Shown here: positions 1 to 64,000 of the stretch, in pieces | How positions within the stretch are numbered: the stretch's first letter is position 1 | How the letters are laid out: each line of letters starts with the position of its first letter | Origin: an uncultured Alkaliphilus sp. | GTDB taxonomy: Bacteria > Bacillota > Clostridia > Peptostreptococcales > Natronincolaceae | Length of the DNA: 64,000 nucleotides | Assembly: GCA_938074565.1 (NCBI GenBank) | Contig: CALJEQ010000012.1 | Coordinates: 13,247 to 77,246, forward strand | Reading direction: 5' to 3' | Made by a program: the position numbers and the translations under genes | The notes under the pieces: model-generated | Database searches by the model: none | The model's input: only the letters and a program-made list of their open reading frames with translations | Told to the model about the DNA's origin: nothing

Positions 1-3000
1 CCTACTGGTGCAGCTGAAGCCACATCAATATTAATAGCAGGATTATAAGTTACTCCATTAATTTCATTTACACCTTGAGTTGAAACTGGAATCATGTTTC
101 GTATTACTGGCGGTCTAAATGGGTTGGTGTAGGTAAATTGTGATGTGGCAAATTTACCATCATAATTAAATACCCTTAATTGTTTTTGCCCTACTTCACT
201 GGAAGGTGGTGTAACTAATGTTATTCTTTGTTCCCCTTCCACTTGTTTAATAACCCCTAATCTTCTTGTAACCACTAGGTCATTATTTTTAACTTCTATT
301 TTTATTTGTTCATCTGCCATATTGTTTGTGGTGGAGTCAACATCCTTCCACGGAACTCTTACAACAATAAACTCTTCCTCTTCTACTATCTTAAATTGAT
401 TAGTGGGATTTTCTAAACCTTCTTTATAAACCATCAATTGATTACCTTCTACTGCTTCTTTATAGTATAGGGTTATGTTGTAATCGTCCACATAGGCGTT
501 ATAACGAACAATCACATCCCCCAACTTTACAGTAGCTTGCCCTGAAAGAACGTCTGCTTTGCCTGTTTCATTTCCAAAGACCACATGAAGCCCTTTTTCT
601 ACAAAATCTTTACCTACAATAGTTATTTCACTACCACCTAAACGACTACCTTGATTAGGTAATACTTGGCTAATTGCAGGTTGTTTAGAACGATACTCAA
701 ACCCATTTTTTAAGTTGGCAGTAGCACCATCAAAATTTATAACGGTTACATCTGCCCTACCTGCAATGTTAGGAGGGGTTTTTTCTACTATAATAAGGTC
801 TGTGGTTTCAATTTCACCATAGGTTTCTCTTGGAGGAAGTACAAAAGTAATATCTTCTTTTGGTACTTTTACTCCTCCAAAATAAACAGCTGGTAACTGT
901 TGGTCATCTGTTCCAAAGTCTTTAGCTCTAAAACTTACTCCAGAAATTAAAACCCGATCTCCCCCTGCTGTATTTCCTGTGTTGGGGGTTAACTTAGTAA
1001 TTTTAGCATCGTAGCCTGGATTAACATACTTATATCCATTATAGAGGGTGAAAGAACCTCCATCGTTATTTAGTATTGTAACAGGAACTGTTGCTGCATT
1101 TTTACTACCCATGTCTTCACCATAGGGTGGTACATAAACCCATAGCATTCTAGCATTATTACTTCTTCTGTAAACCTGTGCTTGTTGTGTTCCAAAGTAA
1201 ACTTTTACATTATCATAGAAGTTTTCCCCTTGAATCTCTACAATGTTTCCACCCCTATAGTCTCCTAAGTTAGGTTCTACTTTGCTGATGATAGGGCGGG
1301 TTACAACATCTATAAATCTAAATGATTTATTTAATTGATGACTTCCCAAGTCTGGGTTTACCACCTTTACGTCTAATTGAGCATTCATAAAAAATGGTTT
1401 TTGTAAATCTTTAGGGTCTGGAATTAAAACATATATGGTTTCATTGTCTACTACTGCAACATTACCTCCATAGGTTTTTAAAACCTCTCCATTTGGCCCA
1501 TAAATAGGCATTTCATCTTCAAAGTAATCATTAATAAAATCTCTTAATTCTAATGGTGCCAGTGGATCATCGTTTTCTCTAAAATATCCTCTATTAACGT
1601 CTTTTCCATCAATCCACACAGTTGTTCCAATCTTATAGGCATCGGTTTGACCTGTGGGGTTTGGTGTAAAAAATCCAGTTCCTTTAATGATTACTAAACT
1701 ACCCTTACCCCCTACATTAGGAATAATTCTCTGAATTTGTGGTTGACTAAAGGTTTGTACATATTCAAAAGGAGCTGACACAAATCCTCCATCGGGATTA
1801 ATTACCTGTAAAAATGTTTTACCTGCCCTTCCAGCGGGAGAGTTAAAGGTAATTGTTCCTTTTGCAACGTCTATTGTTCTATTTTGTATAACCTCTCCAT
1901 CTATGGTAACAACAGCTCCTGGTTGAAAATTAAAACCTTTCACGACAATTTGTTGCGGTTTTCCCACCGCCACCTTATCTGGTGTAACTGAAGTTATGGT
2001 TGGTTTTAAAATAGTTCCTTCTCCTGGAGTAACATATTCAAATAGGTTATCTTTTCTATCTCTTCCCCCTAATGCACCTAATGGACTGGGGTTGTAAACA
2101 ATTACATCGGCATAACCATTATAAAGTTGGTAACCTTTTGGAATTGTAAACTTAATTTTCGTTCCTGATCTAATTGCCTGTCCATCTACAACCGTATTAT
2201 TAGCTGTCAAAACAATTAAGTCAAAATCTGCCTCTTGAGCTTCTCCCAAATTAGTTCCATCGGCTCTATCACTATAATAGTATACCGTTTTACCCTCTTG
2301 GTTTCTTGTAATAATTTTGTACTTTTCTGCTGCGTTACCTACACTTTCACTACCAATAATAATCATTGGATAGTAACGCTTTCCACCAATACTTTCCACC
2401 CTAAAGTTACTACCTTCTATTGTAGCTGTAATATCTTCTGTGAAAGGTCCTTTATTAGGTACTAATCTAGTAATATTTGGCGTGGATATATCGGGTTCAA
2501 ATTCAAATTGCACTTTAGACTGTGAAGCATATGGGGCTTCTTCTACAATATAGTTTAATTCAGTAACAACGCCACCTACTAACCTATAATGTACTGTTTC
2601 TGTTCTTACTGAAATAACATATTTTCCTGCCTGACTTACCTTGTCGGTTCTAACCCTAAGGGTGGAGACATCCTGTGGGGCTAATAAAGGTAGCTCTACT
2701 ATATCTGCTGGTAAACCTATCATAATGTTGATCTTTCTTTCTACAAACTCCCCATTATTTAGTGTGTACCTCAAATACTTGGCTTTTGGGTCTATTTCTT
2801 TAAAAAATTTAAGGTTAGCATTATTTGTATCAATTGATGTAACATGGTCTTGATGCCTAATACCTTTAATGTTGTTTACTGGCACAATATTTCTAACCCT
2901 TAAATGGTCTATTGCCTTTTCTTCATTGGTAAAGGCTTTTGCTGGGTCAACATCCATTACCTCTAAAACTGACCCTTCTGCCACTACATAAATAAAGTTG

Positions 3001-4028
3001 ATATTATGGGTGTAGGTATCACCAAAATAGTTTTGAATAACGATGGGTTTTGGTCCTGCTGTATCTAATTTAGGTACAACAATTTCTAAACCAGTTTTTT
3101 TCTCAGCCCCTTCATAGTAGGTAAAGGTTCCGTCACTAAAGCCACCTGTATTTCTTACAGCTTCTTTACCTCCAATAAATACCTTTGTACCACTATCTAA
3201 TAGGGCGGTTGTTTTCTTTGCTTTAATTCTTACTATACTTCCTGCTGTTCCTTCTAAAGGAGAAATATTAACTTCTTCTAAATCTAGTGGGTTGGCTACA
3301 CTAATGGCCCTTTTTACAACGTATCTTAATTCCACATTGCTACCACTGTTTTTTTCAAAGACTAAGTTTTGATTATTTCCCGCTGCAATATTAACGGTGT
3401 CTGTTCCTATACTAATTTTTCTTCCATCTTCTACAACATTGTAGTCAATTGTATTTGTTACTGTTAAACCTGTGGTAATTCCTAGTTTGTAATCATTATT
3501 TAAATAGCTTCCTTCCAACGTGAACTCTTTTCCTTTAATAACTGTAATCGGCCATGATGCAGGCGACATAGTATTAATGGTATCCACCTTCATAAAGTTA
3601 AAATCGTTTCCTGGCAATTCGAAGGGTTTACTCATATCTTCAGCATGGGTTACGCCATTTCTAACAACTCTAAAATAGACGGTGCCCGTTGCCCCAAATA
3701 TACTCTGTATACTTTGCCCTCCACCATCAGGAACGTAGGCTATGTTACCACTGTTAATTACTCTTAGTTCCTCTTTAGGTAAGGTTTTCTTAATAGAACC
3801 ACCTTGCACTACATGGATGGCATCGATGTTGGTCATGGGAAAACCATTGAAGATTACTTGATAATTTGTCTTTAATTGTCCATTAATGACTTCAACTTCT
3901 TCCCTTATGGTGATTTTGTTGATGACAACAGGTTCATCTGCTGCATAAACATTGGTAATGGGTATGTTACCAAATAATAAGTTGAAAATCATAAGTAATA
4001 ATGTGAATACTGCTGTTTTTTTCCTCAT
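1..4028 (-). CDS. Large secreted cell-surface protein with tandem IPT/TIG (Ig-like) repeats. The 5' end is complete; the 3' end runs off the left edge of the window (partial, more than 1340 aa).
   Basis: It is absent from the ORF track because there is no stop codon in the window. The minus-strand ATG at 4028-4026 has a GGAGG (revcomp of 4036-4040) 7 nt upstream. The N-terminus MRKKTAVFTLLLMIFNLLFGNIPITNVYA looks like a signal peptide. The frame is open at both ends: I checked codon by codon at the left edge (...NGVTYNPAINIDVASAAPVG) and at the start. No competing ORF of 60 aa or more is listed here apart from two short antisense ones. The repeated modules carry the IPT/TIG signature, for example RPIISKVEPNLGDYRGGNIVEIQGENF, AKITKLTPNTGNTAGGDRVLISGVSF, QPAISQVLPNQGSRLGGSEITIVGKDF and KPTITSVTPDKVAVGKPQQIVVKGFNF. 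Confidence 0.75.
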   Translation of the reverse strand, partial: MRKKTAVFTLLLMIFNLLFGNIPITNVYAADEPVVINKITIREEVEVINGQLKTNYQVIFNGFPMTNIDAIHVVQGGSIKKTLPKEELRVINSGNIAYVPDGGGQSIQSIFGATGTVYFRVVRNGVTHAEDMSKPFELPGNDFNFMKVDTINTMSPASWPITVIKGKEFTLEGSYLNNDYKLGITTGLTVTNTIDYNVVEDGRKISIGTDTVNIAAGNNQNLVFEKNSGSNVELRYVVKRAISVANPLDLEEVNISPLEGTAGSIVRIKAKKTTALLDSGTKVFIGGKEAVRNTGGFSDGTFTYYEGAEKKTGLEIVVPKLDTAGPKPIVIQNYFGDTYTHNINFIYVVAEGSVLEVMDVDPAKAFTNEEKAIDHLRVRNIVPVNNIKGIRHQDHVTSIDTNNANLKFFKEIDPKAKYLRYTLNNGEFVERKINIMIGLPADIVELPLLAPQDVSTLRVRTDKVSQAGKYVISVRTETVHYRLVGGVVTELNYIVEEAPYASQSKVQFEFEPDISTPNITRLVPNKGPFTEDITATIEGSNFRVESIGGKRYYPMIIIGSESVGNAAEKYKIITRNQEGKTVYYYSDRADGTNLGEAQEADFDLIVLTANNTVVDGQAIRSGTKIKFTIPKGYQLYNGYADVIVYNPSPLGALGGRDRKDNLFEYVTPGEGTILKPTITSVTPDKVAVGKPQQIVVKGFNFQPGAVVTIDGEVIQNRTIDVAKGTITFNSPAGRAGKTFLQVINPDGGFVSAPFEYVQTFSQPQIQRIIPNVGGKGSLVIIKGTGFFTPNPTGQTDAYKIGTTVWIDGKDVNRGYFRENDDPLAPLELRDFINDYFEDEMPIYGPNGEVLKTYGGNVAVVDNETIYVLIPDPKDLQKPFFMNAQLDVKVVNPDLGSHQLNKSFRFIDVVTRPIISKVEPNLGDYRGGNIVEIQGENFYDNVKVYFGTQQAQVYRRSNNARMLWVYVPPYGEDMGSKNAATVPVTILNNDGGSFTLYNGYKYVNPGYDAKITKLTPNTGNTAGGDRVLISGVSFRAKDFGTDDQQLPAVYFGGVKVPKEDITFVLPPRETYGEIETTDLIIVEKTPPNIAGRADVTVINFDGATANLKNGFEYRSKQPAISQVLPNQGSRLGGSEITIVGKDFVEKGLHVVFGNETGKADVLSGQATVKLGDVIVRYNAYVDDYNITLYYKEAVEGNQLMVYKEGLENPTNQFKIVEEEEFIVVRVPWKDVDSTTNNMADEQIKIEVKNNDLVVTRRLGVIKQVEGEQRITLVTPPSSEVGQKQLRVFNYDGKFATSQFTYTNPFRPPVIRNMIPVSTQGVNEINGVTYNPAINIDVASAAPV

Positions 4029-4467
4029 ATGCTGGCCTCCTATTTCCTTTTGTTAATTATTAAAATATTTCCCTTTAATTTTATTTTCTCTATCTATATA
4101 TGTAAATAAAATCTATTCCTCTATACAACTAATTTATCGGTTAAATTACCATTAATTTATAGTAGTATAAAATGGAAAGTTGATTGCTTTTTAATATTAT
4201 ATCATAGACACATTGCAAATTCTGTTTCTGTTATGCATTTGTCATTAAATTGAAACATTATTACTATTAATAAATATTTTTTTCTACCAAAAACATCAAA
4301 AACAGCCATTTAATTATACTTATCTGTTCATTATTCTCTTAGTTAATTGTGTCATAATTTAATATTTAAAATAAAAAATAGAAAGTACTACAGTTTTTTC
4401 CTTTTCAGTACGATATTATTAATATATAACTAACACAACTTTGTGATTATCCAAGGAGGTATAATTA

Positions 4468-5859
4468 ATGCGTAAAAAAATACTAATTACCACCATCACT
4501 GTTTTATTAATCTCTACAATTTTCACCACTCCTTCTTTTACCCAAAGCTACAGTCGGTCAATTACGGCTTGGTTTAATAATTTAACCCTTGAAGTGGATG
4601 GAGTAAAGGCAAACCTAAAGAACGAGCCTTTTATCTACAACAATGAGGTATACGTCCCTTTAAGGGAGTTATCTGACCATGTTATGTTTAATTACCAGCA
4701 CGATGAAAAGTCCAAAACCCTTAAACTAAAAACAAATCGAAACAATAATAAGGCAGTGGATAATTATCAGCATAATTATGAAGTAATAGACTTACGTAAC
4801 CAGATAGTTGAACTTCAAAAAGAAATTGATAAATTACAGGATGGCAAATTTCCATACCGTAAAATTTCAACTACATTGGAAATGGAAAACTACCTAAAGG
4901 AACACTTTAAAAAGTTAAAAGATGTTCCTATGAACATTCGTTTTAGACATAAAGGTGGTAATAAATACGATTTCAGTGCAGTATTTAGTTCTAATGATTT
5001 AAACAAATGGAACAGTCTAAGCCGTAGGGATATTGAAAACTGGGTGGATGACATTTTCTATGTAACTAGAGATCTATTTAACCGAAATGCTGAAATTGAA
5101 GGTGACTTCCGATTAACAGCCTTTAATACTGGTATTAGATATGCAAACTATTGGACAAGAGGTAACCGTTTGTTCTTTGACTATAAATTAGCAGATCACA
5201 AAAAGAATCAAATGGTGGATGGTACAAGAATTGAAAATGCTTTAAATCTACAAATTAAACACTATCACAATGCTTCTTTTACTTATAAAGTATTTGTAAA
5301 TCAAAGCGATATTGATATTGTTGTTTCTTATAACCATAACTTTAACAATTGGACCCCAGCATTAAAAATGCAATATCTAACCCGTTTAAGAACAGAGGTA
5401 GAAAAACTTTATGATAGTGTAAGTGTAAATGGAAGGGTGGTTAATTCAGTTACTAACCAAACCGAACTTCGATTCAGCTTTGAAGGTGAGGATATTCGTT
5501 CAGTTGACCTACTAAATGACTTAGAAAAACACTTAAATCTTCACTATAAACACTTCTATTATGGAGGACATACCCTTACTTTTACTTATCGTGTTAATGA
5601 AAGCTACAGTGGTTCTTTTGAAGTTATTATGGAAGGTAACTTCACCGAAAATAGTGAAGCATGGCAACAAGTTAGAAACGGTGGCGAAGTTGCTTTAAGA
5701 TACTTTATTCAAAGTAGTTTTGATCATATTGAGTCTGTTTGGGATGTTGATATTTTCGGTACAGTGAGGGACAAAAACTTAAACTCTATTGGAGATGTGG
5801 AGTATTTTAGTACTTCTCAATATGGTATCCGTATTGTTCAGCCTATTATTTTTCAGTAA
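4468..5859 (+). CDS. Secreted protein with a copper-amine-oxidase-like N-terminal stalk domain, a coiled coil and three internal ~100-aa repeats. Function unknown.
   Basis: AAGGAGG lies 8 nt upstream of the ATG. The signal peptide is MRKKILITTITVLLISTIFTTPSFTQS. A stalk-domain-like segment reads LEVDGVKANLKNEPFIYNNEVYVPLRELSDHV, and the coiled coil reads EVIDLRNQIVELQKEIDKLQ. The three repeats begin LEMENYLKEHFKKL, IENALNLQIKHYHN and LLNDLEKHLNLHYKHF. Confidence 0.6.
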   Translation: MRKKILITTITVLLISTIFTTPSFTQSYSRSITAWFNNLTLEVDGVKANLKNEPFIYNNEVYVPLRELSDHVMFNYQHDEKSKTLKLKTNRNNNKAVDNYQHNYEVIDLRNQIVELQKEIDKLQDGKFPYRKISTTLEMENYLKEHFKKLKDVPMNIRFRHKGGNKYDFSAVFSSNDLNKWNSLSRRDIENWVDDIFYVTRDLFNRNAEIEGDFRLTAFNTGIRYANYWTRGNRLFFDYKLADHKKNQMVDGTRIENALNLQIKHYHNASFTYKVFVNQSDIDIVVSYNHNFNNWTPALKMQYLTRLRTEVEKLYDSVSVNGRVVNSVTNQTELRFSFEGEDIRSVDLLNDLEKHLNLHYKHFYYGGHTLTFTYRVNESYSGSFEVIMEGNFTENSEAWQQVRNGGEVALRYFIQSSFDHIESVWDVDIFGTVRDKNLNSIGDVEYFSTSQYGIRIVQPIIFQ

Positions 5860-5888
5860 TAATGTAATTAAAGTTTAATATTGGTAAG

Positions 5889-5941
5889 CCTCTTTCTTTG
5901 ATATAATTACAATAGTATATCAAAGAAAGAGGTGTTTTTTA
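5889..5941 (+). terminator. Strong intrinsic terminator after the 4468-5859 gene. Its 3' arm contains the RBS of the next gene.
   Basis: A perfect 17-bp stem pairs cctctttctttgatata (5889-5905) with tatatcaaagaaagagg (5916-5932) around a 10-nt loop. It is followed by tgtttttta. Confidence 0.7.
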
Positions 5942-6502
5942 TTGACAAAAAAAATAATTGGGTTAACCATCTGTTTTATCCTTCTATTCAGCTTTGTTAG
6001 TGTTTCTGGGAACACCTCCAATCTTCAATTGGAGGCAGGGGAATATTTAAGGGACTTAAGAATTTATAGGGGATACAGTGATGGTTCCCTCGGTTTAGAA
6101 AGACCCATCACCCGTGCCGAATTTGCCACAACAATGGTTAGAATAGTTGGCAATGATGGTGTTTCACAGGGAAACTCTGTAACACCAACCTTTAACGACG
6201 TAAAATCTACCCATTGGGCTTATCAAGATATTAGTATAGCTGCTACTAATCAATGGGTAAAGGGTTATGCTGATAAAACCTTTCGACCCCAAGGAAACAT
6301 TACCTACGCAGAAGTTATTACTGTCCTAGTTAGGGTATTAGGTTACGAAAGTCAAACTACAGGACAATGGCCTGAAAGTCATTTAAAAGTTGCCAGTGAT
6401 CTTGGAATTACAAAACATTTAACCCTTAGTCCAAATCATGTGGTTAATCGCGGTGAGGTGGCAATATTACTTAAAGAAGCTCTGTTTATTGAGTTAAAAT
6501 AA
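5942..6502 (+). CDS. Small secreted S-layer-homology (SLH) domain protein
   Basis: The start codon is TTG and the signal peptide is MTKKIIGLTICFILLFSFVSVSG. SLH-type motifs include RPITRAEFATTMVRIVG and FNDVKSTHWAYQDISIAATNQWVKGYADKTFRPQGNITYAEVITVLVRVLGY, plus a third degenerate copy (VNRGEVAILLKEAL). Confidence 0.7.
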   Translation: MTKKIIGLTICFILLFSFVSVSGNTSNLQLEAGEYLRDLRIYRGYSDGSLGLERPITRAEFATTMVRIVGNDGVSQGNSVTPTFNDVKSTHWAYQDISIAATNQWVKGYADKTFRPQGNITYAEVITVLVRVLGYESQTTGQWPESHLKVASDLGITKHLTLSPNHVVNRGEVAILLKEALFIELK

Positions 6503-6523
6503 TTTATAACGAAATAAAAGTAT

Positions 6524-6560
6524 AAAAAACTCCTTTCAAGTTACTTGAAAGGAGTTTTTT
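6524..6560. terminator. Bidirectional intrinsic terminator between the convergent SLH gene and the small peptide gene
   Basis: The hairpin is aaaaaactcctttcaag / ttac / cttgaaaggagtttttt. It has an A-tract on one side and a T-tract on the other. Confidence 0.75.
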
Positions 6561-6590
6561 ATACAAAACGTTTTTAGTATTTTTTAAGCT

Positions 6591-6752
6591 TTATCCCTTA
6601 CCTGGGATTGGGTCTTGTAATGGTATTATTGTATGGGTTATATTCGTGGTAGTGTCATCACTATTATATTCTTTCGTCATAAAAAACCCGACGCTGCTTA
6701 TTAATATAGCAGAAATAATTAGTGATACCACTATACTCTTCAGTCTATTCAA
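6591..6752 (-). CDS. Unannotated 53-aa exported pro-peptide, candidate signalling-peptide precursor paired with the upstream HTH-TPR regulator
   Basis: I translated it by hand codon by codon: TTG start (revcomp of 6750-6752), then MNRLKSIVVSLIISAILISSVGFFMTKEYNSDDTTTNITHTIIPLQDPIPGKG, then a TAA stop (6591-6593). GGGGGGA lies about 6 nt upstream of the TTG. The N-region is basic (NRLK), followed by a ~17-residue hydrophobic core and a polar C-terminal tail. The ORF begins 25 nt after the regulator stop on the same strand and ends 30 nt before a terminator. It falls below the length cut-off of the ORF track. An in-frame GTG at 6767 would give 58 aa but has no SD sequence. Confidence 0.5.
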   Translation of the reverse strand: MNRLKSIVVSLIISAILISSVGFFMTKEYNSDDTTTNITHTIIPLQDPIPGKG

Positions 6753-6777
6753 TTTATGTCCCCCCACGTTGTCGTTG

Positions 6778-8100
6778 TTAGTTTAGATAGTCATGTCTCA
6801 TTCTAGTTACGTATTCCATACATTTATTAGTTTCTTCTAATGCAAAATAAACTTCGATAAAAAAGCTATTTAATTCACTGGTTTTATCTTTAATATTATT
6901 TTCCAAAATAAACTTTTCAACTTTTTGTAAGTGGTTTAATGCACTATAATAGTCCTTTAGTTTCAAATGCATTTGAACTGATGCAAAGTGTAATTCCACT
7001 ACAATATCCTTCATGGCAACCTTTTCAGCTATAATAAGTCCATTACTTAATATTTTTAGTACTTTTTCACTTTCGCCTATCGCCATATAACATTTTGCCT
7101 GTTGTAAATATAAATTAGCTATATAAACTAGTTCTACTCTGTTTTTTAATTCAAAAGCCATATCAATATATTCCAACGCTTTACCGATTTCCCCTATTTC
7201 TCTATAAAGAACAGTTAGGTTATCATACACTAAAAACAAAGTATTTGGTTCTAATCTTTCCTTTTTGTTTAATAGTCTTTGATATAACTTTTCAGCTCTT
7301 TCATGGTTTTTTAAGTCTCTGTAAGTATTGGCTTCCACCAACATTACATTATCATTATAAAAATGAAAAAGAGGGTCATCCCATTTTAATTCTTTAAATA
7401 TATTGATTTGTTGAATCGCCATATCGTATTTATTGATTTTACGATAACAAAGTATTAAATTATAAACAGACTCAACTTTTAGTCTATTAATGTTATCTGT
7501 TTCATACTCCACTGCTGTTTCATAGCACTTTGTATAGTAAATTATAGCCTGATCCACTAACATCATCATATGATAAGCTGCACCAATAAAGTTGTACATA
7601 CGGGCTACTTCACCATAATCTTTTCCCTCTAAATAATATTCTAAAGCATGGGAATAATCCTTCAAGGCACTGTTATAACGAAAACTGTAATAATAAAATT
7701 CCCCTCTTAATACATGAAGATCTGCTACTTCTTTTTTCAAGCCCCATTGGTTTGCCAACTCCACCATTTTTTGTATAGAACGATTAATAAGCTTCTCGTC
7801 CACACTATTAGCTTTAATAATTGGTTGTAGTTTCTCTATCTCTTCACCAATGATTCTTCTAGCTTGGTCCATTTCCGTTTCCATTAAATACTGTGGGGTT
7901 ATTTCCTTCCCCAAGTTTGCATAATACCGATTTAAACAATTGGCAACAATCTTAGCTGTATTCCAGCTTAAACTACGTTTATTGTTCTCAATCATACTGA
8001 CCAAGCTTTTCGTTACTTCTTCATTAGTTATATCATCTTGTTTTAATCCAAGATCACAACGAAGTTTTTTTATTTTTTCTCCTGCACTTAATATTTCCAT
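6778..8100 (-). CDS. XRE-type HTH plus tetratricopeptide-repeat transcriptional regulator (RNPP-like: PlcR/NprR/Rap/PrgX architecture)
   Basis: The N-terminal HTH reads GEKIKKLRCDLGLKQDDITNEEVTKSLVSMIENNKRSLSWNTAKIVANCL. The remaining ~370 aa show repeated TPR-like A/Y/L patterns (YNSALKDYSHALEYY, GEVARMYNFIGAAYHMM, DQAIIYYTKCYE, IGKALEYIDMAFEL, YLQQAKCYMAIGESEKVLKIL, DYYSALNHLQKVEKF). At 440 aa it is similar in size to NprR-type receptors. Confidence 0.8.
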   Translation of the reverse strand: MEILSAGEKIKKLRCDLGLKQDDITNEEVTKSLVSMIENNKRSLSWNTAKIVANCLNRYYANLGKEITPQYLMETEMDQARRIIGEEIEKLQPIIKANSVDEKLINRSIQKMVELANQWGLKKEVADLHVLRGEFYYYSFRYNSALKDYSHALEYYLEGKDYGEVARMYNFIGAAYHMMMLVDQAIIYYTKCYETAVEYETDNINRLKVESVYNLILCYRKINKYDMAIQQINIFKELKWDDPLFHFYNDNVMLVEANTYRDLKNHERAEKLYQRLLNKKERLEPNTLFLVYDNLTVLYREIGEIGKALEYIDMAFELKNRVELVYIANLYLQQAKCYMAIGESEKVLKILSNGLIIAEKVAMKDIVVELHFASVQMHLKLKDYYSALNHLQKVEKFILENNIKDKTSELNSFFIEVYFALEETNKCMEYVTRMRHDYLN

Positions 8101-8360
8101 TTAATCCTATACTCCTTTCACAACAAAAAAAATTTACAAGATAATGTTCTTTCTGAGTCTAGGTTAATAATAATTCAATAAATATTATTATATATTCCAT
8201 TCCTTATAACAAATATACTAAATATTTTGCTAGATTTCAATCTTTTTAATCGTTTTTTTGAATTTATAATAATTAATATAAAGTCAAGTATTTTGTAAAT
8301 TTTTTTGTTTCTAATTAATGGATAACCATAAATATAATGTAAATATAGTATTATGTAAAT

Positions 8361-8408
8361 TACAAAACCCTTTGAAAAAAGTTATATATTATACTTTTTA
8401 TCTAAGGG
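8361..8408 (-). terminator. Probable spoIIE terminator (interrupted stem)
   Basis: On the minus strand: CCCTT..AAAAAGT-loop-ACTTTTT..AAGGG, followed by TTTTGTAATTT. It lies 25 nt after the spoIIE stop. Confidence 0.4.
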
Positions 8409-8432
8409 CTTATTTTTATTGTTATTTTTTTA

Positions 8433-10799
8433 TTACGCTCTCGTCTTCCAAATCTTCGTTACTAGTACCGTCATATCATCTTTTGGCTCATTTCCAGTAT
8501 ATTGAAGTGCTTGATATAATATCCTATCTGCTAATTCTTGTGGATTTCTAGTAGTGGATTGATTTAAATAATTCAGCACCCAATCTTCTCCTCCTGCTTT
8601 ATTAACTTCTAATATACCATCTGAAATCATAACGATAAAATCTCCTTCATTTAAATCTCTATAGTTTTTTTCCACCTCAATTTCTGACAATATACCAATT
8701 GGTAGACTTGAGGGGTTAATAATTTCTACTTCCCCATCATTTCTTTTAATATATCCAGGAGCACTACCAATTTTAGTAAAATCAGCTCTACCCTCATGTA
8801 GATCAATCATGGTCATATCAATAGTGGAAAATATTTCTTCTGAAGATTTTAACATTAGCATTGAATTAATTGTTTTAATGGTCATTTCTTGCCTAAAACC
8901 TGCCTCTATCATCTTTTCCAACATTGCAATGGTGGCACTAGACTGTAAGTGGGCTTTTTCACCCGTTCCCATACCATCACTAAGGGCAATTAAAAACTCG
9001 TTATTTTTAATATTCATAAAACTATAGGAATCACCTGATAATAAATTACCTTCGTTGGTGGCTCTAGCTACTTTTGTTATTGCAGCAAACCTATTTGCCT
9101 CCACTAAAGTAAAACTACAAGTCCCTTTACTATGGGGGTTACTACATCTATGTATTTTTTTAGTTAATTGATACCCTAAAGCTTTTGAAATGACAGGTAC
9201 ATATCTTTCCACACAATCTTGCCTTCCATAACAAGGTCTCCGTTCTATAGTAATCTCTAGTTTTCCCTTTTCATTAGTAGACACCAGCAAACGATTTACC
9301 GATAACCCTGCCTTATCCAATTCAACATAAATATTATCTTCCAGTTCTGTATCAAATAATATTTCGCTGTTCACTTCTTCTGCAAGGGATTGTATTCCAT
9401 TAGCCATCCCTTTTAACTGTTCTCCCACCAATTCTTTACCTTCCAATAATTTTTTCTTCCAAATCATATTTAAACGACTATATTCATGTAATGTAATCAT
9501 TTTTTCAATTACTTCCCTAGCTTTAACACATCTTTTTCTTATTTGCTCCGGCAAACTCCGTTGGTCTAACTCAGCTCTTGTTTCTATTAATAATAACAGG
9601 TCCGTCATCCCTTGATATGTATTGTAAAAGTTGGTTTGCCAACAATTTCTCCTCATTCCGCAGTCAGAACAAACCCCTTCTGCCATTTTTTCTATTAGTT
9701 TTGAAAGGTCGTCCTGTCCAAAAGCTTCCACCCGTTCTGCCATATTTTCAAAAGTAACGGATAATTCAGTAAAAGTTTGAGAGAAATCTGAAAGTTTTTC
9801 ATATATTTGTTTTTTTATTTCATCCCCATAAGTTTTACTGGTATGCATAACCCCCAATGCTGGACTGCTATATTTTTGTAATTCTAAAATCCATGTTGTA
9901 GGAATAACTAAAAACAAAAAGAAAGCACCAATAATTTCTTTCATTTGAATTAAAACTTCATAATATCCATTAATATAAAAGGTTAATATGGTATTTCCTA
10001 AAAGAAAACCAAAGGCACTTCCAAACTTTCCTAAGTCTTTAAAAATCCCTGCTAATAACCCCGAAAACCCAAAAATTCCAATGATAGTAGGTGGCATTCC
10101 ATTGGTGGACATACTGGTAATCAAACCTAAAGTAACTCCCACAGAAGCCCCTACACTGGCTCCTCCATTATATGCAAATATGATGGTAATAAGTATTCCC
10201 AACAAATTCTTTAGCGAAACACCCAACAAATCTATATCATTTACTCCTGATAAAGTTAATGCCATGAGTATTGCTACACAAATTATTTCTTCTGTTGCTA
10301 ATATTTTACGTTGGCTTTTTTGAAGAGCTATAGGTATTGCATAGCAGGAAATATAAACAATTACGAAAATAACCATTGCTTCAAAAGTAACCATCATTAA
10401 ATCATATAGATAAAAATTAGAAAATATAACGAATAGTGACGCCACTACAAAATAAATCGTTCCACTGATAAAAGATACTGTTAGTATTTTATATTTCCTA
10501 GTATTTAAGAAATATGTAAAAGTTATTATAATTGCAACCAATGCAATTCCATAAGGTAGGCTTCCATTTACGCCTTGTACCGTCATAATACCTAATAAAG
10601 TTGTTACCCCCACCGATAAATACTTTTTGTTTTTATAACAGAGGGCTGTATAAAAGCCAATTCCGAAAGGTGTTAAACTTTCCAATATACCTGCTCTACC
10701 CAATAAAAAAGCTACTATATGCAAAAGTAGCAGACTTTTATTACTGAACAGTTCTAGAATCCTTTTTTCATGTAGATATGTAGTTGATCTTTCTGCCAT
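8433..10799 (-). CDS. spoIIE: Stage II sporulation protein E (membrane PP2C phosphatase)
   Basis: 788 aa. The N-terminal ~320 aa form about 10 hydrophobic helices. The C-terminal PP2C/SpoIIE domain contains GDSYSF...ALSDGMGTGEKAH...MISDGILE. The gene sits at the same position as spoIIE in B. subtilis. Confidence 0.9.
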   Translation of the reverse strand: MAERSTTYLHEKRILELFSNKSLLLLHIVAFLLGRAGILESLTPFGIGFYTALCYKNKKYLSVGVTTLLGIMTVQGVNGSLPYGIALVAIIITFTYFLNTRKYKILTVSFISGTIYFVVASLFVIFSNFYLYDLMMVTFEAMVIFVIVYISCYAIPIALQKSQRKILATEEIICVAILMALTLSGVNDIDLLGVSLKNLLGILITIIFAYNGGASVGASVGVTLGLITSMSTNGMPPTIIGIFGFSGLLAGIFKDLGKFGSAFGFLLGNTILTFYINGYYEVLIQMKEIIGAFFLFLVIPTTWILELQKYSSPALGVMHTSKTYGDEIKKQIYEKLSDFSQTFTELSVTFENMAERVEAFGQDDLSKLIEKMAEGVCSDCGMRRNCWQTNFYNTYQGMTDLLLLIETRAELDQRSLPEQIRKRCVKAREVIEKMITLHEYSRLNMIWKKKLLEGKELVGEQLKGMANGIQSLAEEVNSEILFDTELEDNIYVELDKAGLSVNRLLVSTNEKGKLEITIERRPCYGRQDCVERYVPVISKALGYQLTKKIHRCSNPHSKGTCSFTLVEANRFAAITKVARATNEGNLLSGDSYSFMNIKNNEFLIALSDGMGTGEKAHLQSSATIAMLEKMIEAGFRQEMTIKTINSMLMLKSSEEIFSTIDMTMIDLHEGRADFTKIGSAPGYIKRNDGEVEIINPSSLPIGILSEIEVEKNYRDLNEGDFIVMISDGILEVNKAGGEDWVLNYLNQSTTRNPQELADRILYQALQYTGNEPKDDMTVLVTKIWKTRA

Positions 10800-10858
10800 A
10801 TTGACACCATCCCTTAATTAATTTCGTATCAATAGCATAGCAAAAAATGATTAAAAGA

Positions 10859-10921
10859 TTTGTCAGTAATAGTGGACAGCTTCCCAAAAGTTTTTGACAA
10901 ATGATTGGTATGACTGACAAA
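10859..10921 (-). promoter_or_regulatory. Three Spo0A-box-like elements upstream of spoIIE
   Basis: The octamer (C/T)TGACAAA occurs three times within 63 nt: tttgtcag at 10859-10866 (inverted), ttgacaaa at 10894-10901 and ctgacaaa at 10914-10921. On the coding strand these read TTTGTCA(A/G), one mismatch from the 0A-box core TGTCGAA. B. subtilis spoIIE is Spo0A-activated. Confidence 0.3.
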
Positions 10922-11017
10922 CTTTCTTAAATAGATAGTACTTCAGACAGATAAACATATATAATTCATGGTTATTTTGGCGACTGCTAGGGAGTGGGGC
11001 AGAACGATTATTTGAAT

Positions 11018-11052
11018 AAAAAAAATAACCCATCATATACTAATGGATTATC
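11018..11052 (-). terminator. Intrinsic terminator after ppx
   Basis: On the minus strand: ATAATCCAT-tagtatat-ATGGGTTAT (9 bp including one G-U pair), followed by TTTTTTTT. Confidence 0.6.
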
Positions 11053-11068
11053 CTTTTAGAAGGTTTTT

Positions 11069-11992
11069 TCAATTTATATTATTGAGTTTTGTATAAAGTA
11101 ACCCCTCTAAATTATCGTATTCACTAACGGTTAAATAGGTTATATTCAAAAGCTCCATAACTGCTGTCATTATCATCATACCCGCTACAATAATGTCTGC
11201 TCGTTTAGGATGTAACCCCTTTAATTGTTTTCTCTCTTCAAGGGTTAATTCTTTGAGGTTATTTTGCAATTTAATAATTTCTGTTAAGTCCATTGTATAA
11301 CCATGTACTTTATTCATGTCATAGGGGTCTAATTTTTGATGTAGGGCTGCTATAGTAGTTGCTGTACCCCCAATACCAATTATCGCCTCTAAATTTCTTG
11401 GATAGTTTATTAATGCCTCTTCTAACTGTTGCTTAATACCTTCTAATAATTTTTCAAGTTCTTTTGGTGATGGTGGGTCTGTGGTAATAAATCGTTCTGT
11501 CATCCTTAATGCACCTACGTTATAACTATTACCTTCTATTATACTTTCTTGATTACCTAAAATAAGTTCTGTGCTGCCACCACCTATATCAATCAAAAAA
11601 ACCGATGAAGTTGGCTCTGTTAAGCCCAATAGCACTCCCTTATAGCCTAATTTAGCTTCTTCTTTCCCATCTATAATGTTTATTGTGATATTGGTTTTTT
11701 CATATGCCTTATCAACAAATTCCTGTCCATTTTCTGCATCCCGTACAGCACTAGTGGCAATTGCCCAGATTTCTGTTGCTCCCCATTCTTGAGCTTGATT
11801 TACAAATTTATCAAAAGCAATCAAATTGATTTCTAAACCTTCTGGTGTTATTCTGCCAGCTGAATCTACTGACTTCCCAATACGAGTAGTATTAATAAAT
11901 TTTTGCCTATGTAATATTTTTTGCCCTTCCATTTCAACTAATAGTAATCTCATGGAATTAGTGCCTATATCAATGGCCGCATATTTCTTCAT
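11069..11992 (-). CDS. ppx: Ppx/GppA-family exopolyphosphatase / guanosine pentaphosphate phosphohydrolase
   Basis: The ASKHA-fold motifs AAIDIGTNSMRLLL and DIGGGSTELI are present. Length is 307 aa. Confidence 0.85.
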   Translation of the reverse strand: MKKYAAIDIGTNSMRLLLVEMEGQKILHRQKFINTTRIGKSVDSAGRITPEGLEINLIAFDKFVNQAQEWGATEIWAIATSAVRDAENGQEFVDKAYEKTNITINIIDGKEEAKLGYKGVLLGLTEPTSSVFLIDIGGGSTELILGNQESIIEGNSYNVGALRMTERFITTDPPSPKELEKLLEGIKQQLEEALINYPRNLEAIIGIGGTATTIAALHQKLDPYDMNKVHGYTMDLTEIIKLQNNLKELTLEERKQLKGLHPKRADIIVAGMMIMTAVMELLNITYLTVSEYDNLEGLLYTKLNNIN

Positions 11993-12022
11993 CTACCCTC
12001 ACCTCTCCTTTAAAATTATATA

Positions 12023-12046
12023 TAAAAAAAAGCCGGCTACCCGGCT
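12023..12046 (-). terminator. Intrinsic terminator after the S1-domain gene
   Basis: On the minus strand: AGCCGGGTAGCCGGCT followed by TTTTTTTT. Confidence 0.7.
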
Positions 12047-12051
12047 TGAAT

Positions 12052-12474
12052 TTATTCTTTAAATACTTTTTTGGAATGACCATTACCTCTTCTATTGCTT
12101 TTACTTTTACTCTTTAAAGTTTGCATTTTTTCATCGCTATCTTTTAAAAACCTGTTCATTTTATCTTCAAAAGACAAAGCATCTGTTTCAATTGATTTTG
12201 ACCAATCAAATTCAGCAGGTTTTACACTTTTCTTTTTAGGTGGGGCCGCTTGTTTAATCGACAAGCTGATTTTACCATCTTTTTCTACAGATAAAACTTT
12301 AACTTTAACCTTTTGACTTTCTTTTAAGTATTCATGAATGTTTTTTACATAATCATTCGCAACTTCCGAAATATGCACAAGTCCTGTTTTACCTTCTCCT
12401 AAATCAATGAAGGCTCCAAAATTTGTAATACCAGAAACTGTGCCCTCTAGAATATTTCCTACCTCTACCGGCAT
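12052..12474 (-). CDS. yabR: S1 RNA-binding domain protein (YabR-like)
   Basis: The S1 domain reads VGNILEGTVSGITNFGAFIDLGEGKTGLVHISEVANDYVKNIHEYL. The gene sits at the yabR position of the B. subtilis cluster. Confidence 0.8.
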   Translation of the reverse strand: MPVEVGNILEGTVSGITNFGAFIDLGEGKTGLVHISEVANDYVKNIHEYLKESQKVKVKVLSVEKDGKISLSIKQAAPPKKKSVKPAEFDWSKSIETDALSFEDKMNRFLKDSDEKMQTLKSKSKSNRRGNGHSKKVFKE

Positions 12475-12571
12475 AGACCTACTATTCCTCCTTCTAAAGT
12501 ATCAATCTCGCATACTATATTATCATACAATATGTATTATATCACAACGAATATGAAAGGTATACAATTTT

Positions 12572-12871
12572 TTACCTTTCTCGTTTTCCAAGATCAATAA
12601 AAATTATTTCATTAGCCCCAATCATCTTTAATTGTTCTCTGGCAATTTTTTCTATGTACTGATCACTATGGGCATTTTCAATATTTTCTTTCATGTTATT
12701 TATTTCTTCTTCCGTTTGACTAATCTGTTGCTGGTACTGATTTTTCAAGTTTTTTAAGTAAGTCAACTCTTGTGATTGCTCATAAAGGGTGAACAGTACA
12801 TACCCTCCAATAAAGACTAATATACTTAAAAATATTAAATTACTGAAGTTTCTTCTTTTTTTCTTAGTCAA
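12572..12871 (-). CDS. divIC: Septum formation initiator family protein (DivIC/FtsB)
   Basis: It has an N-terminal TM helix, a coiled coil and the conserved C-terminal motif IEKIAREQLKMIGANEIIF. The position matches the B. subtilis cluster. Confidence 0.8.
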   Translation of the reverse strand: MTKKKRRNFSNLIFLSILVFIGGYVLFTLYEQSQELTYLKNLKNQYQQQISQTEEEINNMKENIENAHSDQYIEKIAREQLKMIGANEIIFIDLGKRER

Positions 12872-12916
12872 CTGTTCTACACCTCCATTTGTTTTCCTTT
12901 TTTAAATCTTATTATT

Positions 12917-13429
12917 TTATTTTTTCTTAATGTAATGAATAATACTCCTTTTATAATCGGATGCTACTCGATAAGGTAACTTTAAAATTCGCTTAGATTT
13001 ATAGTATACTGGTTTAGTCTTTTTTTTACAATAGGAATATGGTACGGAAATTAGACAAATACCGACATGAAACGGGTATATAATTAATTGCCCCATGTCT
13101 TTAGTAAACTGTTTTAAAAGCCTAATAATTAATATAAGTGATTTAATAATTTTATCACTTAATAAATAATAATACACTAGTACTCCAATAATAAACCCTA
13201 AAAAATTATAAAACCTTAAATCTCCTTTGTTACTAAATATCAATACATAAAAAGAAACGATGGTGATAATACTCCAAAAAAGCACATCTTGAATATTGGT
13301 TGCCAGTTTTTTAGGTTTGAAAACCCCCCGAAATACTTTGTAAAGATCATAAATAAAACCGATTAATATACCACCATAAATGGTAGCCAGCAAAATATAC
13401 GTTTCATGGTAAACTGAATACATATTCAT
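12917..13429 (-). CDS. yabQ: Spore cortex biosynthesis membrane protein YabQ
   Basis: A multi-pass membrane protein with the YabQ-type motif YGGILIGFIYDLYKVFR. It lies downstream of yabP. Confidence 0.75.
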   Translation of the reverse strand: MNMYSVYHETYILLATIYGGILIGFIYDLYKVFRGVFKPKKLATNIQDVLFWSIITIVSFYVLIFSNKGDLRFYNFLGFIIGVLVYYYLLSDKIIKSLILIIRLLKQFTKDMGQLIIYPFHVGICLISVPYSYCKKKTKPVYYKSKRILKLPYRVASDYKRSIIHYIKKK

Positions 13430-13501
13430 TTCTAATCACCTCTGAAGGTTTATGGTATCTTTTCTATTCTATGTCAAAATAACGTAAAAGGTGAATGTCC
13501 G

Positions 13502-13535
13502 AAAAAAAATAGTCGTCGAATTTTTTCGACGACTA
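13502..13535 (-). terminator. Strong stem-loop with U-tract overlapping the yabP stop codon
   Basis: A perfect 11-bp palindrome pairs tagtcgtcgaa (13510-13520) with ttcgacgacta (13525-13535). On the minus strand it is followed by TTTTTTTT. Confidence 0.7.
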
Positions 13536-13832
13536 TTTAAATAGTTTTCCTAGAAAACCTGATCCTTTATTAGCAAAAGAATCTTTTTCACTATAAACCA
13601 TAGAATAGATATTCCCTTGAATAATAACATTTCCATCTTCTAGGTTCAGTTTATTTACATCTAAGTCATATCCTTTTATGGTCATAGCCCCTGCCACTGT
13701 TTCCAACGTAATTAATTCACTATTAAAACTATTAACATGCTCAACTCCTGAAATAGATAGTTTTTCTCTATTTTCCATTATTACATTATGGCTTCTGCTA
13801 CGATTTGTTTTTCGTTCTTCCATAGCCTTCAC
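13533..13832 (-). CDS. yabP: Sporulation protein YabP
   Basis: The YabP-family core reads MENREKLSISGVEHVNSFNSELITLETVAGAMTIKGYDLDVNKLNLEDGNVIIQGNI. Confidence 0.85.
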   Translation of the reverse strand: MKAMEERKTNRSRSHNVIMENREKLSISGVEHVNSFNSELITLETVAGAMTIKGYDLDVNKLNLEDGNVIIQGNIYSMVYSEKDSFANKGSGFLGKLFK

Positions 13833-13893
13833 CTTCCCATTCTAATTTCTAATAGTTTATGAATGGAATAAAGGTAATAGAACTAATGAAGGG

Positions 13894-14874
13894 TTATTCC
13901 CATAATTTAATAATATTTACACCCTTAAAATAGTGCTTAATAATTCTTTCTGCATTATTTCCCTCTTTTGCCATTTGAAAGGCTCCCCATTGGCTCATTC
14001 CTACACCATGTCCATATCCTGTACCACTTATTGTTACTTTATCCCCTTCAACAGAAATGTTATTAAGTAAATTAGACTTCATTTTTGTACTGTCAAGGGC
14101 TATTCTAAAGGCAGGTGCGGCTACCGTTACTTCACCAATTTTAAGTTTAGTTGCTCTTCCCGAAGGACCTTTTTCTAATATTTCAATGCTATTAAAATCA
14201 CCAATATTATGTCCTTGTTTTTTACCCGCTTCTACAACTTCACTCTTTGAAAAGGTAGCAGTCCAATTTACATCGTCTTCTGGGGCTTCTGGTGAGTCAG
14301 GAGATTCAATTACTTGTATATAGGGGGGTTCTTCTGCATCAAACCCTAAACCCTCCTGTGCGGTGGCTGTTTTCCCTCCTGCGTGGGCATGAAACCATGC
14401 CTTTACATATTCATTATCAGATACCACCACTCGTCCTCTTGTTTGCTTTACCGCAGCTTTAATTCTTTCATTTACTTTAGCAGCATCCCAAGCTTGTGCT
14501 TCTTCAATATCCGTTGACACATCTGCTCCTTCGTATTTAGAGCCACCTTTGTCAGTAATAAACTCCATAACAAAAGTTCTTGCTAAGATTGCCTGTGCCG
14601 CCAAAGCTTCTTCTGGCCAGTCATTATGCATTTCACCAGCCAATACACCTTCTAAATACTCTTCAAACTTCATTTCTTTTATGGTTTTTTCATCCACAAT
14701 GTAAACCTTTAGAGTAGGCTCAACCCCTTCACCCTCTGTTATTTCTTCTGGAATAGGTGGCTTTTCTTCCGTCCCTCTACCTTGTGGTGGTCTTTCAGCT
14801 GGCCTACAACCCATTACTGCAAATACCATTAAAAAAACAATTAAGTATAAAGAAATCTTTTTATACCTTTTCAT
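13894..14874 (-). CDS. spoIID: SpoIID/LytB-domain lipoprotein (stage II sporulation protein D-like lytic transglycosylase)
   Basis: The signal peptide with lipobox is FAVMGC. The SpoIID domain contains LEGVLAGEM...EALAAQAILARTF and HAHAGGKTA...GHGVGMSQWGA. Confidence 0.85.
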   Translation of the reverse strand: MKRYKKISLYLIVFLMVFAVMGCRPAERPPQGRGTEEKPPIPEEITEGEGVEPTLKVYIVDEKTIKEMKFEEYLEGVLAGEMHNDWPEEALAAQAILARTFVMEFITDKGGSKYEGADVSTDIEEAQAWDAAKVNERIKAAVKQTRGRVVVSDNEYVKAWFHAHAGGKTATAQEGLGFDAEEPPYIQVIESPDSPEAPEDDVNWTATFSKSEVVEAGKKQGHNIGDFNSIEILEKGPSGRATKLKIGEVTVAAPAFRIALDSTKMKSNLLNNISVEGDKVTISGTGYGHGVGMSQWGAFQMAKEGNNAERIIKHYFKGVNIIKLWE

Positions 14875-14956
14875 ATTACTCCTCCTTTTATCTCTTACTA
14901 TACAACAATAGTTTGATATTAGTATTTGATAAAAAGGTTTAAGTATGCAAAAATTT

Positions 14957-15202
14957 CTAATCTTCTATAACTCTAAACATTTCTTTTGCCCCATCTTTTG
15001 TCACATGCTCTGCCACATTGGTAATTTCTGCTTTAAATAGTTTGTCTCCAAATTGTATTTCTATTATGTCTCCCTCTGCTACTTCTGTTCCCGGTTTAGC
15101 CACCTTATCATTAACTTTTACTCTGCCATTTTCACTTGCCTCTTTAGCTATGGTTCTACGCTTAATAATTCTTGAATTTTTTAAGTATTTATCTAGACGC
15201 AT
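14957..15202 (-). CDS. yabO: S4-domain RNA-binding protein (YabO/Hsp15-like)
   Basis: MRLDKYLKNSRIIKRRTIAKEASENGRVKVNDKVAKPGTEV is a typical S4 domain. The position matches the B. subtilis cluster. Confidence 0.8.
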   Translation of the reverse strand: MRLDKYLKNSRIIKRRTIAKEASENGRVKVNDKVAKPGTEVAEGDIIEIQFGDKLFKAEITNVAEHVTKDGAKEMFRVIED

Positions 15203-15314
15203 TTTAAATCCCCCTATTGTATTTATATTTTAAATTTTTTACTTTGACACATCAAAGTTATATTTCTATTTCTATGTTTACCCCTTTAAGACCTTCCCTA
15301 TTAAAAAAAAACAT

Positions 15315-15352
15315 AAAAATAAGTTCTACTATAGTAAATAGAACTTATTTTT
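15315..15352 (-). terminator. Intrinsic terminator after the Pro/Gln-rich lipoprotein gene
   Basis: The hairpin is aaaaataagttcta...tagaacttattttt, flanked by A- and T-tracts. Confidence 0.6.
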
Positions 15353-15368
15353 AACTCTAATTCACTTA

Positions 15369-15656
15369 TTATCTTCTTGGTGTAACTGGTTGACCAGGTT
15401 GTTGCTCTGGTGCTGGTTGTTGTGGTAATCGATCTTGTGGTTGTGGTTGTCCTGGTAATGGTTGACCTGGCATTCTTTCATCACCAGGTACTACTGGTGC
15501 GCCTGGAGTTCTTTCTCCACCAGGTATTTGTTCTCCTGGTACTTGTTGTCTTTGTTCTGGCACTGGTACTGGTCTTTCAGCTGGTCTACAACCAGTGGTG
15601 GTCATAATTACAGCTAGAACAAGAGACGCTAATATTAATGTTGTTTTTCTTTTCAT
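15369..15656 (-). CDS. Small Pro/Gln/Glu-rich lipoprotein, predicted disordered
   Basis: GGAGGTG lies 7 nt upstream of the ATG. The signal peptide MKRKTTLILASLVLAVIMTTTGC ends in a lipobox Cys. The mature part is low-complexity (PGGERTPGAPVVPGDERMPGQPLPGQPQPQ). Its GC content is visibly higher than the surrounding sequence. Confidence 0.6.
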   Translation of the reverse strand: MKRKTTLILASLVLAVIMTTTGCRPAERPVPVPEQRQQVPGEQIPGGERTPGAPVVPGDERMPGQPLPGQPQPQDRLPQQPAPEQQPGQPVTPRR

Positions 15657-15794
15657 TTATATCACCTCCATTTTTATTGTTCTCCGAAGTAGCATTTTTA
15701 TAAGATAAATTTACTTGGGAAATTCTATAAACAATTTAATAGAGGACCGCTTCTATATCATCAATATACTGTGGGGTATTTTATGCAAAAAATA

Positions 15795-15846
15795 AAAAAG
15801 ATACTTCTTTAAACTGGATAGATTAAAGAAATATCTTTTTTATTTA
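15795..15846 (-). terminator. Intrinsic terminator after hup
   Basis: The hairpin pairs aaaaagatacttctttaa with ttaaagaaatatcttttt (one mismatch) and has flanking A/T tracts. Confidence 0.6.
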
Positions 15847-15867
15847 AACTTTTTATTGTACTAATAA

Positions 15868-16146
15868 TTAACCGTTAATTTTTTCTTTTAACGTTTTACC
15901 CGCTTTGAAAACAGGTGCTTTAGAAGCTGGAATGTCAATTACTTGCTCAGGATTTCTTGGATTTCTTCCTTGTCTTGGTTTTCTTTCTCTAACATCAAAA
16001 GTTCCAAATCCTACTAATTGAACTTTATCTCCTGTTTCTAGTGCTTCTTCAACACTTTCCATAAATGCATTTAATGCAAGCTCAGCGTCTTTTTTAGTTA
16101 AAGCACTTTTTTCTGCCATTTTAGCAACTAATTCAGCTTTGTTCAC
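15868..16146 (-). CDS. hup: DNA-binding protein HU
   Basis: (M)NKAELVAKMAEKSALTKKDAELALNAFMESV...GFGTFDVRERKPRQGRNPRNPEQVIDIPASKAPVFKAGKTLKEKI. The real start is the GTG at 16146, with AAGGAGG 9 nt upstream. The 13 extra codons in the track ORF (up to 16185) cover that RBS. Confidence 0.9.
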   Translation of the reverse strand: MNKAELVAKMAEKSALTKKDAELALNAFMESVEEALETGDKVQLVGFGTFDVRERKPRQGRNPRNPEQVIDIPASKAPVFKAGKTLKEKING

Positions 16147-16264
16147 TTTAAAAAACCTCCTTAAAATTAGAATACGTATAGTCATATTCTCTTTAAATTT
16201 TTAAAATCCTTCTTTTTAAAAGATTTTTAATGATTTTTTGTTTTATTTTGGTGATAATAGAAGA

Positions 16265-17731
16265 TTATGTATTTTTTTGCCTTTTTACTTGTTGCCACAA
16301 GTCTTCCATTTCTTCTAATGTCATGTCCTTTAAATCTCGTCCAGTACGTTTTGATGCCTTTTCAATAAAGGAAAAACGTTTAATAAACTTTTTACAGGTG
16401 ACATTTAAAGCTTCTTCTGGTTCTACTTCTAGGAATCGTAAAAGATTGACTACTGCAAAAAGAAGATCACCACCTTCTTCGACAATATCCTTCTTTATTC
16501 CCTTTTCAGTAGCTTCCTTTAGTTCGGAAAGTTCTTCTTGAATTTTTTTGACAACTTCCTCAGGTCTATCCCAATCAAACCCTACTTCTGCAGCTTTTTT
16601 TTGAATCTTATAAGCCTTCATCGTTGCAGGTAAATGTTTTGGGATTGTTTCCATCGACTGTGTATAACTGGTAATTTGCTTTTCTTCTCTTTTTCTATCT
16701 TCCCACGTCTCTATCGCCTCTTTACAATCATTAGCAACTACATCTTGAAATACATGGGGATGTCTAAATATTAGCTTTTCTGATATTCCTCTAATAACAT
16801 CATTGATTGAAAAAGCTTGTCTTTCATTTGCTATTTGACTATGGAATACCACCTGTAATAAAAGATCACCTAATTCTTCTTCTAAAAGAATATCGTCATC
16901 TAGGTCTATTGCCTCCAAAACCTCATAGCTTTCTTCAATTAAGTAAGGCTTTAAACTCTGGTGAGTTTGCTTAATATCCCAAGGACAGCCGTCTTTATTC
17001 CTTAATCTTTCCATTATCTCAACTAAATTATTCATATTATAGTATTTTTTTTGGATACTGTCAATCTTAGGTATATAAACACTTGTTAAATAATCTATCC
17101 AATCCAATCTATCTAGTTGATAGAGGGGTATTCTCTCAACCCTCTCCAACGTTGAAATTCCAGCACCTTTTACTACATAAATCTCTTGTTGATCATCATA
17201 ATAGTCCATTAGCCTTAATTTTATTTCTGAAGCCATAAAGGGATCATAAACCTGTGTAATGATGTTGGCTATGGATGGATCTGGCTGTTGTTTATCCAAT
17301 TGCAACCCATCAATTAGCTTAAATCCTTCCACTGGATCTAACCCCACAACAGGTAACATTACATCTATAAAGCTCATGGCAGGGTGAATCTTAATTTCTA
17401 TACCTTGTTTATCACATTCTTCTTTAAGTTTTTTCACTGTATTTTCTGCTACATTGGGGTGTCCGGGGACTGCATATAAAACATCTTCCATTTCAGCCTT
17501 TTTTATTAATTCAGTAACAATATGACTATAAACTGCATCAAAGTCTTCCAACTCTTCATAAGCATAGTCAAAGGTTTGATAGTTTATTCCCTTTTGATCT
17601 AAAAGACTTACAGTAGGATGCTGACCTGTTCTTAAATATATAGCTTTAGCTGTATTCATTTCTTCTAAAACAGCTAAGGTGATATGCTGTTCTGCCCCAG
17701 GACCTAACCCCACCACTGTTATTTTTCCCAT
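16265..17731 (-). CDS. yabN: Tetrapyrrole-methylase-like domain fused to a MazG nucleoside triphosphate pyrophosphohydrolase (YabN)
   Basis: The N-terminus GKITVVGLGPG is methylase-like. The C-terminal tandem MazG motifs are EESYEVLEAI..EELGDLLLQVV and EELSELKEA...EEGGDLLFAVV. Confidence 0.85.
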   Translation of the reverse strand: MGKITVVGLGPGAEQHITLAVLEEMNTAKAIYLRTGQHPTVSLLDQKGINYQTFDYAYEELEDFDAVYSHIVTELIKKAEMEDVLYAVPGHPNVAENTVKKLKEECDKQGIEIKIHPAMSFIDVMLPVVGLDPVEGFKLIDGLQLDKQQPDPSIANIITQVYDPFMASEIKLRLMDYYDDQQEIYVVKGAGISTLERVERIPLYQLDRLDWIDYLTSVYIPKIDSIQKKYYNMNNLVEIMERLRNKDGCPWDIKQTHQSLKPYLIEESYEVLEAIDLDDDILLEEELGDLLLQVVFHSQIANERQAFSINDVIRGISEKLIFRHPHVFQDVVANDCKEAIETWEDRKREEKQITSYTQSMETIPKHLPATMKAYKIQKKAAEVGFDWDRPEEVVKKIQEELSELKEATEKGIKKDIVEEGGDLLFAVVNLLRFLEVEPEEALNVTCKKFIKRFSFIEKASKRTGRDLKDMTLEEMEDLWQQVKRQKNT

Positions 17732-17776
17732 ATAGACCCCCTCCTTTTTATATTTTTAAAGTCCAATTTATTCACC

Positions 17777-19378
17777 TTATCCTCTAAGTAATTTTGTTTT
17801 TTTAAGTAGCTTTTCTATTTTCTTTCCTCCTGGTATCAAATCAAAATCTTCTTCAGTAATAGCTCCAGTAATTAACAATAGTATGCCATATACTGCACCA
17901 CCTATAGCTATTGAAGCTACTGTGGCTATTTTGTTCCCCACCATAGGATTAAGTTGTCCGTAGGTAATAATTACTGTAACTCCCATAGTACCCACTGAAA
18001 TTACTGGTTTCAAAACAAACTGTATAAAATCAAATTTTGCACCTGTAGCCTTCTTTACTTCAATAAAGTTTAATAAAGCTGCCACGAAGTAAGCGGAAAC
18101 CGTACCTATAGCTGCTCCTTTTACATTTAAAGCAGGAATACCCGTTAAAAAGTAAGTGGCTATAAACTTCACAACTGCTCCCACCATCATGTTTCTAACA
18201 GGAATAAAGGGTTTTCCTAAACCTTGAAGAATCCCTGTCATTGTTTGCAATTGTGTTAAGAATAATACTGCAAAGGATAGATATAGTAATATCTGTCCTA
18301 TAGCTGGTGGCTGTTTTGGATATAAGAGCAACATAATCGGTGTAGCTAGGGCTGCTAACCCCACTGCTGCTGGTAATCCAATTAACATAGAAACCCTAAT
18401 AGCAGAACCAGTATCAGCCTTAATAGATGTCATATCTTTTCTTGTTACTGCCTCTGAAATAACTGGTACAATACTCATGGCTAAAGCCACAGTAAACACT
18501 TGAGGAAGGTTAATTAACGTAGCCGCCATCCCAGTTAATTGACCAAATAAACGATTCGCTTCTTCATAGGTAAAACCAATGGCTTGTAGCCTCCTTAAAA
18601 CAATCATAGCATCCACCATTGAAATTAATGGTAATATTGCACTACCTACCGTTATAGGCAGTGCAATCTTTAGTAAATCTTTTATAATCCCCTTAGTGGG
18701 TTCTTTTGACGCATCTGGTACAGTACCAAACTGCGAGTATATTTTTGCTTTATTTTTTCTATAAATATAAACTATGATGGTTAAACCAGCTATTCCACCA
18801 ATGGTGGCACCAAAGGCTGCTCCTGCTGCTGCATATTGCAACCCTGTACTTAAAAGGATAACAGCTAAGGCTAGTCCAATAATAACTCTACCAAACTGTT
18901 CTGCCACTTGGGAAATAGCTGTAGGTGTCATATTCTTCATTCCTTGAAAATAACCTCTAAAAGATGCCATTATGGGAACAAACAATAATGCTGGTGCTAA
19001 AGCTAAAATAGCATAATAAGCATTAGGACTTTTTATAACATTATCTACTAAATACCTAGCCCCTAACGCCAGTGACAATGAACTAATAATGCCAAATGCC
19101 AATAATATGTAAAAAGCTGTTTGAAATACTTTATGGGCTCCTCCAGCATTATCATTTGCTCTTTTTTCTGATACTAACTTTGATATGGCTGTGGGAAAAC
19201 CCTGTGATGCAAAGGACAAAATAAGCGTATACATAGGATAGCCTACTTGATAATAACCCATTCCTTCTGCTCCAATTATATTTGCCAGTGGAATTCTAAA
19301 AAAAGCTCCTAATATTTTAACAACAACTCCCGCCACCCCTAAAATGGCAGCACCTTTTAAAAAAGATTCTTTTTTCAT
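17777..19378 (-). CDS. yabM: MOP-superfamily flippase (YabM / SpoVB-like polysaccharide or lipid II flippase)
   Basis: 533 aa with about 14 TM helices. The N-terminus KGAAILGVAGVVVKILGAFFRIPLANIIGAEGMGYYQ is typical of the SpoVB/MurJ family. It sits at the yabM position after spoVT. Confidence 0.8.
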   Translation of the reverse strand: MKKESFLKGAAILGVAGVVVKILGAFFRIPLANIIGAEGMGYYQVGYPMYTLILSFASQGFPTAISKLVSEKRANDNAGGAHKVFQTAFYILLAFGIISSLSLALGARYLVDNVIKSPNAYYAILALAPALLFVPIMASFRGYFQGMKNMTPTAISQVAEQFGRVIIGLALAVILLSTGLQYAAAGAAFGATIGGIAGLTIIVYIYRKNKAKIYSQFGTVPDASKEPTKGIIKDLLKIALPITVGSAILPLISMVDAMIVLRRLQAIGFTYEEANRLFGQLTGMAATLINLPQVFTVALAMSIVPVISEAVTRKDMTSIKADTGSAIRVSMLIGLPAAVGLAALATPIMLLLYPKQPPAIGQILLYLSFAVLFLTQLQTMTGILQGLGKPFIPVRNMMVGAVVKFIATYFLTGIPALNVKGAAIGTVSAYFVAALLNFIEVKKATGAKFDFIQFVLKPVISVGTMGVTVIITYGQLNPMVGNKIATVASIAIGGAVYGILLLITGAITEEDFDLIPGGKKIEKLLKKTKLLRG

Positions 19379-19463
19379 ATTGATTTCCTCCTACTTCTAT
19401 TCAGTCAAGCTATATTATAGCAGACTTTTATTTCCACGTATAGTCAAGAGGGTTTTGACATAT

Positions 19464-19491
19464 AAAAAAACCCCGGTATGCACCACCGGGA
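19464..19491 (-). terminator. Intrinsic terminator after spoVT
   Basis: On the minus strand: CCCGGTGGTGCATACCGGGG followed by TTTTTTT. Confidence 0.7.
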
Positions 19492-19501
19492 CTTTCTTGT
19501 A

Positions 19502-20053
19502 TTATTGTTCCATTTGTTTGGAAAGGAATGCAGCAGCTGTAACGGCTATTTTTTTCTCAGTTTCTCCCATTGAAACCCCTTTTTCTTTTGAGAAAAGTAT
19601 CACTGTTCCTATTGGGTCACCTTGGGTAACAATAGGTGCAACTACTTGAGAAGAGTATTTACTTTCATCTGTTTCATCAGATGCTATAAGAAATTGTTGG
19701 TCTCCTTGATTTACTAGTATAACTTCTCTTTCGTCCATAAGTTTTTCTAAACTCTTACTAACTCTTTTGTCTAAATATTCTTTCTTTGGTGCTCCTGCCA
19801 ATGCAATGATTGTATCTCTATCAGTAATAATTGCTGTATGCCCTAAAGCTTCTTGTAATGACTCAGCATATTCTGTAGCAAATTCTGTAAGTTCGCCTAT
19901 GGGTGAATATTTTTTAAGTATAACTTCTCCTTCTCTATCTGTAAATATTTCTAAAGGGTCACCTTCTCTTATTCTTAAAGTTCTTCTAATTTCTTTTGGA
20001 ATAACAACTCTACCTAAATCATCTATGCGTCTTACAATTCCAGTTGCTTTCAC
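19502..20053 (-). CDS. spoVT: Stage V sporulation protein T (AbrB-family regulator with GAF-like C-domain)
   Basis: The N-terminal SpoVT/AbrB swapped-hairpin reads MKATGIVRRIDDLGRVVIPKEIRRTLRIREGDPLEIF. Length is 183 aa, and the position next to mfd matches the B. subtilis cluster. Confidence 0.9.
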   Translation of the reverse strand: MKATGIVRRIDDLGRVVIPKEIRRTLRIREGDPLEIFTDREGEVILKKYSPIGELTEFATEYAESLQEALGHTAIITDRDTIIALAGAPKKEYLDKRVSKSLEKLMDEREVILVNQGDQQFLIASDETDESKYSSQVVAPIVTQGDPIGTVILFSKEKGVSMGETEKKIAVTAAAFLSKQMEQ

Positions 20054-20219
20054 TCCTATTACCTCCTATTTTAGTAGAATATATTGTATATCTATTATTT
20101 TACCGTTCCCTCTTTTTTATGCATTTTAGGAAATTATTAATTTTACTTCCATCTATTTTGCAAATAAAAAGAATCCCCAATATAGAGGATTCTCATTATA
20201 CACACTTTTTATGATTTTA

Positions 20220-21179
20220 TTATTCATTAAACTTAGTTACTTCTGATTTTTCTAATCTTTCTTCAACATATTTTTGGAATTCAAGGAATCCTAGTTGGTT
20301 CACTAACTCATCTTTAATTGTTTCAAAATCTTTTTGTTCGTCAATCTTATCTTCTAATTTTATGATATGGAAACCAAACATAGTACCTACTGGCTTACTA
20401 ACTTCTCCAATTTCCAATGAAAAGGCAACTTCTTCAAATTCTTGAATCATTCTACCTTCTTGGAAATAACCTAAATCTCCACCATTATCCTTTGAACCTG
20501 GGTCTTCTGAATATTCACCTGCTAATGCTTCAAAGGACTCTCCCGCTTGAATTCTTTCTAACAATTCATTAGCTAATTTTTCATCACTTACTAAGATATG
20601 TCTTGCTTTAACTTCTTTGTGTAAAAACATTTCAGGGTTCTCGTTATAGAACACTTGAGCTTTATCATAATTCATATCTAATTCTTTAATGAAGTGTTCT
20701 TGATACGCTCTAATTAATTTATCTTTTTTCAACTCGCCTTTAATAAAAGCCTCATCAATACCATTTTCTTCAGTAAATTTCTTAAATTCTTCATTACTGT
20801 CTAAATACTCTAAATATTCTTTATAACTATCTTTAATTACTTTTTCATCAACAGTAATATTGTTTTCTTTTGCCAACTGAACTAATAATTCTTCCATTAT
20901 TAACTTTTCCATTACTTGCTCTTTTATTGAATCTAACAAAGTCATACCTGTTCCCATATCTTTATCAAATACATCTTCACCAAACTGGCTTGCATAATCC
21001 ATTTTAAATAAAGATATATTTTTATCGAATATTTCTTGTGAAATTTGCGTGCCATTTACAACGGCAACAGCATCAACGTCTACCTTTTGTGTTTGAGTAC
21101 TACACCCTACAGTTAATAAAACTAAAACAAGGCATGTTGATATAACCTTGAATATACTAGACATTCTTTTAATTTTCAA
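20220..21179 (-). CDS. prsA: PrsA-like lipoprotein peptidyl-prolyl isomerase (SurA-N plus parvulin domain)
   Basis: The lipobox is LLTVGC. The parvulin motifs are VKARHILV...GGDLGYF and [11 protein letters not shown]. Confidence 0.8.
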
Positions 21180-21237
21180 CTTTAATCCACTCCCCTATCC
21201 CTTTTTCTTTTGCTTTAATTTTCTACTACTATTATAA

Positions 21238-24200
21238 CTAATTTCGACCTTTTTGCAAACCACTAATTTTTTCTATTATATCCTTGATGTCTGTTAACAT
21301 TTTATATTGATCTATTGTATTTGCTTGGTATACAAAATATGGTTCATTACTGGCATTAAAGGTTATGCGTCTTCCAAAACTATGAAGAACTTCACCAATA
21401 TTTTCTGGTTTTAACCTACTACTGTCTTTAAAAATAATACGAATTTCTTTTTCTTTTTGAGTAACAGATGACACCATTAAGTTTTGAGCCAATGCTTTTA
21501 TATAGGAAATCATCAATAAATTAGCAACACTGGAGGGAATATTACCAAAGCGATCTTCTATTTCCTCTTCCACACTAAATAAATCTTTTTGATTGCGGAT
21601 AGATGCGATTTTTTTATATATTTCAATTTTTTGACTAGGATTTGTTATATAACTCTCTGGAATATACGCATTAACATTTAACTCCATAGTAGTATCTTGA
21701 TATTTTTCTACTACTTCTCCCTTTAGTTCACTAATGGTTTCCTCCAGTAATTTAACATATAAATCATATCCTATTGCAGACATGTGCCCACTCTGTTCTC
21801 CCCCCAGCATGTTACCAGCACCCCGTATTTCTAAGTCCCTCATGGCAATTTTAAAGCCTGAGCCAAACTCTGTAAAATCTTTAATTGCCTTTAATCTTTT
21901 TTCTGCCACCTCTGTTAAAGATTTATTCTTTTCGTACATGAGATAGGCAAAAGCTTGACGGTTAGATCTTCCCACTCGACCCCTTAGCTGATACAATTGA
22001 GAAAGTCCTAATTTATCAGCATCATGGATAATGATGGTATTAACATTAGGTATGTCTAGTCCTGTTTCAATAATCGTGGTACAAACCAACAAGTCATATT
22101 CCCCTTGATAATAAGCCAACATTAAATTTTCCAGTTCCCTTTCGCTCATCTGCCCATGCCCTACTCCTATTCTAGCTTCTGGCACTAATTCAGCTAATTT
22201 CGCCGCCATTTGATGGATTCCCTGTACACGATTATATACGTAATATATTTGTCCTCCCCTAGATATTTCACGGGTTATGGCATCCGTCAATACTGCTTCG
22301 TTATAGGAAAGTACGTATGTCTGTACGGGGTATCTCTCCTCAGGTGGGTCTTCTATCACGCTCATATCCCTAACCCCTATCATAGACATATGTAGGGTTC
22401 TTGGAATTGGAGTAGCTGTTAAAGTCAATACATCTATAGACTTTTTTAACTGTTTTAAACTTTCTTTATGTTTTACCCCAAAGCGTTGTTCCTCATCGAT
22501 GATTAATAACCCTAAATCTTTAAACGTAATATCCTTTGATAATATTCGATGGGTGCCTATTAAAACATCCACATTACCTGTTCTTATGTTTTCTATTACT
22601 TTTTTCTGTTGGGCTGGACTTTTAAAACGACTTAACATATCCACCGACACTGGGAAACCAGAGAAACGTTGTCTAAAGGTATTATAATGTTGTTGGGCTA
22701 AAATTGTTGTAGGCACCAGTACTGCCACTTGCTTATTATCCATTACAGATTTAAAAGCAGCCCGTATTGCCACCTCTGTCTTTCCATAACCAACATCACC
22801 ACATAGTAGGCGATCCATAGGCCTTTCTTTTTCCATATCTTCCTTAACCTCTTCAATACATCTTAATTGGTCTGGGGTTTCTTCATAGGGAAATAGATCT
22901 TCAAATTGTTTTTGCCATTCTGTATCCTTTGGGAAAATATGACCTTTGCTTTTTTCCCTTTCTGCATAAAGCTTTAGTAAGTCCTCTGCCATATCTTCTA
23001 TGGCCTTTTTCACTTTTGCTTTTGTTTTTATCCATTCAGTTCCCCCAAGTTTATTTAGCTTGGGCTGTCGCTCATCATTTCCAATATACTTCTGAATTAA
23101 ATCCATCTGATCAGTTGGTACATAAAGATTATCTTCACCAGAATAACGTATTTTAAGATAGTCCTTCTTAATTCCATCAACCCTTAGTTCTTCAATACCA
23201 ATATACTTTCCAATCCCATGACCTTCGTGTACAACATAGTCCCCCACCTTTAAATCGATAAAAGATTTAATTGGAGTTGCATCTTTTCTCTTGGTTTTTT
23301 GTTGTTTCTTCTTTTTATGAACACCATAAATTTCATTATCGGTAATTATCATATACTTCATGTCAACATACTCAAAACCTTTTTGCAGACTTCCCTGCAC
23401 AATGGCAACTTGACCTGTTACAAGTTCTTCCTTCATATCCACAATAAAGTTAGTCTTAATTCCCCTATCCCTTAATAACTCCAATAGTCTAAGGGCCCTT
23501 TCTTTTGTACCTGGTACCAATACCACCTTATACCCTTTGTATTGAAGGGTTTTTAGTTCTTCCACTAAAATATCTACTTTCCCTTGAAATGATTGAATGC
23601 CCCTTGAAGTAAAGGTAACCGTCTCTCTCGGTTGAAAGTCAGGTGTATACTTTGGCATAAGGTTTAGTATAACCGATTGACGATTTTGTAGTTTTTTAAC
23701 TATTTCTTCATATAAAACCAATCGCTTTCCTTGGGAAGGTATAACCTCTCCTCTTTCAAGTAGCGTTTTAAAATTTTCTCTAAATTCTTCTATATAACCC
23801 TCTGACTTTTCCTTTAAACGACGGGGTTCATCTAATATAAATAAGGTTTGAGGATTTATATAGTCTAAAAGATTTGCTCCCTCTTCATAAATGTACGGTA
23901 AATATCGTTCCGCCCCTTTAAAGTGATTATAATTTTCAAACTTGCCTATTACTTCGCCTATCTTTTCCTGTAAACGTTCTCTTTCCATTCCCTGTAATTT
24001 ATCTAGATTACTTTTTAACTCTTGTTTGATAAGATTTACCCCATTGGCTATTTTAGAGGGGTCAAATATGTTTTCTGTTGCTGCAAAAATTTGAATCTCA
24101 TTTTTTTTATCTATAGATTTTTGAGTCTCAACGTTAAAACTTCGTATAGAATCTACTTCTTCATCAAAAAGCTCTATTCGATAAGGAGCTTCTGCCGTGG

Positions 24201-24753
24201 GCGGATAAATGTCTATTATTCCTCCTCTTTGACTAAACTCTCCAGGACTTTCAACCCGATCAACTCTAGTATATCCTTGAACAAAAAAAGTCTCTAAAAC
24301 GTGGTTTAAATCAATGGTGTCCCCTACTTTAAAAGAAAGTTGGTATTTTTCAAAGATATTGACAGGTGTCATTTTAATTAGTAATGCTTCAATAGATGTA
24401 ACAATTATAAAGTCTCCACCCTGGGAGAGCTTCTCCATTGTTTTGATTCTTTCGTTTTGTAAATCTTCTCCCACTGCCTCTAAATCATAAAAAACTATGT
24501 CTTTTGATGGAAAGTAGAAAGCTTCTTCCATATAAAACTTTAAACCTTGATAAATCTCCCGTGCCTCCAGCTCACTATAGGTTATTATACATATGGGTTT
24601 GTTTAATCCTTGATAGATGCCATATGCAATATTAGACTTTTGAGAGTCATTTAATCCATGAAGAAACAGTGGCGTTTTCCTAGATTTAATTGCCCCAATA
24701 ACCTGATTATACTGTATTGAATTTTTCAACGGAGCCAACAGTAAATTCTTCAT
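21238..24753 (-). CDS. mfd: Transcription-repair coupling factor
   Basis: 1171 aa. It has a UvrB-homology N-terminus, a CarD-like domain (GDYVVHEGHGIGKY), helicase motifs GDVGYGKTEVA and DEEQRFGV, and a TRCF C-terminal domain. Confidence 0.95.
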   Translation of the reverse strand: MKNLLLAPLKNSIQYNQVIGAIKSRKTPLFLHGLNDSQKSNIAYGIYQGLNKPICIITYSELEAREIYQGLKFYMEEAFYFPSKDIVFYDLEAVGEDLQNERIKTMEKLSQGGDFIIVTSIEALLIKMTPVNIFEKYQLSFKVGDTIDLNHVLETFFVQGYTRVDRVESPGEFSQRGGIIDIYPPTAEAPYRIELFDEEVDSIRSFNVETQKSIDKKNEIQIFAATENIFDPSKIANGVNLIKQELKSNLDKLQGMERERLQEKIGEVIGKFENYNHFKGAERYLPYIYEEGANLLDYINPQTLFILDEPRRLKEKSEGYIEEFRENFKTLLERGEVIPSQGKRLVLYEEIVKKLQNRQSVILNLMPKYTPDFQPRETVTFTSRGIQSFQGKVDILVEELKTLQYKGYKVVLVPGTKERALRLLELLRDRGIKTNFIVDMKEELVTGQVAIVQGSLQKGFEYVDMKYMIITDNEIYGVHKKKKQQKTKRKDATPIKSFIDLKVGDYVVHEGHGIGKYIGIEELRVDGIKKDYLKIRYSGEDNLYVPTDQMDLIQKYIGNDERQPKLNKLGGTEWIKTKAKVKKAIEDMAEDLLKLYAEREKSKGHIFPKDTEWQKQFEDLFPYEETPDQLRCIEEVKEDMEKERPMDRLLCGDVGYGKTEVAIRAAFKSVMDNKQVAVLVPTTILAQQHYNTFRQRFSGFPVSVDMLSRFKSPAQQKKVIENIRTGNVDVLIGTHRILSKDITFKDLGLLIIDEEQRFGVKHKESLKQLKKSIDVLTLTATPIPRTLHMSMIGVRDMSVIEDPPEERYPVQTYVLSYNEAVLTDAITREISRGGQIYYVYNRVQGIHQMAAKLAELVPEARIGVGHGQMSERELENLMLAYYQGEYDLLVCTTIIETGLDIPNVNTIIIHDADKLGLSQLYQLRGRVGRSNRQAFAYLMYEKNKSLTEVAEKRLKAIKDFTEFGSGFKIAMRDLEIRGAGNMLGGEQSGHMSAIGYDLYVKLLEETISELKGEVVEKYQDTTMELNVNAYIPESYITNPSQKIEIYKKIASIRNQKDLFSVEEEIEDRFGNIPSSVANLLMISYIKALAQNLMVSSVTQKEKEIRIIFKDSSRLKPENIGEVLHSFGRRITFNASNEPYFVYQANTIDQYKMLTDIKDIIEKISGLQKGRN

Positions 24754-24881
24754 TTCTTCACCGCCTTCTTAAGTGTGTATTTATTATTTCTAATTAAATA
24801 TTTTGTCAATTTGATTGTTAATTTGTTAACATCTTTAGCCCGGAGGTTAGACCCGGGCTATTTACAAGATTAAAACTTTTT

Positions 24882-25262
24882 CTATAAATATTTAGTAATA
24901 TACCAGTTCCAAGCACTATGAAAAATCCAAGCCAATAAAATGCTTAAAAAAATGGAACTGCTTTTGCTATAGGTAATATGGGTAATAAAACCAAATAGGC
25001 TATGACTTATTACACTTGCCAATGCTGCAAGTTTTCCTATTTTTTTAGAGGATGTAATTATATCATAAATACCTTCTATACAACCAAATATAAAATGAGT
25101 ACCCACAAGATTACCCCCCACCACTATTGCGGCGGAGGTTTTAGCAAACTCTTCTATAAAGGGGACAAATGCCACTAGACTATTACCCCCAAATCTTTTT
25201 AAAATTAACTTATTACATAAATAAGCAAAAATAGCCGCAAATATACCAGAAAATATAAACAT
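24882..25262 (-). CDS. Small 4-TM membrane protein with EExxK and HxxxN motifs (possible minimal PrsW/CPBP-like intramembrane protease fold)
   Basis: 126 aa, hydrophobic throughout. The motifs are FIEEFAKT, CIEGIYD and FHSAWNWY. I made no confident family assignment. Confidence 0.4.
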   Translation of the reverse strand: MFIFSGIFAAIFAYLCNKLILKRFGGNSLVAFVPFIEEFAKTSAAIVVGGNLVGTHFIFGCIEGIYDIITSSKKIGKLAALASVISHSLFGFITHITYSKSSSIFLSILLAWIFHSAWNWYITKYL

Positions 25263-25294
25263 TTATTAACTCCTTTTTCTATATATACTTGACC

Positions 25295-25852
25295 TTATCC
25301 GTTATACTTATTCATTGCCTGCTGAAGGTTTTCCTGAATAATGGTCTCAACAGCTAATACTGCATTTCCTATTGCATCTTTAATTAACGGTACTTCATTG
25401 GATGGAAAGCCCGACAATACATAATCTGCTAAATCTCCTACTACTGGCTTACCTACCCCTATCCTAACTCTTGGAAAGTTATCTTTTTGTACCAGATAGA
25501 TAATATTCTTCATTCCATTATGACTTCCTGCACTTCCCTTTTCTCTAATTCTAAGGGAACCTACTTTAACATCAATATCATCGTAAAGAACAATAATCTT
25601 TTCTGTGTCAATTTTATAGAATTGAATCAGCTCCATTAAGCTTTGTCCACTTAAATTCATAAAAGTTTGTGGTTTTACCAATATAACTTTTTCTGTTCCA
25701 ATTCTTCCTTCCCCTACAAGGGCTTTATGCTTTAGCTTACTAACTTGTATTTGATGTTTACTTGCCAATAAATCTATTGCATGGAAACCTACATTATGTC
25801 TTGTCCCCTCATACTTTTTACCTGGATTACCTAAACCAACAACAATGTACAT
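25295..25852 (-). CDS. pth: Peptidyl-tRNA hydrolase
   Basis: [23 protein letters not shown]. The start is taken at the ATG at 25852, which has AGAGGTG upstream. The track ORF extends 11 codons further upstream. Confidence 0.9.
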
Positions 25853-25899
25853 CTTTTTCACCTCTTTTACTAGGAAAGCAGCCATGTGGCTGCTCCATA

Positions 25900-26847
25900 C
25901 TAATCAAATATTTTACTTACAGAAATATTTTTATAGATTCTCATTATAGCCTCTCCGAAAACGGGTGCAACTGACATAACTTGTATCTTATCAATCATTT
26001 TTTCTTCTGGTAATGGAATCGTATTAGTAATTATTAACTCTTTAATAGCAGAATTTTGTATTCTTTCTATGGCTGGGCCAGATAATACTGGATGTGTACA
26101 ACAAGCATATACCTCTTTAGCACCAAATTCTTTTAATGCATTAGCTGCCTGAGCAATAGTTCCAGCAGTATCAATCATATCGTCAATTAGGATAACATTT
26201 TTACCTTCTACTTCTCCAATAATATTCATAATTTCTGAGACATTAGCTTTAGGTCTTCTTTTATCAATAATAGCTATTGGTGCATCTAAATGATTAGCAA
26301 AATTCCTAGCTCTAGTAACACTTCCTAAGTCTGGTGATACCACTACTAAGTCTTGTATCGCCTTCTGTTGAAAATACTGAGCTAAAATAGGTACTCCTAA
26401 CAAATGATCTACAGGGATATTAAAATAACCTTGTATTTGTGCTGCATGTAGATCCATTGTTAATATTCTATCTGCCCCTGCTGTTGTTAAAAGATCTGCC
26501 ACTAATTTAGCTGTAATAGGGTCCCTTGCTTTAGCTTTTCTATCTTGTCTAGCGTATCCATAGTATGGAAGCACAGCTGTAATTCTTCCTGCTGAAGCTC
26601 GTTTAAAGGCATCAATTAATATTAATAATTCCATTAGATGATCATTAACTGGAGGACAAGTAGGTTGTACAACAAAAACATCTGTACCCCTTACGGTTTC
26701 TGTAATATTAACAGCAATTTCCCCATCACTAAAAGTTGATACCTCTGCATTCCCTAATGGTACTCCAATCGCTTTAGCAATTTCCTTTGCTAATGTTTTA
26801 TTTGCATTCCCAGAAAATATTTTCACTTCACTTCCACTGGTATTCAT
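25900..26847 (-). CDS. prs: Ribose-phosphate pyrophosphokinase
   Basis: The motifs [13 protein letters not shown] and the PRPP loop [12 protein letters not shown] are present. Length is 315 aa. Confidence 0.95.
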
Positions 26848-26892
26848 TGTTATCCTCCTTGTTTATCCTTTTTCAACAACTTTGTCATTGGT

Positions 26893-28263
26893 TTATTCTT
26901 TAAGCATCCCTTTTCGGGTCACCCAATTTTCTTTATTTTCCTGTCTACTTCTAGCCACAGCCAAAGCCCCTTCTGGAACTTCTTTTGTAATGGTGGACCC
27001 ACTGGCAATAAAACCATTCTTTTTTACTAAAACAGGCGCAATTAAGTTAGAGTTACTTCCAATAAATGCATAGTCCTCAACAATGGTTTTAAACTTATTT
27101 TTACCATCATAATTAACAAACACAACGCCACACCCAATGTTTACATGTTGTCCTACCTCAGCATCACCAATATAAGCTAAATGGGAAGCTTTTGAATGAT
27201 CCCCTATTTTAGCATTTTTTAATTCTACAAAATCACCAATTTTAACATGCTTACCCACTGATGAATTTGGTCGTAAATAAGCAAAAGGTCCTACTGTTGA
27301 AAAATCATCCACTGAACTTTCTACAAGATTAGAGTTCTGTATTTCAACTCCGTTTCCTATTTGGCAATCTTCTATAACACTATTGGGTCCAATAATACAA
27401 TCTTCACCAATCACTGTTTTTCCCTTTAACATGGTGCCAGGATAAATAATAGTATCTTGTCCTATCTTAACTTTTTTATCGATATAAGTGGCCTTAGGGT
27501 TAATAATTGTAACCCCTTCTTTCATGTGTCTAGAATTTATTCTACTCCGCATGATTTCTTCTACCTCTGCCAATTGTAAACGATCATTAACAGCCATTAT
27601 TTCTTTATAATCTAAAGTTTTGTATAGACCTACCTTTAATCCATCTTCTTTGATGAGGGTAAGGGCATCTGTTAAATAATATTCTTTTTGTGCATTTTCA
27701 TTTTTTATTAAAGGTAATGACTTTTTTAATGCCTTTGAACTAAAACAATAGATTCCTGAGTTTATTTCTTTTACAGCTTTTTCTTCTGTAGTAGCATCTT
27801 TTTCTTCTACAATTTTCTTCAACTGTAAATTTTCGTCTCGAATTATTCTTCCATACCCCTGTGGATTTGTCAAATCTGTTGTTAAAACTGTAGCGCTATA
27901 GTCGCCTTTTGTATGGTAATCCATTAAAGATTTTAATGTCTCTTCTGTTATTAGGGGACCATCTCCGTATAGTACTAAAACTAAGCCATTATCATCAATA
28001 TTGTCATATGCCATCATCATGGCATGCCCTGTTCCCAGTTGTTCGCTTTGTAACACTGTTTTAACATGAGTAGGAAGGCTTTTTTTTACTTCTTCTGCTC
28101 CATGCCCCACTACTACAATACATTCTTCTACATACGAAGCCTCTGCTAATTCAACTACATGTTCTAGAATCGGCTGCCCACAAACTTTATGTAGCACCTT
28201 AGGTAGACGAGATTTCATTCGTTTCCCTTCCCCTGCTGCTAATATGATTGCTTTAAGTTTCAT
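26893..28263 (-). CDS. glmU: Bifunctional UDP-GlcNAc pyrophosphorylase / GlcN-1-P acetyltransferase
   Basis: The motif AIILAAGEGKRMKS and C-terminal left-handed beta-helix hexapeptide repeats are present. Length is 456 aa. Confidence 0.95.
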   Translation of the reverse strand: MKLKAIILAAGEGKRMKSRLPKVLHKVCGQPILEHVVELAEASYVEECIVVVGHGAEEVKKSLPTHVKTVLQSEQLGTGHAMMMAYDNIDDNGLVLVLYGDGPLITEETLKSLMDYHTKGDYSATVLTTDLTNPQGYGRIIRDENLQLKKIVEEKDATTEEKAVKEINSGIYCFSSKALKKSLPLIKNENAQKEYYLTDALTLIKEDGLKVGLYKTLDYKEIMAVNDRLQLAEVEEIMRSRINSRHMKEGVTIINPKATYIDKKVKIGQDTIIYPGTMLKGKTVIGEDCIIGPNSVIEDCQIGNGVEIQNSNLVESSVDDFSTVGPFAYLRPNSSVGKHVKIGDFVELKNAKIGDHSKASHLAYIGDAEVGQHVNIGCGVVFVNYDGKNKFKTIVEDYAFIGSNSNLIAPVLVKKNGFIASGSTITKEVPEGALAVARSRQENKENWVTRKGMLKE

Positions 28264-28402
28264 CTTCTCACCTCTATTTTATATTTTCGACAAAACTTTA
28301 TTACTATAGTTTATTTCATTATAATACTTTTATCCCTTAAATAGTTTATTATATTTTTGCCCATTAGAAAACCCTATTTTTAAATCTATTTTATTAAATA
28401 AT

Positions 28403-28429
28403 AAAAAGAGGACCTTTTCGGCCCCCTCC
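28403..28429 (-). terminator. Probable terminator after spoVG
   Basis: On the minus strand: GAGGGGGCCGAAAAGGTCCTC followed by TTTTTATTATTT. The stem is imperfect. Confidence 0.45.
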
Positions 28430-28435
28430 GTTAGA

Positions 28436-28717
28436 TTATTCCCCTACTGCTTCCTCTAGTTCATCACTCATTTTTTCATACTCACTAAAGATTGCATCTT
28501 GAATCTTAGTTCTTGTTACAGAATTAATTGGGTGAGCGATGTCTCTGAAATCCCCTTCGCCCATTTTTCGACTTGGCATTGCAATAAATAATCCATTTTG
28601 TCCTTCGATGATTTTAATATCATGCACTACAAACTCCTCATCGAATGTTACGGAAACAATGGCCTTCATTTTGCCTTCCGCTGTTACTTTTCTAATTCTA
28701 ACGTCAGTTACTTGCAT
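28436..28717 (-). CDS. spoVG: Septation / RNA-binding protein SpoVG
   Basis: [51 protein letters not shown] is near-canonical SpoVG. Confidence 0.95.
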
Positions 28718-28771
28718 TGTCCTTCACCACCTTCCATCTGTCTTACTATATAATGCTATTATATTTAAGCA

Positions 28772-28800
28772 ATATTCTCCAAAAATTATGAATTTCCTTC
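28772..28800 (-). promoter_or_regulatory. Sigma-H-type promoter candidate for spoVG
   Basis: The minus strand reads GAAGGAAAT - 11 nt - GGAGAATAT. This fits the published sigma-H consensus RnAGGAwWW - 11/12 nt - RnnGAATww. B. subtilis spoVG is a classic sigma-H target. Confidence 0.45.
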
Positions 28801-28863
28801 TTATTTTTTTAATTTTTCAGAATTTTTTTGTATTTGAATTGATTTTTGTAAATTTAAAATAAA

Positions 28864-29685
28864 TTAACTAATTAATTTAGGATTTGGATAAATATTTATT
28901 ACCTGATCTTTTTCTTTTACTTCTTCTAAAACTAATAAAGATATATAGTCATTTATTAGTTTTACTTCTGGTTCTTTTGTTGCTATTAGAACACCTACAC
29001 CCTCCACGTGGGCATCAAATTCCCTCATCATATCTATTGTTCCTTTGGCAGTTCCTCCAGCCTTCATAAAATCATCAATAATAATAACCCTTGCGCCAGG
29101 CTTTATTGCCCTTCTAGACAAGGACATTCTTTGTAACTTTCCACTAGAACCAGATACATAGTTTATACTTACAGTAGAACCTTCTGTTACTTTATTATCT
29201 CTTCTTAAAATAACCAGTGGTAGATTCATAGCCTTAGCCACCATAAACGCCAATGGAATACCTTTTGTTTCTACAGTAATAATATAGTCTACATTTTTAT
29301 AGTTAAATTGACTGGCGAAAACCTCACCAATTCTATGTATAATATGGGGGGAATAAATAACATCTGTCATATACATAAACCCACCTGGTAGTATACGTTC
29401 ACCTTCACTTAATTTAATTGCTATTTCATTTAATATTTCTTTATTTTGTTCTATTGTGGTCTGTGGAATAAACTTCACACCACCTGCTGCACCTGAAAAA
29501 GTCTCTATTCTCCCTAACTCCATCTTTTCCATTGTTTGCTTAACAACAACAATATCTTCGCTGATTGTGGATTTTGCAGAGTTAAACTTTTCTGTGAAAA
29601 AATTTAGTGTAAATATTTTATTAGGCTGATCACTAAGGATTTTTACCATAGCAGCAATTCTTTCATTTCTCTTTAGTTTTCTCAT
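28864..29685 (-). CDS. purR: Pur operon repressor
   Basis: It has a PurR N-terminal winged helix (RNERIAAMVKILSDQPNKIFTLNFF) and a PRTase fold (VIIIDDFMKAGGT). The start is set at the ATG at 29685, with GGAGGAAGG upstream. The track start at 29703 overlaps that RBS. Confidence 0.9.
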   Translation of the reverse strand: MRKLKRNERIAAMVKILSDQPNKIFTLNFFTEKFNSAKSTISEDIVVVKQTMEKMELGRIETFSGAAGGVKFIPQTTIEQNKEILNEIAIKLSEGERILPGGFMYMTDVIYSPHIIHRIGEVFASQFNYKNVDYIITVETKGIPLAFMVAKAMNLPLVILRRDNKVTEGSTVSINYVSGSSGKLQRMSLSRRAIKPGARVIIIDDFMKAGGTAKGTIDMMREFDAHVEGVGVLIATKEPEVKLINDYISLLVLEEVKEKDQVINIYPNPKLIS

Positions 29686-29821
29686 AGCCTTCCTCCGTAA
29701 CATTATATTGTAAGTTAATATTTATTCATAAGTTTAATTAACAAAATTTATTAAAAAGTTTTTTCTATAATTCATTTTATTCTTTTTTACTGGCAATTTC
29801 AAGAAAAATGCTTATTTTCAT

Positions 29822-29846
29822 AAAAAAAAGCCGCCTTTTCGACGGA
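29822..29846 (-). terminator. Intrinsic terminator after the transglutaminase-like gene
   Basis: On the minus strand: CCGTCGAAAAGGCGG followed by CTTTTTTTT. Confidence 0.55.
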
Positions 29847-29856
29847 TAAATATTTA

Positions 29857-30657
29857 TTAGTATTCCCGATGTGGTTGGTATAATTCTGCATTCTTATATT
29901 TTGTTACATTCTGTTTTTTTTCTTTTAGTTGGGCATCATAGGATGTATCTATCGTTACCCACTGTTCTACACTTTTAATATATACTTGATTCCAAGCATG
30001 ATAATGGGTGATTCCAGGGGCATAGCCTTTGATCATTTTTGTAGGAATGTCTACACTTCTTAACATGGCTGCAAATAAGGAAGCATAATCATAACAGATG
30101 CCTTTTCCATTTTCTACAGTTTCATCAATATTTGGTAGGTATAAATTACTCAAATTATTAATTTTATCGTAGTCGTAACTAATGTTATCAATTATATAGT
30201 TATATATTGCATCTACCTTCTCTTCGTCCGATGCCAATGTCTTAGTTAGTTCTTTTGCTTTTTCAATAGCTTTACTAGAAGCATCCCAACTAATTTCTTG
30301 AATTGAATTAAGAAACACTTCATTTTCACCCTTTAATTCTATCTTTATGGTTTCTTTATATACCTCTCGATATTTATTTCCCTCAATATTCTCTAATATT
30401 TTCACTACATATTCTCCGCTACCCATTTGTAATGGAAATCTTTCCACCTCATTATTATTAATATTGTAGGTATAGCGTGAGCCTTCCTTTTCCACCAACA
30501 GACGAATTCTTGTATCTGTTGAAGCTTCATATTTAACTGCAATAACACCTTGATTTGCAAATTTACTATCTATGTATTTAGTTGCTGAATAGGAGATTGC
30601 AACTGTATTTGTTAGTATAACTAAGGTAAAAATAACAACGCTTATAATTTTTTTCAT
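29857..30657 (-). CDS. Secreted transglutaminase-like (Cys-His-Asp) domain protein
   Basis: GAAGGAGGG lies 7 nt upstream of the ATG. The signal peptide is MKKIISVVIFTLVILTNTVAISYSA. The transglutaminase-core motifs are GKGICYDYASLFAAMLRSVDIP (Cys), HAWNQVY (His) and VTIDTSYD (Asp). Confidence 0.75.
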   Translation of the reverse strand: MKKIISVVIFTLVILTNTVAISYSATKYIDSKFANQGVIAVKYEASTDTRIRLLVEKEGSRYTYNINNNEVERFPLQMGSGEYVVKILENIEGNKYREVYKETIKIELKGENEVFLNSIQEISWDASSKAIEKAKELTKTLASDEEKVDAIYNYIIDNISYDYDKINNLSNLYLPNIDETVENGKGICYDYASLFAAMLRSVDIPTKMIKGYAPGITHYHAWNQVYIKSVEQWVTIDTSYDAQLKEKKQNVTKYKNAELYQPHREY

Positions 30658-30669
30658 AGAAAAAACCCT

Positions 30670-30760
30670 CCTTCGGTAGCTCGGCTGCCATACTTTCGTA
30701 AGGCCCTATGGCTTTGCGTCCCATCGTTTCCAATGGTTTGCCTTTATCGGCGACAGGTTT
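30670..30760 (-). promoter_or_regulatory. c-di-GMP-I (GEMM-I) riboswitch aptamer in the 5' leader of the transglutaminase-like gene
   Basis: The minus strand reads CTGTCGCCGATAAAGGCAAACCATTGGAAACGATGGGACGCAAAGCCATAGGGCCTTACGAAAGTATGGCAGCCGAGCTACCGAAGGAGGG. This contains the invariant GEMM-I core: GGCAAACC, a hairpin with a GAAA tetraloop, then GGGACGCAAAGCC and a P3 hairpin (GCCATA...TATGGC). Compare the V. cholerae Vc2 sequence GGCAAACCAUUCGAAAGAGUGGGACGCAAAGCC. The aptamer ends about 15 nt before the RBS and I saw no terminator. Confidence 0.85.
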
Positions 30761-30847
30761 TTATCACCTTCACTGACTATTGTCTCTATTACTTACTATA
30801 TTTTTTATTCTATCATACATTAATATATTATATAAAACCTTTATATA

Positions 30848-31582
30848 TTACTGAACTTGAATAGCATGAATTATTAGTCGTTCTGTAGCTTTATATAAGG
30901 GGTGACAGGTAACTAATGTTAATATATGATCTTTATTATTATGATCAAGTACCGAAATATCCTCAGGTTCAACAATTATTTTTTTATAAATCTTATAATA
31001 ATAGGTTTTATTATCTGTTTCTATTACTATCTGATCCCCCACTTCCAGTTCATCCAACCTATTGAAAAAGCGTCCATTAGTATGACTTCTATGGCCTGCC
31101 AAAGCTACATTTCCCACTTCTCCTATCGCTGATGTCCCTTTTATTCGAGCAGCTCCTTTTTTAAGATTTTTTTCAGTTGCTCCTTCTAAAATTGGTAATT
31201 TAAGTTTTATTTTATCTATTTTAATAATACCTAATACCCCAGCCTTTTTAAGTTGTATTTCTTTTTCATCATCAGATACATTTTTCTTATTTAATTTACT
31301 GATTTTTGGCAATTTATCTTTGCTATCTTCTATTTCATTCTCTTCTTCAAATTCATCCTCTATTTTTATTCTACCTTCATCCTCTACTTTAAAGAATTGT
31401 TGTAGGCTTTTGTATTCAGTAATTGCAGCTCTATTATCTACTTCAATATAGTTATTTGTTATTTCCTTTTCATACTCCAAAAGAAGTTGCCGTTGCCAAT
31501 ACCATGTGTAGCCACGTTCCAATAAAGGGTATAAGATTATAAGTATTCCCATTATAATCACTACTATTGATAATTTCTTCAT
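30848..31582 (-). CDS. Sortase (membrane-anchored transpeptidase)
   Basis: It has an N-terminal TM helix (LSIVVIIMGILIILYPLL), the catalytic His region NVALAGHRSHTNGRFF, the catalytic Cys motif LTLVTCHP and a downstream Arg (TERLIIHA). GAAGGTGG serves as the RBS. Confidence 0.85.
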   Translation of the reverse strand: MKKLSIVVIIMGILIILYPLLERGYTWYWQRQLLLEYEKEITNNYIEVDNRAAITEYKSLQQFFKVEDEGRIKIEDEFEEENEIEDSKDKLPKISKLNKKNVSDDEKEIQLKKAGVLGIIKIDKIKLKLPILEGATEKNLKKGAARIKGTSAIGEVGNVALAGHRSHTNGRFFNRLDELEVGDQIVIETDNKTYYYKIYKKIIVEPEDISVLDHNNKDHILTLVTCHPLYKATERLIIHAIQVQ

Positions 31583-31605
31583 TTAACCACCTTCTTTATT
31601 AAAAT

Positions 31606-31631
31606 GGGCTAAGGAGAAATCCCCTCAGCCC
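31606..31631 (-). terminator. Stem-loop between adhesin and sortase genes (possible partial terminator or attenuator)
   Basis: On the minus strand: GGGCTGAGG-ggatttct-CCTTAGCCC (9 bp including one G-U pair), followed by ATTTTAATAAA, a weak U-tract. Confidence 0.4.
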
Positions 31632-31641
31632 TTATATAATA

Positions 31642-32802
31642 TTATTTTTTTCTTCTAAGTTTAATTCCTACTGCTGTAATCATTCCACCTAATCCATAGA
31701 AGAAGATGGGTGGTATTTCACCAGTTTTAGGAAGTTTTGTTGGTTCTTGCAATGCTTCTTCTTGTATTGTTATTTCTTCTTCATATTTTACTATATCTAC
31801 TTCTTCACTATCTTCTTCTACTTCTACTGGACCTAGTGGAATATCCTCATCTTCAATTTCTATTTCATCAACAATTTCATCTACTTCTGGTTCTGTTACT
31901 ATTGGATCTTCAACTGTTGTAACTGGCTGAGAATTAACAGGATAATCATCGAAAACTATTCCTGTAGGTGGTTGCTTTGGGGGCTGTGGTGTCTCTGGGT
32001 CAACTGGATCTTCCGGATCTTCTGGATCTTCTGGCTCCTCTGGATCTTCTGGTTCCTCTGGATCTTCTGGATCTTCTGGGTCCTCTGGATCTTCCGGTTC
32101 TATTACGGTAATTTTTTGATTTGTTACTGTTACTACAGCCCCTTGATTATTTCCATCTAGTGTTACTGTACTCGGTTGAATAGATAATAATCGATACCCT
32201 TCCATCGAACCTTCAGTAATTGCATATGCCCCCAATTGTAAATCATTTAAGATTATGGTCTGACTTCCTTTTATAGTAACGTTTTGTGAATAATCTATTC
32301 CTGTAACATTAATAATAAAATCCGTTTCATCATTAACTATTACTTCTTCATTTTCATCTATAAGTATCTTTCTCAGTGTTATACTACCCAAAACTGGCTG
32401 TGGTTTAGGAAGTTTATAATAGAAGGTTACATGACTTATTTGTGGTTGTTGTCCCCCTCTATTGTCAGGTGCCCTTAATCCATTACCCTCTGTAGCTCCT
32501 TCATATCCATATAAATATCCCCTACTACCAGCCTTAACAAATACATAGCTAACCGGAATATTAGAACTCCAATTAACATTTTTTTTGTCATTTGTAAAGT
32601 TAACAGTTACTGTGAAATCTCCATTTTTATAGGTTCCACTATTTGGGGGATCAATCTTATAATTAAGAAAGTCCACAAGGGTTGGGTCATTTCCTTCATA
32701 AAGTTGCGGTGCACCAACTACTGCAAAGGCCATCCAAGCAGTTCCTATAGTTAATAAAATTGTTAAAATTACTGCTGTCATTTTTCTAAAACCCATAAAC
32801 AT
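31642..32802 (-). CDS. LPKTG-anchored cell-wall surface protein with a Cna-B/SpaA-like (pilin-type) domain and an acidic Pro-rich stalk
   Basis: The start is revised to the ATG at 32802 (AGAGGAGAG upstream), because the track's upstream 35 codons overlie a riboswitch terminator. The signal peptide is MFMGFRKMTAVILTILLTIGTAWMAFA. The Cna-B-like domain has an E-box-like motif (GAYAITEGSMEGYRLL). The stalk is (PED/PEE) repeats. The C-terminal sorting signal is LPKTGE, a hydrophobic stretch IPPIFFYGLGGMITAVGI, then KLRRKK. Confidence 0.8.
   Translation of the reverse strand: MFMGFRKMTAVILTILLTIGTAWMAFAVVGAPQLYEGNDPTLVDFLNYKIDPPNSGTYKNGDFTVTVNFTNDKKNVNWSSNIPVSYVFVKAGSRGYLYGYEGATEGNGLRAPDNRGGQQPQISHVTFYYKLPKPQPVLGSITLRKILIDENEEVIVNDETDFIINVTGIDYSQNVTIKGSQTIILNDLQLGAYAITEGSMEGYRLLSIQPSTVTLDGNNQGAVVTVTNQKITVIEPEDPEDPEDPEDPEEPEDPEEPEDPEDPEDPVDPETPQPPKQPPTGIVFDDYPVNSQPVTTVEDPIVTEPEVDEIVDEIEIEDEDIPLGPVEVEEDSEEVDIVKYEEEITIQEEALQEPTKLPKTGEIPPIFFYGLGGMITAVGIKLRRKK
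32004..32098 (-). repeat. 9-bp tandem coding repeat (about 10 copies) encoding PEDPEDPEE...
   Basis: On the plus strand, tggatcttc / tggttcctc / tggctcctc units repeat head to tail, in frame within the adhesin gene. Confidence 0.8.
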
Positions 32803-32856
32803 TTTTCTTCTCTCCTCTCTTAACCTTACTTTCTTAATTCGTCGCATTTTATAGAC

Positions 32857-32965
32857 AAAAAAAGCCACCACAAATATATATGTGGCAGCTGGACGATCAT
32901 CATACACGAAATACCTTAGACTCCTAGCTTTGCGTCCCAGTCTTTCAACTGGTTTGCCTATTATT
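32857..32965 (-). promoter_or_regulatory. c-di-GMP-I (GEMM-I) riboswitch with an intrinsic-terminator expression platform, in the leader of the adhesin-sortase operon
   Basis: The minus strand reads AGGCAAACCAGTTGAAAGACTGGGACGCAAAGCTAGGAGTCTAAGG...GTCCAGCTGCCACATATATATTTGTGGTGGCTTTTTTTG. It has the same invariant core as the 30670-30760 element (GGCAAACC, GAAA-tetraloop hairpin, GGGACGCAAAGC) and a P3 of AGCTAGGA...TCCAGCT. A terminator hairpin GCCACA-tatatatt-TGTGGTGGC with T7 (32857-32889) follows, then an RBS and ATG about 55 nt downstream. Confidence 0.85.
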
Positions 32966-33185
32966 ATATTTCTATATTATTTCTAAAACATCCAATATTA
33001 TTACTACTTTTACTAATTTATCTATTTTAGTTATATTTATTAGTGTAACTCTTGTTTTTTTGTGTTATCATACTTTATAGAATGACATATTATTTATAAG
33101 TGATTATTTTTTTCCCAGAATGTCCATCATAGTAGTATAAAGTAAAAATAAATATATTTTAATTTATGTTAGAGGAGTGAAAAAT

Positions 33186-34583
33186 GTGCTATCTTTTAAA
33201 CTTGACCACCATTTACGTCATATACATTTAATTGGTATCGGTGGAATCAGTATGAGTGCTATTGCAGAAGTTTTACTAAAACATGGGTATCATGTTTCTG
33301 GTTCAGATATAAAAGACTCAAATATCCTTGAAAAATTAAGACAACATGGCGCTGAAATTTTTATTGGTCATCGTACCGAAAACATCAAAGATCCTGATTT
33401 AATTGTCTATACCGCTGCTGTTAAAGAAGACAACTGCGAAAGACAACAGGCTAAAAAGTTAGGCATCCATGAAATTGATCGAGCTGAAATGTTGGGCCTT
33501 ATTATGAAAAAATATAAAAAAGCCATTGCAGTTGCTGGTAGCCACGGTAAAACCACCACCACGTCATTATTGTCATTGGTATTGGAATATGCAAAACTAG
33601 ACCCCACAATTCTTGTGGGAGGAGAATTGGACGAAATAGGCGGGAATATTAAGATTGGTGAAAGTGAGCATTTTATTACGGAAGCTTGTGAATACGTAGA
33701 AAGTTTTTTAAAGTTTAATCCGTATATAGGAATAATACTTAACATTGATGAAGATCACCTTGATTATTATCGAGATATTAATCATATTAAAGACGCCTTT
33801 AGAAGTTTTGCTAAATTGATTCCTAAGGAAGGTTTTCTTATTGCTTCTCAAGATGATGCTAATGTAAGAGAAATATATGAAGGACTGGAATGTCAAATTG
33901 TTACCTACGGAATTAATGAACAATCGGATTTTACTGCAAAAAATATTACTTTTAATGCCAGCGGCTACCCATCTTTTACAGTAGAGTATAAAGGTGATAT
34001 AATTGGTAACTTTCAATTAAGCATACCAGGTATACATAATGTGTATAATTCTTTAGCATCTATTTCTACTGCCTATATTTTAGGAATTTCACCTGAAGAA
34101 ATTACTCAACATATAGGAATTTTCAAAGGAATACATCGTCGTTTTGACCTATTAGGAGAAGTTAAAGGGGCAAAAGTAATAGATGACTATGCCCACCATC
34201 CTGTTGAAATTAAAGCCACATTAGAGGCTGCAAAACAATATCCTCATAAGGAAATATGGTGTGTATTTCAACCCCATACCTATACCCGTACCATTGCATT
34301 ATTAAAAGACTTTGCTTTATCTTTTCATAATGCGGATCATGTTATTATTACAGATATATATGCTGCTAGAGAGAAGGATGAGGGTACTGTTCATAGTAGA
34401 CAACTGGCGGAACTTATAGAAAATCATACTGATGTTTCTTATATAAAGGATTTTGATGAGATTGCCGAGTTTATTTATGATCGTGTTCAACCAATGGACT
34501 TAATTATTACAATGGGTGCTGGGGACGTATATAGAATAGGTGATATATTATTAAACAAAAATAGAAATATTACCTATATTTAA
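33186..34583 (+). CDS. murC: UDP-N-acetylmuramate--L-alanine ligase
   Basis: The motifs [27 protein letters not shown] and DDYAHHP are present. The GTG at 33186 lies 8 nt after GGAG. The GTG at 33177 used in the track overlaps the SD and is less likely. Confidence 0.95.
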
Positions 34584-34656
34584 TTGTTTGTAGGATATAA
34601 CTTGGGGTAATATATAAATACTTACCCCCCCTCTCCCCTACGCTTTTATAGAATAT

Positions 34657-34696
34657 GAAAAGAGCAGAACCCACGAAAGGTTCTGCTCTTTTCTTT
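34657..34696. terminator. Bidirectional terminator between convergent murC and the LCP gene
   Basis: The hairpin is aaaagagcagaacc-cacgaaa-ggttctgctcttttc. Confidence 0.75.
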
Positions 34697-35726
34697 AGTT
34701 ATTTATCTCTTTTACTTCATCGTCAAATCTTTCAACTTCTTCAACTTCTTCACCTTCCGAATAAATCTTTATCAGTAGGTCTCTTGTCACCTGAATATCA
34801 TGTATATAGTATGAAACACCATTTCTATACTTATCTTCACCAGGTAACATATTCATATCTACTTCTTCAAGCTTTAACCCTACTGCTGCTGTAGCATATC
34901 TAACAACCTCTTGTAATTCCATATCAGTTCTAACATGTCTAAAAGCAGTTGTTGCCACTGTCGGAAGTCTAAAGCTTAAGGCTTTATTTATGGCAGCCTT
35001 CATAAAATTTTGTTGGGCTTTTATTCTACCTAAGTCCCCATCTACATAGGACATTGCTCCTGATCCATTAGTTCCTTTTCTGTATCTTAAGAACTTTACT
35101 CCATCTTCCCCGTTTAATACATGGTTTCCCGGTTCAAAGCGGATAATTAATGGTGGGTCATCAGCATAGTCTTCATACTTCATTAATCTTGGAATATGCA
35201 CTGGTACGCCACCAAGGGAATCAATAATAGAAGCTACTCCACTATAGGTTACTGTAATATAATGGTCTACAGGAACATCTAATAATAAATCACTAACTAC
35301 CGTTTTTACTCCTTTAGCCCCATGATCTCCATAAACTGAATTAATCTTTCTCTTGTCCAATCGATTATATCCTTCTCGGTGATAATAGGTATCTCTTGGT
35401 ATTGAAATAACATCTAATCGCTTGTTTTCGGGATTAAAAGAAACAAACATCATCGTATCACTTCTTGTTTCATCCAGTCCTAACAAAACCATATTAATTC
35501 TTGGACTAGACCTAACTAATCTTTTTAATAAGTCTTTTTCCAATGGATCTAGCTCTTCTTTTTCTTCTTCTTCCCATTCAACAGCTTTTGCTACTTCTGT
35601 ACCAGAATGATTATCCTTCATAAAACGATTGAAACTCCATACTATTCCTGAAAACAGTATAACAAAACATAAAAAAGCAATGGAGAAAATTTTAAATGTT
35701 TTCATTTTTCTTTTAAATGTTTTCAC
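34695..35726 (-). CDS. LytR-CpsA-Psr (LCP) family cell-wall polymer transferase
   Basis: It has an N-terminal TM helix and the LCP core INMVLLGLDETRSDTMMFVSFNPENKRLDVISIPRDTY. Confidence 0.85.
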   Translation of the reverse strand: MKTFKRKMKTFKIFSIAFLCFVILFSGIVWSFNRFMKDNHSGTEVAKAVEWEEEEKEELDPLEKDLLKRLVRSSPRINMVLLGLDETRSDTMMFVSFNPENKRLDVISIPRDTYYHREGYNRLDKRKINSVYGDHGAKGVKTVVSDLLLDVPVDHYITVTYSGVASIIDSLGGVPVHIPRLMKYEDYADDPPLIIRFEPGNHVLNGEDGVKFLRYRKGTNGSGAMSYVDGDLGRIKAQQNFMKAAINKALSFRLPTVATTAFRHVRTDMELQEVVRYATAAVGLKLEEVDMNMLPGEDKYRNGVSYYIHDIQVTRDLLIKIYSEGEEVEEVERFDDEVKEINN

Positions 35727-35882
35727 TTTTCCACTTCCCTATATTGGTTTGATCTGTGCTAATATAATTTATAGATTAATATCAATTACTCTTTGACTGT
35801 ACTCCTACTATTTTAACAAATATTTCGTTTAAAATCTATAGTAGTAACCAAACAGTAATAAAGTGGTAATATAGTATGCAAA

Positions 35883-38174
35883 TTATAGATATCGTTTTAG
35901 TAAAGTTCCTTTAAAATATTTAGTATAATAATATCTCCAAAGACCCATTTGTACTTTTACTTTGTTATCTACTAAAATTAAATAATTAAGGAAATCCTCT
36001 ATATTGGAAGTAGTAGTCTCTTTCCCCCCATACTTAACCCCTATAAATATTTCCGTCAGTTCTTCCAAAGTCCCATTATAATCATGTACCTTATACATAA
36101 TCCGTGGAACGTACTCATAGGGTGTCTCTCCTATTTCAATTGGGTAACCCATCTCTTTTAATAAGTCTAATAAATTTTGATAAATACAAGGAATAACACT
36201 GTTGTTATTATTTTCTTTTAGTTTTTTATAATACTTTTGTATATCTAAATAGATGTAGCCCACCCTTAATAGGATAATTCCAATAAGTAAAATATAAATT
36301 AACTTGGGTACTATCTTAACTATTTTAATAGCATGTTTAGAAAGAACATCCTCTTGGTATGCTTTTAAAGGTACTTGTACTCCATCTTCTTTAGTATCTT
36401 CAATGTTATGGGAATTATTCCCTAAATTTGTCTGTAAATTCCCTGGCATTTGCTCCAATTCATCAAAACTAGATTCAGGATCTTCATTGTTGTTAATATC
36501 TGTATCTAAATTCCGCAACGTGGTAGGTTGAAAGGCTGGTGTAGCTTCAAAACTTAACCATCCCATAGGTTCTATATATGCCTCTACCCAAGCATGGGCA
36601 TTATTTTGCCTAACCTCATAAACATTATCATTATTTTCCATAGGCATACGGTAACCCTCCACATATCTTGAGGGAATACCTTGTGTCCGTAATAAAATTG
36701 CCATTGCAGTAGCAAAATATGTGCAATAACCTTCTTTTTCCTCAAACAAGAAATACTCAATAAATTCTTTTCCCTGTGGGGTAACTGAAGGCTCTAATGT
36801 ATAGACATAATTATCCCTTAAAAAGTTCCCTATTGCTTCTGCTTTTTCATAAGGGCTGTATTTATCACGGGTTATTTTATTAGCTAATTGGGTCACCTTT
36901 GGCGAAAGTCCCTGTGGTAGTTGTAGATAACCCTCACTTATATTAGCCCATATTTTTTCATTTTCCTCAATATCTATTGGGTTAATATAGGGTATAATTG
37001 CCTGTACTGTATATCCTTCATTTTTGTATGTTGTATTTTGTTGGATCAATTGAAAGTTTTCATCAACGGTTAAATTACCCGAAGTACTTGAGACTATTCT
37101 CACAGGTTGATATGGTGTAAATATTGTAGAAGATGCCATATTGACGTTAGTAATTTCTAATTCTACAATAGTCCCCCTCAATACCTCCCTCGGTAGTACC
37201 TGTTTAACATTGTAATTCATCTGAACTACAGTCCCTCTTTCCCAACGATTATTTTCATAAAGAGTCTTCACATTGCCCCTTAGGTATAGGGAATAGGGGG
37301 ATTTAACAAGCATCACCAATCGGTCACTGGGGCGAACTGGTCCACCCAACTCGGTTGGGTCTAGTTGGAACCCTGTCTGGTGAAAGTCAAACATACTCCC
37401 TTGAGCATAGCTTCTACTATAAACTAAATCGTCTCTAAAGCCCATAATCACAGGAAATCGGCTAGTCAATTGGCTTTCTAACCAATACCAATTTATTAAA
37501 TTGCTTCTCTTTGGCATAACTACAGCTAATAACACAATTATCAGTCCGTAAATAAAGGCAGTTCTAACCCATGAAGAATGTATATCATGTTTATAGGTTA
37601 TTTTATTCTGTAACCATTTTTTTTCTGCGTTAAAATACCCTTGTCTTCCCAATAAAACAAAATAGATTATGATAAAAAATATCATCATAGGATAAGCTTC
37701 ATCCACATAAATATACCAATAATAAATAAAACCTGGCATGTATAAGGGTATTAACAGCACCACCTGTTTAATTTTTATCACAACAAACCAGGTTAATATA
37801 CATAGACCAAAGGTAAGTAAGCCCCAAAACCCTGTACGATTTTGTATTAGTATTTGTTCTGTTCCTTTAAAGTAAATCATTATATTTACAATAAACTGTT
37901 TAATCCATAAAATACAATTCCAGACCAATTCTGAATGATAGCGATTTAAAATTAATAATGGAATTATTGACGTGATTATTGATAACAAAAAAAAGAATGG
38001 GTAACTAAATAATAAATGTACCACTAACCCCACTAAAGCAGTAATCAGTAAACGTGCTAATAAGTTTAATTCCACTGCCAATAGAGGCCCCCATATGTTA
38101 CTAATGGAGAATACAATAAATATATATAATGCCATATTTTTTAGTAGTTCTTTATTGCTACGTTCTATTTTCAT
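35883..38174 (-). CDS. Polytopic membrane protein with an extracytoplasmic transglutaminase-like domain (TgpA-like)
   Basis: About 6 N-terminal TM helices are followed by the transglutaminase core EGYCTYFATAMAILLRTQGIPSRYVEGY...NAHAWVEAY...WLSFEATP and a C-terminal TM. The start is set at the ATG at 38174 (GGAGGAGA upstream), overlapping the DUF58 gene by 17 nt. Confidence 0.8.
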   Translation of the reverse strand: MKIERSNKELLKNMALYIFIVFSISNIWGPLLAVELNLLARLLITALVGLVVHLLFSYPFFFLLSIITSIIPLLILNRYHSELVWNCILWIKQFIVNIMIYFKGTEQILIQNRTGFWGLLTFGLCILTWFVVIKIKQVVLLIPLYMPGFIYYWYIYVDEAYPMMIFFIIIYFVLLGRQGYFNAEKKWLQNKITYKHDIHSSWVRTAFIYGLIIVLLAVVMPKRSNLINWYWLESQLTSRFPVIMGFRDDLVYSRSYAQGSMFDFHQTGFQLDPTELGGPVRPSDRLVMLVKSPYSLYLRGNVKTLYENNRWERGTVVQMNYNVKQVLPREVLRGTIVELEITNVNMASSTIFTPYQPVRIVSSTSGNLTVDENFQLIQQNTTYKNEGYTVQAIIPYINPIDIEENEKIWANISEGYLQLPQGLSPKVTQLANKITRDKYSPYEKAEAIGNFLRDNYVYTLEPSVTPQGKEFIEYFLFEEKEGYCTYFATAMAILLRTQGIPSRYVEGYRMPMENNDNVYEVRQNNAHAWVEAYIEPMGWLSFEATPAFQPTTLRNLDTDINNNEDPESSFDELEQMPGNLQTNLGNNSHNIEDTKEDGVQVPLKAYQEDVLSKHAIKIVKIVPKLIYILLIGIILLRVGYIYLDIQKYYKKLKENNNNSVIPCIYQNLLDLLKEMGYPIEIGETPYEYVPRIMYKVHDYNGTLEELTEIFIGVKYGGKETTTSNIEDFLNYLILVDNKVKVQMGLWRYYYTKYFKGTLLKRYL

Positions 38175-39336
38175 ATTTCTCCTCCAAAACATTTTTAATG
38201 TCCTGTTTTGCCTCTATCATATAAGTTATGACATTTTCATTTTTTAATATCTTAGAAATTTCTTTATTCTTTTTCCATGTAACCTCGTCGGTTTCTTCAT
38301 CCCCCAGTACAATATACCTCGGCTGTAAATTTTTCATTTTTAGTCTAATACCTTCTGCCCCTAGATTACTATCTAATAATGGGGTTATTAAATACAAGGT
38401 ACTACCTTGCTTAATTTTAGAGGTTAAATTACCTACATATTGACTATAACTGTCTTCTCCTGTTGTTTGAAATACTACCATTTCCTCCATAAATAACTTT
38501 AAATATCCATAGTGATTACCTGATACTTCTATGGTCTCTTTTTTGTGTTGATAATATAAAGTAACCTTTACGTTCTTTTGTAGAAAATGTTGTGCTAAAG
38601 AAATAACTACTTCTACTGCTTTATCCTCTATCCATCTATTATAATCTTTTTTATAGTTGTCAGAAGAACTGTCTAATATAATCACTACTTCTTGATTCCC
38701 TTCCTCTTCATATTGTTTTACCACAAGGGAATCTTTTTTAGCAGATGCCTTCCAGTGAATTTTTTTGAAGGAGTCTCCTTCTTGATACTCTCTTAATTCA
38801 GAAAAATAATAAAAATCTTGGCTAGTGTCAATAAAAATATTATACAATGGTATAATCTGTGGATATACTTTCAGAGCTATTGGGGTATCTATAATTTTTT
38901 TTAAAGAAAATATATTAAATATATCTTTTATATCGACTTTAATTTCTCCAATTTGATATATTCCTCTACGTCGGCAAACCACCGTAGTTTCAGCCCAAAT
39001 ACTTTCTTTAGCCTTTAATGAATATACCCTCGTTTGTTCTGCTTCTCCTGTTAATTTTAAGGCTAAACTATTTTCTACTTCTAATCGAGGAAAGTTAATA
39101 ATAAGAGGGTTTTCTATCTCATATGTGATTTTAATTTCTTCACCTGTCACCAGCTCTTTTTCTGGTATTCTAATTTTTCCACTAAGATATAGTTTTCCAC
39201 ATAAACAGTGGATGTAGGGAATTATAAGGGTAAACAAAAAAACATACAGTAAGAAATAGGGTAGCTTACCCCCCACCAAAATTCCAAAAGGGATAATTAG
39301 CAAACCTAAAATAATTAATAATAGTTTAGTTTTCAA
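38158..39336 (-). CDS. DUF58-family protein (vWA-like, MoxR-associated)
   Basis: It has two N-terminal TM helices and the DUF58 signature LREYQEGDSFKKIHWKASAKKDSLVVKQYEEE. It overlaps the moxR stop by 11 nt. Confidence 0.8.
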   Translation of the reverse strand: MKTKLLLIILGLLIIPFGILVGGKLPYFLLYVFLFTLIIPYIHCLCGKLYLSGKIRIPEKELVTGEEIKITYEIENPLIINFPRLEVENSLALKLTGEAEQTRVYSLKAKESIWAETTVVCRRRGIYQIGEIKVDIKDIFNIFSLKKIIDTPIALKVYPQIIPLYNIFIDTSQDFYYFSELREYQEGDSFKKIHWKASAKKDSLVVKQYEEEGNQEVVIILDSSSDNYKKDYNRWIEDKAVEVVISLAQHFLQKNVKVTLYYQHKKETIEVSGNHYGYLKLFMEEMVVFQTTGEDSYSQYVGNLTSKIKQGSTLYLITPLLDSNLGAEGIRLKMKNLQPRYIVLGDEETDEVTWKKNKEISKILKNENVITYMIEAKQDIKNVLEEKYENRT

Positions 39337-40276
39337 CGGGTCTCACCACCGGAATGTAGGTTCTTTTTAAAATATCCTCTATAATTTCTTCTACCCTTCT
39401 GCCTTCTATTCTAGCTTCTGGCGATAATATTAAACGGTGGGCTAATACATCAGGTACAATCTCTTTAACATCATCAGGAATAACATAACTTCTACCCCTT
39501 AAATACGCTAAAGCCTTAGCCCCCCTATAAAGATCTATTGATGCCCTAGGGCTTGCTCCTAAGTATATGTCTATATGATCCCTACTGGTACTTACTATAT
39601 TTACTATATATTCAAAAATAGCATCATCTACATATATTTCCTCCACTTCTTCTTGCATCTTCAAAACATCAGCTTCTGTAACTACTGCTAAAACAGTGTC
39701 TAAGTCTTTATTTTTTTTATGATTCTTAATTATTTCCATCTCACTTTCTGCCGATGGGTATCCTATTTCTATTTTCATTAAGAAACGATCCAACTGAGCC
39801 TCTGGTAATGAAAAAGTCCCCTGATATTCCATAGGATTTTGTGTAGCCAACACCATAAAAGGCTTCTTTAACGAGTATGTATTTTCATCTATGGTGACCT
39901 CACTTTCTTCCATTACTTGTAATAAGCTGGATTGTGTCTTAGGTGATGTTCTGTTTATTTCATCTGCCAATATAATTTGATTAAAGATAGGTCCTTTTTT
40001 TAGTACAAACCCCTCTTCTTTTCTATTGTAAATAGATAAACCAGTAATATCCGAGGGCATTAAGTCTGTAGTAAACTGTATTCGACTATAACTAAGACTT
40101 AAGCTTTTCGCTAGTGCCTTAACCATAGTAGTTTTTCCTACACCTGGTACATCTTCTATTAACACATGTCCTTTTGCCAATAGACAAACTATTACCCTCT
40201 CTAATACTTCATCTTTTCCAATGATTATTTTTTTCATGTTTTCTAATATTTCACAAGCCATATCTTTATTTTTCAT
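39326..40276 (-). CDS. MoxR-family AAA+ ATPase
   Basis: The motifs HVLIEDVPGVGKTTMVKALAKSL (Walker A), IILADEINR (Walker B) and RIQFTTDLMPSDITG are present. Length is 316 aa. Confidence 0.9.
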   Translation of the reverse strand: MKNKDMACEILENMKKIIIGKDEVLERVIVCLLAKGHVLIEDVPGVGKTTMVKALAKSLSLSYSRIQFTTDLMPSDITGLSIYNRKEEGFVLKKGPIFNQIILADEINRTSPKTQSSLLQVMEESEVTIDENTYSLKKPFMVLATQNPMEYQGTFSLPEAQLDRFLMKIEIGYPSAESEMEIIKNHKKNKDLDTVLAVVTEADVLKMQEEVEEIYVDDAIFEYIVNIVSTSRDHIDIYLGASPRASIDLYRGAKALAYLRGRSYVIPDDVKEIVPDVLAHRLILSPEARIEGRRVEEIIEDILKRTYIPVVRPVEN

Positions 40277-40381
40277 TTTATTCCTCCCACTAGTGTTTAT
40301 TTATCTTTTAATATTCATGTTATCACAACTTTCAATAAATTAATAAAATATTTAAAATATTTAATATTTTAATATTTATGC

Positions 40382-40412
40382 AAAAAAATAAAAGGCTCCT
40401 TTGAGGGAAGCC
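40382..40412 (-). terminator. Probable terminator after the S8 protease gene
   Basis: On the minus strand: GGCTTC-cctcaaa-GGAGCC followed by TTTTATTTTTTT. Confidence 0.5.
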
Positions 40413-40431
40413 TTTTATCTGTAAAACTTAC

Positions 40432-42846
40432 TTATTTTACTTGTATTAAATAACCTTTTGTTTCAACTTTTCCAGCCTTTTCTACATAAACAAACACTGC
40501 ATAGTCTCCTGCTGGAACAACTTCACCATTTAAAGTACCGTCCCAAGTGAAGTCATTGTATTGTTTTGGTACATTATCATATACACCAATGTCTCCTAAA
40601 TAGTTTCCTACTCTACCACCTTTAAATTCGTACAACCAAAATTCTAAAACTTCTGCACCACCTGGTAAATATGTTGACAAATTATATTTTCCATCAGCTG
40701 TTTGTGAGAAAGTAAAGTGTGTTAGTCTTGGGTAATCTGGTTCTTGTACGAAAAGAATTGTTGGTACTTCTACTACTTCTTTTCCATCACTAACTTTAAT
40801 TGTACCCTCATAGTAACCTGCCTCTAATTGAGAAGCGTCTACTTGTACTTTGAAGTTTACTTCTTGTGCACTATTCCCCTTAACTTTAGTATTGTTACTG
40901 GTCATTACCTTTATCCCTTTAGGATTACCAGCAAACTCAACATCAAAAGTATATTTCTTGCTTTCATTAGATAAGTTTTTAATTGTAAATTTCTGACCTT
41001 CAACTTGTTTGTCCACTCCATTAGCAAATACACCGAAAGAATGACTTCCTGGAACTACCAATGTTTTAGCATTAATAGCTTCAACCACTCTAACACTACC
41101 TGCCCCTTGAGTGTTATGAGGATATGGCTTACCAGTTGCTGGGTTAACTAATGTTTCAGCTGTATTCATTAAAGCTGCCTTTACATCATCTACTCCCCAA
41201 TGAGGGTTAGCTTGTAAAACTAAAGCTGCTACACCAGCTACATGAGGTGATGCCATACTTGTTCCTTGCTTAGAACCATATTGTCCATCTCTTATTGTAC
41301 TGTTAATGTTTACTCCTGGTGCTGATACATCTGGTTTAATCATCCAAGTATCAACAACTGGTCCTCTTGAAGAGAAATCACCCATTGTTTCTCCTACACT
41401 TGCCACTTTATTAAATTCAAAAGATACTTCCTTGTTTCCTGCTTCTAATTCAGCCAACATCTTTTGTCCATCTACACCAGAAAGCTTAACTGTTGGAAGA
41501 GAGATTCCTGCAACAAAATGCTCAATTTGTCCTGCTGCATTATTATAAATAACTGTTGCTACTGCTCCTGCCGCTTTAGCATTGTCAGATTTCTCAACAA
41601 ATGGAATTGCTCCACGGCTAATTAAAGCAACTTTACCAGTTAAATCTAAACCTACAAAATCGCCTGCAAGACCTAAACCAACATGAACAAACTCATATTT
41701 ATTTCCATTTAACGCTAATAATTCTTTATCACTTGGGAAACCCATTACTTCTGTACTCATATAATTAACTTCTTCTGTTGTTCTTACTTCACCATTATAT
41801 ATGTTATATGGTAAAGCTGTAGCTCCTACAGAAATAGCTCTTCTTGAAGTTCCAGGAGAACCAACTGTCCAGTTATTTGGTCCACTATTACCATTAGAAG
41901 TAATAGCTACTACACCTTCTGCCATAGCCCAATCTAATGCAATACTAGTTGCCCAGTCTGGGTTATTAAGGGTATTTCCTAAAGATAAATTCATAATATG
42001 TACGCCATCTTGTACTGCTCTTTCGATTCCTGCTACTACTCCTTCTGTAGAACCACTACCACCTGGTCCAAGTACACGATAAGCTAATAGTGTTGCTTCT
42101 GGAGCAACCCCTTTAATTAATCCATTAGCTGCCACTGTACCTGCTACGTGAGTACCATGGTCTGTAGCTGCTCCTCTTGGGTTTCCTGGTGATGTTTCTT
42201 GTGGGTCATTATCGTTATCAACCATATCCCAACCTTTATAGTCTCCAAAAGCATGAACTAAATCAGGGTGAGTATAGTCTACTCCTGTATCAAGGATAGC
42301 TACTTTAATACCTTTTCCTGTGAAACCCGCATCCCACGCGTCTTTTGAACCTATATAAGGTGCACTACTTAACATTTGTGGGCTGAATACTTCTTCATCT
42401 AACGTATACTCGCTTACTACCGCAGCTGTATATTCAACATTTGGATATACTGCCTTTACTCCTTCTACATTTAGTAGATTTGGAATTTCGTTACTAGGTA
42501 ACTCTAGTGCGAAGCCAGAAAACAAGTATTCATACTCTCTCTTAACTTGTACACCTTTTACATTTTTAGCAACTTGATTTACCACTTTACCTCTAGCTGC
42601 TTTAAGGGTTGCTTTATCTTGCTTTTTACCTTTATGTTTAGCTGCAACTACCGAATCTTCCTTCAATTCAACGATAACAGTTGTTAATTCTGAAGAAGTA
42701 AGATCAAACTCACCAAATAATTCAGCTTCTAAAACAACTGATTCTACTGATACCTTTGTATTAGCAAATGTTCCTAAAGAAAAACTAGAAAATACCATTG
42801 CCATAGATAGTAATAACAACATTAGTCTTGCATTACGTTTTTTCAT
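40432..42846 (-). CDS. Secreted subtilisin-family (S8) serine protease with an inserted PA domain and C-terminal Ig-like domains
   Basis: The catalytic triad motifs are VAILDTGVDYTHPDL, TDHGTHVAGT and GTSMASPHVAGVAAL. The signal peptide is MKKRNARLMLLLLSMAMVFSSFSLGTFA. The start is set at the ATG at 42846 (AAGGAAGGTG upstream); the track ORF adds 34 non-signal codons. Confidence 0.9.
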   Translation of the reverse strand: MKKRNARLMLLLLSMAMVFSSFSLGTFANTKVSVESVVLEAELFGEFDLTSSELTTVIVELKEDSVVAAKHKGKKQDKATLKAARGKVVNQVAKNVKGVQVKREYEYLFSGFALELPSNEIPNLLNVEGVKAVYPNVEYTAAVVSEYTLDEEVFSPQMLSSAPYIGSKDAWDAGFTGKGIKVAILDTGVDYTHPDLVHAFGDYKGWDMVDNDNDPQETSPGNPRGAATDHGTHVAGTVAANGLIKGVAPEATLLAYRVLGPGGSGSTEGVVAGIERAVQDGVHIMNLSLGNTLNNPDWATSIALDWAMAEGVVAITSNGNSGPNNWTVGSPGTSRRAISVGATALPYNIYNGEVRTTEEVNYMSTEVMGFPSDKELLALNGNKYEFVHVGLGLAGDFVGLDLTGKVALISRGAIPFVEKSDNAKAAGAVATVIYNNAAGQIEHFVAGISLPTVKLSGVDGQKMLAELEAGNKEVSFEFNKVASVGETMGDFSSRGPVVDTWMIKPDVSAPGVNINSTIRDGQYGSKQGTSMASPHVAGVAALVLQANPHWGVDDVKAALMNTAETLVNPATGKPYPHNTQGAGSVRVVEAINAKTLVVPGSHSFGVFANGVDKQVEGQKFTIKNLSNESKKYTFDVEFAGNPKGIKVMTSNNTKVKGNSAQEVNFKVQVDASQLEAGYYEGTIKVSDGKEVVEVPTILFVQEPDYPRLTHFTFSQTADGKYNLSTYLPGGAEVLEFWLYEFKGGRVGNYLGDIGVYDNVPKQYNDFTWDGTLNGEVVPAGDYAVFVYVEKAGKVETKGYLIQVK

Positions 42847-43045
42847 TTTCCCAACACCTTCCTTATAATTTTTTTGATTTTCTCTTTGTAAAGAAAAATA
42901 TGTAACAAAACCTTTTCTTACATCAACCCCTTCAATTTTATTAAACAAACAAATAAATAATTGTGTTATATAAAATATTCGTTATGTAAAAATAAAATCC
43001 TGCTTTATTTTTCAGAAATTTCATAAGATATAATCAATAAACAAA

Positions 43046-43075
43046 ATTATACTTTTTAACAGTATACTTTGTCAA
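43046..43075 (-). promoter_or_regulatory. Consensus sigma-A promoter for the S8 protease gene
   Basis: On the minus strand: TTGACA (43075-43070), an 18-nt spacer, then TATAAT (43051-43046). Confidence 0.5.
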
Positions 43076-43110
43076 ACTTTGTTTTTTGACCTTTATGGGC
43101 TGTTACACAT

Positions 43111-43139
43111 AAAGAAAACGTATCCATTTCTGGATACGT
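43111..43139 (-). terminator. Intrinsic terminator after the decarboxylase gene
   Basis: On the minus strand: ACGTATCCA-gaaa-TGGATACGT followed by TTTCTTT. Confidence 0.65.
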
Positions 43140-43143
43140 CCCA

Positions 43144-44625
43144 TTATCTCTTCATTCCTAACCCTAATACCCTTACATACTCTACATAGGGGTCTTCTGT
43201 TCCTTGAATAAGTGTTTCCTCTTCCTTTAACATTAAGATATGCTCTATCATCTCTTTTGTAATTCTTTCACCTGGAGACACGACTGGAATACCGGGAGGG
43301 TATGCCATAATTGACTCTCCACTAATCTCCCCTTCTGCATCCTGTAGTTTAATAACTCTTTTATTACTATAATAGGCATCTCTGGGGGATATAATAACAT
43401 CAGGATTTCTTAATATATTATTAACTATTTTTAATTCTTCATCTCTCCTATGTTTCATTGCTATGTCTGCCAACGCCTCCACCAAAGCATTTATGGCTTC
43501 TTCCGTATCACCTAAACTAATGATTGCCATTATGTTATAATAGTCTGCCATTTCCACTTGTATGTTATATTCGTCTCTTAACAAATCATACACTTCAAAA
43601 CCTGTCAGGCCTAATTTTCTAACGTGTACCCCAAGTTTTGATTCATCAAAGTCATATACTCCTGGATTACCTACCAACTCTCTTCCAAAAGAATATAATC
43701 CATCTATTTCATTAATGCGAGTTCTAGCATCTCTAGATAACTTAAGTACTTTTTCTAGCATATCTTTACCGTTTATTACTAACTGTTTTCTAGCCACATC
43801 CAAACTTGCCATCAACAGATATGATCCACTGGTGGTTTGCATTAAGTTCAAATTTTTCTTTACTGTAAAAGGATCAATAATACCTTCTCTTAATAACAAT
43901 AATGAACTTTGAGTTAAAGACCCACCTGTTTTATGTAAGCTAACAGCACTCATGTCAGCCCCCAACTCCATAGCACTCATGGGGAACTCATCATGGTAAC
44001 CCATATGGGCACCGTGGGCTTCATCCACCAAAACTGACATAGCATTTCTATGGGCAACCTTTACAATATCTTTAATGTTTGACACAGCTCCATAATATGT
44101 TGGATTAATTAAAAATACAGCCTTTGCATCGGGGTGTCTTCCAATGGTGGATTCTACACTTTCTAATGTAACCCCCATAGCAATACCTAAATTGTCATCT
44201 ACTTCGGGTTGTATATATATTGGTATAGCACCACTTAGTATAATTCCTGCTATAGCAGATTTATGGGCATTTCTCGGTAATATAATCTTATCTCCGGGTT
44301 GACAGGCACTCATAATCATGGCTTGTACCCCAGAAGTGGTTCCGTTTACAAGAAAATATCCATGATCAGCACCAAAGGCATAGGCTGCTAATTCTTCTGC
44401 TTGTTTGATAACTCCTATGGGATTACAGATATTATCTAGGCATTTCATGGAGTTAACATCTAATTCCATGATAGTATTCCCCACGTAATCTGAAAATTCT
44501 TTAAGTCCTTTTCCCTGTTTATGTCCAGGAACATCAAAGGGTATAACTTTTCTTTGATGAGTCTCTTTTAAAGCTGAAAATAATGGTGTTCGATTTTGAT
44601 TTAAATAGGACGACAAAGCCTCCAC
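43144..44625 (-). CDS. PLP-dependent Orn/Lys/Arg decarboxylase (fold-type I, YaaO/SpeA-like)
   Basis: It has the major-domain motifs FDVPGHKQG and GTTSGVQAMI, the PLP-lysine motif SLHKTGGSLTQSS, and a C-terminal decarboxylase domain. Confidence 0.85.
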   Translation of the reverse strand: MEALSSYLNQNRTPLFSALKETHQRKVIPFDVPGHKQGKGLKEFSDYVGNTIMELDVNSMKCLDNICNPIGVIKQAEELAAYAFGADHGYFLVNGTTSGVQAMIMSACQPGDKIILPRNAHKSAIAGIILSGAIPIYIQPEVDDNLGIAMGVTLESVESTIGRHPDAKAVFLINPTYYGAVSNIKDIVKVAHRNAMSVLVDEAHGAHMGYHDEFPMSAMELGADMSAVSLHKTGGSLTQSSLLLLREGIIDPFTVKKNLNLMQTTSGSYLLMASLDVARKQLVINGKDMLEKVLKLSRDARTRINEIDGLYSFGRELVGNPGVYDFDESKLGVHVRKLGLTGFEVYDLLRDEYNIQVEMADYYNIMAIISLGDTEEAINALVEALADIAMKHRRDEELKIVNNILRNPDVIISPRDAYYSNKRVIKLQDAEGEISGESIMAYPPGIPVVSPGERITKEMIEHILMLKEEETLIQGTEDPYVEYVRVLGLGMKR

Positions 44626-44787
44626 CCCTTCCTTACTATTTGAAATTCAATATTAAACAAACCCTATGGATTTTTATTAATATCCACTTAACATTTATAT
44701 ACTTCTTTATCTAAAAAATATACATCTAATCTATTAAAAAACATTTTGTATAAAAATGCAATAGTTTTTTATTACTTAATAAATAAT

Positions 44788-44818
44788 AACAGCATCTTCC
44801 TTTAAACTAGATGCTGTT
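44788..44818 (-). terminator. Probable terminator after the M20 peptidase gene
   Basis: A 10-bp stem AACAGCATCT...AGATGCTGTT is followed on the minus strand by the T-rich run ATTATTTATT. Confidence 0.5.
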
Positions 44819-44859
44819 AGTTGTTATCTATATCTTTATTATTGATTGAAATGATTTAC

Positions 44860-45975
44860 TTATTCACCAAATATTTTAATTAATTCACAAACCATTTTAG
44901 CACTATTGACTAAATCTTTAATAGAAATATGTTCTTCTAGTGTATGGGGTTTTTTCATTCCAATTCCTAAGTTAATTGCTTTAATTCCATTTCCATTAAA
45001 AACATTTGTATCACTACCGCCTCCAGTGGAAGCTGTATAAGCTTGTATTCCCATTCTACCAAAAATTTCCTTTGTTTTTTCTACAATTATATCATCTTCA
45101 GCTATTGTAAAAGCTGGATACATTCTCTCTACATCCATTTCAACTTTACCACCAAAGTCGGCAGCAGCCTTCTCGAAAATTTCCACCATATGGGCAGTTT
45201 GTTTATTCAATTTTTCCTCGTTTGTACTTCTTGCTTCAGCTTTAATAAGTACTTCAGCAGTTACAATATTAGTAGCTTCCCCACCACTAATCACACCAAC
45301 ATTTGCTGTTGTTTCTTTATCTATTCTCAATAAATTCATTCTATCAATGGCTCTTGCTGCAATTTGTATAGCACTAATACCTTCTTCTGGAGCAACCCCC
45401 GCATGGGCAGGTCTACCAATAATTTTAGCATTTACTTTATCTTGAGCTGGTCCTTGAATAATAATTTCTCCTGGAGAACCACCACTGTCTAGTACAAATG
45501 CCATATCGGCTTTAAGTAAACTATAGTCCATGTACTTTGAACCAAATAGTCCACCTTCTTCCCAAATACTAAAGGCAACTTCCACATCTGAATGTTCTAT
45601 ATTATTTTCTTTTATTAATCTAATACCCTCTAATACCGCTGCGATACCACCCTTATCATCTCCACCTAAAATGGTTGTACCATCGCTATAAATTACCTCA
45701 TCTTTAATAACAGGTTTAATACCTAATCCTGGTTTTACCGTATCCATATGACAACTAAATAATATTGTTGGACCATTCTTTGTTCCCTTCATTTTAGCTA
45801 TAATATTACCAGTTTCGCCGCCAGCCTTCTCTCCTGCATTATCAATAGTTATTTCTAAACCCAGTTCTTCTAATTTTTTAACAAGAACCTTTGCTATTTG
45901 CCCTTCTTTTCCTGAAAGACTATCAATTTGAATTAGCTCTAAAAATTCATTAATCACTCTGTCTTGATTAACCAT
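44860..45975 (-). CDS. M20/M25/M40 family metallopeptidase (PepT/tripeptidase-like)
   Basis: The metal-ligand motifs SCHMDTV, GGDDKGGIA and EEGGLFG are present. Length is 371 aa. Confidence 0.85.
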   Translation of the reverse strand: MVNQDRVINEFLELIQIDSLSGKEGQIAKVLVKKLEELGLEITIDNAGEKAGGETGNIIAKMKGTKNGPTILFSCHMDTVKPGLGIKPVIKDEVIYSDGTTILGGDDKGGIAAVLEGIRLIKENNIEHSDVEVAFSIWEEGGLFGSKYMDYSLLKADMAFVLDSGGSPGEIIIQGPAQDKVNAKIIGRPAHAGVAPEEGISAIQIAARAIDRMNLLRIDKETTANVGVISGGEATNIVTAEVLIKAEARSTNEEKLNKQTAHMVEIFEKAAADFGGKVEMDVERMYPAFTIAEDDIIVEKTKEIFGRMGIQAYTASTGGGSDTNVFNGNGIKAINLGIGMKKPHTLEEHISIKDLVNSAKMVCELIKIFGE

Positions 45976-46120
45976 TTGAACGCCTCCTTTTATTTCATAG
46001 GTTTAGGTAAAAACAATATTTTATATTAAAATTTTACTTACTTTATTATAACCATGATACCCATATATTTACCAGTATCCCTTTAATAATACTTTTATTA
46101 AAATATGTATTATGTCTTTA

Positions 46121-46151
46121 AAAAAAGGTACCGACTTCGGTACCTTTTTTT
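46121..46151. terminator. Terminator after abgT (symmetrical hairpin)
   Basis: The hairpin is aaaaaaGGTACCgacttcGGTACCttttttt. Confidence 0.75.
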
Positions 46152-46161
46152 ATGTTAATAA

Positions 46162-47709
46162 CTATAGTCTTACAAATACTCCAGGTCCTATTGGAAGACC
46201 GATTACAAACCAAGCAACAAATAATAAAGTCCATCCAATTAGGAATAATACCGAATATGGTACCATTACTGAAATAAGTGTACCGAGGCCTGTATCTTTA
46301 TCATATTTTTGAGCAAATGCTACAATAACTGCAAAGTATGCCATTAATGGTGAAATAATATTAGTTGTAGAATCACCTATTCTGTAGGCTAATTGAGTAA
46401 ACTCTGGAGAATAACCAATAGCCATTAACATTGGTACAAATATAGGTGCCATAATTGCCCATTTAGCAGATGCACTACCAATAAATAGGTTGATAAAACC
46501 TGATACTAAAATAAATCCAACTAACATTGGAAGTCCTGTCATTCCTGTAGCTTTTAAGAAATCTGCACCCTTAACAGCTAAAATCGTTCCAAGATTACTC
46601 CAACTGAAGTAACTTACAAACTGGGCAGCAACAAAGGCAAGAACAAGGTATCCACCCATTGTAGCCATAGCCTTACCCATAGAATTTGCCACATCTTTAT
46701 CACTTCTAATTGTTCCTGCAGCAATACCATAAGCAACCCCTGGAACAAAGAAAGCAGCAGCAATAATTGGCACTAACCCAGCCATGAAGGCAGAATCTTT
46801 TAAAATTTCTCCTGCATCAGACTTTAAAATACCTGACATAACTAATGCAACAATTACTGCAACATAACCGACAAAAGAAATTAACGCCCACTTTAGACCT
46901 TTTGACTCAGCAGCAGTAATCTTATCAAGATCTACTTTTGCATCACCTTTATATTCACCTAATCTAGGCTCAATAATTTTTTCTGTTACAAATGTACCGA
47001 TAATTGTAATTAAAACTGTAGATACCGCCATAAAGTACCAGTTAGCAGTCATATCTACCACATAACCTGGTTGATACAATTCAGCTGCTTGAGTAGTGAG
47101 TCCACCTAGTAACGAGTCAATTGTACCTACTGCTAAGTTAGCACTAAAACCACCTGAAACCCCAGCAAAGGCAGCAGCAAGACCTGCTAATGGATGACGC
47201 TTAAAACTTAAAAACACTAATGCTCCTAATGGAACTAAAACAACGTAACCAGCATCAGAAGCTACATTAGACATAATACCTGCAAAAACAACTACTGCTG
47301 TAATTAATCTTTTTGGTGTACTTAAAACTAATTTTCTAAGGGCCGATCCTATTAAACCTGTACCTTCAGCAACACCTACCCCTAACATTGCCACTAGAAC
47401 TGTTCCTAATGGGGCAAAGCCTGTAAAGTTTTTTACAGCCTCTGAAAAGATTCTTCTAATACCCTCAACAGTTAATAAACTCACTGCTGCAACTGTAACC
47501 ATTTCCGTTTCACCAGTTGCCATATTAATTCTTGAAAATTCCACCGTTAATCCTGCTTTAGCCGCTATTGCAGAAATAAGTATAACTGCTAAACTAAATA
47601 ATGCAAATAACGTAACTGGATGAGGCAATTTGTTACCAACTACTTCAATGATGTCAAGGCACTTGCTGAAAATACCACTTTTCTTGTTTGGAGAAACTTT
47701 AACACTCAT
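46162..47709 (-). CDS. abgT: AbgT-family transporter (aminobenzoyl-glutamate / peptide-like substrate)
   Basis: The N-terminal signature is LDIIEVVGNKLPHPVTLFALF, followed by about 12 TM helices. The start is set at the ATG at 47709 (GGGAGAG upstream). Confidence 0.9.
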   Translation of the reverse strand: MSVKVSPNKKSGIFSKCLDIIEVVGNKLPHPVTLFALFSLAVILISAIAAKAGLTVEFSRINMATGETEMVTVAAVSLLTVEGIRRIFSEAVKNFTGFAPLGTVLVAMLGVGVAEGTGLIGSALRKLVLSTPKRLITAVVVFAGIMSNVASDAGYVVLVPLGALVFLSFKRHPLAGLAAAFAGVSGGFSANLAVGTIDSLLGGLTTQAAELYQPGYVVDMTANWYFMAVSTVLITIIGTFVTEKIIEPRLGEYKGDAKVDLDKITAAESKGLKWALISFVGYVAVIVALVMSGILKSDAGEILKDSAFMAGLVPIIAAAFFVPGVAYGIAAGTIRSDKDVANSMGKAMATMGGYLVLAFVAAQFVSYFSWSNLGTILAVKGADFLKATGMTGLPMLVGFILVSGFINLFIGSASAKWAIMAPIFVPMLMAIGYSPEFTQLAYRIGDSTTNIISPLMAYFAVIVAFAQKYDKDTGLGTLISVMVPYSVLFLIGWTLLFVAWFVIGLPIGPGVFVRL

Positions 47710-48134
47710 TTTTTCACTCTCCCTATAATTTTTTTGAAACAATAAAATTTAGTAATAAAATTATTAGTCTGCAACAAGTATATTATTAATCGGTATAAAA
47801 ATCAATTCTATGGAGACAAATTTATTATTAAAAATCTGTAATAAACAACATCTTTTATGTAATAATACTTACACTATGTAATTTTCAGAATTTTTTAAAA
47901 TTTTTTAGACTTTATTTGTATTACTAGATTACTCGTAATAAATAGTCCTAATATATGTTGTTACGTTTAGTTATGCTGACTTGCTTTGTTATTTTTATGC
48001 ACTTTATTTTTAAATATATATATTGTATAATAATAAGTTATGCCTACTTAATTTCCAATAGTTTCTTAACTCTATTACATAAAATAATCTTTTCTATACA
48101 TACTACAATAAGATAGTTATTAAGGAGGCCATTT

Positions 48135-48593
48135 ATGTATGTTATCTATTATGGTAAAGGAAACACTTTAGTCACCTCCCTGACTGCCGCCCTTCATCTT
48201 AAAAATTATTCTTTAGACCAAACTTCCATTTCTCACCATACCCAACATTTTTATGACTTTTACCAGAATGAACGGGGGGCTATGGGAAGACTCATCTATA
48301 TTGGATCTGATGAAGATAACAATCAAATATATATTTTAAATACATCCTCGGCTGAAAATCTCATCTTACCAGCTTTGTCTTCTGTGTTTGATATTCTTCA
48401 AGTTCAACAAGATGTACTATATTTAGCTGACACCACCGAGATAAAAAGTTTAAGTATTACTATAGGTATATTACTGTACAGATGGAATATTCTGAAAAGT
48501 TTTGCTTCTTTATTAATTTTTAGGGGAATTAAAAAGAAATATACTCAATTAGATAGACTCATTTCAAAAGTTAAAATCTTTACAAAAAAGTAA
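48135..48593 (+). CDS. Hypothetical protein (possibly DUF3189-like)
   Basis: AAGGAGG lies upstream. The N-terminus MYVIYYGKGNTLVTSLTAALHLKN resembles the DUF3189 start as I remember it. This call rests on weak recall only. Confidence 0.4.
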   Translation: MYVIYYGKGNTLVTSLTAALHLKNYSLDQTSISHHTQHFYDFYQNERGAMGRLIYIGSDEDNNQIYILNTSSAENLILPALSSVFDILQVQQDVLYLADTTEIKSLSITIGILLYRWNILKSFASLLIFRGIKKKYTQLDRLISKVKIFTKK

Positions 48594-48625
48594 AAGAACT
48601 AGATAATTATAAATTCTAGTTCTTT
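48592..48625. terminator. Bidirectional terminator between convergent genes
   Basis: The hairpin is aaaagaactaga-taattataaat-tctagttctttt. Confidence 0.65.
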
Positions 48626-48639
48626 TACTTAAAGTTTCT

Positions 48640-49107
48640 TTAAAAAAACCCTGGAACCCCAGGTGTACCTATATAGCCATAGCCTGGAAAAGCTCCTCCA
48701 TAAGGATAACCTGTATAATATCTTCTTCGTCGTCCCAATAATTCTCTAATAAATAAAATTGAAATTAAATCCCTCAAATAACCTCTTTGTTGTGTAGTAG
48801 CATCTCTAGCTTCTATTTCATAAACTTGTTGAATCATTTCATCCATCAATGTAGGGTCCACATAGGGATACATTCGAGGATTTGACATAACATCCATATG
48901 TTGACATACCTCTTGTACTCTTGGGTATATCCTTCTATGAATATCAGGATACATCTCCATTAATCTTCTTCTATCTTCATACATATCCATGTGCATACCA
49001 GGCATTCCATACATTCCTGGTGTACCTGCATATGGATATTGACATGGGCTATGATGGGGATGATGACATGGGTTATGATGTGGGTTATGATGTGGGTTAT
49101 GATACAT
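48640..49107 (-). CDS. His/Pro-rich N-terminus, Tyr/Gly/Pro-rich C-terminus protein. Candidate spore coat or metal-binding protein.
   Basis: AAAGGAGG lies upstream. The N-terminus is MYHNPHHNPHHNPCHHPHHSPC and the C-terminus is RRRRYYTGYPYGGAFPGYGYIGTPGVPGFF. It sits next to ytrH/ytrI. Confidence 0.55.
   Translation of the reverse strand: MYHNPHHNPHHNPCHHPHHSPCQYPYAGTPGMYGMPGMHMDMYEDRRRLMEMYPDIHRRIYPRVQEVCQHMDVMSNPRMYPYVDPTLMDEMIQQVYEIEARDATTQQRGYLRDLISILFIRELLGRRRRYYTGYPYGGAFPGYGYIGTPGVPGFF
49069..49104 (-). repeat. 12-bp tandem coding repeat (3 copies) encoding the HNPH units
   Basis: On the plus strand, gggttatgatgt occurs three times. Confidence 0.7.
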
Positions 49108-49237
49108 TTTATTACCTCCTTTCTTTTTCTAATACAGTTTATGTTAAAGATTAATTAACGCAACCAATTTTATACTTTTTATTAACTTTTTTTCATATAC
49201 ATTAGGTACTGTAATTATTATTTCTTGGAGGGATTAA

Positions 49238-49567
49238 ATGCTTATTTTTCTTCAGAATATTTTATATAATTTATTTATTTCTATGGGCGTTATATTGGGG
49301 GGTTGTTTTTTCGGTGGAATTGCTGCCACTTTTAATGGCCACCCACCTTTAAAAACAATGCTTGACCTATGTGAAAAAATAAAAATTTGGGCTATTATCG
49401 TGGCATTAGGTGGGACTTTTCCTTCTTTTAAAATGTTAGAGGTGGGTATTTTTAATGGTGATATTAGGGGTCTCTTTAAACAAGTAATCTATATTTTAAG
49501 TGCTCTTACAGGGGCTCAACTAGGGTATCGCTTAATCTATTATCTGGAAGGTTTGAGTAAACTATGA
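49238..49567 (+). CDS. ytrH: Sporulation membrane protein YtrH
   Basis: The pattern GVILGGCFFGGIAATFNGHPPL...IKIWAIIVALGGTF...GIFNGDIRGLFKQVIYILSALTGAQLG matches my recollection of the B. subtilis YtrH family. GGAGGG serves as the RBS. Confidence 0.65.
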   Translation: MLIFLQNILYNLFISMGVILGGCFFGGIAATFNGHPPLKTMLDLCEKIKIWAIIVALGGTFPSFKMLEVGIFNGDIRGLFKQVIYILSALTGAQLGYRLIYYLEGLSKL

Positions 49568-50013
49568 ACAAAAAATTGTTTTATTATTTTACCTTATTCT
49601 TTCTTGGTTTTCTCTTTGGCCTTGTCTGTATGAATCTATACCAAATGCATGCCCTCGACAGACTTTACCGAATCCAAAACCAATTAACAAATCAGCTTAT
49701 GGATAAGGAAATTAAGTTGGAACGTTTAAATGAAAGCGTAAAAAAACAAAATACTGTTGTGATAAAAGACTTACATATTACACTTAAGTTTGATGGCAAT
49801 ATTTTAATTAAAGATGAAATTGAAAAAAATATACAATTTTATTTATCCGATCTTGTAGGAAGGGAATTAACTAACATTGATGGAGAAATGATTTACAAAG
49901 TACTTCAAAAACGAATTATAGAAGTTGATAATAAACAGTTCCAATTAACTGTAGAGTATATTATCATCAGTGAAAAAATTTCTATCGTTGTTAAAGCAAT
50001 TTTATTGAAATAA
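49564..50013 (+). CDS. ytrI: Probable sporulation membrane protein YtrI
   Basis: The 4-nt ATGA overlap with ytrH suggests translational coupling. It has an N-terminal TM and a coiled coil, and its size and position match ytrI. Confidence 0.45.
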   Translation: MNKKLFYYFTLFFLGFLFGLVCMNLYQMHALDRLYRIQNQLTNQLMDKEIKLERLNESVKKQNTVVIKDLHITLKFDGNILIKDEIEKNIQFYLSDLVGRELTNIDGEMIYKVLQKRIIEVDNKQFQLTVEYIIISEKISIVVKAILLK

Positions 50014-50098
50014 TTCATATAAAGCCCTGTACTAAAGGTCATTTTATATCAATATATATAATATAAATCTATTTCAATTAATAATAAGGGGTGAAGAT

Positions 50099-50542
50099 AT
50101 GCGTATTTTAGTGTTAAAGAAAAGAGATCTGTATATAGGGGTTGGGCTACTCTTGATTGTAATTATTGGTTTATTATTTTTTTGGCAATATTCTAAAGAT
50201 CGTACTGTAAGTAGTATACAACTAAAGTATAACTACCAACGACTTTTACCAGAAGAAGCCCATGTTTTTATTCAAAATAACCCGAACATTGTTATTTTAG
50301 ATGTTCGATCTAAAAAAGAATATGATTTAGGTCATTTAAGTAATGCTAATTTTATTCCTCTTAAAAATTTAAAAGGTAATTTAGAAGAATTAGATCAACA
50401 GAATACTTATTTAGTTTACTGTGAAAACGGTAAAGACAGTCTAAAAGCATCAAAACTAATGGCAGAATCAGGTTTTCCTCGGGTTTTCACCTTAATTGGT
50501 GGTTATAAGAAGTGGCCTTATGAAATCAGAAAGATTCATTAG
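50099..50542 (+). CDS. Membrane-anchored rhodanese-domain sulfurtransferase
   Basis: It has a TM helix followed by a rhodanese domain VILDVRSKKEYDLGHLSNANFIPL...YLVYCENGKDSLKA, where CENGKD is the active-site Cys loop. Confidence 0.8.
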   Translation: MRILVLKKRDLYIGVGLLLIVIIGLLFFWQYSKDRTVSSIQLKYNYQRLLPEEAHVFIQNNPNIVILDVRSKKEYDLGHLSNANFIPLKNLKGNLEELDQQNTYLVYCENGKDSLKASKLMAESGFPRVFTLIGGYKKWPYEIRKIH

Positions 50543-51612
50543 CTTATATATATTAAAAATACTGTAATTAAATAAAACATTAAAATAAAAAGCGAATCCC
50601 AACCTATAGAAAGAATAGTTCGTTTTGATCGATAAAAGAGTCCAATAACTGCTATAGTGCTTAGTACAATTCCTGCCATAGCAGTTATTGTATGATTCAT
50701 ATCTATCACACTAAAAATTGAACCTTTATAATATACCATATCTGTAACTGTAATTATTAACATGTTAAAGATATTGCTACCCAGTACACTTCCTACTGCC
50801 ATATCATAAGCTCCAATTTTTATGGCTGTTACAGACGCTACTAGTTCTGGTAGTGACGTTGTAGCAGCAATCATTAATGTACCCACAAAAGTATGCCCTA
50901 AGCCAGTTTGTAAAGCTATTATGTCACCTGTATATGATAAATTTATTCCTGCCCATATAATAACTACTGATGCTAAACTAAAACCTATAATTGCACTTTT
51001 TAAATTCCCCTTTTTGTTTTCTTCTTCTTTATTTTTTTTTGCTTTTTTAGGTAATTCTTTTTCCCCTCCTTTTAATTCCCTTTCACTTCCTTTGTATTCT
51101 TGTTGCATCTTATTCTCATATCGTACTACTAAAATAGACCCTAATATATAAATAGCAAAAATAAGTAAACTATTGATACTAACCCAACCAAATACCAAAT
51201 CAAACCCTATCACTTGAACAATTAATATTGCCATTGCACCTAAAGCTGATAATATAATACCAAACATACCTGCTAAAATATGATTAACTTTAACTTTTAT
51301 TAGAAATCTACCATGGGGATAAAGAATATCAACTAATGCTAAAATCATTAAATTAAAAGTATTACTTCCATAAACATTTCCTATAGCTATATTAGGAGCA
51401 TCAATAAGTGCCGAAGAAATACTTGTAACAAATTCTGGTAAAGAAGTTGCAGCAGCTATTAAAATACCCCCTACAATAGAATGACCTAGTGTTGTATTTT
51501 CCGCAATAATATCACCATACTTTGACAGTTTTGTGCCAGCCATAATAACTAAAAAACCACTAAATAAAAATAATAAATAAGTATTTAACAATGTACAATC
51601 CCTCACTTTCAT
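50539..51612 (-). CDS. Ca2+/Na+ antiporter (CaCA / YrbG family)
   Basis: The two alpha-repeats are GNVYGSNTFNL and GSVLGSNIFNM. It has about 10 TM helices and a charged central loop. Confidence 0.85.
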   Translation of the reverse strand: MKVRDCTLLNTYLLFLFSGFLVIMAGTKLSKYGDIIAENTTLGHSIVGGILIAAATSLPEFVTSISSALIDAPNIAIGNVYGSNTFNLMILALVDILYPHGRFLIKVKVNHILAGMFGIILSALGAMAILIVQVIGFDLVFGWVSINSLLIFAIYILGSILVVRYENKMQQEYKGSERELKGGEKELPKKAKKNKEEENKKGNLKSAIIGFSLASVVIIWAGINLSYTGDIIALQTGLGHTFVGTLMIAATTSLPELVASVTAIKIGAYDMAVGSVLGSNIFNMLIITVTDMVYYKGSIFSVIDMNHTITAMAGIVLSTIAVIGLFYRSKRTILSIGWDSLFILMFYLITVFLIYIS

Positions 51613-51733
51613 TTTCTACAGTAGTTTCTCCAATAATAAACTATTTAGTAATTAAAAAAAGATTTACATAAAAAGTCCCCTTGTATAGAACGTCTCTAAG
51701 GACATTTTAATATATAAGGAGACTTTTATTAAT

Positions 51734-53236
51734 TTATATATCTAAGTCTAATGGTTTAGAAGCTTTAAAGGGCTTTTGTATGCCTCCAGTTGCCGGGTCA
51801 ATGTGAAGTAACCAATATCCTTGTGTACTTTCGTCTACTAATACTTTTTGGCAAGGCTTCCAATATTCAAAACCAGTTGTTCCACCATAGGGTTGTTCTG
51901 CTTTTGTTTTTTTGCCAGGTATTCCATAAACATAGTATTGAACTTCTTGTTTGTCATCATAAGCTATACCAAAAATATAATGTTGGTACTTATAAATTTG
52001 TCGCTGATAATCTGAAGGATATTGATAAGGATAATATTGTGTTGGATATTTATTCCCATCAATATATGCTATAAAAGGCATATGTGATTGATATATTGTT
52101 TGATAATTATAGTAGATATGCCACCAGTGGTAGTGTTCCATATTCCCATCGTCATCAAACGGTGTAACCTTAGGGAAAATTTTAACTGTACTTTCTATAT
52201 ATGTCTGCAAAGACTTAATTACATAATTGTCAGTAAAATTTTGTTCTTTACCGTTTTTAGAATTAGTTTTTGTATCATCTTTTACTTCTTGTTTTATTTT
52301 TACTTCTTCATTTATTTCTTGTTTTGTTTCTTGTTTTATTTCTTGTTTTGTTTCTTGTTTTAGTTCTTGTTTTTCATTTGTATTATTAATATTAACATTT
52401 GTTTTTATTTCTTTATTAACATTGTTAGGTATACTATTTTTATTATTTTCTAAAGAAGTACTGTTATTTATTTTTAAGTTTAGTGAGTCACTATGTTTTA
52501 TCGGATCCAACTTGATTGTAACATTTTGGTCTTCTTTAGGCTTTAACTTTTCTGATTCTTCTTTTATTTTAGATTCTTCTCTAATTTTTAATTCTTCTTT
52601 AACTTTTATTTCTTCTTTAACTTTTATTTCTTCTTTACCTTTTATTTCTTCTTTTGGCTTTAAGAAATTTTGTTTTTCTTCATTTTTTTTAGGTAATGTT
52701 GAAGACTTCGTTTTTGTGTTAAGTTCTTCAAAACTGTTGTTATTATTTGGCTTTAAGCTGGCTACTTTATTTTCCTGTTTTCTAGTGCTCCCATATAACT
52801 TGCGTTCTACTAGATTCCGCCAATTAACTTTTTCTTTGTCTATGTAACCAACTAAAGGTGCCACCACTGTTTTTTTATCATCCATTGATTCCACTAACAG
52901 GGTCAAAAGATTAAAATCTTCTATTGTTTCTTTTGAAGCTTTAACATTTTCACCGTTAAACTCCCAAACCATTTCACCCTTACCATTTTCGTCCACCACC
53001 ATTGGTCCAATATCCACAATGGTAGGTTCTTCTCTACTGGTATTAACCAAATACCAACGGTATCTCATTCTCTTGTCTTCTAAATTTTTAAGGTTTTGAC
53101 AGTGTAAAATCAGGCTTCCCTTTTCATTACTGATTTCCACTTTTGCATGACCTTTTGGTGTTTGACTACCAGAAACTTCAAAGCCTACATCTTCATTCTC
53201 TAATATTATAAAATATCTTCTATAACGTCTTTTCAT
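51734..53236 (-). CDS. Hypothetical 500-aa protein: globular N-domain, K/E-rich repeat linker and Tyr/His/Trp-rich C-domain
   Basis: AAGGGGGGA lies upstream of the ATG. The central repeats are KGKEEIKVKEEIKVKEELKIREESKIKEE and KQETKQEIKQETKQEI. The C-terminus contains HYHWWHIYYNYQTIYQSHMPF...YYPYQYPSDYQRQIYKYQHYIFGIAYDD...GYWLLHIDPATGG. I did not recognise a family. Confidence 0.6.
   Translation of the reverse strand: MKRRYRRYFIILENEDVGFEVSGSQTPKGHAKVEISNEKGSLILHCQNLKNLEDKRMRYRWYLVNTSREEPTIVDIGPMVVDENGKGEMVWEFNGENVKASKETIEDFNLLTLLVESMDDKKTVVAPLVGYIDKEKVNWRNLVERKLYGSTRKQENKVASLKPNNNNSFEELNTKTKSSTLPKKNEEKQNFLKPKEEIKGKEEIKVKEEIKVKEELKIREESKIKEESEKLKPKEDQNVTIKLDPIKHSDSLNLKINNSTSLENNKNSIPNNVNKEIKTNVNINNTNEKQELKQETKQEIKQETKQEINEEVKIKQEVKDDTKTNSKNGKEQNFTDNYVIKSLQTYIESTVKIFPKVTPFDDDGNMEHYHWWHIYYNYQTIYQSHMPFIAYIDGNKYPTQYYPYQYPSDYQRQIYKYQHYIFGIAYDDKQEVQYYVYGIPGKKTKAEQPYGGTTGFEYWKPCQKVLVDESTQGYWLLHIDPATGGIQKPFKASKPLDLDI
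52311..52372 (-). repeat. 12-bp tandem coding repeat (KQE[T/I] units)
   Basis: On the plus strand, tttcttgttttg/a repeats about 5 times. Confidence 0.7.
52560..52660 (-). repeat. 18-bp tandem coding repeat (KEEIKV units)
   Basis: On the plus strand, cttttatttcttctttaa occurs three times in near-perfect copies (52603-52656), with degenerate copies upstream. Confidence 0.7.
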
Positions 53237-53396
53237 GTTTTCCCCCCTTAATAATGATTTGCTTCCTAAAAAAATATTTCTGTATCATTATATGTGAAGG
53301 ATGTTAAATTGTTTACAGATTGTTTTTGTTCGATTATTATTGATATACTTTTTAGAGTTTGCATTAGTTTTCTTCTATTTAATTACTTGAGGGACT

Positions 53397-54263
53397 TTAT
53401 AACAACCTTTTATTTACCTCATTGGCTATATTGGCAAATTCCTGTAGAGATAAAGTTTCGCCTCTTCTTTTTTCGTCAATTTCACATTTTTGTAAAACTT
53501 CCCTTACCATATCCTTATTTAATTGAAGGTTTCCGCTACTTAATGCGTTTAGAAGGGTTTTTCTTCTTTTTCCAAAGGCATCTTTTACAACTGAAAAGAA
53601 AAGACTTTCCTTTTCAACCTTTACACTTGGCTCTTTTAATACATTTAATTTAATAACGCTGGATTCAACCTTTGGTTGAGGTATAAACACAGTGGGTGGA
53701 ACAACCGTAATAATTTCTGTGGTACAGTAATATTGTACAGCTACAGACAAAGCCCCGTAGTCTTTTTTACCTGGCTTTGCATTCATTCTGTCGGCTACTT
53801 CTTTTTGAATCATAATAATAATTGATTCAACAGGAACTTTATCTTCTAAAAATTTCATAATAATTGGTGTAGTTATGTAGTAGGGTAAGTTTCCAATAAC
53901 TTTAATATCTCCACCATCAAATTCATCCATTACCATTTGATTTAGATTTAATTTTAATACATCTTCATTTATTACTTTAATATTTTCGTAATCCTTTAGA
54001 GTATCTTGTAAAATAGGTATTAATTTTTTATCAATTTCCACAGCAACTACCTTTTTACCTGCCTCTAATAAACCCTGTGTTAAACTTCCAATTCCTGGAC
54101 CTACCTCTATCACATTGGTGTCCTTTGTAATTCCCGCACCTCTTATAATTTTTTCAATAATATTATAATCAGTTAAGAAATTTTGACCCAAACTTTTTGA
54201 AAAATGAAAGTCATACTTTGAAACCATTTCTTTTGTATTTTTAGGTGTAGCAATTTTATCCAT
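53397..54263 (-). CDS. rsmA: 16S rRNA (adenine1518/1519-N6)-dimethyltransferase
   Basis: The motifs FSKSLGQNFL, VIEVGPGIGSLT and GNLPYYITTPI are present. Length is 288 aa. Confidence 0.95.
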   Translation of the reverse strand: MDKIATPKNTKEMVSKYDFHFSKSLGQNFLTDYNIIEKIIRGAGITKDTNVIEVGPGIGSLTQGLLEAGKKVVAVEIDKKLIPILQDTLKDYENIKVINEDVLKLNLNQMVMDEFDGGDIKVIGNLPYYITTPIIMKFLEDKVPVESIIIMIQKEVADRMNAKPGKKDYGALSVAVQYYCTTEIITVVPPTVFIPQPKVESSVIKLNVLKEPSVKVEKESLFFSVVKDAFGKRRKTLLNALSSGNLQLNKDMVREVLQKCEIDEKRRGETLSLQEFANIANEVNKRLL

Positions 54264-54810
54264 TCAACATCCCTACTTTATTTATAGTTTTTATTGCTTC
54301 TTCAAATTCTTCCTTTGTTACTCCATAGTTATTAAGACGATTTAGAAACTGTTTTGCATTCCCATAACCAATTCCTAAAATTTTACCTAATTGATCTCTT
54401 GCTTCTGATGCTCCATCATTACCTATTAGTCCATTTACAATTAAATCCCTCTGGCTAAATTCTTCCCTTTTTTCAACCGATTCACATCGAACCTTATTAA
54501 GGGCAGCTAATATACTTTTAGGTGTTGCATTTTCTATCCCTATGTCTCCATTTTTTGTTGCTTCTTCCTTTGGTAAGAATGCATGTTTACAACCTGGAAC
54601 CTTAGCAGAAATAGTCTTCCTTATTTTCTCCCCTGCGAAGTCGGGGTCAGTAAAAATAATAACACCTCTTTTTTTAACTGCTGTTTCCACCCTTTTTATT
54701 ACTGAAGGTGGCAGGGCAAATCCACCTGTAATAATTGTTTCTGCCTCTACAGCCCTTCTAATGGCTGTAACATCATCTTTTCCTTCAACTACAATAATTT
54801 CCTTAATCAT
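54256..54810 (-). CDS. rnmV: Ribonuclease M5 (Toprim domain)
   Basis: MIKEIIVVEGKDDVTAIRRAV...IIFTDPDFAGEKIR. The start is set at the ATG at 54810 (AAAGGAGGA upstream). It overlaps the rsmA start by 8 nt. Confidence 0.85.
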   Translation of the reverse strand: MIKEIIVVEGKDDVTAIRRAVEAETIITGGFALPPSVIKRVETAVKKRGVIIFTDPDFAGEKIRKTISAKVPGCKHAFLPKEEATKNGDIGIENATPKSILAALNKVRCESVEKREEFSQRDLIVNGLIGNDGASEARDQLGKILGIGYGNAKQFLNRLNNYGVTKEEFEEAIKTINKVGMLNG

Positions 54811-54922
54811 TGGTCCTCCTTTAATCATACACCTTATTCCTAGTATTAAATTTTGTTTCCACCAATAGTATACCATGATTTACCTATCTTCATAACTTTA
54901 ATCAGCAAAGAAACTTGATAAT

Positions 54923-54956
54923 AAAAATAGATCAGAGAAAACTCTGATCTATTTTT
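54923..54956 (-). terminator. Intrinsic terminator after yabE
   Basis: The hairpin is aaaaatagatcagag-aaaa-ctctgatctattttt. Confidence 0.75.
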
Positions 54957-54996
54957 ATTATTAAAGTAGTCAACAATCAAATATAGACTAACTATA

Positions 54997-56031
54997 TTAT
55001 TCTAATATATATACTCTTACTTTTCTTTTTCCATAACGTAATGCAGCACTTCTATTCTCGAAGTATAGGTCAACACGGTTTCCCTTTATGGCACTTCCAG
55101 TATCTTCTGCACTGGCATACCCATAACTTGTAGTACCATCTAAAGACTCAATGTACAGCTTTGTTCCTAAGGGTATTACCTTTGGATCAACCGCAACAAC
55201 TCCAGGTCTTACCTGTGTTCCACTGCTGGTTATGCCATAATATTTATCCCCTGGTTTTTTCCCTGTACTTTCAACCCCTGCATCATAGGCAGAAGCCTCC
55301 ATAGTGAAGACCTTTTTATATCGGGCAACATCTCCCCTTGATGTAACCAAGAAAGTTAATGTTCCCTTTTCAACAACCTCATTTACGGCCTTTTCATGAA
55401 CAACTACATCTACTACTTCTCTTTCAACTTCAATTCCATCTTCATAAGTTAATTTATACTTAACTTCCTTTAAACCAGCCTTGCCTTCTTGAACAACCTT
55501 TGTTTTTCCTTGTTCCAGTGTATCATTATATTTAATGACAGATTCAAAAGGTATTTTTTGTTCCTCAACAAGATAATCCTCAACAACTCTTGTTATAGTA
55601 ACTACTTCTCCCCCACTTAATAAAGTACCTAAGGAAGGTTCAACTTTATCTAAGTTTTTGACTTCAATATCTAATGATTTAATCAGATCTTCTACTGTAG
55701 CTTCCGCTGTTTTTACTACTTTTTCTTCGCCACCATCCACCAAATGTATTTCAAAGGACCTATGGATGGTAATCACTGTTCCGTCTGTTATTTTATCTTG
55801 TAATTTTGGAATGACCTTATCTTCTACTTCAACTTCTATTCCCTGTTTTTCCAATATTGATTCAACAGTATTAGAAAATGTTTTTACTTCAACTTCTTGA
55901 CCATCATGGACTATTACAACTGTCTTTTGTAATGATATGTAGGTTACCCCCATAATCAAACAAAATAACGTAATCGAGGCAATTAAGATTTTAACATTTA
56001 AAAATCCCTTATTGCTCAGGTTACTTTTCAT
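54997..56031 (-). CDS. yabE: YabE-like cell-wall protein (DUF348 repeats, G5 domain and 3D/RlpA-like domain)
   Basis: It has a TM anchor and DUF348-like repeats (VIVHDGQEVEVKTFSNTVESIL, IHLVDGGEEKVVKTAEATVEDLI). The G5 region is VVQEGKAGLKEVKYKLTYEDG. The C-terminal 3D domain is VAVDPKVIPLGTKLYIE..GYASAEDTGSAIKGNRVDLYF. The start is at the ATG at 56031 (GGAGGAAG upstream). Confidence 0.85.
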   Translation of the reverse strand: MKSNLSNKGFLNVKILIASITLFCLIMGVTYISLQKTVVIVHDGQEVEVKTFSNTVESILEKQGIEVEVEDKVIPKLQDKITDGTVITIHRSFEIHLVDGGEEKVVKTAEATVEDLIKSLDIEVKNLDKVEPSLGTLLSGGEVVTITRVVEDYLVEEQKIPFESVIKYNDTLEQGKTKVVQEGKAGLKEVKYKLTYEDGIEVEREVVDVVVHEKAVNEVVEKGTLTFLVTSRGDVARYKKVFTMEASAYDAGVESTGKKPGDKYYGITSSGTQVRPGVVAVDPKVIPLGTKLYIESLDGTTSYGYASAEDTGSAIKGNRVDLYFENRSAALRYGKRKVRVYILE

Positions 56032-56155
56032 TATACTTCCTCCTGTTCTCCTTATAACAAAATCATTAAACATAAATTTTGTTATTTACTTTTTAAATTA
56101 GAGTATTCTCTAACTTTACTTTCCGAGTCTAGTTGGAAAGAAACTTCATCTTACC

Positions 56156-56183
56156 ATTTTACCTCATTCAGAAAATTTGTCAA
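56156..56183 (-). promoter_or_regulatory. Sigma-A promoter candidate for yabE
   Basis: On the minus strand: TTGACA (56183-56178), a 16-nt spacer, then TAAAAT (56161-56156). Confidence 0.45.
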
Positions 56184-56443
56184 CTTTTTTTACATAAATT
56201 GGAATTAATTTTTTATCCATTTTTATTTTTTCCACTTATTATCAATTATATTCATTTTTGTTAGTTATTATTACTTCCTTGTTATTATTGTCGATTTCCT
56301 GGGAAATATATCATTTTATATTACTTTACTCATAGAAATTATTGGTATATTAAGTTATATTTACAACATACTAATAAAGTTGATATAATTAAGTTAATGT
56401 ATTCTAATTCTACTTAAAATAACAATTAATTTTGGAGGTGCTT

Positions 56444-57754
56444 ATGAAACTAAAAAGAGTATTACTGCTAAGCCTTTCTGTTATAATGTTTATGTTCTTT
56501 GTTTCGTTTATATCCTTCGGTAACTCTTATACTCCTGTGTCAATAAAGATATTTCTTAACCAAAAACAATTAGTATTTGATGTACCACCTATAAATATTG
56601 ATAATAGAATTCTTGTACCTGTGGGATCTATTTTGAGATCTATGGGAGCAGATGTTTTATGGGATAGTTCAAAAAAACTTGTCACTGCATCAAAAGGAGA
56701 CTTAACCGTCATTATTCCCATTAACAGCAATACAGCCGTTAGAAATAATACATCTGTTAAATTAGATGTGCCTGCAAAAATTATTAGTGGACGTACCTTC
56801 GTTCCCTTTAGGTTTCTTTCTGAAAGTTTAGGTGCTAAAGTCCACTATGATAGTATTAATAAATCAATATTTATAACCAGTGAAGAAAATTCTTTTTCCT
56901 TTAAGGGACTTAGTTTAGGTTCCTCTTTAGAAGAGGTTTCTAAGGTGTTGGGTAAACCTAAACGTATTGATATAAGTGAGTATGACTTTAAATGGTATAT
57001 CTACCATGATAATTATAAAAATTATGTTCAAGTAGGTATACGAAATAATATTGTTGTTGCCATTTATAGCAACAACCCTCTATGGGTCAATGAAAATGGT
57101 ATTAATGTTGGGTCTAGCAAAAAAGCCGTAGCTTCCTCACTAACCAAACCTTTAGATAAGATTTTGAAGGGAAACATTTACTATTCGCTTGCCCGTTTTA
57201 AAGATGGTGAAGAATATCAAGTACATCAATTAGATAATTCTTACTTAACTATCTTTTATGATCTTCATCGTAACCATCAGGTAACTGCTCTACAAATAGT
57301 AGATAAGAGTATTGAAGAAAAATATCGTAGACATTTGAATACTTCCACCGAGCTAAAAAAAGCCTATGAGAGACAGGTTTTTGACTTAGCCAATGCCCTA
57401 AGAGTACGGGAAGGTCTACAACCTTTTATATGGTGTGATTTAGCATCAATATCTGCTGAAAAACATAGTAAGGATATGGCTATTAATAAATATTTTAATC
57501 ATAATAGTTTAGAAGGTATAAGTCCCTTTGATCGAATGAAAAAAGAAGGAATTACTTATCGTTTGGCAGGAGAAAACATTGCAGCAGGTCAACAAAATGC
57601 CATATTTGCCCACGAAGGATGGTTAAATTCATTTACTGGGCATCGGGAAGCCATCATGGGTAGATACCAAAGATTAGGTGTTGGTGTTTGGTTTGGAGAC
57701 GATAAAGCAGAGTATAATAATTATTATACACAAAATTTTTATACTCCTTTTTAA
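56444..57754 (+). CDS. Secreted protein with a copper-amine-oxidase-like stalk domain and a C-terminal CAP/SCP (YkwD-like) domain
   Basis: The ATG at 56444 has GGAGGTG upstream; the track uses a TTG 4 codons earlier. It has a signal/TM segment, a stalk domain (LVFDVPPINIDNRILVPVGSILRSMGADVLWD...GRTFVPFRFLSESLGAKVHYD) and a CAP domain (AEKHSKDMAINKYFNHNS...GENIAAGQQNAIFAHEGWLNSFTGHREAIM). Confidence 0.8.
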   Translation: MKLKRVLLLSLSVIMFMFFVSFISFGNSYTPVSIKIFLNQKQLVFDVPPINIDNRILVPVGSILRSMGADVLWDSSKKLVTASKGDLTVIIPINSNTAVRNNTSVKLDVPAKIISGRTFVPFRFLSESLGAKVHYDSINKSIFITSEENSFSFKGLSLGSSLEEVSKVLGKPKRIDISEYDFKWYIYHDNYKNYVQVGIRNNIVVAIYSNNPLWVNENGINVGSSKKAVASSLTKPLDKILKGNIYYSLARFKDGEEYQVHQLDNSYLTIFYDLHRNHQVTALQIVDKSIEEKYRRHLNTSTELKKAYERQVFDLANALRVREGLQPFIWCDLASISAEKHSKDMAINKYFNHNSLEGISPFDRMKKEGITYRLAGENIAAGQQNAIFAHEGWLNSFTGHREAIMGRYQRLGVGVWFGDDKAEYNNYYTQNFYTPF

Positions 57755-57766
57755 TTTAAAATCTAA

Positions 57767-57794
57767 AGCCCAGCGAAACATCGCTGGGCTATTT
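57767..57794. terminator. Bidirectional terminator between convergent CAP-domain and HD-GYP genes
   Basis: The hairpin is aAGCCCAGCGaaacatCGCTGGGCTatttt. Confidence 0.75.
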
Positions 57795-58948
57795 TAAACA
57801 AAGTCTACTATTTGTATAGATGAATTTTTAGGACTACATAGGTCTAGTAAATCTCCAGTTTCTTCTAACTTAACAACAGGGCGATATATGTTTTGCTTAG
57901 CCACATAAACAATTTCTGCTATTCTCTCATCATTTAGTTTTACGTTTTGTCCAATAAAACAATTTCCGATACGATTTAAGAAAACATAAAGAATTTTTGA
58001 ATCTAACTTATTAACATACTCTGTTTCTAATATCTTTATAGCTTCAAAAGGTGATTTTTTACTGCGATAAGGTCGATGGGAAGTTAAAGCATTGTATACA
58101 TCAGCAATGGCAATAATCTTCGCCATTAAAGGTATTTTATCCCCCTTCAAACCCATAGGGTATCCAGTTCCGTCCATTCTTTCATGGTGCAGTAAAACAG
58201 CTTGTTTAATATCTTCACTGATAAAGTCATACTTTTTAATCATATCATGGCTATATATAGCATGTTTTTGACATTCCAATAATTCGTCATTGTTAATTTT
58301 CTGTGCTTTATTAAGTATATTACTAGGTATCTTCATTTTCCCTATATCTATTAACATAGCACAAATCACTAAAGATTGCAGTACATCTTCTTTTAGTCCT
58401 AACCATTTACCAATGGAATGACTAATTACCATTACATTTTGACTATGGGCATAAGTGACATCGTCTAAGTCCTTCATTTTTTCCAATAATTGAAAAACAT
58501 TTATACTTCCTTTAAAACTTTGTAAAGTTTTATCAATATTGTTTTTAATTTGATCTTTAGTTACCCCATTACCCTTTAATATTACATCAAAATCTTTTCG
58601 GATACTCTTCTGGTTAACTATAAACTCTTGTCTAAAGGAAGCAATTTCTTCTTCTCTTCTAATTTCGTTTAAATGTTTCTCAACTTTAGAAAAATCTCCA
58701 CTTTCCTCTATTTCGCTAAAATCTATTATTTCAGTTTCTTCTACTGCTTCTTCTACTACTTTAACTTTAACAAACATAATATTATGTTGTTGCAGTATAT
58801 TTTTTATTTTATCCAAATCAACTACTTCAGTGTTGGCTGGAATTAAAACGTTCCCAAATTTATTAATAACATCATCAAATATTTCCATTCCCTTTAATAA
58901 TTTACCTACAGCAACTTCTTTGTATTCCCTCTTTAATAAACCTGTCAC
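57794..58948 (-). CDS. HD-GYP domain protein (c-di-GMP phosphodiesterase family) with a non-canonical N-terminal domain
   Basis: The HD motif region is YAHSQNVMVISHSIG...MLIDIGK. The HHE...GYP signature is LLHHERMDGTGYPMGLKG. Confidence 0.85.
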   Translation of the reverse strand: MTGLLKREYKEVAVGKLLKGMEIFDDVINKFGNVLIPANTEVVDLDKIKNILQQHNIMFVKVKVVEEAVEETEIIDFSEIEESGDFSKVEKHLNEIRREEEIASFRQEFIVNQKSIRKDFDVILKGNGVTKDQIKNNIDKTLQSFKGSINVFQLLEKMKDLDDVTYAHSQNVMVISHSIGKWLGLKEDVLQSLVICAMLIDIGKMKIPSNILNKAQKINNDELLECQKHAIYSHDMIKKYDFISEDIKQAVLLHHERMDGTGYPMGLKGDKIPLMAKIIAIADVYNALTSHRPYRSKKSPFEAIKILETEYVNKLDSKILYVFLNRIGNCFIGQNVKLNDERIAEIVYVAKQNIYRPVVKLEETGDLLDLCSPKNSSIQIVDFV

Positions 58949-59018
58949 CTATCATCAACCCCTTTAGCTAATTCAGCATAGTCTTATATTATATTTTCGG
59001 CATATTTCGACTATAATT

Positions 59019-59786
59019 TTAGAGTATTCTAAAAAGTTTTTTTGCGTTTATAGAGGTTTGATATGCTACCTCCTCTAAAGTCATTCCTTTCGCCTCTGCA
59101 ATAGCCTCTGCCACATATTTAACATAAGCAGGTTGATTACGCTTTCCACGAAAAGGTACGGGTGTTAAGTAAGGGCAATCAGTCTCCACCAACAACCATT
59201 CCAGTGGAATTTCCCTAGCTACCTCATGGGTTTTTTTCGCATTTGTAAAGGTTAGAGGACCAGCAAGGGAAATATATATCCCTCTTTTTATATATTCCTT
59301 TGCCAGTTCTACACTACCAGAGTAACAATGCATTACACATCCTATATCTCCTACATTATACTGATTTAAAATATTAAAGGTTTCTTGATTTGCATCTCGA
59401 TCATGTACAATTATTGGTAAGTTAACTTCTTTAGCCATTTCTATCTGTCTTTTAAACCATTTCCGTTGATCCTCTTTGGGGGAATGATTATAATAGTAAT
59501 CTAGCCCTATTTCTCCAATAGCTACTACTTTTTCTTTATTAGAAAGAGAACGTAGAATTTGCAAGGTATCTTCATCCATATCTTTTACATCATGGGGATG
59601 AATACCCACTGCCGCATAAATCATGTCATGTTTTTCTGCTAAATTAACAGCTTTAACCGAGGAAGATAAATCTGCACCAGGGTTTAAAATATACTGTAAA
59701 CCATTTTCTTTGGCAGCCTTAATAATTTCATCCCGATCATTGTCAAACCGAGAATCATCTAAATGGGCGTGACTATCAAATAACAT
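59019..59786 (-). CDS. tatD: TatD-family metal-dependent hydrolase (YabD)
   Basis: MLFDSHAHLDD...IGEIGLDYYY...HCYSG...ETDCPYL. The position next to metG matches the B. subtilis cluster. Confidence 0.9.
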   Translation of the reverse strand: MLFDSHAHLDDSRFDNDRDEIIKAAKENGLQYILNPGADLSSSVKAVNLAEKHDMIYAAVGIHPHDVKDMDEDTLQILRSLSNKEKVVAIGEIGLDYYYNHSPKEDQRKWFKRQIEMAKEVNLPIIVHDRDANQETFNILNQYNVGDIGCVMHCYSGSVELAKEYIKRGIYISLAGPLTFTNAKKTHEVAREIPLEWLLVETDCPYLTPVPFRGKRNQPAYVKYVAEAIAEAKGMTLEEVAYQTSINAKKLFRIL

Positions 59787-59798
59787 CTTTATCCCCTC

Positions 59799-61763
59799 CT
59801 AGCTTATTGGTGTACCACTTGGCATATCTCCATCAAGAGTTCCTAATACTAATTTTTCATCATTTGAAGCTGCTAATATCATACCTTGAGACTCTACACC
59901 CCTTAACTTAACAGGCTTTAAATTAGCCACTAGAATAACAGTTTTACCTACTATAGTTTCTGGAGAATAGTGGGATGCAATACCTGAAACCACCTGTCTT
60001 ATTTCATCACCTAATTGCACCTGCAAAACTAATAAGCGATCTGCCTTTGGATGTTTTTCTGCCTTAATAACTTTAACTGCCCTTAAATCTAGTTTACTAA
60101 AATCATCTATAGTTATTTCTGTTTTAAGAGGTTCTTCTTTCTTTTCCACCTTAGCCTTTTTCTCTTCACTTTTCTTGTTGTCCTCATCTACTTTTTGCAT
60201 TTCAAGTTCAATTTCTTTTAGCTTCTTTTCTACATCAATTCGGGCAAAAAGTATTTCAGGTTGATTTACCTTTCCACCCACTTTAATACCATTAAACTCA
60301 GCTAAGGTTTCCCATCCTGTTTCAGTGGTATTTAACTGTTTAAAGATAGCCTCCGCTGTTTGGGGTAAAAAGGAATGTAGCATTACGGCAGAAAATCTAA
60401 TTGTCTCTAATAGATTATATAAAACAGTTGCCAGCCTGTTCTTTTTCTCTTGATCTTTTCCTAAAACCCAAGGCATTGTTTCATCTATATATTTATTACT
60501 TCTTCTTAGTAGGGTAAATATTTCACTTATGGCATCAGAAACCTTTAATTGTTCCATTTTTTCCATAACTTTACTAGGGGTTTCCATAGCTAACCTAATT
60601 AATTCATCATCTACAAGTTCTCGGTCTACAGGTTGCTCTACAATTCCATCAAAATATTTATTAACCATTGTAATAGTACGGTTAATTAGATTTCCTAATA
60701 TATTTACAAGATCTGAATTAAAACGCTCTATCACTAAATCCCAAGTTATAGTTCCATCATAGGCAAAGGGCATTTCGTGTAATGAATAATATCTAACACC
60801 ATCAATACCAAAATGCCTTGCTAAATCATCTGCATAGATGGTATTTCCTTTAGATTTACTCATTTTCCCATCCCCTACTAACATCCACGGATGACCAAAT
60901 ACCTGCTTAGGTAGAGGTACATCAAGGGCCATTAATAGAATTGGCCAATATATGGTGTGGAATCTTAAAATATCTTTGCCTATTAAGTGTACATCAGCTG
61001 GCCAGTATTGATTATATTTTTCTCCATGGTTTCCGTCAACGTCATACCCAATTCCTGTAATATAATTAGATAACGCATCAATCCACACATATACCACATG
61101 TCTATCATCAAAAGTAACTGGAACTCCCCACTTAAAAGATGTTCTTGACACACATAAGTCTTGAAGTCCTGGTTTAAGGAAATTATTAATCATTTCATTT
61201 TTCCTAGACTCTGGTTGAATAAATTCAGGATTTTCTTCAATGTGCTTCATTAATCTATCTTGATATTTACTTAATTTTAAGAAATAGGCTTCTTCTTTTG
61301 CTTCTATAACTGGTCTTCCACAATCAGGACAATTTCCATCAACCAATTGAGACTCTGTCCAAAATGACTCACATGGAGTACAGTATTTTCCTTGGTACTC
61401 ACCTTTGTATATATCCCCTTGATCGTATAACTTCTTAAATATTTTTTGCACTTGCTTTTCATGGTCTTCATCAGTGGTTCTAATAAATTTATCATAACTG
61501 GTATTCATAAGATCAAATATTGATTTGATTTCTGAAGCTACCTCATCTACAAATTGCTTTGGGGTTTTTCCTGCTTCTGTAGCCTTTATTTCAATCTTTT
61601 CCCCATGTTCATCTGTTCCCGTCATAAAAAATACATCATACCCTTGTTGTCTCTTAAATCTTGCTATTGCATCGGCAAGAATAATCTCATATGTATTCCC
61701 TATATGAGGTTTTCCAGATGTATAGGCAATAGCGGTAGTAATATAATATGGTTTTTTACTCAT
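59799..61763 (-). CDS. metG: Methionine--tRNA ligase (with a C-terminal tRNA-binding EMAP/Trbp111-like domain)
   Basis: It has the HIGH motif (GKPHIGN), the KMSKS motif, a Zn knuckle (CTPCESF...CPDCG) and a C-terminal LDLRAVKVIKAEKHPKADRLLVLQV. The start is at the ATG at 61763 (AAGGAGGAAG upstream). Confidence 0.95.
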   Translation of the reverse strand: MSKKPYYITTAIAYTSGKPHIGNTYEIILADAIARFKRQQGYDVFFMTGTDEHGEKIEIKATEAGKTPKQFVDEVASEIKSIFDLMNTSYDKFIRTTDEDHEKQVQKIFKKLYDQGDIYKGEYQGKYCTPCESFWTESQLVDGNCPDCGRPVIEAKEEAYFLKLSKYQDRLMKHIEENPEFIQPESRKNEMINNFLKPGLQDLCVSRTSFKWGVPVTFDDRHVVYVWIDALSNYITGIGYDVDGNHGEKYNQYWPADVHLIGKDILRFHTIYWPILLMALDVPLPKQVFGHPWMLVGDGKMSKSKGNTIYADDLARHFGIDGVRYYSLHEMPFAYDGTITWDLVIERFNSDLVNILGNLINRTITMVNKYFDGIVEQPVDRELVDDELIRLAMETPSKVMEKMEQLKVSDAISEIFTLLRRSNKYIDETMPWVLGKDQEKKNRLATVLYNLLETIRFSAVMLHSFLPQTAEAIFKQLNTTETGWETLAEFNGIKVGGKVNQPEILFARIDVEKKLKEIELEMQKVDEDNKKSEEKKAKVEKKEEPLKTEITIDDFSKLDLRAVKVIKAEKHPKADRLLVLQVQLGDEIRQVVSGIASHYSPETIVGKTVILVANLKPVKLRGVESQGMILAASNDEKLVLGTLDGDMPSGTPIS

Positions 61764-61789
61764 TTTTTCTTCCTCCTTCGCCAAAAATA

Positions 61790-62050
61790 AAAAAACCCCG
61801 CCCCTAAATATAGGGACGAGGATTAGCTCGTGTTACCACCCTAGTTCATTATCGTCTTACAAACAATAAACTCGTTAAGTGAAGATCCTTCACTTTGCTT
61901 AGCTAACGGAAGCAACTCCGTTATGACCTTAGGCATTAATCCCTCAGCCATAAAGTTCAGGGGCCATCTTCAGAAAATTTTAACAGTGCCGGCTTTCACC
62001 TATCCCAGCTCTCTTTTAACTGTTTCTATTGTCCTACTCTTCCCATCATT
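61790..62050 (-). promoter_or_regulatory. T-box leader (Met specifier) controlling metG
   Basis: The minus strand shows stem I elements AGAGAG...GGTGAAAG and a specifier-loop ATG followed by G (61951-61949). The conserved T-box sequence AATGAACTAGGGTGGTAACACG is at 61850-61829. The terminator CCTCGTCCCTA-tatt-TAGGGGCGGGG with TTTTTT is at 61821-61788. Confidence 0.85.
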
Positions 62051-62134
62051 ACTTGTTTAAGTATTAATATAATATAGTATTATACTTCAATATATATAAT
62101 TATACATGATTTGTCAACTGATAAATTATTAATT

Positions 62135-62671
62135 TTAAAATTTACTAAACATTAAACTACAAACCAACACCGAAGCAATAACCGCCGCAAAGTGGGAAAT
62201 TAAAGCAGCCATCACAGTATGTCGAGACTTTTGCACCCCAATAGCACCAAAATAAACTGCCATAGTAAAAAAAATAGTCTCTGCCGAACCCATCATGGTG
62301 GAACTTACCCGACCGATAAAAGAATCTGCTCCATAAGTTTGTAGAATGTCTTTTAAAATACCTAAAGATCCACTGCCAGAAAAAGGTCTCATTAGTGCCA
62401 AAGGCAACACCTCTGGGGGAATTCCTAAAAATTGTGTTATCGGTGCTAATAGATTAACCACCAGTTCCATTCCACCAGATTTTCTTAATAGTCCTATTGC
62501 TAAAAAAATAGCTATTAAATAAGGCATAATTCTAACTGCTGTTTTAAACCCCTCTTCTGCCCCTTCCACAAAAGCATCATATAAATTTACTTTTTTTATA
62601 AATCCATGAACCAATATTGCACTCATCATAATGGGAATTGCCATTACCGATATTATACGCAAAACTTCCAT
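62135..62671 (-). CDS. spmB: Spore maturation protein B (nucleoside-recognition domain membrane protein)
   Basis: 178-aa polytopic protein paired with spmA through a 1-nt overlap. Confidence 0.8.
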   Translation of the reverse strand: MEVLRIISVMAIPIMMSAILVHGFIKKVNLYDAFVEGAEEGFKTAVRIMPYLIAIFLAIGLLRKSGGMELVVNLLAPITQFLGIPPEVLPLALMRPFSGSGSLGILKDILQTYGADSFIGRVSSTMMGSAETIFFTMAVYFGAIGVQKSRHTVMAALISHFAAVIASVLVCSLMFSKF

Positions 62672-63246
62672 TAATTTTCTCTCCCCTCTAATATTTTACA
62701 CACAGTTATTCCCACAAGGGTTGACACCGTTGAAGCTAAGAGAGAAGTGATTATCACTTCCGATGGAAGGGCTGAACCTGCATCTGCCCGTACTTTAAGT
62801 ACAGTTAATGGTATTAATTGAATTGAAGACATATTAATAACTAAAAACATACACATGGCATTGGTGGCAGTCTTCTTATTACGGTTAATGCCCTGTAACT
62901 CTTCCATTGCCTTTAGTCCCAATGCAGTGGCAGAATTACCAGCTCCAAACATATTAGCCACCATGTTCATTACAATTGCACTGATGGCAGGATGGTTTTC
63001 TGGTATTGAAGGGAAAAGAAATTTTGTAAAGGGCCTCATTCCCTTTGCAAAAACCTTCATTAACCCCGAACGGTTGGCAATATTCATTAACCCCAGCCAA
63101 ACTGCCATGATCCCCGTTAGTCCAATAGCAAACATAACTGCCTCTTGAACATCTGTAAGTAATACTTCATTAATTATTTCTGCCCTGCCTGTTATAACTG
63201 CCATTACCATTCCAAATAAAATCATAATAAACCATATTTTATTCAT
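62671..63246 (-). CDS. spmA: Spore maturation protein A
   Basis: MNKIWFIMILFGMVMAVITGR...FAKGMRPFTKFLFP is typical of the SpmA/nucleoside-recognition family. Confidence 0.8.
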   Translation of the reverse strand: MNKIWFIMILFGMVMAVITGRAEIINEVLLTDVQEAVMFAIGLTGIMAVWLGLMNIANRSGLMKVFAKGMRPFTKFLFPSIPENHPAISAIVMNMVANMFGAGNSATALGLKAMEELQGINRNKKTATNAMCMFLVINMSSIQLIPLTVLKVRADAGSALPSEVIITSLLASTVSTLVGITVCKILEGREN

Positions 63247-63365
63247 TTACATCCCCCAATCAACTAAGCTATTTTAATAACAATTAAATTTGTAGTTAAT
63301 CTTTATAAATTTTGTTATAATATATTTTAATAAAATAAACGATCTTTTTAAGAAAGGACTTTATA

Positions 63366-64000
63366 ATGAGAAATCAAACATTACTTACAGACTTATATCA
63401 ATTAACCATGATGAATGGCTATTTAAAAAATGATATTGCGGAGGATGTTGTGGTATTTGATGTCTTCTTTAGAAAAAATCCATCGGATAACAGTTTTACT
63501 ATTGTTGCTGGTATTGACCAAGTAATAGACTATATTAACAACCTACATTTTGATGAAGAAGACTTAAATTATTTACGTAATACAAATCTTTTTGATGAAG
63601 ATTTTATTAATGCTCTAAAGCAATTTAAGTTTACAGGTGATATTTATACGGTTCAAGAAGGTTCTATTATGTTTCCTTATGAGCCTATAATGAGGGTTAA
63701 AGCCACCTGTTTTCAAGCTCAATTAATAGAGACTGCCATTCTAAATATAATTAATTTCCAGTCTTTAATAGCTACAAAAGCCTCTAGAGTTTGTGAAGCC
63801 GCTAAAGGCGATGCTGTATTTGAATTTGGCCTGCGTCGAGCTCAAGGTCCTGATGCTGGAATTTATGGTGCAAGGGCTGCTTATATTGGTGGTTGTGCTG
63901 GAACTTCAAATGTTTTGGCTGGCAAAATGTTTAACATCCCTATCACTGGTACAATGGCCCACAGTTGGGTGCAGAAATTTGATAATGAACTGGAGGCTTT
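63366..64000 (+). CDS. pncB: Nicotinate phosphoribosyltransferase, N-terminal part (runs off the right edge of the window)
   Basis: The ATG is at 63366. My hand translation is MRNQTLLTDLYQLTMMNGYL...FEFGLRRAQGPDAG...GTSNVLAGKMFNIPITGTMAHSWVQ. It is absent from the ORF track because there is no stop in the window. Confidence 0.9.
   Translation, partial: MRNQTLLTDLYQLTMMNGYLKNDIAEDVVVFDVFFRKNPSDNSFTIVAGIDQVIDYINNLHFDEEDLNYLRNTNLFDEDFINALKQFKFTGDIYTVQEGSIMFPYEPIMRVKATCFQAQLIETAILNIINFQSLIATKASRVCEAAKGDAVFEFGLRRAQGPDAGIYGARAAYIGGCAGTSNVLAGKMFNIPITGTMAHSWVQKFDNELEA

Follow-up and report, generated by a model that had tools for sequence, protein, structure and literature searches.

A likely RRNPP-type receptor and pro-peptide cassette downstream of spoIIE in an uncultured Alkaliphilus sp.

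A DNA-binding receptor gene followed by a very small gene for an exported peptide is an arrangement with which Gram-positive bacteria gauge how dense their own population is. In Firmicutes, RRNPP systems of this kind govern sporulation and the production of toxins and solvents, as well as competence and the lysogeny of phages, and RRNPP_detector and similar tools are designed to find exactly their receptor-peptide layout. In this study, a regulator gene of an uncultured Alkaliphilus sp. and a short open reading frame (ORF) behind it raised the question of whether the two form such a system, and the whole 64,000-nucleotide stretch around them (hereafter, the window) was analysed. Judging from sequence comparisons, we believe that the pair is likely to be an RRNPP-type (Qsr/RstA-like) peptide signalling cassette. 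The original prediction had given an RNPP/Qsr-like reading, which is supported here by a conserved pro-peptide family downstream of related regulators and by significant homology to QsrH and RstA along the whole regulator. Within a well-known type of system, the locus represents a new branch that is local to Alkaliphilus and its relatives, and it is not conceptually new.

The ORF coordinates confirmed the layout that had first been read from the DNA, namely a 440-aa HTH-TPR regulator, a 25-nt gap from its TAA stop (6778-6780) to a TTG start (6750-6752) on the same minus strand, and a 53-codon ORF with a G-rich Shine-Dalgarno-like sequence (Table 1). Because the alternative GTG start has no Shine-Dalgarno sequence and all homologues start with M-K/N-x-x-K, the 53-aa form is the likely product. 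Paralogous peptide genes carry AGGAGG or GGGGG at a spacing of 7-9 nt. The 53-aa product has the n-region MNRLK (+2), an h-region from S6 to T26, and a polar tail with the C-terminus ...IIPLQDPIPGKG; a heuristic gave the same +2 n-region, a 21-residue uncharged h-region, and a possible SVG↓F site, and a canonical AxA cleavage site is absent. A basic N-region, a hydrophobic export segment, and a polar tail had been proposed; homologous downstream ORFs share the basic N-terminus and the hydrophobic stretch. Neither the exact 53-aa product nor the 58-aa product had a match among 15 billion proteins, which indicates that the small gene was uncalled; for annotation, the value is that public protein sets lack this putative pro-peptide gene. 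The small ORF is not explained by chance. No other ORF in the six frames of the 64-kb window ends in [DNE]PxPx(1-5)-stop, and the N-terminus is comparably basic and hydrophobic in none of the other 133 window ORFs of 40-75 aa.

Table 1. Positions of the cassette features and flanking genes in the window
Feature	Position	Strand	Details
SLH gene	5942-6502	+	convergent with the cassette
Intrinsic terminator closing the regulator-peptide unit	6520..6564	-	20-bp hairpin, -29.8 kcal/mol, z = -7.0 vs shuffles
Putative pro-peptide gene	6591..6752	-	53 codons + stop, TTG start; product MNRLKSIVVSLIISAILISSVGFFMTKEYNSDDTTTNITHTIIPLQDPIPGKG
Small ORF from alternative GTG start	6591..6767	-	58 aa
Predicted mature signal (LQ)DPIPGKG	6594..6620	-	C-terminal 7-9 residues; inferred from motif conservation and Qsp analogy
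Shine-Dalgarno-like GGGGGGA	6759..6765	-	6 nt 5' of TTG
Regulator (receptor) gene	6778..8100	-	ORF, 440 aa; Pfam, AF2, RstA/QsrH homology
TPR domain, presumed peptide-binding	6799..7797	-	residues 102-434, about 17 TPR helices
Weak promoter-like site	6893..6920	-	within regulator 3' end; 9/12 positions
Helical linker of regulator			residues 64-101
HTH DNA-binding domain, XRE-type	7912..8100	-	about residues 1-63; best-conserved regulator part among paralogues
AT-rich inverted repeat, candidate autoregulatory operator (inferred)	8165..8190	-	11-nt arms, 91% complementary, 4-nt spacer
Predicted sigma-A-type promoter of cassette, TTGAAA-17-TATATT	8212..8240	-	10/12 positions; conserved in both syntenic orthologues
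spoIIE	8433-10799	-	precedes the regulator

The small ORF was compared with the downstream regions of 40 loci, from genomes of Alkaliphilus/Natronincolaceae, that encode related regulators. At 16 of the 40 loci, the regulator is followed on the same strand by an ORF of 47-69 aa whose N-terminus is basic, that contains a hydrophobic stretch, and that ends in [D/N/E]-P-x-P-x-x-x-stop, with n-regions of +2 to +4 and h-regions of 12-23 residues; the version of the window peptide is DPIPGKG. In most family members the h-region is shorter, at 12-15 residues, and a canonical signal-peptidase site is present (AxA examples are FASA↓H and VTEA↓I). In a six-frame scan of 402 kb, 16 of the 19 motif-ending ORFs were downstream of a regulator, and about 20 peptides, all of the same architecture, were recovered when 1.84 billion representatives were searched exhaustively with HMMER. 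Judged by its sequence, the small ORF belongs to a conserved peptide family whose genes follow paralogous regulators. Among the close relatives P0048, P0054, and P0056, neither the signal region nor the C-terminal 9-mer varies, and the linker is variable with indels. Because the motif is conserved at the extreme C-terminus and the linker varies, including indels, the mature signal would be the C-terminal 7-9 residues. The peptide tails cluster with the regulator clades, and tails ending in W were found in a few peptides (L019, L021, P0056, and P0060) and in the L031 remnant.

The peptide had been thought to have no described counterpart. Paralogous peptides are in fact deposited in databases as 'hypothetical protein', one UniRef name being 'Phr family secreted Rap phosphatase inhibitor', and the claim stands in that no description of them was found in the literature searched. 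Pfam and NCBIfam hold no model for the peptides, and TIGR04429 Phr_nterm matched one of 15 peptides (E 0.03) and did not match the window peptide. In the literature searched, no paper tied Alkaliphilus to RRNPP or quorum sensing, and Alkaliphilus is not mentioned in the text of RRNPP_detector or in its supplements, which are possibly incomplete. By sequence, the [D/N/E]PxPxxx-tailed peptides are a small distinct subfamily of about 20-35 known members, restricted to Alkaliphilus/Natronincolaceae, and this subfamily is unnamed in the libraries and papers searched.

The regulator is a full-length homologue, as far as sequence can tell, of two characterised clostridial RRNPP receptors, RstA and QsrH. 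For RstA of C. difficile, hhalign gave 99.7% with an E of 1e-26 over 416 columns (BLASTP 8e-21), and for QsrH of C. acetobutylicum, 99.7% with an E of 3e-25 over 377 columns (BLASTP 1e-19). A tblastn search of 7.3 Gb of plasmid records recovered QsrH on pSOL1 (3e-12) and C. difficile RstA (2e-13). The homology to these characterised members of the Qsr/RstA clade is near full-length and colinear, and a quick NJ tree placed RstA as sister to the whole Alkaliphilus regulator family. Several Pfam TPR families were over threshold in the regulator (TPR_12 2.3e-16 and TPR_1 7.6e-11, together with TPR_14, TPR_7, and TPR_2), and HTH_19 (8.9e-5) and HTH_3 (0.004) were both under the Pfam curated cut-offs. 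PF12844/PF01381 are present in many regulator homologues, the HTH region can be aligned to the HTH of RstA and QsrH, and residues 6-63 form a short helical bundle in the AF2 model. This model (pLDDT 92.3) is all-helical, residues 102-434 making up about 17 paired helices, and is confidently predicted as an HTH followed by a TPR superhelix. The three parts expected of an RRNPP system, a C-terminal superhelix of 5-9 TPR-type repeats, an N-terminal XRE-type HTH, and an adjacent pro-peptide-like ORF, were all found.

The fold of the regulator alone is not diagnostic, because generic eukaryotic TPR scaffolds (LGN and others, E about 1e-7) lead the Foldseek matches in the PDB. RapF (4i9c, rank 37) and NprR (rank 41) were also significant there, and the NprR apo structure 5dbk_B had the best TM-score among the PDB matches listed (0.53/0.64). 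With phmmer, the regulator matched only designed or generic TPR proteins among the PDB chains, and a profile search of the PDB recovered Rap H/J/F and Rap-pLS20 (E 1e-8 to 1e-6) and neither PlcR nor NprR.

The closest known systems are Qsr/Qsp of C. acetobutylicum (QssA-H; Kotte et al. 2020, PMC7376267) and QssR/QssP of C. saccharoperbutylacetonicum. The Qsr receptors are similar in their XRE-HTH with about 7-8 TPRs, their length of about 430-440 aa, their several paralogues per genome, and their HTH as the most conserved part. Qsp peptides are likewise encoded by same-strand downstream ORFs of 39-66 aa; the N-terminus is basic and hydrophobic, the extreme C-terminus is conserved and contains Pro, and L(-9) and G(-8), as in QspB (LGAEPTWGW), often precede the motif in window-type peptides. 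The function of Qsr/Qsp has been shown experimentally, and the active Qsp is a heptapeptide; at the C-terminus of the pro-peptides, which are 39-50 aa long, an L is conserved together with P(-5) and W(-1) (PMC7376267). The tails differ at this point. Instead of P(-5) and W(-1), the present family has [DNE](-7)-P(-6)-x-P(-4)-x-x-x with a mostly acidic or small last residue, and the window tail PLQDPIPGKG, in which W is absent and the prolines stand at -6 and -4, lacks the Qsp C-terminus. We therefore regarded these Qsp-style peptides with a different motif as a distinct subfamily. QsrH, which has its own 39-aa downstream peptide QspH, differs from the regulator in its low identity (23%) and in its order (Clostridium vs Peptostreptococcales/Natronincolaceae).

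The N-terminus of RstA, MEILSxGEKIKKLR, is almost identical in the window regulator. RstA is 23% identical overall and not syntenic, and unlike the window regulator it has no adjacent pro-peptide gene; its signal was still unidentified in 2024 (PMC11115286). A scan of the 25 kb to the left and to the right of rstA in C. difficile revealed no small ORF with a similar signal and Pro tail. NprR/NprX of the Bacillus cereus group is similar in its HTH with 9 TPRs, its length of about 420 aa, and its pro-peptide gene immediately downstream, which is co-transcribed with the receptor gene, but no sequence-level match to NprR was obtained in PDB searches. The active NprX peptide is internal to its pro-peptide and not C-terminal. 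In PlcR/PapR of the B. cereus group and Rap/Phr of Bacillus, the receptor is a TPR protein and, as proposed for the window pair, the mature signal is the C-terminal part of a pro-peptide exported via Sec (PapR7 and the Phr pentapeptides); Rap-Phr also has many paralogues per genome, including orphan receptors. However, PlcR is shorter, with 5 TPRs, Rap lacks the HTH that is present in Rgg, NprR, PlcR, PrgX, Qsr, and RstA and acts by protein-protein contact, and the PapR and Phr motifs are unrelated to those of the window family.

Based on these likenesses, the following model may be proposed. The regulator and peptide genes would be transcribed together, between the conserved promoter-like site and the strong terminator. 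The basic and hydrophobic N-terminus of the pro-peptide would direct its export through Sec, with S20-V21-G22↓F as a plausible signal-peptidase site, and the polar tail would be trimmed outside the cell to the C-terminal 7-9 residues, about (LQ)DPIPGKG. An oligopeptide permease encoded elsewhere would re-import the trimmed peptide (no Opp genes were found within the 64-kb window). The peptide might then bind the TPR domain and switch the DNA binding of the N-terminal HTH; the AT-rich inverted repeat of the leader would probably be among the sites bound, which would make the cassette autoregulated. This repeat is a candidate autoregulatory operator, and its AATAAT/ATTATT arms are kept in the syntenic orthologues (L001 and L002). 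Studies have shown that RstA is autoregulated through a 29-bp AT-rich inverted repeat in its promoter (PMC6414698), to which the repeat in the conserved window leader is comparable. TTTCTGA/TCAGAAA is enriched upstream of paralogous regulators (8 seen vs 1.2 expected); this possible operator is a lead only, because some of the upstream regions are recently duplicated and the window has a single half-site (8150-8156). It might be speculated that the weak promoter-like site in the 3' end of the regulator gene drives the peptide gene separately, such sites occurring at shuffle level in this region.

The terminator had been noted as bidirectional. The strong hairpin itself was found in a scan scored on the minus strand only, and action in both directions, which would also serve the convergent SLH gene, is plausible from the A-run and T-run that flank the stem. 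A homologous hairpin is retained directly after the regulator in A. hydrothermalis.

The cassette had also been placed immediately upstream of spoIIE, with spoIIE as a possible output by adjacency. This placement was wrong, since spoIIE precedes the regulator on the same strand and the cassette lies downstream of it. Because the cassette has its own predicted promoter and is about 2.7 kb from the spoIIE promoter, its position is no pointer to spoIIE as an output, and this candidate was rejected on topology. A weak hairpin with a U-tract (z -1.9) is found 3' of the spoIIE stop. A RiPP precursor identity for the small ORF was rejected because modification and transport genes are not adjacent, and no relatives were found in the phage collection searched.

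Other explanations of the small ORF were weighed against the signalling cassette. It is unlikely that the regulator is functional while the peptide gene is a relic or dispensable, so that the regulator would be an RstA-like orphan answering the peptide of another paralogue or none. In its favour, conservation downstream of orthologous regulators, a check suggested with the original prediction, fails at both syntenic orthologues (A. hydrothermalis and A. transvaalensis, 67% and 63% identical, with the shared context Ppx-SpoIIE-regulator-SLH), which lack the ORF, so that a regulator can persist without a private peptide; the ORF recurs across paralogues instead. Orphan regulators occupy 20 of the 40 loci, three loci carry degenerate remnants (L015, L026, and L031), and RstA itself manages without an adjacent peptide or an identified signal (PMC11115286). 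Against this, the window ORF is intact: its G-rich Shine-Dalgarno sequence is well spaced, its signal-like N-terminus is complete, and it ends precisely in the family motif, whereas the true remnants at other loci are visibly truncated. The co-clustering of tails with their regulators also speaks against a relic.

It is also quite unlikely that the product, rather than being a re-imported signal, is a small protein that stays anchored in the membrane or is secreted for another purpose, for example as a surface-associated peptide or as a membrane-bound partner or inhibitor of the regulator. The 21-residue uncharged stretch of the window copy, lacking an AxA site, could be a membrane anchor, and genes for exported and SLH proteins abound nearby. 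However, most family members have the canonical sites and shorter h-regions, the concentration of conservation in the last 7-9 residues beside a variable linker is the pattern of RRNPP pro-peptides, and the partner gene is homologous to the peptide-responsive Qsr receptors. That the small ORF arose by chance in an AT-rich spacer, next to a generic TPR transcription factor unrelated to peptides, is extremely improbable, even though no gene finder in the public collection called the ORF and TPR folds are generic. Homologous ORFs with the same motif at 15 other loci, the database peptides, the uniqueness of the motif in the window, and the N-terminus comparison effectively refute it.

The putative signalling cassette belongs to an expanded receptor family, with 6-10 paralogues per genome, that is paired with a peptide subfamily and has RstA and Qsr as its nearest characterised receptor relatives. 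Near-invariant columns of the regulator family are clustered in residues 7-76, E256, N258, R261, and N265 are invariant as well, and the mean pairwise identity among paralogues is 58% in the HTH vs 34% in the TPR region. A conserved HTH with diversified TPR regions and peptide tails suggests that several private signalling channels may feed similar DNA sites. The family is a natural series of putative cognate receptor-peptide pairs and orphans for studying the evolution of specificity, and it gives a comparative foothold on RstA and its unidentified signal. A wider reading, that the [D/N/E]-P-x-P-tailed pro-peptides are the ancestral ligand class of Peptostreptococcales RstA-type receptors and that orphans hear paralogous or unlinked peptides, is doubtful. 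If it were true, the family would provide a template (a short Sec pro-peptide with a Pro-rich C-terminal 7-9-mer) and tractable pairs for finding the RstA ligand. The orphans under this reading would be the spoIIE-linked orthologues of A. hydrothermalis and A. transvaalensis, an always-orphan clade adjacent to dcd, and, by extension, RstA.

The window contains a regulator–peptide gene pair with its signals, the peptide belongs to a conserved family, and the regulator is homologous to Qsr and RstA. Every coordinate of the pair in the original prediction was accurate by the ORF listing and a Pfam check, in which several TPR families were over threshold and XRE-type HTH models just under it. The small ORF begins 25 nt after the regulator stop, and the hairpin that closes the unit lies opposite the convergent SLH-domain gene. 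We believe that MNRLKSIVVSLIISAILISSVGFFMTKEYNSDDTTTNITHTIIPLQDPIPGKG (53 aa) is the likely product, because an alternative in-frame GTG five codons upstream of the TTG has no ribosome-binding site and all homologous peptides start with M-K/N-x-x-K.

Features of the regulator–peptide cassette and its leader (window coordinates)
Feature	Position	Strand	Remark
Regulator ORF	6778-8100	minus	440 aa; ORF listing
Regulator TAA stop	6778-6780	minus	
Small ORF	TTG at 6750-6752, end at 6591	minus	53 codons
GGGGGGA run	6759-6765	minus	6 nt before the TTG
Closing hairpin	6520-6564		20 bp, -29.8 kcal/mol, z = -7.0
AT-rich inverted repeat	8165-8190	minus	26 bp, regulator leader
TTGAAA-17-TATATT, promoter-like	8212-8240	minus	kept in all three species
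Hairpin after spoIIE stop	8340-8436	minus	AAGCCCUU...AAGGGUUUUGUAAUUU; large loop, U-tract, weak, z -1.9

All close homologues of the regulator (E < 1e-60) came from Alkaliphilus and from related MAGs of the Natronincolaceae, where they occur as many paralogues (A. transvaalensis, at least 10; A. hydrothermalis, 6; one MAG, 8). A tblastn search of 7.3 Gb of plasmid records matched C. difficile rstA (2e-13) and a pSOL1 gene adjoining phospholipase C (3e-12), which we take, by that position and not from the record, to be CA_P0149 (qsrH). Behind the QsrH gene lies the gene for its own QspH (39 aa). Pairwise BLASTP gave 1e-19 for QsrH and 8e-21 for RstA, with alignments from residue 1-2, and the profile comparison gave 99.7% probability over 377 and 416 columns, respectively. 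By sequence homology, these results decisively assign the regulator to the clostridial Qsr/RstA branch of RRNPP receptors, in agreement with its prediction as a cytoplasmic HTH-TPR peptide receptor. The AlphaFold model, which is confident (pLDDT 92.3), has a small helical bundle at the N-terminus, then a linker and ~17 TPR helices. The structure comparison suggested earlier did not single out RNPP receptors: generic TPR scaffolds came first, with RapF at rank 37 and apo-NprR at rank 41, so the predicted fold match is not diagnostic; the best TM-score was that of NprR (0.53/0.64). A 163-kb record labelled as a C. difficile plasmid (L043, NZ_CP149720.1) carries dnaA, dnaN, gyrBA, rpmH-rnpA, rstA and ribosomal protein genes, and is apparently the origin region of a chromosome that was deposited under a plasmid label.

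Three independent checks, namely a scan of ORFs in the window, the related loci and a HMMER search, agreed that the small ORF is real. It is the sole ORF in the six frames of the window to end in [DNE]PxPx(1-5)-stop, and among the 133 other ORFs of 40-75 aa, none has an N-terminus that is basic and hydrophobic to a comparable degree. We compared 40 regulator loci including the window (38 fetched from species-representative genomes and two more; L038, a 57-residue fragment, was left out). In 16 of them, the regulator is followed on its own strand by an ORF of 47-69 aa, usually 13-120 nt and once 1.2 kb past the regulator stop, mostly with AGGAGG or GGGGG as ribosome-binding site. These ORFs encode an n-region of +2 to +4, an uncharged h-region of 12-23 residues, often a canonical AxA signal-peptidase site, and a C-terminus of the form [D/N/E]-P-x-P-x-x-x-stop, for example ...HTIQENPNPVRD, ...TTYSDPNPMID, ...GGGDPDPIDW and ...NTLGDPKPLSN. 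Two of the sixteen tails deviate (DPDAKIG, DSNPIKY), and in one more the motif lies 11 residues before the end. In 402 kb of loci, 19 stop-delimited segments in six frames ended with the strict motif, 16 of them downstream of a regulator on its strand. An exhaustive HMMER search with the peptide profile against 1.84 billion representative proteins gave 23 matches, about 20 being 49-66-aa peptides of the same architecture and tail. In three close relatives (P0048, P0054 and P0056), neither the signal region nor the last nine residues differ, and the variation, indels included, falls in the linker, as would be expected for a pro-peptide with an active C-terminus. The locus L016 has two tandem pro-peptide genes behind a single regulator (5340-5513, ...TTYSDPNPMID; 5655-5813, ...TTLSDPNPTTE), perhaps a signal that was duplicated and whose tails then diverged. 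At L018, a 44-aa ORF downstream of a paralogue (5383-5517; hydrophobic N-terminal part, other tail, ...GEGMPIVDALTYWL) may be a diverged pro-peptide type.

Conservation of the small ORF behind orthologous regulators had been proposed as a check, and this check failed. The syntenic orthologues in A. hydrothermalis (67% identical) and A. transvaalensis (63%) share the order Ppx-SpoIIE-regulator-SLH-CuAmOx_N1 with the window, and neither has a peptide ORF downstream; the peptide gene is thus, on this comparison, dispensable in both lineages. In A. hydrothermalis, the homologous terminator comes immediately after the regulator, as though ~190 nt were neatly missing. This absence is the main point for regarding the small ORF as a relic, or the regulator as an orphan that needs no adjacent peptide. 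We consider this quite unlikely, and the intact ribosome-binding site, signal and motif of the window copy argue against decay. In A. transvaalensis (L002), an unrelated 117-aa ORF outside the peptide family occupies the corresponding space (5693-6046); its product has an N-terminus resembling a signal or TM segment, and its charged tail resembles a coiled coil (MKMPKKKISKILIIPVLAGLLIF...).

A quick neighbour-joining tree, with QsrH as the root and without support values, places RstA as sister to the entire Alkaliphilus family, and peptide-bearing loci are scattered within the expanded clade. The tails cluster with regulator clades (TIQ(E/Q)(D/N)P..., EPxP..., (D/N)PNP(M/I)(D/E), DPDPIDW). Tree and tails together fit duplication and diversification of an ancestral receptor-peptide pair, in the course of which the peptide gene was lost repeatedly. 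Visibly degenerate peptide remnants occur at three loci (L015, L026, L031). An always-orphan clade beside dcd (L022, L025, L028, L032-L037; regulator at ~4001-5310) may fill the role of RstA in these organisms. This clade apparently has one copy per genome, and in L028, L034, L035 and L037 at least, the next gene is, by translation (MILSGKEIK...), presumably a dCTP deaminase.

Studies have shown that Qsr/Qsp systems respond to peptides, the active form being a C-terminal heptapeptide (PMC7376267). As in Qsr/Qsp and PlcR/PapR, the signal of this cassette would come from the C-terminus. The Qsp signature has P at -5 and W at -1, whereas the window peptide has prolines at -6 and -4, and terminal W is rare in this family; by this difference, the [D/N/E]PxP-tailed peptides form a distinct subfamily in sequence terms. 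The peptide had been thought to lack a described counterpart. This held for the literature searched, in which no description of the subfamily was found, but paralogous peptides are deposited as 'hypothetical protein'; the small ORF's own product is absent from a collection of 15 billion proteins. One paralogous peptide bears the automatic UniRef name 'Phr family secreted Rap phosphatase inhibitor', for which the sole basis is a weak match at the N-terminus (TIGR04429, E 0.03). The layout is just what RRNPP_detector-type screens target (PMC10075063). RstA, a repressor of the RRNPP family, still lacks an identified signal (PMC11115286). On a more speculative and rather improbable reading, the [D/N/E]PxP-tailed peptides would exemplify the ligand class of RstA-type receptors, and if so they would offer a route to this missing signal; no comparable peptide ORF was found when 25 kb to either side of rstA were scanned.

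From established knowledge of RRNPP systems, we infer that regulator and small ORF are co-transcribed, and that the pro-peptide would be exported by Sec and cut by signal peptidase, possibly at SVG|F. Extracellular trimming would leave a C-terminal 7-9-mer, about (LQ)DPIPGKG, whose Opp-dependent re-import and binding to the TPR groove would switch HTH activity.

The cassette lies within the conserved mfd-spoVT-yabM-yabN...yabQ-yabR-ppx-spoIIE region, downstream of spoIIE and not upstream as first described, and its position points to no particular regulon. The hairpin after spoIIE is probably a weak terminator that may let some transcription continue into the cassette; at this site A. transvaalensis carries ACCCTG...CAGGGT, apparently a compensatory change. 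In all three syntenic species, ~170 nt of the regulator leader are conserved. RstA acts as a repressor on its own promoter via a 29-bp repeat (PMC6414698), and because the conserved leader holds an inverted repeat reminiscent of it, we infer by analogy that the cassette is autoregulated. Among paralogues, mean pairwise identity is 58% in the HTH versus 34% in the TPR domain, as likewise reported for Qsr, and this HTH conservation suggests shared DNA targets. The regions upstream of paralogous regulators are enriched in a TTCTGA half-site (7-mer TTTCTGA, 8 seen versus 1.2 expected), which we treat only as a lead to an operator element. Directly past the inverted repeat, an invariant ACCTAGAC(T/C)CAG block (8150-8162; ~3860-3900 in the orthologue loci L001 and L002) is kept in all three syntenic species and carries TTTCTGA on the + strand (8150-8156).

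The surface-protein island mentioned in the original prediction comprises the SLH protein (5942-6502, +), a CuAmOx_N1-domain protein (4468-5859) and an ORF of at least 1350 aa (3-4052, minus). This last ORF has a signal-like N-terminus (MRKKTAVFTLLLMIFNLLFG...) and runs off the window start, where it is open and for that reason missing from the ORF listing. In Bacillus, extracellular subtilisin-like proteases mature Phr peptides. A secreted subtilase with I9 pro-domain, S8 and PA domains is encoded at 40432-42948 (minus), ~32 kb from the cassette and unlinked to it.

Follow-up and report, generated by a model that had tools for sequence, protein, structure and literature searches.

Gene content of the locus

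Three minus-strand genes lie between purR (28864..29703) and murC (33177..34583) in the window, the 64,000-nucleotide stretch of DNA from an uncultured Alkaliphilus sp. that was analysed here. In the direction of transcription they code for a surface protein of 386 residues (31642..32802), a sortase of 244 residues (30848..31582) and a secreted transglutaminase-fold enzyme of 266 residues (29857..30657). The initial annotation described this module as inserted between purR and murC. This is misleading, since loci L002, L009 and L019 of the survey described below harbour the same module at the same murC...purR-spoVG-glmU position. An ORF elsewhere in the window (57794..58948) has an HD_5 domain of the HD-GYP type, as had been annotated.

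The surface protein, whose ATG at 32802 is preceded by the Shine-Dalgarno sequence GAGAGGAGAG, is composed of a signal peptide, an N-domain (residues 32-132), a beta-rich domain, an acidic stalk of PED repeats, an EDIPLG sequence (residues 319-324), an LPKTG motif at 357, a hydrophobic segment and RRKK as its tail. The N-domain is rare, as a homologue search gave only three proteins. The protein had been called LPKTG-anchored and Cna-B/pilin-like. Its anchor is borne out by TIGR01167 (18.6 for a cut-off of 15.9), but the second label is weak, as it derives solely from a match of the beta-rich domain to DUF7601 (25.1 bits) below the cut-off of 27, and no pilin motif was found in the protein. 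The sortase has an N-terminal transmembrane anchor, matches PF04203 (E 3.1e-35) and harbours the catalytic motifs LAGHR and TLVTCHP; its nearest NCBIfam profile is that of class C, at 140.6 bits and thus under the cut-off of 160.

In the enzyme, a signal peptide is followed by a beta-sandwich of the Ig/FN3-like kind at about residues 26-106 and then by a core of Cys188, His220 and Asp237. These three residues are invariant among 25 homologues, in agreement with the annotation of the enzyme as a secreted transglutaminase-like protein. Unlike the Pseudomonas protease LapG, which belongs to the BTLCP family (PF06035), it matches PF01841 (E 5.8e-23), and no BTLCP model was among its Pfam matches. 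Its AlphaFold2 model (pLDDT 82.6) gave Foldseek matches to 3ISR, 4XZ7, 9CRN, LapG (E 7e-5), TG2 and PeiP. The family comprises 1104 clusters at E<=1e-30 and includes variants with a transmembrane anchor and a linker of ~190 residues, with SLH domains or with an SdrD_B/SpaA stalk. Together with the signal peptide, these variants argue for an enzyme acting at the cell surface. Protease, isopeptidase, cross-linking and deamidase activities would all be compatible with the transglutaminase fold as such. The transcription unit of the enzyme ends before purR with a terminator found in a terminator scan (29823..29845, minus strand; CCGTCGAAAAGGCGG followed by T8).

Two c-di-GMP-I aptamers

The two minus-strand c-di-GMP-I aptamers proposed at the outset both score well over threshold with covariance models. 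In an Rfam cmscan search at gathering thresholds (35 for RF01051 and 59 for RF03167), aptamer 1 (32881..32968) is a full-length match to the c-di-GMP-I model RF01051, with 77.6 bits (E 1.6e-13). It contains a GAAA tetraloop and GGGACGCAAAGC, and it clusters with aptamers that precede LPXTG genes (L003, L009, L015, L017, L040, L045, L048 and others), which we call adhesin-type. Aptamer 2 (30671..30751) was reported with 63.5 bits under RF03167, a model that shares a clan with RF01051; clan competition removed two weaker matches from that clan. We rejected the assignment of aptamer 2 to the GGC variant described by RF03167, as it has GACGCAAAGC, with the canonical A (A47) at the variant-defining position. 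Judged by its sequence, it is an ordinary c-di-GMP-I aptamer, of a subclass that we call enzyme-type. Model R1, made from related aptamers with aptamer 2 itself included, gives it 91.6 bits. The canonical ligand-contact bases (G/A/C) are present in both aptamers, and P2 covaries, with both sides altered in six of six pairs.

A predicted ON-type leader for the adhesin

The terminator scan identified an intrinsic terminator downstream of aptamer 1 (32856..32890, minus strand; a hairpin of 10 pairs with an 8-nt loop at 32890..32863, then a T-run). Its 5' arm, AGCUGCCACA, comprises the 3' strand of the aptamer P3, the ligand-contact C and P1, and its 3' arm, UGUGGUGGCU, is followed by U7. The minimum free energy structure of this leader has the complete terminator in place of P3 (-32.1 kcal/mol, versus -29.7 with the aptamer enforced). 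As the 5' arm of the terminator is the 3' strand of the aptamer, ligand binding should prevent termination, and from this architecture the adhesin leader should be an ON switch. Such an overlap is a documented ON design (Weinberg 2007, PMC1950547; Bc2, PMC4933901), with a further precedent in PMC4759541, and the ON behaviour of Bc2 was demonstrated by experiment (PMC4933901). The design is repeated in about a dozen related leaders. The mean energy of the duplex between the aptamer 3' arm and downstream sequence is -14.9 kcal/mol for adhesin-type and -7.0 kcal/mol for enzyme-type aptamers, and none of 128 enzyme-type aptamers passed the test for an aptamer-overlapping terminator.

Aptamer 1 had been proposed to control both the adhesin and the sortase. 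The adhesin part agrees with the ON-type terminator design; the sortase part is uncertain. A GC-rich, terminator-like hairpin of 11 pairs (31606..31631, minus strand) lies between the two genes, in an intergenic region that folds at -21.1 kcal/mol, and in each of 10 further loci inspected a strong hairpin occupies the equivalent place. It is probably a partial terminator or attenuator. Because this conserved hairpin splits the two genes, and because many genomes have sortase-enzyme pairs with neither an adhesin nor an upstream riboswitch, the sortase may escape control by aptamer 1.

A predicted OFF-type leader for the enzyme

The expression platform of aptamer 2 is built differently, as had been noted, with the end of the aptamer placed 13 nt ahead of the ATG at 30657. 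In enzyme-type leaders the aptamer end, Shine-Dalgarno sequence and ATG all fall inside 13 nt, and the order ACCGAAr-GGAG(AG)-U-run-ATG is kept in nearly all enzyme loci. The 5' flank of these aptamers is complementary to the Shine-Dalgarno region, forming a coaxial extension of P1, which we call P0, that encloses the aptamer. In the window, the anti-Shine-Dalgarno 5' strand AAAAACCUGUC (30752..30762, minus strand) pairs with GAGGGUUUUU downstream (-8.8 kcal/mol, z -1.66); the 3' strand belongs to GAGGGUUUUUUCU (30658..30670, minus strand), read from the sequence as the Shine-Dalgarno and U-run. As P0 encloses the aptamer, ligand binding can only stabilise the sequestration of the Shine-Dalgarno sequence, and we infer from this architecture that the enzyme leader is an OFF switch. 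In the gap that separates aptamer 2 from the sortase gene, a consensus scan also gave a promoter-like sequence (30807..30836, minus strand; TTTATA, 18 nt, TG-TAGAAT), a match that does not in itself indicate function.

P0 recurs in related leaders. The homologous helix is 84.5% paired over 67 leaders, and the flank duplex amounts to -8.6 kcal/mol for proximal (z -2.2, n=74) and -7.4 kcal/mol for distal enzyme-type aptamers (z -2.3, n=52), versus -3.3 (z 0) for adhesin-type ones. Both sides are changed at five of its eight pairs (e.g. CG:35, AU:18, GU:4), the extended P1 covarying between clades; this covariation mostly separates two clades and so reflects few independent events. After 94% of the distal aptamers, at least six U are found within the next 8 nt. 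The guess of two opposed switches thus agrees with the predicted architectures, a terminator overlap on the adhesin side (ON) and a P1 extension onto the Shine-Dalgarno sequence or before a U-tract on the enzyme side (OFF).

The P0 helix of the window is imperfect, with one bulge and one mismatch, and is not part of the minimum free energy structure of its leader, which speaks against the OFF reading of this leader. The window also has a single enzyme-type aptamer, versus two in most relatives. This and the imperfect helix could indicate that one or both aptamers are decayed, non-regulatory remnants and that the genes are constitutive. We consider this very improbable, as both aptamers are full-length and high-scoring, with every conserved core base present and intact expression platforms, and about a third of the loci likewise have a single enzyme-type aptamer.

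Recurrence in other genomes

We surveyed 80 loci that carry a gene homologous to that of the enzyme; counts of upstream genes use the 68 in which the upstream flank reaches 3 kb or more. An OFF-type c-di-GMP-I aptamer directly precedes the enzyme gene in 76 of the 80 loci, in tandem or triple copies in 50 of these 76. The gene directly upstream codes for a sortase in 38/68 loci, an LPXTG protein in 26/68 and either one in 50/68, and one of them is nearby in 55/68. Co-conservation of the gene set, on which the first proposal partly hinged, is therefore observed: the riboswitch-enzyme unit is found repeatedly in Clostridia and Paenibacillus, usually beside a sortase and often beside LPXTG proteins. 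The linked adhesins often bear an ON-type aptamer, and in eight loci the LPXTG adhesins lack an upstream riboswitch. In many Paenibacillus loci the sortase and enzyme genes have no adjacent LPXTG gene.

The remaining 13 of the 68 loci lack a nearby gene for a sortase or an LPXTG protein, and most of them keep the riboswitch. Moreover, Paenibacillus enzyme genes have glycosyltransferase/GtrA-like genes and an rRNA operon as neighbours, and the fold matches include the pseudomurein endoisopeptidase PeiP. The enzyme might thus be unrelated to sortase substrates, serving in wall or peptidoglycan remodelling or as an extracellular protease of the planktonic state, its adjacency resulting from clustering of c-di-GMP-regulated surface genes. 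We regard this as improbable, although it is the most credible of the alternatives: a same-strand sortase gene immediately upstream in 38/68 loci of distant genera is far beyond chance for a few-copy gene, and in one variant the module is fused to an adhesin-type SdrD_B/SpaA stalk.

A possible attach/release module

The acidic PEDPED stalk had been put forward as the target of the enzyme. It is not conserved, the linkers of other adhesins being unrelated low-complexity sequence. Rather, the acidic motif E-[IV]-P-[LQ]-G recurs adjoining the anchor of the linked LPXTG proteins. This motif, defined after inspection of those same proteins, has 33 matches in the last 120 residues of 38 LPXTG proteins versus one in the remainder. 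It may just be part of an extended sorting signal.

With a probability of roughly 0.55, we propose that c-di-GMP exerts reciprocal control over this locus, which would act as a module of the cell surface. At high c-di-GMP the adhesin leader would be ON, and the adhesin would be produced and anchored. At low c-di-GMP the enzyme would be produced and would work at the wall on sortase-anchored proteins, most likely by release or trimming through a putative proteolysis near the anchor, with E-[IV]-P-[LQ]-G as a candidate cleavage site. In relatives, the P0 helix of the distal upstream copy, followed by its U-tract, might form a ligand-promoted terminator, and the OFF design would also silence read-through transcripts from the adhesin-sortase genes.

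Alternatively, the enzyme might aid the adhesin. As a true transglutaminase or a maturation factor it would cross-link or process the matrix or the anchored protein, and its riboswitch would be ON or effectively neutral. Its transglutaminase core has an intact triad, real or putative transglutaminases (4XZ7, 9CRN, TG2) are among its closest relatives of solved structure, and its gene tightly adjoins that of the sortase on the same strand. Nevertheless, such a role is unlikely, and somewhat less probable than the lack of relation considered above. The P1 extension encloses the aptamer and is not openable by the ligand, the enzyme-type leaders are devoid of aptamer-overlapping terminators (0/128), and in tandem loci the sortase gene is directly followed by a distal OFF-type copy with its U-tract. 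In addition, the recurrent motif has L or Q, hence no fixed Gln donor site. The recurrence of the gene set with its oppositely built switches suggests a putative attach/release circuit for sortase-anchored proteins.

Comparison with known systems

The association of GEMM with genes for transglutaminase-like cysteine proteases is already known. Such genes (COG1305) were listed downstream of c-di-GMP-I aptamers (Weinberg 2007, PMC1950547), and a 2025 survey of contiguous riboswitches found COG1305 genes to be an enriched tandem-aptamer target in Bacillota (PMC12452182). Thus, the claim of an undescribed variant does not hold for the association itself. Both reports are lists only, and in the searchable literature we found no polarity, expression-platform model or sortase/LPXTG link for these genes.

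In Bacillus thuringiensis, Bc2-cap and Bc3-5-cspABCDE are c-di-GMP-I ON switches controlling wall-anchored surface proteins (PMC4933901, PMC4759541). As in those leaders, the terminator of the adhesin leader shares sequence with P1, the ligand-contact C and part of P3, but no paired OFF-controlled enzyme was described there. Tandem copies are of the ON type in B. thuringiensis and of the OFF type in the enzyme leaders described here.

In the Pseudomonas LapA/LapG/LapD system, c-di-GMP decides the removal of an adhesin by a transglutaminase-like cysteine protease (PMC3032545). By analogy, the module described here might use a transglutaminase-fold enzyme, with LapG among its fold matches, for an adhesin release set by c-di-GMP. 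Control of LapG is post-translational, through LapD, and takes place in the periplasm of a Gram-negative bacterium, unlike the riboswitch control and sortase-anchored adhesin proposed here.

A further parallel is found in Clostridioides difficile, in which the sortase substrates CD2831 and CD3246 are turned ON via the c-di-GMP-II riboswitches Cdi-2-3 and Cdi-2-1, respectively, and the protease that acts on them, ZmpI/PPEP-1, is turned OFF via the c-di-GMP-I riboswitch Cdi-1-12 (PMC6200980). Both systems belong to Firmicutes and combine riboswitch-induced sortase-anchored proteins with a riboswitch-repressed secreted enzyme, the polarity here being deduced from architecture, and both have candidate recognition motifs in the stalk adjoining the anchor. 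In contrast with the zinc metalloprotease PPEP-1, our enzyme is a transglutaminase-fold Cys-His-Asp protein; both switches are of class I, and the enzyme is genetically paired with a sortase, usually with tandem OFF aptamers.

Riboswitch identity

The whole window was scanned with Rfam at gathering thresholds, which gave three matches: two on the minus strand within the module and one T-box leader far off. Aptamer 1, ahead of the adhesin and sortase genes (32968..32881, minus strand), matched RF01051 (c-di-GMP-I) with 77.6 bits against a cut-off of 35 (E 1.6e-13). Aptamer 2, ahead of the gene for the transglutaminase-fold protein, hereafter the enzyme (30751..30671, minus strand), matched RF03167 of the same clan, CL00126, with 63.5 bits against a cut-off of 59; a lower-scoring match from that clan was suppressed at this position. 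The initial annotation had read two c-di-GMP-I aptamers on the minus strand and suggested a covariance-model search of both leaders, and these scores, together with the core bases, bear it out. Both aptamers contain AGGCAAACC, GACGCAAAGC, GCUGCC or GCUACC and a GAAA loop; G20, A47 and C92, which contact the ligand, are all present, and the first hairpin is capped by a GNRA tetraloop. Enzyme-type aptamers from related loci score 58-80 bits on RF01051. In a 67-sequence alignment, 92.7% of the cells of the aptamer helices are paired, versus 82.6% in shuffles, and slid-register controls all fall far below the real helices. Compensatory changes among relatives affect both sides of 6/6 pairs of the first hairpin. 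By score, contact bases and compensatory changes, the aptamers are assigned to the c-di-GMP-I (GEMM-I) class.

The c-di-GMP-I-GGC variant modelled by RF03167 is defined by G, not A, at position 47 (GACGCGAAG). That ligand specificity is ruled out for aptamer 2 by its canonical A47 (GACGCAAAG), and RF03167 wins there through clan competition only. Because canonical A47 (GACGCAAAG; GACGCAAAGC) is found in the window and in all 21 related aptamers aligned, aptamer 2 is best described as a canonical c-di-GMP-I aptamer whose higher score on the shorter variant model is incidental. Many enzyme-type aptamers of the fetched loci encoding enzyme homologues (L002-L081) are likewise labelled c-di-GMP-I-GGC by Rfam clan competition, and all have the canonical A. 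Automated annotation would therefore give them the wrong ligand class.

The T-box leader (RF00230, 108.5 bits; 61809-62058, minus strand) is full-length and unrelated to the module. The HD-GYP protein reported at 57794-58948 holds as an HD_5 (HD-GYP-type) domain on the minus strand; it adjoins a gene for a secreted protein with Cu_amine_oxidN1, CAP_assoc_N and CAP domains (56432..57754, plus strand).

The adhesin and its sortase

The gene content was as initially described, namely an LPKTG protein with a signal peptide, a PF04203 sortase and a secreted Transglut_core protein. The adhesin (386 aa; 31642..32802, minus strand) has the features of an LPXTG wall-anchored protein, with an N-terminal signal peptide and a C-terminal LPKTGEIPPIFFYGLGGMITAVGIKLRRKK comprising LPKTG, a hydrophobic segment and RRKK; its sorting signal scores 18.6 on TIGR01167 (cut-off 15.9). 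The sortase (30848..31582, minus strand; PF04203, E 3e-35) harbours the catalytic motifs LAGHR and TLVTCHP. The description of the adhesin as Cna-B/pilin-like did not stand up. No Cna_B/SpaA domain was found above cut-off in this protein, whose single match is to DUF7601 (25.1 bits, cut-off 27), and its sequence has no YPKN-type pilin motif. The sortase falls below the cut-off of every NCBIfam class (C, 140.6/160; E, 120.1/160; D, 97.5/165). We therefore rejected a pilus reading, as the adhesin lacks the pilin motif and the sortase stays under the class C cut-off. The N-domain of the adhesin has three homologues only, and its ectodomain is nearly without homologues.

A strong, GC-rich hairpin separates the adhesin and sortase genes (31631..31606, minus strand). 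Such a hairpin, often with a U-rich tail, is also present in all ten other loci examined (L003, L005, L007, L009, L010, L015, L019, L045, L053 and L070). An attenuator role, setting the adhesin:sortase ratio, is probable. Given this conservation, the sortase may be expressed at a lower level, or be only partly under the first riboswitch.

Two leader designs of opposite predicted polarity

The aptamers split into two subclasses, an adhesin type found ahead of LPXTG genes and an enzyme type. Adhesin-type aptamers, aptamer 1 included, end in ...GACUGCCAUGA or a variant, and in their leaders an exact complement of the aptamer 3' end lies a few bases downstream, followed by a U-run. In the window, AGCUGCCACA pairs with UGUGGUGGCU, then U7. 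The 5' arm of this terminator is made of the 3' strands of P3 and P1 of the aptamer together with the ligand-contact C, and the aptamer and terminator folds are mutually exclusive. The minimum free energy (MFE) fold of the leader contains the terminator (-32.1 kcal/mol, versus -29.7 kcal/mol with the aptamer enforced), and the overlapping-terminator pairing averages -14.9 kcal/mol among adhesin-type aptamers. This design was predicted to raise expression with ligand (Weinberg et al. 2007, PMC1950547); it was found experimentally to be ON for Bc2-cap and was described for Bc3-5 (PMC4933901, PMC4759541). The adhesin half of the window module is an ordinary new member of that kind. Among the other loci with LPXTG adhesins, eight have no riboswitch before the adhesin and some have class II aptamers there.

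The enzyme-type leaders are built differently. ACCGAAr, the aptamer 3' end, is followed without a gap by GGAG(AG), then by a U-run and then by the start codon, ~13 nt altogether, and the ~8 nt just 5' of the aptamer are complementary to the Shine-Dalgarno stretch. This helix, P0, which extends P1, is formed in Clostridia by AACUUUUC and GGAGAGUU, in Paenibacillus by AAAGCUU and GAGUUUU, and in the window by AAAAACCUgUC and GAGGGUUUUU. In the 67-sequence alignment, P0 is 84.5% paired and 5/8 of its pairs are changed on both sides, with covariation falling mostly between two clades. Where aptamers occur in tandem, the flanks of the copy distal to the enzyme gene pair in the same way, and a U-tract comes next (GAGAAGUUUUUGUUUUU or AGGCUUUUUUUG); 94% of distal copies are directly followed by at least 6 U in 8 nt. 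The flank duplex amounts to -8.6 kcal/mol for proximal (median z -2.2, n=74) and -7.4 kcal/mol for distal enzyme-type aptamers (z -2.3, n=52), against -3.3 kcal/mol for adhesin-type aptamers (z about 0, n=24). Not one of the 128 enzyme-type aptamers is overlapped by a terminator. In the window itself, P0 is imperfect (z -1.66) and absent from the MFE fold of the enzyme leader, so that the P0 claim rests on comparative evidence.

With P0 stacked on P1 and the aptamer enclosed between its strands, the only effect that ligand binding can have on P0 is to favour it. We infer from this arrangement that the enzyme-type elements, if regulatory at all, are OFF switches, with translational control by the proximal copy and transcriptional control by the distal copy. 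The polarity of both window switches, ON for the adhesin and OFF for the enzyme, is thus a prediction from leader architecture. The scan detected no terminator between the sortase gene and the enzyme leader in the window, and for this reason the OFF switch would also silence transcripts running through from the sortase gene. A promoter-like site at 30836..30807 could drive the enzyme gene at low c-di-GMP. The two differently built expression platforms noted at the outset are thus retained, with a terminator overlapping the aptamer in the adhesin leader and a Shine-Dalgarno-proximal element in the enzyme leader.

Other arrangements were also seen. Three loci (L027:6361-6679, L068:7658-7942 and L080:65-372) have a third aptamer subclass (CUUGAAAAAGGC...GGGUUGCCrGU) ahead of the enzyme gene; in them a separate terminator hairpin downstream of the distal copy represents a different platform. 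Orphan OFF-type aptamers, with P0 and a U-tract but no enzyme gene downstream, occur at L005:2305-2386, L004:2951-3033 and L039:4118-4193. The L005 orphan is followed by two c-di-GMP-II aptamers (2616 and 2703) and then by a gene for a 1293-aa LPKTG protein. This arrangement may provide combined OFF/ON control, or the orphans may be remnants.

Distribution and gene linkage

Full-length homologues of the enzyme (~266 aa) are numerous in Clostridia and Paenibacillus, and 1104 clusters at 50% identity were collected (E<=1e-30) when 1.84 billion representatives were searched with a profile. We fetched 80 genomic loci encoding enzyme homologues and ran on all of them a covariance model made from 21 Rfam-found aptamers of nine fetched loci and the window. 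It yielded 154 aptamer matches, every one on the strand of the enzyme gene. At least one aptamer directly precedes the enzyme gene in 76/80 loci, and 50 loci have tandem aptamers in two or three copies. An origin of the window module from an ancestral aptamer tandem split by insertion of the adhesin and sortase genes was rejected, as aptamer 1 belongs to the separate ON-type subclass, along with the aptamers of other adhesin leaders; such an origin is also disfavoured by the single enzyme-type aptamer of about one third of the loci.

To determine gene linkage, we annotated the loci using the proteins encoded in the window and a pattern for sorting signals, and counted the 68 loci whose upstream flank reaches 3 kb or more. 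A sortase gene lies immediately upstream of the enzyme gene on the same strand in 38/68 loci, and an LPXTG protein is encoded upstream in 26/68. One or the other is upstream in 50/68 loci, and within a few kb in 55/68. The gene set is therefore co-conserved, as the initial annotation had expected, and its regulatory reading gains support from two computable tests that it proposed, Rfam scoring and co-conservation. The 'MPPTG' sorting signals in Paenibacillus proved to be lysyl-tRNA synthetase, a false positive of the pattern.

The module is flanked by purR and murC and had been regarded as inserted between them. Three related loci (L002, L009 and L019) harbour it in the same murC...purR-spoVG-glmU context, which argues that it is ancestral there rather than a recent insertion. 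In many Paenibacillus genomes, the sortase-riboswitch-enzyme core stands alone, with lysS or glycosyltransferase genes on one side and an rRNA operon on the other. From these loci and the counts, the most conserved unit is therefore the riboswitch with the enzyme; the order of conservation continues with the sortase and then with the LPXTG substrates.

In L025, L029, L033, L034, L036, L038, L040, L043 and other Paenibacillus loci, the enzyme gene is just upstream of the rRNA operon; in L025, the 16S gene starts at L025:9348, past the enzyme gene. Many such assemblies break ~300-1200 bp after the enzyme gene. On the upstream side come lysS or, together with GT2 and GtrA-like genes, a gene for a large membrane glycosyltransferase; the sortase gene is next.

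The enzyme

The secreted enzyme (266 aa; 29857..30657, minus strand) matches Transglut_core (PF01841) with 81.7 bits (cut-off 23; E 5.8e-23). Its Cys-His-Asp core is intact, as first reported, with C188, H220 and D237 invariant in 25 homologues. The AlphaFold2 model (pLDDT 82.6) comprises an Ig/FN3-like beta-sandwich followed by a transglutaminase core, in agreement with membership of the transglutaminase-like superfamily. Foldseek matches to this model include 'putative cysteine proteases' (3ISR, 3KD4) that are themselves uncharacterized, the streptococcal transglutaminase-like 4XZ7 and 9CRN, TG2, the adhesin-releasing protease LapG (E 7e-5 to 8e-4) and the pseudomurein endoisopeptidase PeiP. 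A PDB sequence search returned remote transglutaminase-like matches only, and no informative NCBIfam name was obtained for the enzyme. Given these mixed and remote matches, the predicted fold does not settle the chemistry between protease-like and transglutaminase-like relatives.

Some enzyme homologues are tethered. Variants among P0204, P0246, P0051 and P0103 include a C-terminal fusion to an SdrD_B x4 / DUF7507 / SpaA stalk and a protein with SLH domains; others have an N-terminal transmembrane anchor and a ~190-aa disordered linker rich in Pro, Ala, Ser and Glu. All these variants are predicted to put the enzyme module at the cell surface.

A second, different transglutaminase-fold protein is encoded in the window just past murC (34695-38192, minus strand), together with a LytR-CpsA-Psr protein (343 aa). 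It is a TgpA/YebA-like membrane transglutaminase of 769 aa with TgpA_N, Transglut_core and DUF4129 domains.

A candidate recognition motif

The acidic PEDPED stalk of the adhesin had been suggested as a cleavage or cross-link target. We rejected it as a conserved target, as the adhesins of other loci have unrelated low-complexity repeats (PT, DP, GGS) in their stalks. The linked LPXTG proteins, whose ectodomains and stalks are unrelated to each other, share an acidic [DE][DE]-[IVT]-P-[LQ..]-[GAS] motif, often repeated, which ends 0-6 residues ahead of LPXTG in 20/38 proteins. In these 38 proteins it occurs 33 times in the last 120 residues versus once in the rest, and in other ORFs 7 times per 298,000 residues, the motif having been defined after inspection of the very proteins counted. 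In the window adhesin the motif reads EDIPLG and lies 38 residues ahead of LPKTG. The motif may belong to the sorting signal, and it is also a candidate recognition site for the enzyme.

Proposed function and comparison with known systems

The functional reading of the adhesin-enzyme module is offered as a hypothesis. One rather unlikely but specific proposal is that this c-di-GMP-repressed hydrolase family, paired with sortases in Clostridia and Paenibacillus, is a general 'anti-sortase' that strips sortase-anchored proteins from the wall when c-di-GMP falls. The enzyme would either cut the acidic E-[IV]-P-[LQ]-G motif beside the LPXTG anchor or hydrolyse the Thr-peptidoglycan amide itself. 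Its control would rely on a distinct riboswitch design, in which a ligand-stabilized P1 extension enclosing the aptamer serves as terminator or Shine-Dalgarno sequestrator.

To our knowledge, few systems for removing covalently anchored wall proteins in Gram-positives are known in detail, mainly PPEP-1 of C. difficile. This large uncharacterized family (~1100 clusters at 50% identity) is a candidate second solution, because it is almost always found behind predicted c-di-GMP OFF switches and usually beside a sortase. The locus also represents a natural pair of predicted ON and OFF class-I c-di-GMP riboswitches, and the compact OFF design, with its P1 extension as Shine-Dalgarno sequestrator or terminator, could serve studies of riboswitch mechanism and the building of sensors. 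The module is conserved widely enough to merit experiments.

The supposition that the module is an undescribed variant holds in part. Genes for a 'transglutaminase-like cysteine protease' were listed as associated with c-di-GMP-I aptamers in 2007 (PMC1950547), and with tandem aptamers in Bacillota in 2025 (PMC12452182). For the combination of enzyme family, sortase and c-di-GMP, we found nothing in the searched literature beyond gene lists, and no description of polarity, expression platform or sortase linkage.

The PPEP-1/Zmp1 family of Pro-Pro endopeptidases is marked by a zinc metalloprotease domain (HEXXH); no such domain was found in the window enzyme, and the likeness is one of functional analogy only. 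LapG-type proteases are marked by a BTLCP domain, act with a LapD-type partner and cleave a LapA-type adhesin at a di-alanine motif. The Pfam scan gave no BTLCP match for the enzyme, whose sole link to LapG is remote fold similarity, and its context differs, being Gram-positive with no LapD. The module matches the LapA/LapG system of Pseudomonas (PMC3032545) in logic, not in family membership. In C. difficile, expression of the sortase substrates CD2831 and CD3246 is switched on via class II riboswitches, and that of ZmpI/PPEP-1, the protease that cuts both of them, is switched off via a class I riboswitch (PMC6200980). The predicted regulatory logic of the window module matches that of this system, and we rate the locus as a putative reciprocally riboswitch-controlled adhesin and enzyme module, with a different enzyme family and a distinctive OFF design.
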